From an uncultured Nitrospirota bacterium (GTDB lineage: Bacteria > Nitrospirota > Nitrospiria > SBBL01 > CAZOFZ01), in the NCBI GenBank assembly GCA_964579175.1, contig CAZOFZ010000005.1:1-33604 (forward strand): a stretch of DNA of 33,604 nucleotides, given 5' to 3'. The notes under the pieces are model-generated. The model was given only the letters and a program-made list of their open reading frames with translations. It had not been told where the DNA came from and did no database searches. Of the stretch, positions 1 through 33,604 are shown in pieces. Every line of letters starts with the position of its first letter. The first letter of the stretch is position 1. Position numbers and translations under genes: made by a program.

Positions 1-31
1 TTCTTTGTTTGTCGTTATTTTACTAGAAATG

Positions 32-61
32 TCAGACTAAGTCTAAACTATTACACGTCAA
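32..61 (-). promoter_or_regulatory. Leftward sigma70-like promoter overlapped by a 7-1-7 palindrome (target gene lies outside the window)
   Basis: Minus strand TTGACG (61-56), 16 nt, TAGTCT (39-34). Near-perfect inverted repeat TCAGACT-A-AGTCTAA at 32-46 covers the -10. Confidence 0.4.
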
Positions 62-94
62 TCCCCTTCCATCATTCAAACCGGAGGAACCGAT

Positions 95-255
95 ACGATC
101 AAAGCACATTTGGCCAGCACGACGCCACACATCCATGCTGGAATCAGGGTTTCCGATGAGTCGGAGAGGGCGTTGGCGAGGGAGTAGAACATGAGCCGGA
201 CGACGGTGAAGAACTGGCGGGGTCGTGATGATATACACGATCACCCCGGTCGTGC
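95..255 (+). pseudogene. Decayed N-terminal fragment of an IS481-family transposase
   Basis: GGAGG at 83-87, then ACG (likely mutated ATG) at 95. Frame reads IKAHLASTTPHIHAGIRVSDESERALARE*NMSRTTVKNWRGRDDIHD with an internal TAG at 185-187, resembling the IS481 HxxAxTTP...HTH...TVxKWxxR N-terminus. Confidence 0.55.
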
Positions 256-310
256 CTCGTCGCATCCATGTGGGGGGGGATCGTTACTGCGTGGCGCGTT
301 CACCGATCTT

Positions 311-1672
311 CTACTCCTGAATGGTTTTCCGGGCCGACTGTACCGGTCCCAGTCCCTTGAAAATCCGCCAACTCTTCAGCAGGTCCACCGCCTTTTCAAG
401 TTGAATATCTTCGGCCTCGGCCGATTCGTCGGTTACGGGCTCGATGCTGGTGGGCTCCGGCGTGTCCGAAGGAGGGGGGGGCGCGACAACGGGATCGGTC
501 TTCGGAAGATCGGAGACCGTATCGTTCTTAAGGTGCCGCTCCAGGTCCTTCTCGCGCAGGATCGCCTTCGCCTCTTTTGTCTCCGCAGGTTTTACCAGGA
601 TATCCGGTTCGATTCCGGTATTCTGGATGGAGCGGCCCTTGGGGGTGTAGTACTTGGCCGTTGTGAGACGAAGCGCCGAACCGTCCGACAGCGGCAGGAT
701 CGTCTGCACCGATCCCTTTCCGAATGTCGGCACGCCGACCACGACGGCCCGCCCCCAGTCCTGGAGCGCGCCCGACACGATTTCGGAGGCGCTGGCACTC
801 CCTTCATTGACCAACACAATCATCGGGATATCCTTGAAGGCGCCCGAACTCTTCGACAGATATTCGTCCTGTTTGGCATCCCGTCCCCGAATCGAGACAA
901 TCGTCTGGCCTCGCGGAAGAAACGCCTCCGAGACATCCACGGCCGAAGTCAGCAGTCCCCCCGGGTTGTTGCGTAGATCCAGAATCAGGGAGTGGATATT
1001 CTCTTCTCTGAGTTTGGACAGGGCGGTCAACATATCGGCGGCCGTCTGCTCCTGGAACTGTGTAAGACGCACATACCCGATCCCGGCCTCCAGCAGTTTC
1101 GATTTAACGCTCTGAATATGAATCGTCTCCCGCACCAACTTGAAGGTGAGCGTCGCCTGCTCTCGCTGGACCGTCAAGGTAACGGAGGTTCCCTCCGGCC
1201 CGCGCATCTTTCCAACGGCCTCCATCAAACTGCTCTCTTTTGTGAAGATATAGTCATCCACCTTCAGGATCGCATCCCCCGCCTTGATTCCAGCCTTGTC
1301 CGCCGGCGTCCCTTCGATGGGCGCGATGACCACGAGACGTCCCTCCTTGACGCCAATCTGGATCCCCAGCCCGCCAAACTCCCCCTTCGTATCCACCTGC
1401 ATCTCCTTGTAGACTTCCGGCGGCATGAACGAAGAGTGGGCATCCAGTGTGTTGAGCATCCCCTTGATAGCGCCACGGGAGAGCTCCTTAACGTCAACCG
1501 GCTCGACGTAACTCTTCTGCAGGGTCGAGAGCACCTCTGTAAAGACCTTCAGCTCCTCATAGGCATCCACCTCGGCCCGTACGCTACGGTCCCGAGAAAG
1601 CACCAGCAGGAGTAACGATCCAAACAGGATCACGGCCAGGAGGGCAACGCGTAGTTCCTTTCCGATCTTCAT
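311..1672 (-). CDS. ctpA: C-terminal processing protease (S41 family, PDZ)
   Basis: N-terminal TM segment, GEFGGLGI PDZ, DLRNNPGG, SASASEIV catalytic Ser, FGKGSVQ catalytic Lys. Start placed at ATG 1672 after GGAGA. Confidence 0.95.
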   Translation of the reverse strand: MKIGKELRVALLAVILFGSLLLLVLSRDRSVRAEVDAYEELKVFTEVLSTLQKSYVEPVDVKELSRGAIKGMLNTLDAHSSFMPPEVYKEMQVDTKGEFGGLGIQIGVKEGRLVVIAPIEGTPADKAGIKAGDAILKVDDYIFTKESSLMEAVGKMRGPEGTSVTLTVQREQATLTFKLVRETIHIQSVKSKLLEAGIGYVRLTQFQEQTAADMLTALSKLREENIHSLILDLRNNPGGLLTSAVDVSEAFLPRGQTIVSIRGRDAKQDEYLSKSSGAFKDIPMIVLVNEGSASASEIVSGALQDWGRAVVVGVPTFGKGSVQTILPLSDGSALRLTTAKYYTPKGRSIQNTGIEPDILVKPAETKEAKAILREKDLERHLKNDTVSDLPKTDPVVAPPPPSDTPEPTSIEPVTDESAEAEDIQLEKAVDLLKSWRIFKGLGPVQSARKTIQE

Positions 1673-1719
1673 TGTTTCTCCAGATATTGTCTTTTCCACT
1701 CTAATGGGGAGACCCCACC

Positions 1720-3006
1720 TTAATCCCGTTTCTTAAGCCAGGGGATGGGATCGAGCGGTTTCCCTTGATGTCGAATCTCAAAGTAAAGCCGGTCATCGGG
1801 TCTTTCGTTCCCCATCTCTCCAATCGGACGTTTCGCCTGCACACGATCGCCCACGGCCACCCATAGCTTTGAAAGGTGGCCATAGACGGAATAATAGTTT
1901 TCGCCGTGATCGACAATGACGACCCTGTCGTAGCCGCGAAATCCGTCGGCATAGATTACCACGCCGTCCGAAACGGCCCGGACCTCCCCACCCGCCATCT
2001 TCTTTTCGGACGGGTCAATCTCGATTCCCTTGCGATCTACATAGGCCTCGAACCGGGGGTGTTTTTGGCGCCCGAACAGGGCGACGACCCGTCCGTCATT
2101 CGGCCATCCCAGGCGTCCCTTGTTCCTGGAAAATTGGCCCGAGACATTTTTCTGATCGGGAACCTCCTTCTGAACCGCATTCTTCTTTTCCTCCAGACCC
2201 CGGATCAGTGCTTGAAGCTGCGTGGCCGATTCGTCCAGTTGAATCATTGCCTTCGCATAGAAGGCTTTTTCGTCTTCGATGTGCGCCAGAAGTTGGTCCT
2301 TTTTTGCCTTCTCCTCACGCATCTGGGCCATGGCTTGATCCAAGAACACCCGTTCCTGTCGCAAGGCGAGCGACATATCCTCCAGACGAGATGCCTGCTC
2401 TCGCAATTGTAATCTCTGCCGATTCAACCGTGCGAGTAGACCTTCCTCTTTTTCGGCAACACGACGTAAGTAGTAAAGCCGCCGATCAATTTGAGGGGCC
2501 TGCGTCGCCCCTCGCAGGGGTCGCACCCCCTCCACGGGCAAAGCCCGTGGAGCCTTCCCCTCAAGCTGCTTGATGAGTTGATTACCTCGAAACAGGGATA
2601 CAATGCCGAGGAGACCCTGAACCTTCTCCTTATAAAGCCTGCGCAGACGCATCGCAATCGTATTGTGCGATTTTCGAATATTTTGATTCAGACTCCGAAT
2701 GGTCTCGGAGAGTGCGATCCGGTCGGCGTCTTTTTTCCGGATGGCCCGTTCGATCTGCTCCACTTCTTTCTTGCGGAGTCGCAGACGGCGCTCCGTTTCC
2801 AAGAGGGAGGAGCGCGTCGAGGCCTCCTTTTTCAAAACGGCGCGCTTCCCCTTCCGTTTTTCCTCCAGGTCCTGCCTGACCTGCTCCAGGGCCTTCTTCT
2901 CTTTTTGAATCTGCTGTTGAATGTCCGGCCCCTTCGACCAGCCCGTCTCGCCCCACAGCAAAATCAGCAGGAGGCAGAACGCGCGACATGCCATTCCAGC
3001 CTGCAT
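1720..3006 (-). CDS. envC: Murein hydrolase activator EnvC (coiled coil plus degenerate M23/LytM domain)
   Basis: Signal peptide, long coiled coil, C-terminal WPNDG/YGHLS/LYFEIR M23 domain lacking most Zn ligands. Follows ftsEX; ATG at 3006 overlaps the ftsX stop. Confidence 0.9.
   Translation of the reverse strand: MQAGMACRAFCLLLILLWGETGWSKGPDIQQQIQKEKKALEQVRQDLEEKRKGKRAVLKKEASTRSSLLETERRLRLRKKEVEQIERAIRKKDADRIALSETIRSLNQNIRKSHNTIAMRLRRLYKEKVQGLLGIVSLFRGNQLIKQLEGKAPRALPVEGVRPLRGATQAPQIDRRLYYLRRVAEKEEGLLARLNRQRLQLREQASRLEDMSLALRQERVFLDQAMAQMREEKAKKDQLLAHIEDEKAFYAKAMIQLDESATQLQALIRGLEEKKNAVQKEVPDQKNVSGQFSRNKGRLGWPNDGRVVALFGRQKHPRFEAYVDRKGIEIDPSEKKMAGGEVRAVSDGVVIYADGFRGYDRVVIVDHGENYYSVYGHLSKLWVAVGDRVQAKRPIGEMGNERPDDRLYFEIRHQGKPLDPIPWLKKRD
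2485..2574. repeat. Multi-hairpin palindromic element (family B) inserted in frame in envC
   Basis: Outer stem TTGAGGGG/CCCCTCAA; inner hairpins CCTGCG/CGCAGG and CTCCACGGGC-AAA-GCCCGTGGAG. Clearly similar to intergenic copies at 21253-21422. Confidence 0.85.
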
Positions 3007-3902
3007 CAGGACCGCCTGATCGAAACGAAACTGCCCAAGCCCCCCAACCCGGCCCCTGCAATGGCGAAACCCGGAAGGAATGGGAGGGGAAAAAAATGGA
3101 GCGTGATCGGCATGACGCCCAGCGGAATGCCGGCCAACGCCACGTTGGCAATCTGGACGACGAGAAAAAGTAGAAGGAGGGAGAGCCATCCCCCCAGGAA
3201 ACCGGCCAGCGATCCTTCCAGCAGGAATGGAACAATAATGAACGAGCGCGTGGCCCCCATCAGACGCATCACCGCCACCTCTTCCGCGCGGCTGTGGAGG
3301 TGAAGTCGAATCGCATTGGCCACGATCGTGATTACCGCAACGGCCAGCAGACATCCGATTCCTCCCCCGATACGTCCCAAAAGTCTCAGGAAGCCATCCA
3401 GCTCTTGCAGCCACTCTGCGGTGTAACGGACCTCTTCGACACCGGACATCTTTTTGTAGCGATCCACGATCCGCTTGAATGGGGCGGGTGCCTGGTCGGA
3501 CGCTTTGACCTGCACCTCGAACGAGGCGGGGAACGGATTTTCCCCCAGGCCGGTTAACAACGCATCATCGCGATAGGTGTCCTTGAACCACTGCAGGGCC
3601 TCCTGCTTGGAAATATAGGAAAAAGAGGCAATGCGCGCATCCGAAGCCAGGGCCGCTTCGATCCGACGCGCCGCATCTCCTCCCTCTTTTTCCCCAGAAT
3701 CTCCAGAATCTCGTAGATAGACACTGAAATGGACCTCCCTCCGCAACGCATGTAGGAGATAGTCAATATTATAGTAGAACAGTAAAAAAAGGCCAAACAG
3801 GATCAAGGGACAACTGAGAGAAAGGAGCAGAAAGGATGCCTTCCAGCGATCGCTCCAAATGTTGTCCGCCGTCTTTTTAAGAAAATAGGACAGGTGTTTC
3901 AT
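3006..3902 (-). CDS. ftsX: Cell division ABC permease FtsX
   Basis: 4-TM layout, ENPFPASFEV loop, NAIRL...EVAVMRLMGAT...PFLLEG motif; follows ftsE. Confidence 0.93.
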   Translation of the reverse strand: MKHLSYFLKKTADNIWSDRWKASFLLLSLSCPLILFGLFLLFYYNIDYLLHALRREVHFSVYLRDSGDSGEKEGGDAARRIEAALASDARIASFSYISKQEALQWFKDTYRDDALLTGLGENPFPASFEVQVKASDQAPAPFKRIVDRYKKMSGVEEVRYTAEWLQELDGFLRLLGRIGGGIGCLLAVAVITIVANAIRLHLHSRAEEVAVMRLMGATRSFIIVPFLLEGSLAGFLGGWLSLLLLFLVVQIANVALAGIPLGVMPITLHFFPLPFLPGFAIAGAGLGGLGSFVSIRRS

Positions 3903-4575
3903 CGTTCTCGACGATCTCTCCCCGCCGCAGCATCAGTGTTCTGGGGCCGGGGATGGACTGGGAGGCCATTTTGGGGATCCGTGCACGCTGGTGCGTGGCC
4001 ACGATCAGGGTGGTTCCCATCGCATGGATATCTTTAAACAACGTCATTATCTCGTCCGCCAGGGTGTCATCCAGGCTGCCGGTCGGTTCATCCGCCAACA
4101 CCAGGGCGGGACGATGGACGAGGGCGCGGGCAATGGCAACGCGCTGCCGCTCTCCCCCCGACAGGGCAGGTGGCCGCTGTTTGTACTGGCGTTCCAGATG
4201 GACCAGACTTAACACGTCCAGAACGCGCTTGCGAATCTCGCGCGCCGGGACCCCCGCGATCCGCATCGGTAACCCGACGTTTTCGTAAACGGTCTGACGC
4301 GCGATCAGTCTGAAATCCTGGAAGATAAACCCGATCTTTCGGCGCAGCGCGGGGAGGTCGCCCTCTTTGAGGCGGGAGATGTTTCGTCCGTCGAACAGAA
4401 TCTGTCCGCGGTCGGCCTGTTCTTCGCACAAGATCAGTTTCAGCAGCGTTGACTTTCCCGCCCCGCTTTCTCCGACCAGAAAAACGAACTCCCCTTTTTC
4501 GATCTTCAGACTGGCGTCCGAAAGCACCGGCGGGCCGACCCCATATCGCTTATGAATATGGAAGAGTTGGATCAT
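3877..4575 (-). CDS. ftsE: Cell division ATP-binding protein FtsE
   Basis: Walker A GESGAGKST, FQDFRLI, LSGGERQRVAIARA, ADEPTG, ATH. Confidence 0.95.
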   Translation of the reverse strand: MIQLFHIHKRYGVGPPVLSDASLKIEKGEFVFLVGESGAGKSTLLKLILCEEQADRGQILFDGRNISRLKEGDLPALRRKIGFIFQDFRLIARQTVYENVGLPMRIAGVPAREIRKRVLDVLSLVHLERQYKQRPPALSGGERQRVAIARALVHRPALVLADEPTGSLDDTLADEIMTLFKDIHAMGTTLIVATHQRARIPKMASQSIPGPRTLMLRRGEIVENDETPVLFS

Positions 4576-4580
4576 GCCAC

Positions 4581-4722
4581 GGGCACCTCTAAAAACCTAC
4601 TGTGCGGCCAAACTGCTGCGTTGCGCGGTGCTCGGAATCCTCATGTACACAGCGTACATTCCGGTTCCTGTGCTCCGTGCGCCTTGCATTTTGGCCGCTC
4701 GTGACGGTTTTTAGAGGCGCCC
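4581..4722. mobile_element. MITE family A, full-length copy (142 bp, 17-bp terminal inverted repeats, ERIC-like core)
   Basis: GGGCACCTCTAAAAACC ... GGTTTTTAGAGGCGCCC with one mismatch; internal palindrome centred on TGTAC-N-GTACA. Closely similar copy at 33404-33557. Confidence 0.85.
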
Positions 4723-4728
4723 CACATG

Positions 4729-5088
4729 CTAGCGCAGACGGTCCGACAACTCAAACGCATTCTGAAAGAGGGTAACTTGGGCCCCCTCCGCCCCCTGCTG
4801 CACGGCCACCACGTCGAAGCGACAGGGGCATCCATCCGGGTACTTCCGGCTCAGATAAAGCAAGGCACTGCGGGAGAGTTTTTCCTGCTTGCGCAAATCC
4901 ACGGCCAGTTCGGGCGTGCCGAACTGCCCCCCCGACCGCGCCTTGACCTCAACAAAAACGACGGTCGCTCCCTCTTTTGCGACGATGTCAATTTCACCCT
5001 GATCCGTCCTGAAATTGCGTGTCAGGATGACATAACCCCGTTTTTGAAGGAAGCGGGCCGCGATCTCTTCCCCCTCCGCACCGGTCAT
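4729..5088 (-). CDS. yraN: YraN / UPF0102 family nuclease-like protein
   Basis: GAEGE...RNFR...GEIDIVA...VFVEVKAR...CRFDVVA; typical position after rnhB. Confidence 0.93.
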   Translation of the reverse strand: MTGAEGEEIAARFLQKRGYVILTRNFRTDQGEIDIVAKEGATVVFVEVKARSGGQFGTPELAVDLRKQEKLSRSALLYLSRKYPDGCPCRFDVVAVQQGAEGAQVTLFQNAFELSDRLR

Positions 5089-5732
5089 TTTACGCCACGG
5101 AATGTTTTGCGATGCAACCGGCAGGGGCCATACTTTTGGATGTTACTCAGATGCTCCGCCGTCGGATATCCCTTGTGCTTCTTAAAATTGTACTGCGGAA
5201 ATTCGTCGTGGTAGGCACACATCAGGCGATCCCGTGTGACCTTCGCCAGAATGGAAGCGGCGGCGATGCTGACGGAACGTTGATCCCCTCGAATGATACC
5301 CCGCTGCGGGGTGGAGACCTTCGGGAGCGTGAGCGCATCAATCAGGAGATAATCGGGCAGCAGGTAATCGGGCGGGGCGGGGAGTTGGTGCAGCGCCTCC
5401 TGCATGGCCTGATAGGTGGCCTGCAGGATGTTGATTCTGTCAATGACATCCGACGTCACGATGCCGACGCCAAAACTCAAGGCACCCTGTGTAATCTGAT
5501 GAAAGAGTTCCTCGCGTTGACGCGCGGAGAGCTGCTTGGAGTCGCGTATTCCGGGAAGGGTCGTATAGGGAGCGGGCAGGATGACGGCCGCAGCCACCAC
5601 GGGGCCCGCAAGGGGGCCACGACCTGCCTCATCCAGTCCGCAGATGGACGAATAACCGGAGCTGTGCAGCGCCCGTTCTTCCGAAGACATTTCAAACAGG
5701 CGCTGCGCCTCAGCTAGATGCGGCGGATCCAT
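5085..5732 (-). CDS. rnhB: Ribonuclease HII
   Basis: GLDEAGRGPLAGPVVAAAV, DSKQLS, SIAAASILAKVTRD, HKGYPT, HRKTF. Start codon approximate. Confidence 0.95.
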   Translation of the reverse strand: MDPPHLAEAQRLFEMSSEERALHSSGYSSICGLDEAGRGPLAGPVVAAAVILPAPYTTLPGIRDSKQLSARQREELFHQITQGALSFGVGIVTSDVIDRINILQATYQAMQEALHQLPAPPDYLLPDYLLIDALTLPKVSTPQRGIIRGDQRSVSIAAASILAKVTRDRLMCAYHDEFPQYNFKKHKGYPTAEHLSNIQKYGPCRLHRKTFRGVK

Positions 5733-6186
5733 TCGATATGGCTGACATGGCCGATGTGGCTGGTTCGGTTGCGACTTCCACCGGTGCCGGTCCTGCGCCC
5801 GTGGCGGAAACCTTGGCGGACTTGGGGCCCTTGACGATGACCCGGCGCTTTTCGGCCAGTTTCGCGGCACGGCCCGTTCGACTGCGCAGATCGTAGAGCT
5901 TTGCCCGACAGACGTTCCCTTCCCGGACCACGTCAATCTGGGTGATATAGGGGGAATAGAGCGGGAAGATACGCTCCACCCAAATCCCAAAAGAAGATTT
6001 TCGGACGGTAAAGGTCTGCCGGTTGCGGGTCCCTTTTTGGCGCATTACCACCCCTTCGTAGACCTGTATCCGCTCTTTTTCTCCCTCGACAATTTTCACA
6101 TGCACCCGCACCGTATTACCGATGGTCACACTGCGAGGCACCAACTTGCCTGTCTCAAAACGTTCAATACGCTCGATCTGGTTCAT
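5710..6186 (-). CDS. rplS: 50S ribosomal protein L19 with Ala/Ser-rich C-terminal extension
   Basis: VRVHVKIVEGEKERIQVYEG, TFTVRK, VERIFP, RAKLY; GGAGG before ATG 6186. Confidence 0.95.
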   Translation of the reverse strand: MNQIERIERFETGKLVPRSVTIGNTVRVHVKIVEGEKERIQVYEGVVMRQKGTRNRQTFTVRKSSFGIWVERIFPLYSPYITQIDVVREGNVCRAKLYDLRSRTGRAAKLAEKRRVIVKGPKSAKVSATGAGPAPVEVATEPATSAMSAISNGSAASS

Positions 6187-6194
6187 CGTTCCTC

Positions 6195-6938
6195 CTATTT
6201 GCGAAATTCTCCGTCCAGCGCCTGCTCCAGCCAATCCCGCTCCGCATCGCTTAAAACAAGCCGCTCGAACAGGTCGGGTCGCTTCCTGCGTGTATTTAAA
6301 ATGGCCTGCCCCCTGCGCCAGGTGCGGATCGCCTGATGATTCCCGGAGGTCAGCACGTCGGGCACCGCCATCCCATTCAGGACAGCCGGGCGCGTGTAGT
6401 GCGGATACTCCAGAAGATGGGAGACGAAGGACTCTTCCTCCACCGATTCGGGATCGCCCAAGACACCCGGAATCAGACGGGTGGCCGCGTCAATCATCGC
6501 CAGGGCGGCCAGCTCCCCGCCCGTCAGAATGTAGTCTCCGATGGAGACCTCTTCCAGCAGCGTCCCATCGTTGACCCGCGCATCGATCCCCTCATAGTGA
6601 CCGCAGACGAAGACCAGACTTCCGGGCTCTTCGGAGAACGCCCTGGCCATGCTCTGATCGAACACCCGCCCCTGGGGCGAGAGGAGGAGGACACGTACCG
6701 CAGCACGTTGTCTCCGGACCGCTTCCAGCGCGGCGAAAATCGGTTCCGCCTTGAGCACCATTCCGGGACCGCCACCATAGGGGGCATCGTCCGTAACGTG
6801 GTGTTTGTCTTGCGCAAAGTCGCGCAAGGAGTGCACGCGCGCATCCAAAAGCCCCGCCTTTCTGGCGCGCCCCAGAATGCTGTAGTCGAGCACCGTACCC
6901 ACCATCTCCGGAAAGAGGGTGATCACATCACACTGCAT
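6195..6938 (-). CDS. trmD: tRNA (guanine37-N1)-methyltransferase
   Basis: TLFPE, DDAPYGGGPGM, CGHYEGIDAR, SIGDYILTGGE, YPHYTRP, SGNH. Confidence 0.97.
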   Translation of the reverse strand: MQCDVITLFPEMVGTVLDYSILGRARKAGLLDARVHSLRDFAQDKHHVTDDAPYGGGPGMVLKAEPIFAALEAVRRQRAAVRVLLLSPQGRVFDQSMARAFSEEPGSLVFVCGHYEGIDARVNDGTLLEEVSIGDYILTGGELAALAMIDAATRLIPGVLGDPESVEEESFVSHLLEYPHYTRPAVLNGMAVPDVLTSGNHQAIRTWRRGQAILNTRRKRPDLFERLVLSDAERDWLEQALDGEFRK

Positions 6939-7449
6939 CGGGGCTCATCCATTCCGAGAGCGTGCGGACGGTCATTCTGCCCGCGACGACATTGATTTCC
7001 TTGACGATGCTGGCCAGCGCGGGGATCAGATATTCCTTCCCCCGTTCCCGCGCCTGGACCACGTAAACGTCGTTGCTCCCCGTTTCAAAAATGGAAGCGA
7101 CCTGGCCCAGCATCCGTCCATCCTCCTGGTAGACGGCAAGTCCCTCGATCTGATCCCGATAGAAACTGCCATCCGGCAGCGGCATCCGCTCGGTCTCCGG
7201 GATTTGGATCGAACCGTCTCTGAAAGACTCCACCGCATCGCATGAGTCATGCCCGTGGAAGGTGATATAGACAAATCGGTGATCGCTGCGTGTATTCCGG
7301 ATGCGGCAGGGAAGCGACCGACCCTCTTTTGTGACCACCGTAACCGCATCCCGTGTCTTGAAGCGATCTGGGAAATCGGTCAGGGGGAGCACCCGCAACT
7401 CACCGCGCAACCCGACCGGTTTCAGGATTTTTCCGATCGTGACGTCCAT
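6928..7449 (-). CDS. rimM: 16S rRNA processing protein RimM
   Basis: IGKI..PVGLRGELRV..LTDFPDRF, PRC barrel ETGSNDVYVV, YLIPA. Confidence 0.95.
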   Translation of the reverse strand: MDVTIGKILKPVGLRGELRVLPLTDFPDRFKTRDAVTVVTKEGRSLPCRIRNTRSDHRFVYITFHGHDSCDAVESFRDGSIQIPETERMPLPDGSFYRDQIEGLAVYQEDGRMLGQVASIFETGSNDVYVVQARERGKEYLIPALASIVKEINVVAGRMTVRTLSEWMSPDAV

Positions 7450-7453
7450 CTTC

Positions 7454-7684
7454 CTACTCTAAAATTTCCAGCACGCACCGTTTCCCCAACTTCACCCCCG
7501 CAGCGTTTAAAAGAGTGCGCATGGAGCGTGCCGTTCTGCCCTGCTTGCCAATCACCTTGCCCAGGTCTTCCTGCGCCACCCGCAACTCGATAATGCTGGT
7601 CTTTTCACCTTCCGTTTCCTTGACCACAACGCTCTCCGGCCGATCCACCAACGATTTCACGATGTATTCGATGAGCTCTTTCAT
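7454..7684 (-). CDS. khpA: KH-domain RNA-binding protein (YlqC/KhpA)
   Basis: [14 protein letters not shown]...[13 protein letters not shown]; lies between rpsP and rimM. Confidence 0.93.
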
Positions 7685-7727
7685 GGCCACCTCCACGATC
7701 ATCCACGATCATCGCGTGAGAAGAAAG

Positions 7728-8027
7728 TTAGGGCTGTTCCGGTTGTACCCGTTCCTCCGCAGGCTTCGTCTTCGCATCGGATGCCTTCTGAAACAGATGC
7801 AATTTTGAAAAGATGCTCCGTGCCGTATCCGACACTTCGGCGCCGCGATTCAACCAATCCACTGCGCGCGCCTCGTTCACCTTCAGTACGGCGGACCGCA
7901 CGGGATCGTAATATCCCAGAATTTCGAGCGACTTCCCGTCCCGCGGCGACTGACTGTCCGCCGCCACAATGCGATAAAAGGGGCGCTTGTGCCGCCCCAC
8001 CCGTGTTAACCTGATTTTGACTGCCAC
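7728..8027 (-). CDS. rpsP: 30S ribosomal protein S16
   Basis: VKIRLTRVG...PFYRIVAADS.SPRDG..LEILGYYDP; AAGGAG before the GTG. Confidence 0.97.
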   Translation of the reverse strand: MAVKIRLTRVGRHKRPFYRIVAADSQSPRDGKSLEILGYYDPVRSAVLKVNEARAVDWLNRGAEVSDTARSIFSKLHLFQKASDAKTKPAEERVQPEQP

Positions 8028-8057
8028 AGATATCTCCTTATATTGTTATAACCCGAC

Positions 8058-9407
8058 CTACCGCATCCCCCTGACTTTGCCCTGAAGTGGTGCAAAGAGG
8101 CGTCCCATTCCCCCTTTTTTTATGCCGGAGAACTGTTTCATCATCTTCTGCGCCTCCTGGAACTGTTTTAAGAGACGATTGACGTCCTGCACGGAAGTCC
8201 CGCTCCCGTTTGCAATCCGCTTTCGCCGACTTCCGTTAATGACGGCGGGATGCTGACGCTCTCCGGGGGTCATGGACGAGATCATCGCCTCGGCGTGCTT
8301 TAATTCACCCTCTACCTGCGTCTGATCCACCTGCATTTTTTTCATGCCTGGGATCATCTCCAACATTTTCTCGACGCTCCCCATCGTCTTGAGTTGTTTC
8401 ATCTGTTCCCGGAAGTCCTCCAAGGTGAACTGTTCCTTCTGGATTTTTTCCTGGAGTCGGACGGCCTCCTCTTTGGTATATTTCTTCTCTGCCATTTCCA
8501 GGAGGGACTGCATGTCTCCCATCCCCAGAATGCGGGAGGCCATTCGGTCGGGGTGAAACAATTCGAGGGCATCCAATTGTTCACCCACACCCATGAATTT
8601 GATCGGCGTCCCCGTCACCGACCGGATGGAGAGCACGGCGCCCCCTCGGGCATCCCCTTCCGTTTTCGTGAGGATGGCGCCGGTAAGAGGGAGCCGATCG
8701 TGAAAGGCCTGCGCCACTTTGATGGCCGCCTGACCGGTCATGGCATCGGCCACCAGGAGGATCTCGTGCGGGGTAATCCGGGACTTCATCCGGACCAGCT
8801 CCGCCATGAGCCGTTCATCCACCTCCAACCGTCCCGCCGTGTCAATAATGACCAGGTCGAACCCTTGGTCCCGTCCGCGCACGACGGCCTTTTCAACCAC
8901 CTCCACCGGATCGTCTTCGCCCTGCGGGATGGCGATTGCGACTTCCAGGCGTTTGGCATGGACTTGAAGCTGATCCACGGCGGCGGGCCGCTGTAAATCG
9001 GCCGCCACCAGCAGCACCCGTCGTCCTTCGGATTTATATCGCCGGGCCAGTTTTCCCGCAGTCGTCGTTTTTCCGGAACCCTGCAGGCCGACCAACATGA
9101 GGATCGTGGGCGGACAAGCGGCCAAAGCGATCCCGGACACCTTGTGTCCCATCAACCCCGTCAACGCTTCCCTGACAATTTTGATCACCTGAAGACCGGG
9201 CGTCAGGCTCTCCGTGACCTCGGTACCCGCAGCCTTTAAGCGAATCGTTTCGATAAACGGCTTCACTAATGTGAAGTGGACATCCGCCTCCAGAAGCGCC
9301 AAGCGCACCTCCTTCAAGGTCTGTTCAAGCACCTCGGCGCTAATGAGCCCCTTGCCGCGAATGCCTTTGAAAACAGCATCCAACCTTTTCGTCAAGCTCT
9401 CTAACAT
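8058..9407 (-). CDS. ffh: Signal recognition particle protein
   Basis: ALLEADV, GLQGSGKTTT, DTAGR, DAMTGQ, GDARGG, FHPDRMASRILGMGD, Met-rich M domain. Confidence 0.97.
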   Translation of the reverse strand: MLESLTKRLDAVFKGIRGKGLISAEVLEQTLKEVRLALLEADVHFTLVKPFIETIRLKAAGTEVTESLTPGLQVIKIVREALTGLMGHKVSGIALAACPPTILMLVGLQGSGKTTTAGKLARRYKSEGRRVLLVAADLQRPAAVDQLQVHAKRLEVAIAIPQGEDDPVEVVEKAVVRGRDQGFDLVIIDTAGRLEVDERLMAELVRMKSRITPHEILLVADAMTGQAAIKVAQAFHDRLPLTGAILTKTEGDARGGAVLSIRSVTGTPIKFMGVGEQLDALELFHPDRMASRILGMGDMQSLLEMAEKKYTKEEAVRLQEKIQKEQFTLEDFREQMKQLKTMGSVEKMLEMIPGMKKMQVDQTQVEGELKHAEAMISSMTPGERQHPAVINGSRRKRIANGSGTSVQDVNRLLKQFQEAQKMMKQFSGIKKGGMGRLFAPLQGKVRGMR

Positions 9408-9485
9408 GTCTTTCAAGATTTACGTCGGATGGGATAACCGTGTCGCAGCACAACGCCACTTGGCGATGCCATAAACAAGCGCTTC

Positions 9486-9514
9486 ATTCTAAAGGCTTTA
9501 CCCCGTGCCGTCAA
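9486..9514 (-). promoter_or_regulatory. Sigma70 promoter of the ffh-rpsP operon
   Basis: Minus strand TTGACG (9514-9509), 17 nt, TAGAAT (9491-9486). Confidence 0.7.
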
Positions 9515-9678
9515 TAAGCCGCATTGCCTCGTTCCATGCAAGGCGGAGTAGAGCGCCCTTCGGACTTCACACGAAGCAATGGCGGTCACAAAAATCGGCG
9601 ATCGGCACAACGAGAGGGATGGTTCTTTTGAGAACAGACGACACTTCCAAGGTGGAAGTAGACGCGTCGTCTTCGACG

Positions 9679-9718
9679 ACGAAGGGCGCCTGCCGGACCG
9701 ACAGGCGCCCTTCGTTTT
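9679..9718. terminator. Intrinsic terminator-like hairpin
   Basis: 14-bp perfect stem ACGAAGGGCGCCTG/CAGGCGCCCTTCGT about 30 nt downstream of the lipoprotein stop; a short T-run follows only on the plus strand. Confidence 0.7.
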
Positions 9719-9746
9719 GTGAATCGGATCAACAGGCCTTCGCAGC

Positions 9747-10013
9747 TTACGGTGTTGCGGCAGGTGCTTCCGCAGGAGGCGCGTCGGCAGCGGGTGCCTC
9801 TGCAGCCGGAACTTCAGCCGGGGCATCGGTGGCCGGTGCTTCCATGGCCGGAGCCTCTGCAGCGGGTGCTTCCATGGCCGGCGCTTCTACGGGTGCCTCT
9901 GCAGCCGGAGCTTCAGCTGCGGGAGGTGCTGGGGCCTCTTCCTTCGGACGATCATACGAACAGGCCGCCAAGCCCAGCGACGCGACCAAAACCATCATAC
10001 TCCACTTCTTCAT
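9747..10013 (-). CDS. Small Ala/Pro/Glu-rich lipoprotein with AAEAP-type repeats
   Basis: MKK, hydrophobic stretch, LAAC lipobox; mature part is repeated AAEAP/AMEAP/ATDAP units. GAGGTG RBS. Confidence 0.85.
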   Translation of the reverse strand: MKKWSMMVLVASLGLAACSYDRPKEEAPAPPAAEAPAAEAPVEAPAMEAPAAEAPAMEAPATDAPAEVPAAEAPAADAPPAEAPAATP

Positions 10014-10119
10014 CGTTCACTCACCTCTCTTAAATTCATCAAATAACGACGACCCAGATCGTCACCCACCTCCGTCACTGCGCATGGGTACACAACCCGC
10101 GCTCACGGAAAGCGCTCTT

Positions 10120-10149
10120 CTTCTAACATATGTTTTTTCGGGATGTCAA
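10120..10149 (-). promoter_or_regulatory. Possible sigma70 promoter for the lipoprotein gene
   Basis: Minus strand TTGACA (10149-10144), then TG-T-TAGAAG at 18-nt spacing; imperfect -10. Confidence 0.4.
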
Positions 10150-10507
10150 GGAGGAAGTTCGGATTCCGTAGCCGATGAACTGTCCACCTCTAAAGTAAGG
10201 ACATCCGTGTTCAGGGGTTGCAACCGACCCTGCGCCCATTGGCGTCAAGACAAATCGTTGACCCATTCGCCGAGGTCATTGTACGGATGTCCCCGTATTT
10301 TACAATGCGTGGTTTCTCATACCGACCCTTGTGCGCTTCACATGATGGGGCGCGCACCGCCCGCACGTTCTCATTCTCCATGGCCCCCCCCTGCCAAGTC
10401 GTTTGAGTACACCGCCGTTTGCCGCAAGAAGCGACGACTTTTTATTTTCGGGCGTCATTTTATTCCCTGTTGTTTTGTAAGTCAAATTTTCGCATTGCCT
10501 TTGCCAT

Positions 10508-10588
10508 CAGGAAGCGGCCTCGGAGTTGAAGTTGACGGATCGGCAGGTTCGCCGGATCGTACGGCGGGTGCGGGTGATTCTAAATCCG
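10508..10588 (+). pseudogene. Tiny ISNCY-type transposase HTH remnant
   Basis: Frame reads QEAASELKLTDRQVRRIVRRVR-VILNP, matching QVEAGRLLGRTDRQVRRIVKRVR and KVILNP in the remnant at 27582-27953. Confidence 0.7.
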
Positions 10589-10607
10589 TGTTACAACGAA
10601 CACCCGT

Positions 10608-10636
10608 TTGATCCGGCGGTCGTTTTTTGGTATAAG
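10608..10636 (+). promoter_or_regulatory. Putative sigma70 promoter of dksA
   Basis: TTGATC, 17 nt, TATAAG with an extended TG. Confidence 0.45.
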
Positions 10637-10726
10637 AGAGTTTTCCTGCAGGGGAGTCGTGGGTACTCTTCAGGGTACCCATACCGGGTCTTATTCCGAA
10701 TCGATGTCCTAGCGAGGCAGACAGAC

Positions 10727-11161
10727 ATGGCGCAGAAAAAACCGGAGATTGCATCCCAGAAGGCGATGCCAAAGAAAACGGTGGCCGCAAAGAAGGAGAT
10801 CACGGGCCGCTTTGACAATATCCTGCATATCCTGGAGAAACAGAAAAAAGCCATTTTGATGGAGTCGGGTCCGTCGCTGGAGGACGATCTCTCATCGATG
10901 GATGAGATATCCTCCGATATGGGAGATCGGGCCTCCGCGGAAACGGACCAAAACTGTGTCCTGAGACTGTTCGAACGGGATCAGAACCTCCTTAAAAAGA
11001 TCGAGGAGGCCATTGATCGGATCAAGGATGACACCTTCGGTATCTGCGAGGTCTGCGGTGGAGAGATTGCCCTGAAGCGGCTCAAAGCCCGTCCCGTCAC
11101 AACACTCTGCATTGACTGTAAAACCACCCAGGAGATGGAAGAGAAACTCAAACAGCCATAG
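10727..11161 (+). CDS. dksA: RNA polymerase-binding transcription factor DksA/TraR
   Basis: DMGDRA (DxxDxA) coiled-coil tip, FGICEVCG...RLKARPVTTLCIDC C4 zinc finger; ATG 10727 after GAGG. Confidence 0.9.
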   Translation: MAQKKPEIASQKAMPKKTVAAKKEITGRFDNILHILEKQKKAILMESGPSLEDDLSSMDEISSDMGDRASAETDQNCVLRLFERDQNLLKKIEEAIDRIKDDTFGICEVCGGEIALKRLKARPVTTLCIDCKTTQEMEEKLKQP

Positions 11162-11170
11162 GATTGTAAT

Positions 11171-11416
11171 GTGATCGAAGTTGGACTATGGGTTAAAACC
11201 GATCAGGAGGAGATCGTCATCAAACGCGACACGGGCGGACATCCCGATCTGGCCCCGCTCTCCGATCCCCGGCCGTTTGCGGATCGAGAAGCCAAAAAAG
11301 AAAAAATCCGATCCTTCTATCGGCAATTAACCGGACGGCCCCACCCGCATCCCCACGCCGCGACACGACAGCTCCTGTGGGACTTCATCGAAGTCGCCCT
11401 GAAGCGCCTGCCGTAA
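11171..11416 (+). CDS. Hypothetical protein (81 aa)
   Basis: GTG start 9 nt after the dksA stop with AGGA upstream; protein-like composition; no recognisable family. Confidence 0.7.
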   Translation: MIEVGLWVKTDQEEIVIKRDTGGHPDLAPLSDPRPFADREAKKEKIRSFYRQLTGRPHPHPHAATRQLLWDFIEVALKRLP

Positions 11417-11425
11417 CGCCGTCCA

Positions 11426-11561
11426 GGGCACCTCCAAAAGCCGACTGCGCGTCTAAACTGCTGTGTTGCGCGGCGAGACCTGTCGCGGATGCGTTCTTCC
11501 CTGACGTTGATGCAGACCCCTGCAGGCACTCGCACCGGAAAAACAGAACTCTCTTTTGGAG
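11426..11561. mobile_element. MITE family A, diverged copy
   Basis: First ~50 nt (GGGCACCTCCAAAAGCCGACTGCGCGTCTAAACTGCTGTGTTGCGCGG) align with 4581-4630. CTTTTGGAG at 11553-11561 is complementary to its left end at about full-length distance. Confidence 0.7.
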
Positions 11562-11566
11562 CCTCT

Positions 11567-12013
11567 ATGATTGTGGCCGTTGCCTGTGACCATGGTGGAT
11601 TCCGCAGGAAAGATGCGGTCCTGCGCGCCATTATTCAAGCTGGACACGAAGTTTTGGACCTGGGCACCCACTCCCTGGACCCCGTGGACTATCCCGACTA
11701 CGCCGAAGCGGTCGGAAGGGCCCTTCAGCGCGGCCAGGCCGAACGCGCCATCCTGCTCTGCGGCAGCGGTGTGGGGGCCTGTATTGCCGCCAACAAGATG
11801 CGGGGAATTCGGGCGGGACTTTGCCATGACACCTATTCCGCCCATCAGGGGGTGGAACACGACGCCATGAATGTCCTCGCCCTGGGGGCGCGGGTCATCG
11901 GTTCGGCCCTGACGATCGAAGTCGTCCGGGCCTTTCTGGGCGCGCAATTTACGGAAGAGGAGCGGCATGTCCGGAGGCTTCACAAAGTAGACCGTCTGGA
12001 ACAGGGAGGTTGA
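11567..12013 (+). CDS. rpiB: Ribose-5-phosphate isomerase B
   Basis: CDHGG, DYPDYA, CGSGVG..IAANK, HDAMNVLALGARV, RHVRRL. Confidence 0.95.
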   Translation: MIVAVACDHGGFRRKDAVLRAIIQAGHEVLDLGTHSLDPVDYPDYAEAVGRALQRGQAERAILLCGSGVGACIAANKMRGIRAGLCHDTYSAHQGVEHDAMNVLALGARVIGSALTIEVVRAFLGAQFTEEERHVRRLHKVDRLEQGG

Positions 12014-12015
12014 AT

Positions 12016-12921
12016 ATGAAGATCGGCTTTGTCGGGCTTGGGAAAATGGGGATGAACATGGTGACGCGGCTTTCGCAGGGAGGGCACGGCGTCATCGCTT
12101 ACGATCAGTCCTCCGAATTGGTGCTGCGCGCACGCGAGGCCGGCTGCGAAGGGGCGCGTTCCTTATCCGATCTGGTTTCCCAACTCGAAGGCCCCCGATC
12201 CGTCTGGGTGATGGTGCCGGCCGGATCGCCCACGTCGGATACCATCCAGGCCCTCTCCGACCTGTTACAGCCTGGAGATACGATCATTGACGGCGGAAAC
12301 AGCCGGTTTCAGGAGGATATCCGCCGAACCGTCGCGCTCAAGAAGCGGGACATTCATTATGTGGACGTGGGCACCAGCGGCGGCGTTTGGGGCCTTTCTC
12401 TGGGCTACTGTCTGATGGTGGGGGGCGAAGCTGCGGCCGTCTCGCATCTTGCACCCATCCTGACCACCCTGGCGCCCCCCGACGGATGGGCGCACGTCGG
12501 CGGGCCGGGGGCGGGACACTATGTCAAAATGGTGCATAACGGCATCGAATATGGCCTCATGCAGGCCTACGCGGAAGGGTTTGAACTGATGTCCAAAAGC
12601 GAATATCGGTTGGACCTGCCCAAAGTCGCCTCCCTTTGGATGCAGGGGAGTGTCGTCCGATCCTGGCTTTTGGAACTGACTGCGGGCCTCCTTGCCGAGG
12701 ACCCACAACTTTCCAAACTGGTCGGACAGGTTCAGGATTCGGGCGAGGGTCGCTGGATGATTGACGATGCGCTTGAAAAGAACGTCCCTGTCCCGACGCT
12801 GACTGCGGCCCTATTCACACGCTTCCGATCCCGGCAAGCGCGACCGGAAGGGCCTTTCTCCGAACGGATGCTGGCCGCTCTCCGCAACGCCTTTGGCGGC
12901 CACGCCGTCCTGCGCGAATAG
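12016..12921 (+). CDS. gnd: 6-phosphogluconate dehydrogenase, decarboxylating (short YqeC-type)
   Basis: GLGKMG, VWVMVPAG, IDGGNS, DVGTSGG, GHYVKMVHNGIEYG, DSGEGRW, RNAFGGH. Confidence 0.95.
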   Translation: MKIGFVGLGKMGMNMVTRLSQGGHGVIAYDQSSELVLRAREAGCEGARSLSDLVSQLEGPRSVWVMVPAGSPTSDTIQALSDLLQPGDTIIDGGNSRFQEDIRRTVALKKRDIHYVDVGTSGGVWGLSLGYCLMVGGEAAAVSHLAPILTTLAPPDGWAHVGGPGAGHYVKMVHNGIEYGLMQAYAEGFELMSKSEYRLDLPKVASLWMQGSVVRSWLLELTAGLLAEDPQLSKLVGQVQDSGEGRWMIDDALEKNVPVPTLTAALFTRFRSRQARPEGPFSERMLAALRNAFGGHAVLRE

Positions 12922-12935
12922 TTGCGCTTGCACGT

Positions 12936-14648
12936 TTACATCCGTTCGGGTGCGCGGATGCCAAGAAGCTGCAACCCATTTTGAAGGACGATTTGGACCG
13001 CCGTGACAAGCAGCAGGCGGGCCTGCGTCAGCGCCGCGTCGTCCGTCACCACGCGATGGGCGAAGTAGTAGCGGTGCAGCAGTCCGGCCAATTCCTGCAA
13101 GTAGACGGTCAAGCGATGGGGTGCCATCGCCTCTGCCGCAGATTGTAACAGATCGGGATAGAATGCAAGGTGCCTGAGCAGCGTCTGCTCTTCGGGGAGG
13201 GCCAGATTGGAAACGAGACCGGAAAGGGCCGCTTCGGAGACCGCCTCCATCTGGACGCCTCGTTCCTGCGCCACCCGCAGGATACTGCAAATCCGGGCAT
13301 GGGCATATTGCACATAGAAGACCGGATTTTCGTCCGAATGTTTTTTGGCCAGCTCCAGATCGAAGTCAAGCGGGCTGTCGGCCCTGCGCATCAGGAAGAA
13401 AAACCGGGTGGCGTCCACCCCCACCTCTTCCATCACCTCCTGGAGCGTGACGAATTCGCCCGTCCGTTTGGACATCGCCACCGGCTTTCCATCCCGCAAC
13501 AGGTTGACCAATTGATGGATGAGCAGCGTCAAGCGATCCGGATCGTCCCCCAACAGCGCTGCCGCGGCTTTGACGCGCGCCACATATCCGTGATGATCGG
13601 CCCCCCAGATGTCAATCAGGCGATCGTGGCCGCGTTGAAACTTGTTGCGATGGTAGGCAATATCGGAGGCGAAATAGGTCCGCTCTCCCGTGTTGCGGAT
13701 CACCACCCGATCTTTGTCGTCCCCCTGTGTGGTGGTGGCCAGCCAAACCGCCCCCTCCTTTTCATAAAGATGGCCACGGGCTTTTAACTGTGCCAAGGCA
13801 AGATCGATCCGGTTTACATCGTTGTCCCCGCTGAAGAGCTCTTTTTCGGAAAACCAGCGATCGAACCGAATGCCGAATGCGTCCATGTCCCGACGAATCC
13901 ATCCCAGCGTCGTCTGTAGGCTCCATTCGATGAAACAGGGATCGGTGTCCAATTTATCCAGGAGCCGGTCCTCATGGACTTCTTTCAGGGCGCGGGCAAT
14001 CTCGATGATGTACGCGCCATGGTAGCCCTCCGTGGGCAGGATAACGGAAGCGCCGAACAGTTCCCGATAGCGCAGCGCAGTAGATTGGCCCAGCAGGTTG
14101 ACCTGGTTCCCCACGTCGTTGATGTAATATTCGCGTTCGACGCGATAGCCGACCGCCGAAAAGAGCCGCGCCAAGGCGTCTCCCAGCGCCGCCGCGCGAC
14201 CATGTGCAACGTGTAGCGGCCCGGTCGGATTGGCGCTGACAAACTCGATCAGCACCGACCGGCCCGCCCCAACCTCCGACCGCCCATACTCCGCCTTCTG
14301 ATCATGCACCGCAAGCAGCGTCCGAAACCAACAGTCCGGACGGATGAAGAAGTTAAGATACCCCGGCCCCGCAATTTCAACCGACTGGATCAGGTCGGCA
14401 TACGACGGATGTTGTTGAAGCAGCGCTTTAAGTTGCGAGGCGATTTCTCTGGGCGGGCGCTTTAACGTCCGGGCCAGGGTCATCGGAAGGGGGGTGGCAA
14501 AATCGCCATGTTCCGGCTGACTGGGCCGCTCCAAGAGGGGCAACGGGACATCCGGTACGGACAGGCCCCGCCCTTGTGCATCTTCGATCATCTCCCGGAG
14601 CACCTCTTGGAGCACTTCCTGGAGCAGCTGCATGAGGCGGTTTTTCAT
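12936..14648 (-). CDS. argS: Arginine--tRNA ligase
   Basis: EFVSANPTGPLHVAHGR (HIGH-like), YFASDIAYH, WGADHHGY, MSKRTG, YVQYAHARI, APERM. Confidence 0.97.
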   Translation of the reverse strand: MKNRLMQLLQEVLQEVLREMIEDAQGRGLSVPDVPLPLLERPSQPEHGDFATPLPMTLARTLKRPPREIASQLKALLQQHPSYADLIQSVEIAGPGYLNFFIRPDCWFRTLLAVHDQKAEYGRSEVGAGRSVLIEFVSANPTGPLHVAHGRAAALGDALARLFSAVGYRVEREYYINDVGNQVNLLGQSTALRYRELFGASVILPTEGYHGAYIIEIARALKEVHEDRLLDKLDTDPCFIEWSLQTTLGWIRRDMDAFGIRFDRWFSEKELFSGDNDVNRIDLALAQLKARGHLYEKEGAVWLATTTQGDDKDRVVIRNTGERTYFASDIAYHRNKFQRGHDRLIDIWGADHHGYVARVKAAAALLGDDPDRLTLLIHQLVNLLRDGKPVAMSKRTGEFVTLQEVMEEVGVDATRFFFLMRRADSPLDFDLELAKKHSDENPVFYVQYAHARICSILRVAQERGVQMEAVSEAALSGLVSNLALPEEQTLLRHLAFYPDLLQSAAEAMAPHRLTVYLQELAGLLHRYYFAHRVVTDDAALTQARLLLVTAVQIVLQNGLQLLGIRAPERM

Positions 14649-15682
14649 CCGGTTTGCGTCATCAGATGGGTGTTTTCAATGGCCACCGCAGCCTGATTGG
14701 CCACGGCCTGGAGGAGATGAATCTCTTCCTGCGTAAAATGATGTTCCGATGCGGTGTAAAGGTTAATCACGCCGATGCCCCGATTCTTGATCTGCATCGG
14801 CACCGAAAGGAGCGAAACCAACCCCTCGGCCTTGGCCAGCTCCGGAAAGCCGTAGGTTGGATCGCGGGTCACGTCCGGGATCGCCATCGGTTGAAGCGCC
14901 TGCAAGACCCTTCCGGAAATGCTCTCTCCGACTTTTACATTGGCCTTTCGGCAATACGCCTCGCTTAAGCTTTGCGTGGCGGCAATTTTCAACGCGCCGC
15001 TCTCCTCATCCAAGATCATGATGGAGCAGATTTTGGAATTCATCATTTCTGCCGTCATCGTGACAATGAGTTGAAGTATTTCTTCAATATACCGGCTGGA
15101 AGCGATCGTGTGGCTAACCCGCGTGAGGGTCTCGATTTGCAGCGCCTTTTTCCTCATTTCTTCGTAGAGACGCGCATTCTCGATGGCATATCCGACCTGC
15201 TGACCGATCGTGGTCAACAGCGCAACCTCCCCATCCGTATGGACGTGGGGTTCCCGGTGCTGGACGTTGATAACGCCGATCACCTGATTGCGACAGGTCA
15301 CCGGCGCGGATAAGAAGGCCTGATAGCGATCTTCCGGAAGGGAGCGAAAGCAGGTGAATCGGGGATCGTTTTCGGCGTCGCGGGCGATGGCCACCGTTCT
15401 CCGCTCCCGGGCCACCCAGCCGGTGATCCCTTCCCCCACTTCCAGGCGAATCCGGCCGATCAACTTCGGGTGGGGCCTCCCGGAGGCACGCAGCACCAGT
15501 TCGTTTTTTGCCTCATCCAGCAGATAGATCAGACAGGCGTCCCCCCGGACGACCTCCGCGACCATCTCCACGATGCATCGAAGTACGCCATCCAGGTCCA
15601 GATTCCCACTGATGGACTCGGTAATGCGATGTAGCAGCGTCAGCTCCCGCACCGCGCGATCGGACTCCTTCTTCTTATGCAT
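14645..15682 (-). CDS. Tandem GAF-GAF sensor protein with no output domain
   Basis: Two GAF repeats (GEGITGWVA...DPRF...GVINVQ...AIENARL; GESISG...GVINLY...AVAIENT); stop overlaps the argS ATG. Confidence 0.85.
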   Translation of the reverse strand: MHKKKESDRAVRELTLLHRITESISGNLDLDGVLRCIVEMVAEVVRGDACLIYLLDEAKNELVLRASGRPHPKLIGRIRLEVGEGITGWVARERRTVAIARDAENDPRFTCFRSLPEDRYQAFLSAPVTCRNQVIGVINVQHREPHVHTDGEVALLTTIGQQVGYAIENARLYEEMRKKALQIETLTRVSHTIASSRYIEEILQLIVTMTAEMMNSKICSIMILDEESGALKIAATQSLSEAYCRKANVKVGESISGRVLQALQPMAIPDVTRDPTYGFPELAKAEGLVSLLSVPMQIKNRGIGVINLYTASEHHFTQEEIHLLQAVANQAAVAIENTHLMTQTG

Positions 15683-15730
15683 CGGAATCGTCGTCCCTCC
15701 CAAGACCCAGTCTTGAGGATGCCTTACAAT

Positions 15731-16843
15731 TTAGAGTTTGCGCGGTTGTGGGGGAGACGCGCCGGGGCGCGTGGGAAGGTTGGCGCGATTGAGCATGGCC
15801 AGGAACTCTTCCAGATGGGGTGAGCACGCGAGCGCATCTTCGTAGCTGATTTCGCGTTTCCTGTAGAGTTCGAGCAGGGACTGGTTCATCGTCATCATGC
15901 CGTGCTCTCCCTGGCCCGTCTGCATACTGGAGTAGACCTGGTGAATCTTCCCTTCCCGAATCAGGTTGCGAATGGCGGGCGTGGGCACCATGATTTCCAT
16001 CGCCATGGCCCGTCCCTGTCCCGTTGCGAGGGGGATTAATTGCTGCGACAGCACGCCGGTCAGGACAAAGGAGAGTTGAACCCGAATCTGGGGCTGCTGG
16101 TTGGCTGGAAAGACGTCAATAATCCGGTTGATCGTCTGATCCGCCGAGTTGGTGTGAAGCGTTCCGAACGTCAGATGACCGGTCTCGGAAAGGGTGAGGG
16201 CCGCCTCGATCGTCTCCAAGTCCCGCAGTTCGCCGATGAGCACGACGTCTGGGTCCTGCCGCAGGATATGTCGCAGGGCGGCCTTGAAACTTTTCGTGTC
16301 TGAAGTCACCTCCCGTTGATTGACGATACTTTTCTTGTGGGAATGGATGAATTCGATCGGGTCTTCCACCGTGATGATATGGCCATTATGGTTCGAGTTG
16401 ATCCAGTCCATCATGGTGGCCAGGGTGGTGGACTTTCCACTCCCCGTCGGCCCGGTGACCAAGATGAGCCCCTTCGGCTTTTGCACCAGTTCCTTGACGA
16501 CTTTGGGCAGATTCAACTCTTCGAACGTCGAGATTTTAAATGGGATCATCCGGATCGCCCCGCCCACGGTCCCGCGCTGCAGGAAGAGGTTCCCCCGGAA
16601 ACGGCTCAACCCCTTCAATCCGAACGAGAAGTCCAATTCGCTCTCTTCTTCGAAGCGATGTTTCTGGTCATCGGTCAGGACGCTGTACAACAACTGCTTG
16701 GTTTCCGAAGGGGTCAGGACGGGGAAATCGAGTGGCACGAGCCCGCCATGGATGCGAATCTGGGGCGGGCTTCCCACCGTAATGTGCATATCGGAGGCCC
16801 CTTTCTCGACCATGATCTGAAGCATCTGTTGAAGACTTGCCAT
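15731..16843 (-). CDS. pilT: Type IV pilus retraction ATPase PilT
   Basis: ASDMHI, GPTGSGKSTT, TVEDPIEF, LRQDPDVVLIGELRD, TGHL..TLHT, AIRNLIRE. Confidence 0.95.
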   Translation of the reverse strand: MASLQQMLQIMVEKGASDMHITVGSPPQIRIHGGLVPLDFPVLTPSETKQLLYSVLTDDQKHRFEEESELDFSFGLKGLSRFRGNLFLQRGTVGGAIRMIPFKISTFEELNLPKVVKELVQKPKGLILVTGPTGSGKSTTLATMMDWINSNHNGHIITVEDPIEFIHSHKKSIVNQREVTSDTKSFKAALRHILRQDPDVVLIGELRDLETIEAALTLSETGHLTFGTLHTNSADQTINRIIDVFPANQQPQIRVQLSFVLTGVLSQQLIPLATGQGRAMAMEIMVPTPAIRNLIREGKIHQVYSSMQTGQGEHGMMTMNQSLLELYRKREISYEDALACSPHLEEFLAMLNRANLPTRPGASPPQPRKL

Positions 16844-16854
16844 TTTTTTTACCG

Positions 16855-18705
16855 TCAATGATAGAGATGGATCGCTTCGTCAGCCGCCGTGTTTTCCAGC
16901 ACCTCTTCCAGTGTGGTGACGCCCCCCCTCACCTTTTCAAGGCCGCTTCGCCGAAGGGTTTTCATGCCGAGTGCCACCGCCTGCTTTTTGATTTCATCGC
17001 TGGACGCGTTGCGTAAAACAAGGCTTCTGATCGCTTCCCGCATCGGCAAGACTTCGTACAGCGCCACGCGCCCCTTATAACCCGTCTTGTTGCACACTTC
17101 GCACCCTTTTGCCTGATAGATGGAAAGGCCCGCCAGTTCCGCTTCCCTGAATCCGGCCTTCAGAAGGAGGTCTGGACGAATGGGAGCGATCGCCCTGCAT
17201 TGCAAGCAGAGTTTCCGGGTCAGGCGCTGTGCGATGATGAGCACCATGGACGAGGCGACCAGAAAGGGTGCGATATTCATGTCCAGCAAACGGTTGATCG
17301 TGCCGGGTGCGTCGTTGGTGTGAAGCGTGGATAAGACCAGATGGCCGGTGAGTGCGGCCTTGATCGCGATTTCGGCCGTTTCGTGATCCCGAATCTCTCC
17401 CACCATGATCACGTCCGGGTCTTGTCGCAAGAACGCGCGCATCGCGGAAGCAAAATTCAGGCCAATCTCTTCTTTCATCTGGACTTGGTTGATCCCCTTG
17501 ATATTATATTCGACGGGGTCCTCCGCCGTCATGATATTGACCTCCTGCGTGTTGAGCGTGCTGAGTGCGGAATAGAGGGTGGTCGTCTTGCCGCTCCCCG
17601 TGGGACCGGTGACCACAATCATGCCATACGGCATACTCAAGGCCTCCTGGAAACTCGACAACGCTTCCGGTTCAAAACCCAACTGGGCCAAATCGAGTTG
17701 GAGATTGCCCTTGTCCAGAATGCGCATCACCACTTTTTCGCCGAACAGGCAGGGTACCGTGGAGACACGGAAATCAACCTCCTTGTTTTTTCCAAGCCTG
17801 AGCTTGATCCGACCATCCTGCGGGAGACGCCGTTCGGTAATATCCAGCTTGGACATGATCTTCAAGCGAGAAACGACCGCGTTTCGGATTTTGATGGGGA
17901 GGGAGAGCGTGGTTTTCATCACGCCGTCTATCCTCAAGCGAATCCGGAGGGCGGTCTCGAGGGGTTCCACGTGAATATCGCTGGCGCCGACTTTAATGCC
18001 ATTGATCAGGAAGCCGTTCACAAGCCTTACGATGGGGGCCTCGACATCTTTCAGGAGACCCTCGTCCTGGACTTCGTCCACGACGTTAACGGTGTCGAGG
18101 GCATCCCCCACGACCGTATCGAAATCCTCGACCGATACCATCATATCTTCGATCTCGATGCCACCCGCCGCCGAATCGTCCGAGGTATCCAGGGTGTAGT
18201 CTTTGGCCTCGATGGATCCGAGCTTGCCGGATTCCCGGGGTGCCGCCTCCTTTCCACCGCCACCGTATTGATCGATTTTTTTGAGGACTGCGGACTCGGC
18301 GGCCACCAAGGGTTCGACGTTATAGCCGGTCATGAACTTGACGTCGTCAATCGCAAAAACGTTGGTGGGATCCGCCATCGCCAGGCGCAGAATGGCGCCC
18401 TGCCGATTGACAGGGAAAATGCAGTGTTTCTTGAGGACTTCCTGCGGAATGAGCTTGACGAGCGCCGGATCAACCGATGTATTGGGGAGGTCTATGGACG
18501 GGAGACCATGTTGTTGGCTCAATACTTGCGTGAGTGCCGTCTCGGTCACCCACTGTAAGCGGACCAGGATGCTACCCAGACGTCCCCCCTCTTTCTTCTG
18601 GATGGACAGGGCCTTCTGGAGTTGATCTTCGGTAATGAGCCGGGTACTTACAAGCAGCCGTCCCAGTTTTTCGGAACGCGCCACGGATACGGTCATCGGT
18701 CTCAT
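16855..18705 (-). CDS. pilB: Type IV pilus assembly ATPase PilB with N-terminal MshEN-like domain
   Basis: ASDIHVEP, ERRLPQDGRI, GPTGSGKTTTLY, AEDPVEY, LRQDPD, CxxC...CxxC zinc site, GYKGR. Start is 18705 or 18696. Confidence 0.95.
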   Translation of the reverse strand: MRPMTVSVARSEKLGRLLVSTRLITEDQLQKALSIQKKEGGRLGSILVRLQWVTETALTQVLSQQHGLPSIDLPNTSVDPALVKLIPQEVLKKHCIFPVNRQGAILRLAMADPTNVFAIDDVKFMTGYNVEPLVAAESAVLKKIDQYGGGGKEAAPRESGKLGSIEAKDYTLDTSDDSAAGGIEIEDMMVSVEDFDTVVGDALDTVNVVDEVQDEGLLKDVEAPIVRLVNGFLINGIKVGASDIHVEPLETALRIRLRIDGVMKTTLSLPIKIRNAVVSRLKIMSKLDITERRLPQDGRIKLRLGKNKEVDFRVSTVPCLFGEKVVMRILDKGNLQLDLAQLGFEPEALSSFQEALSMPYGMIVVTGPTGSGKTTTLYSALSTLNTQEVNIMTAEDPVEYNIKGINQVQMKEEIGLNFASAMRAFLRQDPDVIMVGEIRDHETAEIAIKAALTGHLVLSTLHTNDAPGTINRLLDMNIAPFLVASSMVLIIAQRLTRKLCLQCRAIAPIRPDLLLKAGFREAELAGLSIYQAKGCEVCNKTGYKGRVALYEVLPMREAIRSLVLRNASSDEIKKQAVALGMKTLRRSGLEKVRGGVTTLEEVLENTAADEAIHLYH

Positions 18706-18787
18706 AATCGGTGTCCTATAATGGGGTCACGCATCAAAAATGATGGGAAGGTGGATAAGCCCCTGAAGTCGTAGCGACGACAGGCAG

Positions 18788-18817
18788 AGTGTATCGAAGG
18801 GGTCCCACCCCTGTCAA
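18788..18817 (-). promoter_or_regulatory. Putative sigma70 promoter of pilB-pilT
   Basis: Minus strand TTGACA, 18 nt, TACACT. Confidence 0.55.
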
Positions 18818-18859
18818 TTTGACGCCTGGAAGAGGAGAGCCTTGGAGCGCACGGGAGAG

Positions 18860-19519
18860 CTACCGTCTGTAATGCGACACCTCTTTCTTCCTGAAAACAG
18901 GGATCAGTAACATACCCGCCAGAAATCCGCCAATGTGCGCAAACCAGGCAACGCCACCCGCCTGGTTTGGAGAAAATAGGCCGTTGGCCAATTGAACGAC
19001 GATCCAGAGACCCAGCACCAACAGTGCCGGCACATGCACCATTTGCGTGAAGAAGCCTAATGGGATCAGCGTGAGTACCCGTGCATGGGGGAAGAGAACG
19101 AGGTAGGCCCCCAATACGCCGGAGACGGCACCGCTGGCCCCGACCATCGGCACCTGCGAGGCCGGTTCGACCAGGGCGTGCCCGTAAACGGCCACGATAC
19201 CGCAAATCAGATAAAAGAGGATGAAACGACCCGGCCCCATTACGTCTTCGATATTGTTTCCGAAAATCCAGAGATAGAGCATGTTCCCGCCGACATGCAG
19301 CATACCCGCATGGAGAAACATGGAGGTGAAAACGGTCATCGGGGGAATCGGCGTATTCTGCATCAGAACGGAGGGGACCGCACCGTAGGAGACAATCAGT
19401 TGTTCAACGTGCGCGCCCAGCGAAGCTTCATAGAAGAAGACGAGCAGATTCACCGCAACCAACCCCATCGTTATCCAGGGCGTCGAACGGGTTGGAAGGT
19501 CGTCCTTAATGGGGATCAT
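18860..19519 (-). CDS. Rhomboid family intramembrane serine protease
   Basis: TSMFLHAG..H..GNML, GASGAV catalytic Ser, AWFAHIGGF catalytic His. Confidence 0.93.
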   Translation of the reverse strand: MIPIKDDLPTRSTPWITMGLVAVNLLVFFYEASLGAHVEQLIVSYGAVPSVLMQNTPIPPMTVFTSMFLHAGMLHVGGNMLYLWIFGNNIEDVMGPGRFILFYLICGIVAVYGHALVEPASQVPMVGASGAVSGVLGAYLVLFPHARVLTLIPLGFFTQMVHVPALLVLGLWIVVQLANGLFSPNQAGGVAWFAHIGGFLAGMLLIPVFRKKEVSHYRR

Positions 19520-19552
19520 CGTAGCGTCGGCAAGGTTTCCAGGATATGCAAT

Positions 19553-19593
19553 AAATAGGGAGGGGGTAGGGGGCCGTGCCCTCTACCCCCTCC
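19553..19593 (-). terminator. Hairpin/terminator downstream of rnpB
   Basis: Minus strand GGAGGGGGTAG-AGGGCACGGCCCC-CTACCCCCTCC followed by CTATTTATT. Confidence 0.6.
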
Positions 19594-19595
19594 GT

Positions 19596-19981
19596 CCGAG
19601 TCGTCCATAAGCCGAGTTCTGTTCCCCGAAGGGTGATGATCATTCCTCTTTGACCGTCCGTTGCCGGCCGGTTCGTGCGACCGAACCCGAGAGCGCCGGG
19701 CGGGCCACCCTTCGCCAAGAGGCGTCCACCTCCTGTCTGCTCTTCTATTTGGTCTTGCTCCGGGTGGGGTTTGCCGTGCCTTTGACGTCGCCGCCAAAGC
19801 GGTGAGCTCTTACCTCGCCGTTTCACCCTTACCCTGAATACGAACGTATTCCGGGCGGTTTATTTTCTGTTGCGCTTTCCTTGGAGTCGCCCCCAGTCGC
19901 CGTTAGCGACCACCCTGCCCTGTGGAGCTCGGACTTTCCTCCCCCCGTCATGGACGGGGCGCGATCATCTGTGCAACTCGG
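19596..19981 (-). ncRNA. rnpB: RNase P RNA (class A)
   Basis: Minus strand GAGGAAAGTCCGAGCTCCA, GGAAAGCGCAACAGAAA, GGGTGAAACGG..GGTAAGAGC, GGCAAACCCCACCCGGAGCAA, ACAGAACTCGGCTTA; ends pair (CCGAGTTG/CGACTCGG). Confidence 0.97.
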
Positions 19982-20408
19982 CCCTGCCATTATTACCCAC
20001 TCGGCCTCTCTTGTCGAGGGCCGCATTCGCCAACGCATCGGCTTCGGTGTTCTGCGCCCTGGGAATGTGATGAAACTGGACCACCGGAAGAAGCCGGCAC
20101 AGACAGCGTGCACGCTCCACAAGTGCAAGCAGATGGCCGCTTTTCACCCGATATTGCCCCACTATCTGGCGGACCACCAGTTGGGAGTCCATGTAGACGG
20201 CAATCTCCGTCGGCGCAAAGCGTGGGGCCGTCTCCAATGCCCGAATCAGGGCCATGTATTCCGCAATATTGTTGGTGGCAACGCCAATGTATTCAGAGAG
20301 GGTATCCAGCACCGCGCCCTGGTCGTCTTTGAGTACGACGCCAATTGCAGCTTCGCCGGGATTTCCCCGCGATGCACCATCGGTGTAAATGGCCAATTTC
20401 CGGGGCAT
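19965..20408 (-). CDS. rnhA: Ribonuclease HI family protein
   Basis: YTDGASRGNPG, TNNIAEY, DSQLVV, HIPRAQNTEADALAN. Confidence 0.92.
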   Translation of the reverse strand: MPRKLAIYTDGASRGNPGEAAIGVVLKDDQGAVLDTLSEYIGVATNNIAEYMALIRALETAPRFAPTEIAVYMDSQLVVRQIVGQYRVKSGHLLALVERARCLCRLLPVVQFHHIPRAQNTEADALANAALDKRGRVGNNGRAELHR

Positions 20409-20413
20409 GGACG

Positions 20414-21115
20414 CTACACCACGACATATAAGAAACGATTGCAATAGGTGCAGGTCAACATCTTCTCCCGCATCTTGACCTCCGCAATCAGCTGGGGCGG
20501 AAGACGATAATGACACCCCCCGCAGATGTTATCCTCGATCTGCGTAACCGCCGATCCTTTCTGCACAATCAGCCGCTTATATTCCGAAAGAAGCCTCGGC
20601 TCCACCCCTGCGGACTGCGTGGCCCAGGCCGCTTCGATCTGTCTTTCCGATTCCGCATCCGCTCGGAGCCGTGCGTCCATCTGCTCTCGTGTAGCCGCGA
20701 ATTGGACCTCTTCCGCCATCACCGAGGTTTCCTGAATCCGTAGCGCTTTTTTGATCTGATCCACTTGCTCCATGCCCAGCAGTAATTGCTCTTCGATATT
20801 GCCCTGTTCGCGCTTGGCGGCTTCGATTTCGTGCAGATGCGCCTGATATTCCTTGTTGGTCTTCAGGTCGGTCAAGCGGCGCTTCGATTTGGCGATCTTC
20901 TCTTCGCAGAGGGCCAGTTCCAGTTCGTTCTTCTTTTTTTCTTTGTTGGCCAACTCAAACGCGGAACGGGTCTTTTCAAGTTCCGTTTTGGCACGATCCA
21001 GTTGTTTCGTCGCCGCGTCTATTTTTTCCGGAATCCTCTTTTGTTCCGCCCTGACTTGATGGAGTTTCTGATCCAAGACTTGCAGTTGAATCAGTAACGT
21101 CAATTGATCACTCAC
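20414..21115 (-). CDS. C4-type zinc-ribbon coiled-coil protein (DUF164/HP0958-like)
   Basis: LIQLQVLD, KTNKEYQA, C-terminal CGGC...CTYCNRFLY; GTG start after GGAG; usual neighbour of rnhA/rnpB. Confidence 0.9.
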   Translation of the reverse strand: MSDQLTLLIQLQVLDQKLHQVRAEQKRIPEKIDAATKQLDRAKTELEKTRSAFELANKEKKKNELELALCEEKIAKSKRRLTDLKTNKEYQAHLHEIEAAKREQGNIEEQLLLGMEQVDQIKKALRIQETSVMAEEVQFAATREQMDARLRADAESERQIEAAWATQSAGVEPRLLSEYKRLIVQKGSAVTQIEDNICGGCHYRLPPQLIAEVKMREKMLTCTYCNRFLYVVV

Positions 21116-21173
21116 TCGATACTCCAGACTCCCCCGCTCCATCTTTATTAAAGGGGAAGAAGGGGGAAAAGGG

Positions 21174-21246
21174 TGGGCCCACCAGGATTCGAACCTGGGA
21201 CCAACCGGTTATGAGCCGGCGGCTCTAACCGCTGAGCTATGGGCCC
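21174..21246 (-). tRNA. tRNA with CAT anticodon, most likely tRNA-Ile2 (lysidine)
   Basis: GGGCCCATAGCTCAGCGGTTAGAGC...CT-CAT-AA...GGTTCGAATCC...TGGGCCCA. G1-C72 pair argues against initiator; position after rpoD matches E. coli ileX; CCA not encoded. Confidence 0.9.
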
Positions 21247-21252
21247 ATATTA

Positions 21253-21422
21253 AGGGGGGCTCACGTCGCCCCCTCCACCGGCAGAGCCGGATGGAGCCTC
21301 CCCCTCAAACTGCAAAAACACCGTCCAATCAGGGGACTCGCGTCGCCCCTCGCAGGGCATGATGCCCCCGCAGGGCACGTTGCCCTCCACCGGCAGGGCC
21401 GGATGGGGCCTCCCCAAACCGC
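21253..21422. repeat. Two tandem copies of palindromic family B
   Basis: 21253-21313 and 21331-21422 share GGGGnCTCnCGTCGCCCCT...CCTCCACCGGCAGnGCCGGATGGnGCCTCCCC..AAACnGC with each other and closely resemble the envC insert. Confidence 0.85.
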
Positions 21423-21464
21423 ACAAAACCATGTCCCGCTACATTCAAAAGGGGCTCGCGGCTG

Positions 21465-23303
21465 TTAAACGCCAATCAGGCCTTCGACGAAGCTTTTGAG
21501 GCGGTTGCTTCGGCTGGGGTGCCGTAATTTCCGAAGGGCCTTGGCCTCGATCTGACGGATGCGTTCCCGCGTCACCTCAAAGTCCTGCCCGACTTCCTCC
21601 AGGGTGTGGTCCGTCGCCTCACCGATGCCAAAACGTTTGCGGAGGACCATCTCTTCGCGGGGCATCAGGGTTTGAAGCACACTGTTGATCTGACGCTGTA
21701 GATCGTGTCGGATGGAGGCATCCAGTGGAGAGACCACCCGTTTGTCTTCAATGAAATCGCCCAGATGAGAATCCTCTTCTTCCCCGATGGGGGTCTCCAG
21801 GGAAATCGGTTCTTTCGCAATTTTTAAGGTTTTTCGGACCTTCTCCAGCGGGAGGTCCATCCGCTCGGCCACCTCTTCGGGGGTCGGCTCTCGACCCAAT
21901 TCCTGTACTAGTTGTCGGGAAGTCCGAACCAGCTTATTGATTGTCTCGATCATATGCACGGGGATACGGATCGTTCGGGCCTGATCCGCGATCGCACGTG
22001 TAATGGCCTGCCGAATCCACCAGGTCGCATAGGTGGAAAATTTGTATCCCCGTTTATATTCAAACTTGTCCACGGCCTTCATCAGGCCAATGTTGCCCTC
22101 CTGGATCAGGTCTAAAAATTGAAGTCCCCGATTCGTATACTTCTTGGCAATGCTCACCACCAGCCGCAGGTTCGCCTCCACCAATTCGCTTTTGGAGCAT
22201 TTGACTTTCTGCTCCGCCTGGGACAAACGCCGCACCGATTCTTTGAGTTCTTCCGCCGACACCAGGGCGTTCTCTTCCACCTGTCGGATTTTTTTACGCG
22301 CGGCGCGATAAGACTGCTCAATCTCCAGAATCTCCGACTCCGAAAGGTTCAGTCGCTTCTCCGCGGCGCGCATTTCACGCCGGCCTTTTCGCACCTCCCG
22401 GAAGAATGCGCTCAGGTCTTCGCTCACGCTGCCACACCGCCTGCAACAGAGCCCAATCTCGCGTTCGGCATGCGATACGACATCCACCATTTCGTGCAGT
22501 TTCTGGATCAGCTTCGCGATCACCTGCGGGTGTAGATTGAGCGCTTCGATCTTTTCGACCATCCGCTGCCGCGCCGTGGCCAGCATCTCTTTCGCCAGTT
22601 TTCGATTCTTTAGCGTACGGCCCAGACGTCGGGCCTTCTCGGAAACCCGATCGAAAACGCGCTGGCCGTTTTTAACCTGGACCATGGCTTCCAAAACACG
22701 CGCCTTCAACCCCTCATGGCTCTGCTGATCCGTTTCAAATGCCTCTTCCTGGATGACGACGACATCTCCAAGGGCCACCGCCTCCGCGCGCAACGATTCG
22801 CCCAGATCCAACACCCCCCGGATGGACATGGGCAGACCGAATACAATCAGGGAAATTTCCTTCTTCCCCTCTTCGATTCGCTTGGCGATGACAATCTCTC
22901 CTTCGCGGGAGAGGAGGTGAACGGTCCCAATCTCTTTAAGGTAGAGCCGCACCGGGTCATCCGTCCGATGCATCACGCCAGGCGCCAAGTCTATCTCTTT
23001 ATCCTCCGTGTCTACCTCCTCTTCGGCGTCTTCCTCCCCTTCGGCCTCCTCGACCTTGGCGTCCCCTTCGATGTCCACTTCTCCCTCGGCCTCGACCGCT
23101 ATTTTTTGGAAGCGATCGGATTCTCCCGCCTCGACCACTTCAATGTCCATTTCACCGAACATCACCATAATGTCGTCGAGCTGGTCGGAAGAAAGGCTCT
23201 CCGCCGGCAGGGTGCTGTTCAACTCGTCATACGTCAGAAATCCCTTTTCTTTTCCCAGGGAAATCAGTTGTTTGACCTCTCCGATCTTTTCGTCTTTTGC
23301 CAT
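21465..23303 (-). CDS. rpoD: RNA polymerase primary sigma factor
   Basis: Region 1.1 [70 protein letters not shown]. Confidence 0.98.
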
Positions 23304-25210
23304 CAAATCGTCTCCATGTCCGTGGGTTCCAACAAAAGGCTCAACTCTTTTTTAAGATTAAAAAATTTCTGCTGCAAGGTGCTGATTTTAAGCAGGTCTT
23401 GCTCTCTTTCCGCAAGCCGCAAGGATTGTTGAATGGCCCGCCCTTCCCGCTGGAGACCGCGTTTACGCAGGGAGACAATGCAGTCATGTAGCATCCACGC
23501 CAAGTTATCTTCACACGGCATGGATGCCACGGACAAACGGGCCAGGAACGGCAGATCTTCCACAGCAACGCGGTCATTTAAGCCGGTCAGATCCGTCGCC
23601 TCCCATCTCCCTGCGGTCGCGTTCCAGAAATGTTGCAGAATACTTCTGGTCTGGGGATGCGTAAAATCGTTCAGGCAGAGACGATCATTCAACGCGGAGG
23701 GGGGATATTTACCCTGGAGCAACAGCGTGAGGAGGAGTATCTCGTCCTGCATCAACACCGCTAGCTTCTCTCCCTGCGGAGGGGAGATCGTCGGCTGCTT
23801 GTGGCTTGGTTTGTGGCGGGAGAACGCGCTCCGAACGTCTTCTTCCGACACCCCAAAAGTATCGGCAAACATTTTGAGATAATGGCTCTGTTCGATCGTT
23901 GTTTTTAACTTTCCGATCAGCGGGAGGACCGCTTCCAGATGCAGGGCCTTCTCTTCAATGGAAAACGGGGAAAACGGGGAAAACGGGGCCGGGGATACGC
24001 GATCTGTCGTCCTGGGGGCGGCGTGTCGAATGAAGAATTCGATGGCAGGCACTGCGGCTTGAACCTGTTCCAGGAACCCCGTGCGGCCCTGCCGACGGAG
24101 ATACAGGTCTGGGTCTTCCCCCGCCGGGAGCGTGGCAATCCGCACCGGCATTCCTTTTTCCAGGCACAGCACGGCACCTCGCCGCGCGGCGCGCAGACCC
24201 GCATCGTCCGGGTCGAACAGCAGCACCACCGATTCGGCCACCCTCCGGATCAGATTCAGGTGGTCGGCGGTCAACGCGGTGCCCATCGTTCCTACAACGT
24301 TATAAACACCCGCCTGATGCGCCGCAATCACATCGAAGTAACCCTCCACGATGACCAGGGAGGAGGATTCGTTGTCCCGCTCTTTTCGCATGCGATGAAA
24401 CTGGTTCAAACCAAAGAGGTGCCTTCCTTTGACAAAGACGGGGGTTTCCGGGGTATTCAGATATTTGGGGTGCGAATCGTCCAGCACACGCCCCCCAAAT
24501 CCGACCACCTCCTCCTGACGTGTCCGGATCGGGAAAAGAATCCGATTCCGAAATCGGTCATAAAATCGCCCCCCACTCTCCGCCAAAGCCGTACGCGTGT
24601 CTGGGGCAACGAACCCCGCCGTCAAAAGAAGCTCCGCCGAGAACCTCCGTCCAAAATGCCGGGAGAAGTCATCCCAACCGGGAGGCGCGTAACCGATCAG
24701 GAACTGTTTGATCGTCTCCCGTGTAATACCCCGGCGCGTCAGATAGGCCATTGCGGTGGCCGCTTCCGATCGTTTTAGCAGGTTTTGGTGAAAGTAGTCG
24801 GCCGCCTCCCGATTGAGGGCATGAATCTGTTTGATCGTTGCATCGGTCGCATCGGATGCCGGGTCTGAATTCGAGACCCGGCCCTCTCGGAGGGGGAGGG
24901 GAATCCCCGCCTTCCCGGCCAGCTGCGACAGGGCTTCGGGAAAGGAAACGCCCGAAATCTTCATCAGGAACTGAAAAATATCTCCCCCAATGCCACACCC
25001 GAAACAGTGGAAGAGTTGTCGCCCGGGGCTGATGACAAACGACGGACTTTTTTCCGTATGAAATGGGCAAAGGCCGGTATAGTTCTGTCCCGACTTTTTA
25101 AGGACGAGATAGTCGGAGGCCAGCGAGACCAGATCGCTTCTCTCTCGAAGCGTTTCAACGAACCGTTTTTGATCCAGAACCCGAGGCTGTTCCAAAGAAT
25201 TCCGGTCCAA
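23303..25210 (-). CDS. dnaG: DNA primase
   Basis: [17 protein letters not shown] zinc finger, [33 protein letters not shown] and FDPDDAG. Start codon uncertain. Confidence 0.97.
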
Positions 25211-25268
25211 GGACCCAAGAACGAATAGGCGTCGCCACCATCGCGTGTGGCGACAAGGATAACTTTTG

Positions 25269-25298
25269 AAGATACCACAGTACGACCTCGTCTGTCAA
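25269..25298 (-). promoter_or_regulatory. Putative sigma70 promoter of dnaG-rpoD
   Basis: Minus strand TTGACA, 18 nt, TATCTT with TGTG extension. Confidence 0.55.
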
Positions 25299-25431
25299 AA
25301 ACAAACAGACGGCCAAGGATCGTGATTGATTGGAGTGAGCGGGATTTTTTCGGGTTGGCGGGGAGACAACAAATCCCCTCACGATATCGCGGTTTAAGGA
25401 GAATCTGCGGCGGGCAACGACGGAGCGCTTC

Positions 25432-26625
25432 TTATCGGACTGACGCCGACGAAGGGAAGTGCGACACGGACTCCCTTGGGCGAATGACGCCAGACAGATC
25501 GGTCTGCCTGAAATCGGCGCCGGTGATGTTCGCCTGTGTCAGGTTGGCCCCATCCAGAATCGCTCCCATGAGATTTGCCCCACTGAGGTTTGCCCCGTTG
25601 AGATGGGCCTTGTCCATTTGAGCGCCCTTCAAGTTGGCCCCGGAGAGATCGGCCCCGGAAAGATCGGCTTCCGTGAGGATCGTGCCGCTTAAGATGGCGC
25701 CTCCCAGACCGGCCTTACTCAAGTTGGATTTCGTCAGATCGGCGCGCGTCATGTTTGCGCCTCGCAGATCGACGCCGTTGATGTCAACAAATGCCATATC
25801 GGCCTCGATCAGGCTGGCCCCCCGCATATCCGCCCCCGTCAGCGTTGTGACCGTGACGGTATCGCTGCTGATGTCCGCGCCGCTTAAATTGACCCGGACC
25901 AGGTTGGTCCCGAACAGGTTGGCCCCTCGCAGATCGGCCTCCACGAGGAGCGCGCCACTTAAATTGGCCTCGAACAGGTTGGCGCCCCGCAGATCGGCTT
26001 CCACGAGACGTGCGCCACTCAAGTTTGCGCCTCCGAGGTCGGCCTTGTTGAGACTGGCCGCCGTCAGATTGGCGACACCCAGATCGGCACCGCCCAAACT
26101 GGCCTGATTGAGACTGACGCGGTTCAAATCGGCACCACTCAAATTGGCCCCCCGTAAATCGGCGCGCACCATGGCCGCACCACTCAAGTTGGCCCCCCGC
26201 AGATCGGCCCCTTCCATCGTGGAGGCACCCAGATTGGCCCCGCTTAAATCCGCACCCACCATCTGCGTTTTGACGATCCGGGCCCCACTGATGGAGGCGT
26301 TGTGTAACACCGCGCGATTCAACGTGGCATCATTCAGATTCGCGCCAGTCAAGGTTGAATTACTCAAGTTTGCGCCGTTTAGATTCGCATAGCTGAAATT
26401 GACACCACTTAAGTCCAGGTTGGAGAGGTCCAGCTTGGTCAGATTCTGTCGCGTGAAATCGCGCGCGCTTCTCAGCACCACATCCACCTGCTCACGGTCC
26501 AGCACAGGCATGCCTTCCATCGCCCAAACTCCCGTGGGCAGCAGGGCCAACACGCCGATCCATGCGTAGAGACATTCTCCAAACAACCGACGGACCCAGC
26601 CTGACGCACGCAATCCATATGACAT
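25432..26625 (-). CDS. Exported pentapeptide-repeat protein
   Basis: About 330 residues of A(D/N)LxG repeats after a signal-peptide-like N-terminus ending VWA; GAGGAGG before ATG 26625. Confidence 0.92.
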   Translation of the reverse strand: MSYGLRASGWVRRLFGECLYAWIGVLALLPTGVWAMEGMPVLDREQVDVVLRSARDFTRQNLTKLDLSNLDLSGVNFSYANLNGANLSNSTLTGANLNDATLNRAVLHNASISGARIVKTQMVGADLSGANLGASTMEGADLRGANLSGAAMVRADLRGANLSGADLNRVSLNQASLGGADLGVANLTAASLNKADLGGANLSGARLVEADLRGANLFEANLSGALLVEADLRGANLFGTNLVRVNLSGADISSDTVTVTTLTGADMRGASLIEADMAFVDINGVDLRGANMTRADLTKSNLSKAGLGGAILSGTILTEADLSGADLSGANLKGAQMDKAHLNGANLSGANLMGAILDGANLTQANITGADFRQTDLSGVIRPRESVSHFPSSASVR

Positions 26626-26669
26626 GGCACATCCTCCTCTCGTCACAATTTCCGATGCTATGGCTATAT

Positions 26670-26700
26670 GGGCACGTCTTGACGGTTTTTAGAGGTGCCC
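26670..26700. mobile_element. MITE family A, internally collapsed 31-bp copy
   Basis: GGGCACGTCT-TGACGGTTTTTAGAGGTGCCC: partial left end joined to the right 21 bp of the element, flanked by TATAT/ATATA. Confidence 0.75.
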
Positions 26701-26720
26701 ATATATGTATGTATTTTGGG

Positions 26721-26794
26721 TCGGGGCGACTGGATTTGAACCAGCGACCACTCGCACCCCAAGCGAGTGCGCTACCGGGCTGCGCTACGCCCCG
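26721..26794 (-). tRNA. tRNA-Pro(GGG)
   Basis: CGGGGCGTAGCGCAGCCCGGTAGCGC...CTCGC-TT-GGG-GT-GCGAG...GGTTCAAATCC...CGCCCCGA; follows merR-like gene as in the usual ihfA operon. Confidence 0.96.
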
Positions 26795-26796
26795 CC

Positions 26797-27126
26797 TTAT
26801 TTTAAAATATAAAGTAATGCCTCAAGTTCTCGCCTCACCCGCTGGATGAGAGGCCCTTCTCGATGCCCCTCGAAAGATCGCGAGGATTCGTCCCTTTGCT
26901 CTGACAGTTTCTTTCTGGCACCGGATATGGTCAGGCCTTCTTCGTACAGGAGGGCCTTGATCCGATGCACCATCGCGATGTCCGCTTCCGTATAGACGCG
27001 TTGATTTCCTTTGTTTTTCGGGGGATGTAGCGACGGGAACTCCGACTCCCAGAAGCGAAGCACGTACGTCTGAAGCCCCGTTATTTTACTGACCTCCCCA
27101 ATTTTATAGAAAGGCTTTCCCTGCAT
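26797..27126 (-). CDS. MerR-family HTH regulator (ihfA-associated type)
   Basis: YKIGEVS...YVLRFWESEFP.L.P.K...QRVY...LLYEEGLTISGARKKL. Confidence 0.92.
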   Translation of the reverse strand: MQGKPFYKIGEVSKITGLQTYVLRFWESEFPSLHPPKNKGNQRVYTEADIAMVHRIKALLYEEGLTISGARKKLSEQRDESSRSFEGHREGPLIQRVRRELEALLYILK

Positions 27127-27178
27127 TTGGCGGTGTTAGGATAATTCCTGCGCCTGGCGCCCGATTGTCCTTCAGCCT

Positions 27179-27463
27179 CTATTGGTTGACAAACGCTTTA
27201 AATGCCTTGCTTGGCTTGAAGGTCACAACACAGCGTGGAGAAATGCCAATTTCCTCTCCCGTCTTTGGGTTCCTCCCTTTTCGGGCGCGTTTTTGACGAA
27301 CCACAAAATTCCCGAACAACGGAATCTTCACGTTCTCTTTTTCTCTCAAGACGCCTTTGATGGAGTCCAGAACGACCTCCACGAACACGAGCGACTCTCG
27401 AACGGAGAAATCCGGCTCCGGAACCTTTCGCGATACAAACGCTGCAATGTCAATCTTTCGCAT
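27179..27463 (-). CDS. ihfA: Integration host factor subunit alpha
   Basis: VKI..FGNF.VRQKRARKGRNPKTGEEI.I.PR.VVTFKPS; upstream of merR-like gene and tRNA-Pro. Confidence 0.88.
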   Translation of the reverse strand: MRKIDIAAFVSRKVPEPDFSVRESLVFVEVVLDSIKGVLREKENVKIPLFGNFVVRQKRARKGRNPKTGEEIGISPRCVVTFKPSKAFKAFVNQ

Positions 27464-27554
27464 GGCCCCCACCCGACCACTGCCCTCTATTTTAGGGAGG
27501 ATACGCGGCTATTGATACAACAGGGCTAGGACGGAAGTCAAGCGCGTGCCCCCA

Positions 27555-27962
27555 TGTCAATCCAAAATAGAAATGTCCGGTTTAGGGGATCGCAGCCCCC
27601 GCCTCTTTTTTCTTCTGCAACATGAAGGGTTTCCTCCAGGGACGATCCGGAAAGGATTTCACCGGGTGAGGGTTCAAGATGACTTTCGGTAAGGTACGAC
27701 CCCTGCGGACCGTCCCCTCATACCCATAGAACCGCGCAAAGGCCCGACTGCTCGCATCGTCAATGCAGGCCATCAACACACAGGCCGGCCCTCGCTCTTC
27801 AAACCACGGGTAATGCGAGCCGTCCATCTGGGTCAGTTCATCCCCAGCTTCCCGCACCCGTTTGACGATCCGACGAACCTGCCGATCCGTCCGCCCCAGC
27901 AGCCGGCCCGCCTCGACCTGCCCCAGTTTCTTCTCCATCACTTGATGAATCATTGATTGACA
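27555..27962 (-). mobile_element. Internally deleted ISNCY (IS1202-like) element
   Basis: Right end TGTCAATCCAAAATAGAAATGTCCGG and left end TGTCAATC. The 123-aa ORF (27582-27953) has an HTH, QMDGSH.PWFEERG...IDDASSR...FY..EGT integrase-core fragment and a PDRPWR tail. Confidence 0.8.
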
Positions 27963-28004
27963 ACGGACAGGCGGCTCTGTTAATAGCTTCTTCGTCGGAG
28001 AGAG

Positions 28005-28079
28005 GGGCGATTAGCTCAGTGGTAGAGCGCTTCCTTCACACGGAAGAGGCCGCTGGTTCGATCCCAGCATCGCCTACCA
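28005..28079 (+). tRNA. tRNA-Val(CAC)
   Basis: GGGCGATTAGCTCAGTGGTAGAGC...CTTCC-TT-CAC-AC-GGAAG...GGTTCGATCCC...ATCGCCTACCA. Confidence 0.96.
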
Positions 28080-28428
28080 TTTCCGGCGTGCCGGACGTTA
28101 CGTCGGCCAGGTTGGAGAGCAACAGGAACGGCTCCCCCCATTGCGCCGGGTCGGAAAGGCGGAAGATCGCCTCTTTCGGCCCAAACCGCAGACCGCAGTT
28201 TCCGCCATAAAGCAGATACGAGACACCGCTCCCCGAATCCTCTACGGGCCGCACGAACGCGGGTGTCGCCCCCTGGTCGCTCCAGCCCGTTACACTGTAC
28301 TCCTTCCCCTCGAGCGCTTCGTGATAGAGACGCACGGTCACCACCTGTCGAGGCGGACCGATCTCCCGAAACCGCATCATATCGCTCTCCCGGCAGTTTG
28401 CGTTCTCTTCGATCGCTTCCAGAATCAT
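28036..28428 (-). CDS. Hypothetical protein (130 aa) whose 3' end overlaps tRNA-Val antisense
   Basis: ATGA-coupled to the murU stop; globular-looking sequence (YSVTGW, LLYGGNCGLRF, WGEPFLLL). Confidence 0.75.
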   Translation of the reverse strand: MILEAIEENANCRESDMMRFREIGPPRQVVTVRLYHEALEGKEYSVTGWSDQGATPAFVRPVEDSGSGVSYLLYGGNCGLRFGPKEAIFRLSDPAQWGEPFLLLSNLADVTSGTPEMVGDAGIEPAASSV

Positions 28429-29225
28429 GGACTGTCTATCCCCGAAACGTGCCCCGAAACGTGCCCCAAGACGTGCCCGGAAACGTGTGGCAGACGGGCT
28501 ACCCCGCGTGCCAGGTCGTCATTCGCCCAATGGTATCGCTCCGGCGTTCCCAGATCGCAAAAATAGCCGTCCGTCAGATAGCCGTAGAGGGCTTCTCCCT
28601 TTTTGAGCATCTCGATATAGACATCGGTAATAGACCCGTAAGACGGAAGAACATCGAGGAGGCGCGACCGGATCAGATGGACGCCCGTGAACATCGTAGG
28701 CCGGACCTCCCCTCTCCCCCCCTCCTCGGACAACGGAAAGGGAGGGCCCTCCCCCAACATCGTCCGGATGCGTCCGTCTCGACCGACCTCGATGATACCG
28801 AACGCTGCGGCATCTGAGGATTCCCGCAGGACAAGTGTCGCCACCCCGTCCGGATGTTTCATGTGAAAGGTCGCCACCGCATCCAGATCGAGGTCAATCA
28901 GGATATCGCCGTTGATCGCGAGGAAGCTCTCCCCCGCAAGCTGCGACTGCACCTTTTTGATCGCCCCCGCCGTTCCCAGGAGGGTGGATTCTTCGGAGTA
29001 GGTAATCCGCATCCCCAGACGGGAGCCATCCCCAACCGCCCGCATGAGCATTTCGCCCAGATGGTGGACATTGACGATGACTTCCGCGATCCCATATTTT
29101 TTCAGTAGCAGGAGGCTGTATTCGATCATCGGACGCCCCCCCACCGGCAACAGCGGCTTGGGGGTCTGGTCGGTCCACGGGCGGAGTCGGCTCCCAATGC
29201 CTGCGGCCAACACGATGGCCCTCAC
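28425..29225 (-). CDS. murU: Nucleotidyltransferase, probable MurNAc-alpha-1-phosphate uridylyltransferase
   Basis: AIVLAAGIGSRLRPWT...PKPLL, LGTAGAI, INGDI, DLGTPE; GTGA-coupled to amgK. Confidence 0.8.
   Translation of the reverse strand: MRAIVLAAGIGSRLRPWTDQTPKPLLPVGGRPMIEYSLLLLKKYGIAEVIVNVHHLGEMLMRAVGDGSRLGMRITYSEESTLLGTAGAIKKVQSQLAGESFLAINGDILIDLDLDAVATFHMKHPDGVATLVLRESSDAAAFGIIEVGRDGRIRTMLGEGPPFPLSEEGGRGEVRPTMFTGVHLIRSRLLDVLPSYGSITDVYIEMLKKGEALYGYLTDGYFCDLGTPERYHWANDDLARGVARLPHVSGHVLGHVSGHVSGIDSP
28441..28488. repeat. 12-bp tandem repeat x4 encoding HVSG/HVLG units
   Basis: CCCGAAACGTGC CCCGAAACGTGC CCCAAGACGTGC CCGGAAACGTGT. Confidence 0.9.
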
Positions 29226-30271
29226 TGCGAAAGCTCCGGAACGAACTCCGCAAGATGCCGCTGTAGCGGGAGGAGCCGTGGATATTTAAGTAGGTTGCGC
29301 CGCACTTTGGCCAGCGTCGGCGGGACATATTGCAAGAAGCGGTCGTTCCCCTTGACCTTGTCAATGTAGACGAATCGGCCCGCGGCCTTCAGGTTGCGCT
29401 GGATGCTCATCAGATCGAACATCTCCCGAAACAGTGCCGGCGGCCTCTCCCCCATCGCATCCAGATAGTGGGCAATGAGCCGGTCAATGAGCGCTTCCGG
29501 AAGCTCCACGTAGGCGTCGCGCAGGAGGGAGGCCAGATCGTATTGGCAGGGCCCCATCAGGGCATCCTGAAAATCGAGCACCCGAATCGCGTCTCCCGGA
29601 GGCTGCACCATCAGATTGCGGCTGTGATAATCGCGGTGCGTGAAGACACGGGGCAGGAGCGATAACCGCAACGCGATGTCCGAAAACCAGGCCCGAATTT
29701 CCTTCCCTGCCTTCTCCGGAAGCGGACTCCCCCGTCGCGCCTCGATCCCATACCCGATGAAGTGGTCAAACTCCCAGAGCAGAAGCGCCTGATCGAACGC
29801 GCGGCCGTGCGCGATGGAAGTCCCCTGCCCCCCCTTCCGCTGCATCTGAATCAGCAGATCGATCGCCTTTCGATAAAGGGCTTCGATCTGTCCCTCGGAA
29901 GCCCCCAGAATGGCCTCCGAGAGGGTCTGATCCCCCAAATCTTCCAGCAACATCCACCCCCGCTCGGCGTCGTAATGAAAAATTTCCGGAACGGCCACGC
30001 CACAGGCGCGGAGATGGCGCTGAACGTTGATAAATGGCAGCTCCGCGCATTCGGCGTCCCCCCGGCTGGTGGCCTCCTCAGCGTGAGAGCGGATCCCCGA
30101 CTCGGGTGAGCCCAACACCATCAGGATGCGGGTTTCAGGCGCGTCTCCTCGAAGAAACGAGATGCGGAAGTAGCTGCGCGTCGAGGCATCCCCCTGGAGC
30201 TTCACCAGGGCGATCTCTTGGGGGTTCAGTCCGGTAAGGAGCGACGCGACCTGCCGAATATCGGGGATCAT
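29222..30271 (-). CDS. amgK: APH-family phosphotransferase, probable MurNAc/GlcNAc kinase
   Basis: LQGDASTRSYFR, LLEDLGD, HRDYHSRNLM, LDFQDA..GP..YDLASLLRD, QRNLKA.G.F; ATG 30271 overlaps the hemL stop. Confidence 0.85.
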   Translation of the reverse strand: MIPDIRQVASLLTGLNPQEIALVKLQGDASTRSYFRISFLRGDAPETRILMVLGSPESGIRSHAEEATSRGDAECAELPFINVQRHLRACGVAVPEIFHYDAERGWMLLEDLGDQTLSEAILGASEGQIEALYRKAIDLLIQMQRKGGQGTSIAHGRAFDQALLLWEFDHFIGYGIEARRGSPLPEKAGKEIRAWFSDIALRLSLLPRVFTHRDYHSRNLMVQPPGDAIRVLDFQDALMGPCQYDLASLLRDAYVELPEALIDRLIAHYLDAMGERPPALFREMFDLMSIQRNLKAAGRFVYIDKVKGNDRFLQYVPPTLAKVRRNLLKYPRLLPLQRHLAEFVPELSQ

Positions 30272-31554
30272 CGTACCTGCCCAAACGCGAAGGCTGCGGC
30301 CGCAATCGTCTTTTCCACATCGCTTTCCGTATGGGCGGAGGAGAGGAAGAAGGCCTCGAACTGGGAGGGGGGGAAATAGACCCCTTTTTCGAGCAGGGCC
30401 CGGAAAAATTTTGAAAACTTCTGCCGATCCGACAGCAGGGCGCTTCGATAGTCGCGCACCGGACATTCGGAAAAAAAGAGGGTCATTTGAGAGGCGATCC
30501 GGTTGATTTGAACGGGGACACGCGCCCGACGCGCGGCATGGGTCAGACCCGCCTCAAGCTGCGCTGCGCGCGCCTCTAATCGTTCGTAGAATTTGGGCCG
30601 GGCCAGCAGCGACAGCATGGCGATCCCCGCCGCCATCCCAAGCGGATTGCCCGAAAGGGTCCCCGCCTGATAGACGGGGCCCACCGGCGCCACTTGTTGC
30701 ATCAGTTCCAGTTTCCCGCCGTATGCCCCCACCGGCAGCCCGCCGCCGATGATTTTTCCCAGACAGGTGAGGTCGGGTCGAATCCCAAAGCGCGACTGTG
30801 CCCCGCCGAAGGCCGTGCGGAAGCCGCTGATGACCTCGTCAAAAATCAGGAGGGTACCGAAGGGGCGGGTCCATTCCCGAAGCGCCGCCAGGAAACCGGC
30901 CTCCGGCAAGACGGTCCCCATGTTTCCGGGTACCGGTTCCACAATCAGGCAGGCAATTTCGTTCCCCTGCCGCTGCATCAGGGCCTCGACAGCTTTGATA
31001 TCGTTGAACGGCAGGGTGAGGGTGTCGCGCGCCAGATCCTTCGGCACCCCCTCGGAGTCCGGCACGCCGAAGGTCATCGCCCCCGATCCCGCCTTGACAA
31101 GCAGCGCGTCGGAGTGGCCGTGATAGCACCCTTCGAATTTGACGATTTTTTGACGTTTCGTGGCGGCGCGCGCCAATCGGATGGCGCTCATCGTCGCCTC
31201 CGTGCCGGAATTGACGAACCGCACCTGTTCCATCAGCGGGAAGGCCCCCTGAATGGATCGGGCCAGCGCCACTTCCAGTGCCGTCGGCGCCCCAAAACTC
31301 ATTCCCCGCATTGCCGTCTCGCAAACGGCCTCCACCACGGACTTCGGGGCATGGCCCGCAATCAGCGCCCCCCACGACAAGACATAATCTATAAAGCGGT
31401 TTCCGTCGCAATCGGCGATTTTGCTCCCTTTGGCCCGCCGGATGAACAGCGGATCGCCCCCCACCGCGCCAAATGCGCGCACGGGCGAGCTGACCCCCCC
31501 GGGCATCCGCCGTTTCGCTTCTTCAAACAATTCCGAAGATTTTGTTCGCAGCAT
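30268..31554 (-). CDS. hemL: Glutamate-1-semialdehyde 2,1-aminomutase
   Basis: MPGGVSSPVRAF, VNSGTEATMSAIR, FEGCYHGH, FDEV, GKIIGGGLPVGAYGG, YQAGTLSGNP, PSQFEA. Confidence 0.97.
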   Translation of the reverse strand: MLRTKSSELFEEAKRRMPGGVSSPVRAFGAVGGDPLFIRRAKGSKIADCDGNRFIDYVLSWGALIAGHAPKSVVEAVCETAMRGMSFGAPTALEVALARSIQGAFPLMEQVRFVNSGTEATMSAIRLARAATKRQKIVKFEGCYHGHSDALLVKAGSGAMTFGVPDSEGVPKDLARDTLTLPFNDIKAVEALMQRQGNEIACLIVEPVPGNMGTVLPEAGFLAALREWTRPFGTLLIFDEVISGFRTAFGGAQSRFGIRPDLTCLGKIIGGGLPVGAYGGKLELMQQVAPVGPVYQAGTLSGNPLGMAAGIAMLSLLARPKFYERLEARAAQLEAGLTHAARRARVPVQINRIASQMTLFFSECPVRDYRSALLSDRQKFSKFFRALLEKGVYFPPSQFEAFFLSSAHTESDVEKTIAAAAFAFGQVR

Positions 31555-31570
31555 GACCGGAAACCACCCC

Positions 31571-33340
31571 CTAAAAAGCCGGAGCGCCGTTCAAGAAGGG
31601 GATCAGCCGATCTGCCGGCATCGGCCTGGCCAACAGATAGCCCTGAATGCGATCGCACCCCAACGCCCGTAACAACTGCAGTTGAACGTCCGTTTCGACC
31701 CCCTCCGCGATCACGTCCATCTCCAGGGCGTGCGCCATCGTAATCATCGCCTTTACAATAGACCGGCTGGAAGGATCCGTTTGAAGATCGCGCACGAAGG
31801 ATTGATCTATCTTGAGGGTGTCAATGGGGAAGCGACGCAGGTAGCTGAGTGAAAAATATCCGACGCCAAAATCGTCCACCGAGATGCCGAGTCCCATCCG
31901 ATGGAGTTCATCCAAAACGGTGGCCACCCGATCCACGTCCTTCATAATTGCCCCCTCCGTGATTTCCAGTTCCAAGACGGAGGGGGGGAGTTCATATTCG
32001 CGTAAAACCTCCCGGATCAGGTCTACGATACAAGCCTGCTGAAGCTGGATGGGGGAGAGATTGACGGCCACGCGAAGGGGGGGGAGCCCCCTGGCGCGAA
32101 AGTCCCGAATTTGCGCGCAGACCGCCCGCAACACCCATTCTCCAATCTGAACGATCAGGCCGGTTTCTTCGGCCAGGCCGATAAACGCGGAGGTCGGGAT
32201 GGCCTCCATTCGGGCCGGATGCCAGCGTAAGAGGGCCTCCACGCTTTCGATCGGCCCGGGCGACAGGAGTTTCCCCTGCGGTTGGTAACAGAGGCTGAAT
32301 TCGCATCGCCGCAACGCATTTCGCAAATTGGTCTCCATGGACATCTGCATGGAGACCCGGTCGTGCACGAGGGCGGAATAATACGCATAACTATTCTTCC
32401 CCTGTCCTTTCGCGCGGTACATCGCCACGTCGGCGTTTCTTAGCAACGTCTCCGCATCTTCGCCGTCGGTTGGATAGAGCCCGATGCCGATGCTGGCCGT
32501 CACAAACAGCTCCCGTTCTTCCACATAAAAGGGAGATCGCATTGCCTCCAACAGATTTCCCACAATTTTTTCGATATGCTGTATCTGCTCCACCTCCTCG
32601 AAAACCAGCACAAACTCATCCCCCCCCAATCGAGCGATGGTATCAATGGCCCGCACCTCCGAGACAAGCCGATCGGCGACCCCCTTGAGGAGGCGGTCTC
32701 CAACGAGATGCCCGAAGGTGTCGTTCACCCCCTTGAAACCGTCCAGGTCCAAATAGAAAATCGCCACGATCTGTCGGCTGCGACGTGCCTTGGAGATCGC
32801 CCGATCCAGGCGATCCGCGAAGAGAAGGCGGTTTGGCAGGCCGGTTAAGACATCATGGCTGGCCATGTGCCTTAAACGTTCGTCCATCTGTTTCCGTTCG
32901 ATCGCATAGTGGAGCGAACGGGCCAGCAGATGCCCGTCACCCTGTCCCTTGATGAGATAGTCCTGGGCGCCGCTCTGAACCGCCTTCAACGCGAGCGTTT
33001 CATCGTCGCGCCCGCTCCAAACCACAATCGGGACGGACGGCGCCGCCGCGGAGAGTTCCGAAAGCAGCGGGAGACCCTCCCCATCCGGCAGCGACAAGTC
33101 CAGAAGGATCACGCCAAAAGACATCTCGCCCAGGCGTAATAAGGCCTCTTCCAGACAGTCGGCATGGGTCAGATGAAAAGTGCCGGAAGCGGCCTGCGAC
33201 AACATGACCCGCGCGAAACGCGCATCATTTTCATTGTCTTCGACCAGCAGGACTTGAATAAGATCGGACACTGGAACCGGGGTCAACACGGGCGGGGTCG
33301 GCAGAGCGTGCGCTTCCATATTCAGACGGACTTCCTCCAT
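31571..33340 (-). CDS. Response regulator with diguanylate cyclase and phosphodiesterase domains (REC-GGDEF-EAL)
   Basis: VEDN...LLDLSLPD...GAQDYLIK receiver; D.LTGLPNR, RAID I-site and RLGGDEF; VEALLRW, ELEITE, DDFGVG, LKIDQSF, AEGVE, QGY. Confidence 0.95.
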   Translation of the reverse strand: MEEVRLNMEAHALPTPPVLTPVPVSDLIQVLLVEDNENDARFARVMLSQAASGTFHLTHADCLEEALLRLGEMSFGVILLDLSLPDGEGLPLLSELSAAAPSVPIVVWSGRDDETLALKAVQSGAQDYLIKGQGDGHLLARSLHYAIERKQMDERLRHMASHDVLTGLPNRLLFADRLDRAISKARRSRQIVAIFYLDLDGFKGVNDTFGHLVGDRLLKGVADRLVSEVRAIDTIARLGGDEFVLVFEEVEQIQHIEKIVGNLLEAMRSPFYVEERELFVTASIGIGLYPTDGEDAETLLRNADVAMYRAKGQGKNSYAYYSALVHDRVSMQMSMETNLRNALRRCEFSLCYQPQGKLLSPGPIESVEALLRWHPARMEAIPTSAFIGLAEETGLIVQIGEWVLRAVCAQIRDFRARGLPPLRVAVNLSPIQLQQACIVDLIREVLREYELPPSVLELEITEGAIMKDVDRVATVLDELHRMGLGISVDDFGVGYFSLSYLRRFPIDTLKIDQSFVRDLQTDPSSRSIVKAMITMAHALEMDVIAEGVETDVQLQLLRALGCDRIQGYLLARPMPADRLIPFLNGAPAF

Positions 33341-33403
33341 CGCAACCTCACCGGTTCGATCGGACAGCGGGGCTTACGTCGCGCCCCCCTTGCGGGCAAT
33401 CAA

Positions 33404-33557
33404 GGGCACATCTAAAAACCTACTACGCGGCCCAATTGCTGCGTTGCGCGGTGCTCGGAATCCTCATGTACATTGTGTACATTGTGGTTCCTGTGCGCAG
33501 TAGCGCCTTGCACTTGGGCCGCAGTCGGCGCCCGACCGCTCGTGACGGTTTTTAGAG
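33404..33557. mobile_element. MITE family A, near full-length copy with truncated right end
   Basis: Aligns over its length with 4581-4722; carries an extra GTCGG/CCGAC mini-hairpin near the right end and lacks the terminal GTGCCC. Confidence 0.85.
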
Positions 33558-33604
33558 CAACTGTCTTGTCAAATCCCTGTGAAAGGGAGTTTCTGCCGCG
33601 CGGT

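Follow-up and report, generated by a model that had tools for sequence, protein, structure and literature searches.

An in-frame copy of a dispersed palindromic repeat lies at the coiled-coil tip of EnvC in a Nitrospirota-like bacterium

The DNA analysed here, a stretch of 33,604 nucleotides referred to as the window, belongs to a genome of 1.84 Mb that is 96.5% complete. It carries envC, a gene of the murein hydrolase activator type, together with ftsX and ftsE, and a palindromic repeat that is found within envC and, as two further copies, in an intergenic region beside a tRNA gene. The features concerned are as follows.

1720–3006, minus strand: envC, 428 aa, murein hydrolase activator type (open reading frame and translation)
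2491–2571 (core), plus strand: long-form palindromic repeat copy in envC (covariance model, nhmmer and a 75-nt alignment gap)
about 2516–2530, plus strand: extra small hairpin module, GGGGT..ACCCC, which defines the long form (alignment of copies)
2530–2552, plus strand: main hairpin of the envC copy, 10-bp stem CTCCACGGGC/GCCCGTGGAG, loop AAA
3006–3902, minus strand: ftsX, 298 aa (list of open reading frames, and tblastn to the ftsX genes that adjoin envC in relatives)
3877–4575, minus strand: ftsE, ABC ATPase, 232 aa (open reading frame, with Walker motifs read in the translation)
21174–21246, minus strand: tRNA gene adjoining the short-form copy
21249–21323, plus strand: intergenic short-form copy (covariance model, 88 bits)
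21333–21426, plus strand: intergenic long-form copy with two extra hairpin modules (nhmmer, E 9e-5, and sequence)

The ATG of envC overlaps the stop codon of ftsX, as seen in the window sequence and the list of open reading frames (ORFs), and ftsE, a name that comes from reading its translation, lies upstream of ftsX and envC in the same operon-like row. The envC product consists of a signal-like N-terminus, a long antiparallel coiled coil and an M23/LytM domain (Peptidase_M23, PF01551, residues 338–420); its AF2 model has helices at residues 29–140 and 170–281 plus a beta domain. Its closest structural matches are the EnvC proteins of V. cholerae and E. coli, with full-length matches to 8tzl_E and 6tpi_A, and the EnvC chains solved in FtsEX-EnvC complexes of E. 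coli, P. aeruginosa and V. cholerae (6TPI, 8HD0, 8I6O, 8TZK/8TZL) are its top matches in both sequence and fold. Architecture and gene neighbourhood are alike as well, and the traits of the class are present: an antiparallel coiled coil, a restraining helix and a C-terminal LytM/M23 domain, beside ftsEX. The difference lies at the tip of the coiled coil, where the solved proteins have a short linker and the EnvC studied here has 28 additional residues.

A sequence-only reading of the window had proposed that a palindromic repeat matching the intergenic copies lies inside envC. This is borne out, and the boundaries could be refined to 2491–2571 for the envC copy and to 21249–21426 for the region that holds the others. 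A covariance model of 22 copies gives 74.1 bits (E 5.5e-23) at 2488–2579, nhmmer matches 2493–2571 at E 2e-12, and a grouping of repeats within the window places 2528–2560 together with 21271–21303 and 21383–21415. The RNA fold of 2470–2590 on the minus strand has a z of -2.79. Read on that strand the copy is about QLEGKAPRALPVEGVRPLRGATQAPQ; it carries no stop in the coding frame, which stays open, and the peptide that had been read from it, LIKQLEGKAPRALPVEGVRPLRGATQAPQI, is present as written in the EnvC translation. The extra module at 2516–2530 encodes VRPLRG of this peptide. The same GGGGT..ACCCC module is common to the copies in envC and on contigs C37 and C71, and a copy on C84 carries a different extra module.

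Comparison with orthologues shows the repeat to be an insertion. In a DNA alignment, envC differs from its same-genus orthologue in the sister genome G001 by a single gap of 75 nt (25 codons), and the insert is absent from all 27 of the other aligned orthologues of relatives (30 loci, of which two were left out as partial). Among 79 EnvC homologues it is found only in the protein studied (P0001) and in P0002, which is 86% identical; the linker segment is 15 aa long in 76 of the 79, 18 aa in one, and 43/45 aa only in P0001/P0002. The proposal of an in-frame coding insertion of a dispersed repeat, similar to those of Rickettsia, holds. P0002 has the same long-form insert, in frame, with five substitutions. 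A second strain (runs X3 and X4) covers 2544–2743 and differs from the window at 19 positions, all in the 172 nt beyond the element and none in the 28 nt of the element part. The insert has therefore been retained in at least two related lineages, and probably in a third. An assembly artefact was ruled out, because both junctions are covered by contigs from four DNA runs (three samples of one study, one of them possibly the source of the window): these contigs span 2200–2530 and 2526–2900, with bridging pieces at 2502/2506–2555, and no joint that omits the element was present.

The placement of the insert at the turn of the coiled coil, also part of the sequence-only reading, agrees with two lines of evidence. 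In the AF2 model, residues 132–168, between the two helices, have pLDDT values below 50, and the insert is predicted to be a disordered, low-confidence loop of 25–28 residues rich in Pro, Gly, Ala and Arg. An HMMER alignment to 6tpi_A, read with Cook et al. 2020 (PMC7668044), places the insert in the linker between helix I and helix II, approximately where FtsX site 2, as mapped there on E. coli EnvC, begins. The coiled-coil tip is described as mechanically critical in FtsX coupling in PMC7668044 and PMC11491553. The near-invariant length of the linker among homologues suggests that the tip is constrained, so that an addition of 28 residues is maybe not neutral. A predicted complex of EnvC with two FtsX periplasmic domains scored 0.49, in the weak range, against 0.14 for the best of three controls, with runs agreeing in at least 49% of contacts and a partner pLDDT of at least 57. 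Of 157 solved complexes, 116 reach the mark that it passed, as do two of 215 mismatched pairs; at scores of 0.60 or less, only 18 of the 157 solved complexes reach it, together with both passing mismatches. Since similar complexes have been solved, the predictor may owe this pass to known structures.

In the genome of the window the element is a family of 49 nhmmer matches (E ≤ 0.01) and 45 covariance-model matches, several of them in frame in coding sequences. The short form measures about 65 nt and the envC copy about 80 nt, the excess coming from the extra hairpin module. The consensus consists of an invariant CGTC, then GCCCC(C), a 10-bp stem starting with CTC, the loop AAA and a second arm, GAGCCTCCCCCTCA; the ends are imperfectly inverted (AGAGGGGC ... 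GCCTCCCCCTCA). Near-invariant arms enclose a hypervariable stem, and the inner stem positions of the main hairpin co-vary both among the 22 copies and among 118 distinct copies. In an alignment fitted to the model, 106 cells were changed on both sides of the stem, compared with 16.1 ± 3.2 in shuffled controls; none of 500 shuffles reached as high a value and slid controls gave at most 17. For the 24 genome copies whose flanks measure 80 nt or more, a search within 80 nt found no direct repeats of the kind expected from target duplication. No Rfam family matched the window at gathering scores, and the intergenic copies gave only chance-level matches (E 1.9–6.2). Two candidate copies, one in a KsgA-like gene (C84, 5170–5227, E 0.0095) and a fragment at a murE/murF junction (C111, E 0.007), were too weak to count, and the long frames on C91 and C29, being antisense or unsupported ORFs, were left out as genes.

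Other proteins have received the element in the same frame (EGEA..ALP.EGAT.AP). Within the genome of the window these are aminopeptidase N and an AddA-like helicase-nuclease. The insertion in pepN is precise (69 nt), is absent in five of five relatives and provides one clean pair of empty and filled sites, at which target duplication is absent; the AddA-like case offers no clean gap, the corresponding part of G001 being an unrelated sequence of about the same length. In G001 the element occurs in IleRS and in the tail of an aminotransferase, and in two complete genomes in DabB/DabA; further hosts include Clp, a protein kinase, an acyl-CoA dehydrogenase and others, in Nitrospirota, deltaproteobacterial, Myxococcota and other metagenome-assembled genomes (MAGs). 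When an open stretch of at least 90 aa is required on each side, the EGEA frame qualifies in ten of 120 copies from different phyla and the other five frames together in four; with at least 50 aa on both sides the counts are 12 and 19. Pfam names the host for nine of the 12 EGEA-frame fragments in the latter set, and no copy in a long ORF carries a stop. The suggestion that a repeat family colonises proteins in this lineage accordingly stands, extended to pepN, the AddA-like protein, the IleRS and aminotransferase of G001 and at least nine Pfam-named hosts, but its confinement to the lineage does not: of 41 related genomes, 28 contain the element, and so do MAGs that carry the labels of several phyla. 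Of 124 copies elsewhere, 21 are flanked by direct repeats of 10 bp or more, some of the 21 being tandem arrays, compared with three of 365 shuffled pairs.

Several known families resemble the element. Rickettsia palindromic elements (RPE) are likewise dispersed palindromes, inserted in frame into a wide range of conserved genes that are unrelated to one another, and read in a fixed frame; for both, surface loops are the presumed sites of tolerance. The defining traits of an RPE-like class are found here, namely a multi-copy palindrome, in-frame insertions absent from orthologues, and a preferred frame with a conserved peptide. RPE units are also described as ending in CGTC by Di Nocera et al. 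2013 (PMC3733652), and CGTC is invariant in the present element. The element is, however, shorter (about 65–80 nt) than the first-reported RPE, of about 150 bp according to PMC10969869; it is found in environmental, free-living bacteria from several phyla, whereas RPE occur in one genus of intracellular bacteria; and it is distinguished by near-invariant arms around a hypervariable stem. Intragenic GTAG/CGTC REPs form a second group. According to PMC3733652 they lie in known genes, often those for DNA repair helicases and tRNA synthetases, add 20–30 residues, and in the CGTC type have no dedicated transposase nearby. The present element is likewise found in an AddA/UvrD-like helicase and in IleRS, and gave no covariance-model match in 13 loci (38,876 bases) around Y1_Tnp genes; nor did the presence of Y1_Tnp correlate with that of the element across 41 genomes. 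On the other hand, CGTC REPs are there described with a stem of 8–9 bp that begins with A/T pairs right after the tag, a loop of 4–5 nt and a CCA tail, and the present element has GCCCC(C) between CGTC and a 10-bp stem, the loop AAA, a second arm and no CCA tail. That paper makes no mention of Nitrospirota. A GTAG REP or REPIN-RAYT assignment was rejected, since the consensus is without GTAG and the single Y1_Tnp match of the genome (C40) has another repeat family, tagged with GTAG, at its flanks. Bacterial MITEs (ERIC, QMITE1 and others), small non-autonomous repeats that make in-frame fusions according to a review (PMC10969869), share imperfect inverted ends and the extension or interruption, rather than the breaking, of ORFs. 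A short target duplication of fixed length, as in MITEs, is absent at the one clean pair of empty and filled sites; some copies elsewhere, a minority, have direct repeats that are long and variable, and the element has no known parent insertion sequence. A phage carrier was not evident, the exact core pattern occurring once only in a viral contig collection. No prior description of the element was found in a literature search that included core motif strings, with subscription journals outside its coverage.

Taken together, the element is probably a selfish REP/RPE-like repeat whose copies in genes endure only at sites where the protein can accommodate a flexible loop read in frame, the envC case included. 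A GC-rich hairpin repeat would have entered envC in an ancestor shared by a few close lineages, landing in the linker at which the coiled-coil hairpin of EnvC closes. Since the insertion adds a whole number of codons and its frame is free of stops, envC remains an open frame, and translation of the element as a loop of 25–28 residues is most likely. The copy would persist because it occupies a loop on the surface, between the two helices that bind FtsX, and leaves these helices intact. Copies that landed in another frame, or within structured regions of genes that the cell needs, would be lost; this would explain why the copies found in genes are nearly always read in a single frame, whose peptide is hydrophilic and flexible.

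Other explanations have to be weighed against this one. The loop might have been co-opted, altering the clamp of the FtsX periplasmic domains or the twist of the coiled coil, or adding a contact, with amidase activation retuned. The mechanically critical site, the otherwise near-constant 15-residue linker and the retention of the insert in related lineages would fit such a role; the same peptide occurs in many unrelated proteins and in intergenic DNA, which argues that its sequence was not shaped for EnvC, AF2 shows no structure in the loop, and the insert is limited to one small clade, so co-option is rather unlikely. Pseudogene formation, by which the insertion would have disabled envC, is suggested by the disturbance of a linker of invariant length, but is very improbable given the intact frame of 428 codons with its start coupled to ftsX, the unbroken frame of the insert-bearing gene in P0002, and the fact that an EnvC query finds only M23-domain paralogues, and no second coiled-coil EnvC, in this nearly complete genome.

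The remaining alternatives concern the nucleic acid. There is a hint that structure, and not only an open frame, is maintained inside envC, since the second strain leaves the element part unchanged and two substitutions of P0002 (P->R and V->D) would fit a compensatory change in the paired stem, as judged from the protein alone, a metagenome scan having yielded no contig for P0002. The element might then be kept in envC mainly for this structure, with the peptide as a by-product: either as an mRNA hairpin acting on decay, pausing or translation of the ftsEX-envC message, or as a DNA structure that maintains itself by correction within the palindrome or by conversion from other copies. Stem covariation across copies also speaks for this, and at nine of 25 genome copies an ORF of at least 100 aa begins no more than 25 nt downstream in the same sense (one of 21 at the other end), as expected if the element were transcribed; three of the nine are within a coding frame or at its end. 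A look-up of RNA runs for window positions 2200–2900 listed none, which has no bearing on expression either way. Wobble-type mismatches, however, show a strand asymmetry whose strength disagrees between two counts (30 vs 8 and 23 vs 13), and the covariation could equally stem from a recognition requirement at transposition; the explanation is decidedly unlikely. That the element is not translated at all, being cut from the transcript or skipped by the ribosome, would have a parallel in yeast mitochondria, where the GC-rich palindromic 'byp' inserts are bypassed in translation, and the stable hairpin inside the coding region is compatible with it. Bypass or excision would leave length and frame unconstrained, but the insertions add a net 75 and 69 nt, copies in long ORFs lack stops and one frame dominates; moreover, neither the window nor the intergenic copies match any Rfam ribozyme or intron family, and non-translation is extremely improbable.

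A more far-reaching variant, in which little confidence is placed, would treat the element as an undescribed, cross-phylum structured mini-element with folded single-strand recognition, unusual mobility and a role as donor of loop peptides, the EnvC loop being part of FtsX-EnvC coupling. Recognition of a folded single strand would follow from near-invariant arms around a freely co-varying stem. The long and variable direct repeats at some copies (11–55 bp), taken as target duplications, would imply a mobility unlike that of REP/RAYT or MITEs, for which copy-in by template switching and an RNA or single-strand intermediate are candidates. Being open in one hydrophilic frame, the element would serve as a general source of loop peptides for essential proteins.

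Protein-read repeats are well documented in Rickettsia, and some REPs are translated; here the hosts are free-living bacteria, Nitrospirota-like and other environmental ones, and essential genes (envC, ileS, clp, dabA/B and others) of MAGs labelled as different phyla share one recognisable element. Its host proteins form a natural catalogue of positions at which conserved proteins accept about 23–28 extra residues. For models of FtsEX-EnvC mechanotransmission, the EnvC insert is a natural perturbation at the point where FtsX transmits force. The element can also mislead annotation and domain calling. It breaks short-read assemblies as well, many of its copies lying at contig ends.

The palindromic repeat inserted in frame in envC is confirmed. 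The host gene is a 428-codon open reading frame at one end of a short row of genes for the FtsEX-EnvC system, and the element that it carries belongs to the same family as two further copies in the window, as had been claimed from the sequence alone:

1720-3006, minus strand: envC, 428-codon ORF
2491-2571, within envC: element copy, covariance model score 74.1 bits
3006-3902: ftsX, upstream of envC; its stop codon shares a base with the envC ATG
3877-4575: ftsE, preceding ftsX in the gene row
21249-21323: element copy adjoining a tRNA gene
21333-21426: element copy beside the same tRNA gene

The ORF is envC: residues 338-420 of its product form a Peptidase_M23 domain, the solved chains that match it best come from the EnvC proteins of P. 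aeruginosa, E. coli and V. cholerae, and the full length of an AlphaFold2 model (mean pLDDT 79.8, 79-row alignment) is matched by 8tzl_E and 6tpi_A. Several relatives (G004, G006, G011, G015, G018, G021 and G035) have ftsX and envC in a single open frame of about 700-750 codons, and database proteins of the same size class (P0037, P0038, P0041 and others) hold FtsX and M23 domains in one chain; judged by their sequences, these genes are natural FtsX-EnvC fusions.

The peptide said by the sequence-only reading to lie within EnvC is found in the envC translation as quoted. Thirty orthologous loci were fetched from relatives and two partial ones dropped; the same-genus orthologue (genome G001) aligns on both sides of one 75-nt gap at the position of the insert, and the segment is missing from 27 of the 27 other orthologues, which bears out the gap predicted for close relatives. 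Across a wider set of 79 homologues, the stretch bearing the insert has 15 aa in 76 and 18 aa in one, and reaches 43 and 45 aa only in the EnvC of the window (P0001) and in P0002, a relative 86% identical to it and derived from a separate contig set. Contigs of four DNA runs, which represent three samples of one study and one of which samples may be the source, cover both junctions at a depth like that of the flanks, and none skips the element. In P0002 the long-form insert stands at this very position and in frame, with five substitutions; two of these (P to R and V to D) hit codons that form both arms of the main stem and, read back from the protein, would be the expected product of a paired change at two inner stem positions. 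A second strain (runs X3 and X4) spans 2544-2743 with 19 differences, none of them within the 28 element bases.

The insert had also been placed at the turn of the coiled coil to which FtsX binds, and structural comparisons agree. In the AlphaFold2 model a long helix (29-140) and a second long helix (170-281) flank a stretch with pLDDT under 50 (132-168). For E. coli EnvC, Cook et al. 2020 (PMC7668044) describe helix I (40-123), helix II (152-214), a short linker holding a six-residue helix, and FtsX sites at 114-128 and 141-160. HMMER pairs P0001 residues 130-137 with chain positions 100-108 of 6tpi_A, equivalent to about E. coli residues 134-142 if that chain starts at residue 35, as does the construct in that paper. 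By this alignment the insert would follow on directly from the linker helix, close to where the second FtsX site starts, with an offset uncertain by one or two residues. A cryo-EM study (PMC11491553) places the EnvC coiled-coil hairpin between two FtsX periplasmic domains that clamp it. A predicted complex of two such domains (48-172) with EnvC 85-225 scored 0.49, the best of three controls scoring 0.14, with contact agreement of at least 49% between runs and partner pLDDT of at least 57. Of 157 solved complexes 116 attain the mark applied, as do 2 of 215 mismatched pairs; passes at or below 0.60 comprise only 18 of the 157 solved complexes together with both passing mismatches. The prediction lends weak support to FtsX-EnvC binding, and the pass may reflect likeness to already solved complexes, since similar complexes are solved.

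The element itself is a structured repeat. In the orientation used here its short form reads (T)TTAGAGGGGCT.GCGTCGCCCCCTC, a hairpin, GAGCCTCCCCCTCA and a lineage-specific tail, with a predicted structure of a 4-bp helix (GGGG/CCCC) and a 10-bp hairpin. In long forms, including the envC copy, one or two additional small hairpins separate the first arm from the main stem, and some copies, such as that in pepN, have a further small hairpin beyond the second arm. Compensatory changes occur at 4 of 14 pairs in the 22 copies from which the covariance model was built. Pairing holds in 96.8% of cells across 118 distinct copies taken from other genomes; both sides have changed in 106 cells, against 16.1 +/- 3.2 for shuffled sets, none of the 500 reaching that number, and no more than 17 for slid controls, the alignment being fitted to the model. 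The hairpin takes 81 different sequences in 133 exact-core copies.

Copies are numerous and widespread. The source genome (1.84 Mb, 206 contigs) holds 49 matches to an iterated nhmmer profile (E<=0.01), many of them at contig ends, and 45 to the covariance model, which detects the element in 28 of 41 related genomes (28 copies in G001, 71 each in G010 and G037, 98 in G040) and did not find it in 12 of 15 genomes of family f4. The exact-core pattern occurs at no fewer than 123 loci in a scan of one genome per species; the titles among the matches listed, which as MAG labels or through binning can be wrong, include Nitrospirota, Nitrospira, Candidatus Manganitrophaceae, Troglogloeales, Deltaproteobacteria, Syntrophobacterales, Syntrophorhabdales, Myxococcota, Bdellovibrionales, Ignavibacteriales and Pseudomonadota MAGs. 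In a collection of viral contigs only one has the pattern.

The suggestion that the family colonises proteins holds well beyond EnvC, with in-frame copies in an aminopeptidase, IleRS, DabA/DabB and nine hosts named by Pfam. In the M1 aminopeptidase (pepN, contig C67 of the source genome) an exact 69-nt insertion lies between the Peptidase_M1 and ERAP1_C domains and is missing in five of five relatives. A UvrD/PD-(D/E)XK helicase-nuclease (C108) has a copy within its nuclease region; relative G003 is without the stretch, and the case is less clean because G001 holds an unrelated stretch of similar length. A Ycf48/BNR-like ORF (C19) reads through a copy in a different frame. In G001, IleRS has a long-form copy within its anticodon-binding region and an aminotransferase ORF is lengthened by two copies; in two complete genomes of genus g5, two copies end a DabB-like gene and one more lies inside DabA. 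Cross-phylum copies flanked by at least 150 nt on either side number 120. In 10 of them the frame encoding the EGEA..ALP.EGAT.AP peptide stays open for 90 aa or more in both directions, against 4 for the other five frames together; at a 50-aa threshold the counts are 12 and 19. Pfam names the host in 9 of these 12 fragments: DabA, MoaC plus MoCF_biosynth, Clp-type AAA lid, DnaJ, Lhr, SCP2, TSCPD, acyl-CoA dehydrogenase and protein kinase. As a side observation, murE and murF form one uninterrupted 795-codon frame (C111 3320-5704, locus L250) with the element fragment SAQFEGEAQAP at the junction, possibly an element-mediated gene fusion or a lost murE stop.

Copies also lie close to gene starts. 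For 9 of 25 copies in the source genome, an ORF of at least 100 aa begins no more than 25 nt downstream and runs in the same sense, against 1 of 21 at the opposite end; three of the nine lie within a coding frame or at its end (pepN, the Ycf48/BNR-like ORF and a copy before moaC), and six are truly intergenic. Several copies finish in ...CCCCTCTAAAATG, whose ATG opens a long downstream ORF (C73 8083, C91 6435, C29 4936 and others), so the element may abut or supply gene start regions.

The interpretation first given to the envC repeat, by analogy with the Rickettsia palindromic elements (RPEs), is supported, and the RPE model is its simplest reading: a selfish structured repeat that inserts widely, with copies in needed genes surviving only when the frame is kept, no stops arise and the loop accepts a flexible hydrophilic segment, so that the frame giving such a peptide would be the one seen in genes. 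PMC3733652 and the review PMC10969869 report RPEs in frame, and GTAG and CGTC REPs in frame in several species, often in repair helicases or tRNA synthetases. The CGTC tetranucleotide is common to the element and the CGTC REPs, but the stem, loop and tail layout described for these in PMC3733652 is not found in it, and the GTAG tag is lacking. Rfam holds no family matching the element, and no published description was found in the literature searched, including by core motif strings, in keeping with the suggestion that it is possibly undescribed. Two things make it of interest: how widely the family is spread, and how unusual its site in EnvC is.

As for mobility, the pepN insertion has no target duplication, judged by the empty G001 site. 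Elsewhere, 21 of 124 copies lie between direct repeats that measure 10 bp or more and reach 55 bp, against 3 such cases in 365 shuffled pairs; tandem arrays make up some of the 21. For a minority of copies, at L092, L104, L115, L129 and other loci, the direct repeats are long (11-55 bp); one is a duplication of the 3' end of a tRNA gene, another of 15 codons inside a Clp-like gene. A Y1 (IS200/RAYT-type) transposase was considered as partner and rejected: the only match in the source genome goes with another repeat family, which bears a GTAG tag, the surroundings of 13 such genes in relatives are free of the element, and transposase and element presence do not correlate across genomes.

At least eight copies of that second family (unit GTAGAAGCGGCGTCCCCGCCGCTT, often in inverted pairs; C40 ~800-5800, outside the window, locus L031) are read in frame within one very long open frame, which looks like an N6-adenine methylase or restriction-modification protein and contains an entire Y1 transposase domain (RAYT-like, PF01797) between two of the repeats. 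Within the window, a MITE-like repeat about 150 nt long, whose inverted ends measure 17 bp (GGGC[A/G]CCTCTAAAAACC), occurs at 4578-4722, just 5' of ftsE, and at 33401-33563, the two full copies being 87% identical over 101 nt, with a half copy at 26666-26700; its best Rfam match was no better than E 0.06. Dense 15-nt periodic repeats of two families (D1 and D2) at 25529-26401 are as would be expected of a pentapeptide-repeat protein gene, and short GCC/GGA-rich periodic repeats of 15-30 nt at 9761-9922 are probably a low-complexity Ala/Gly/Ser coding stretch.
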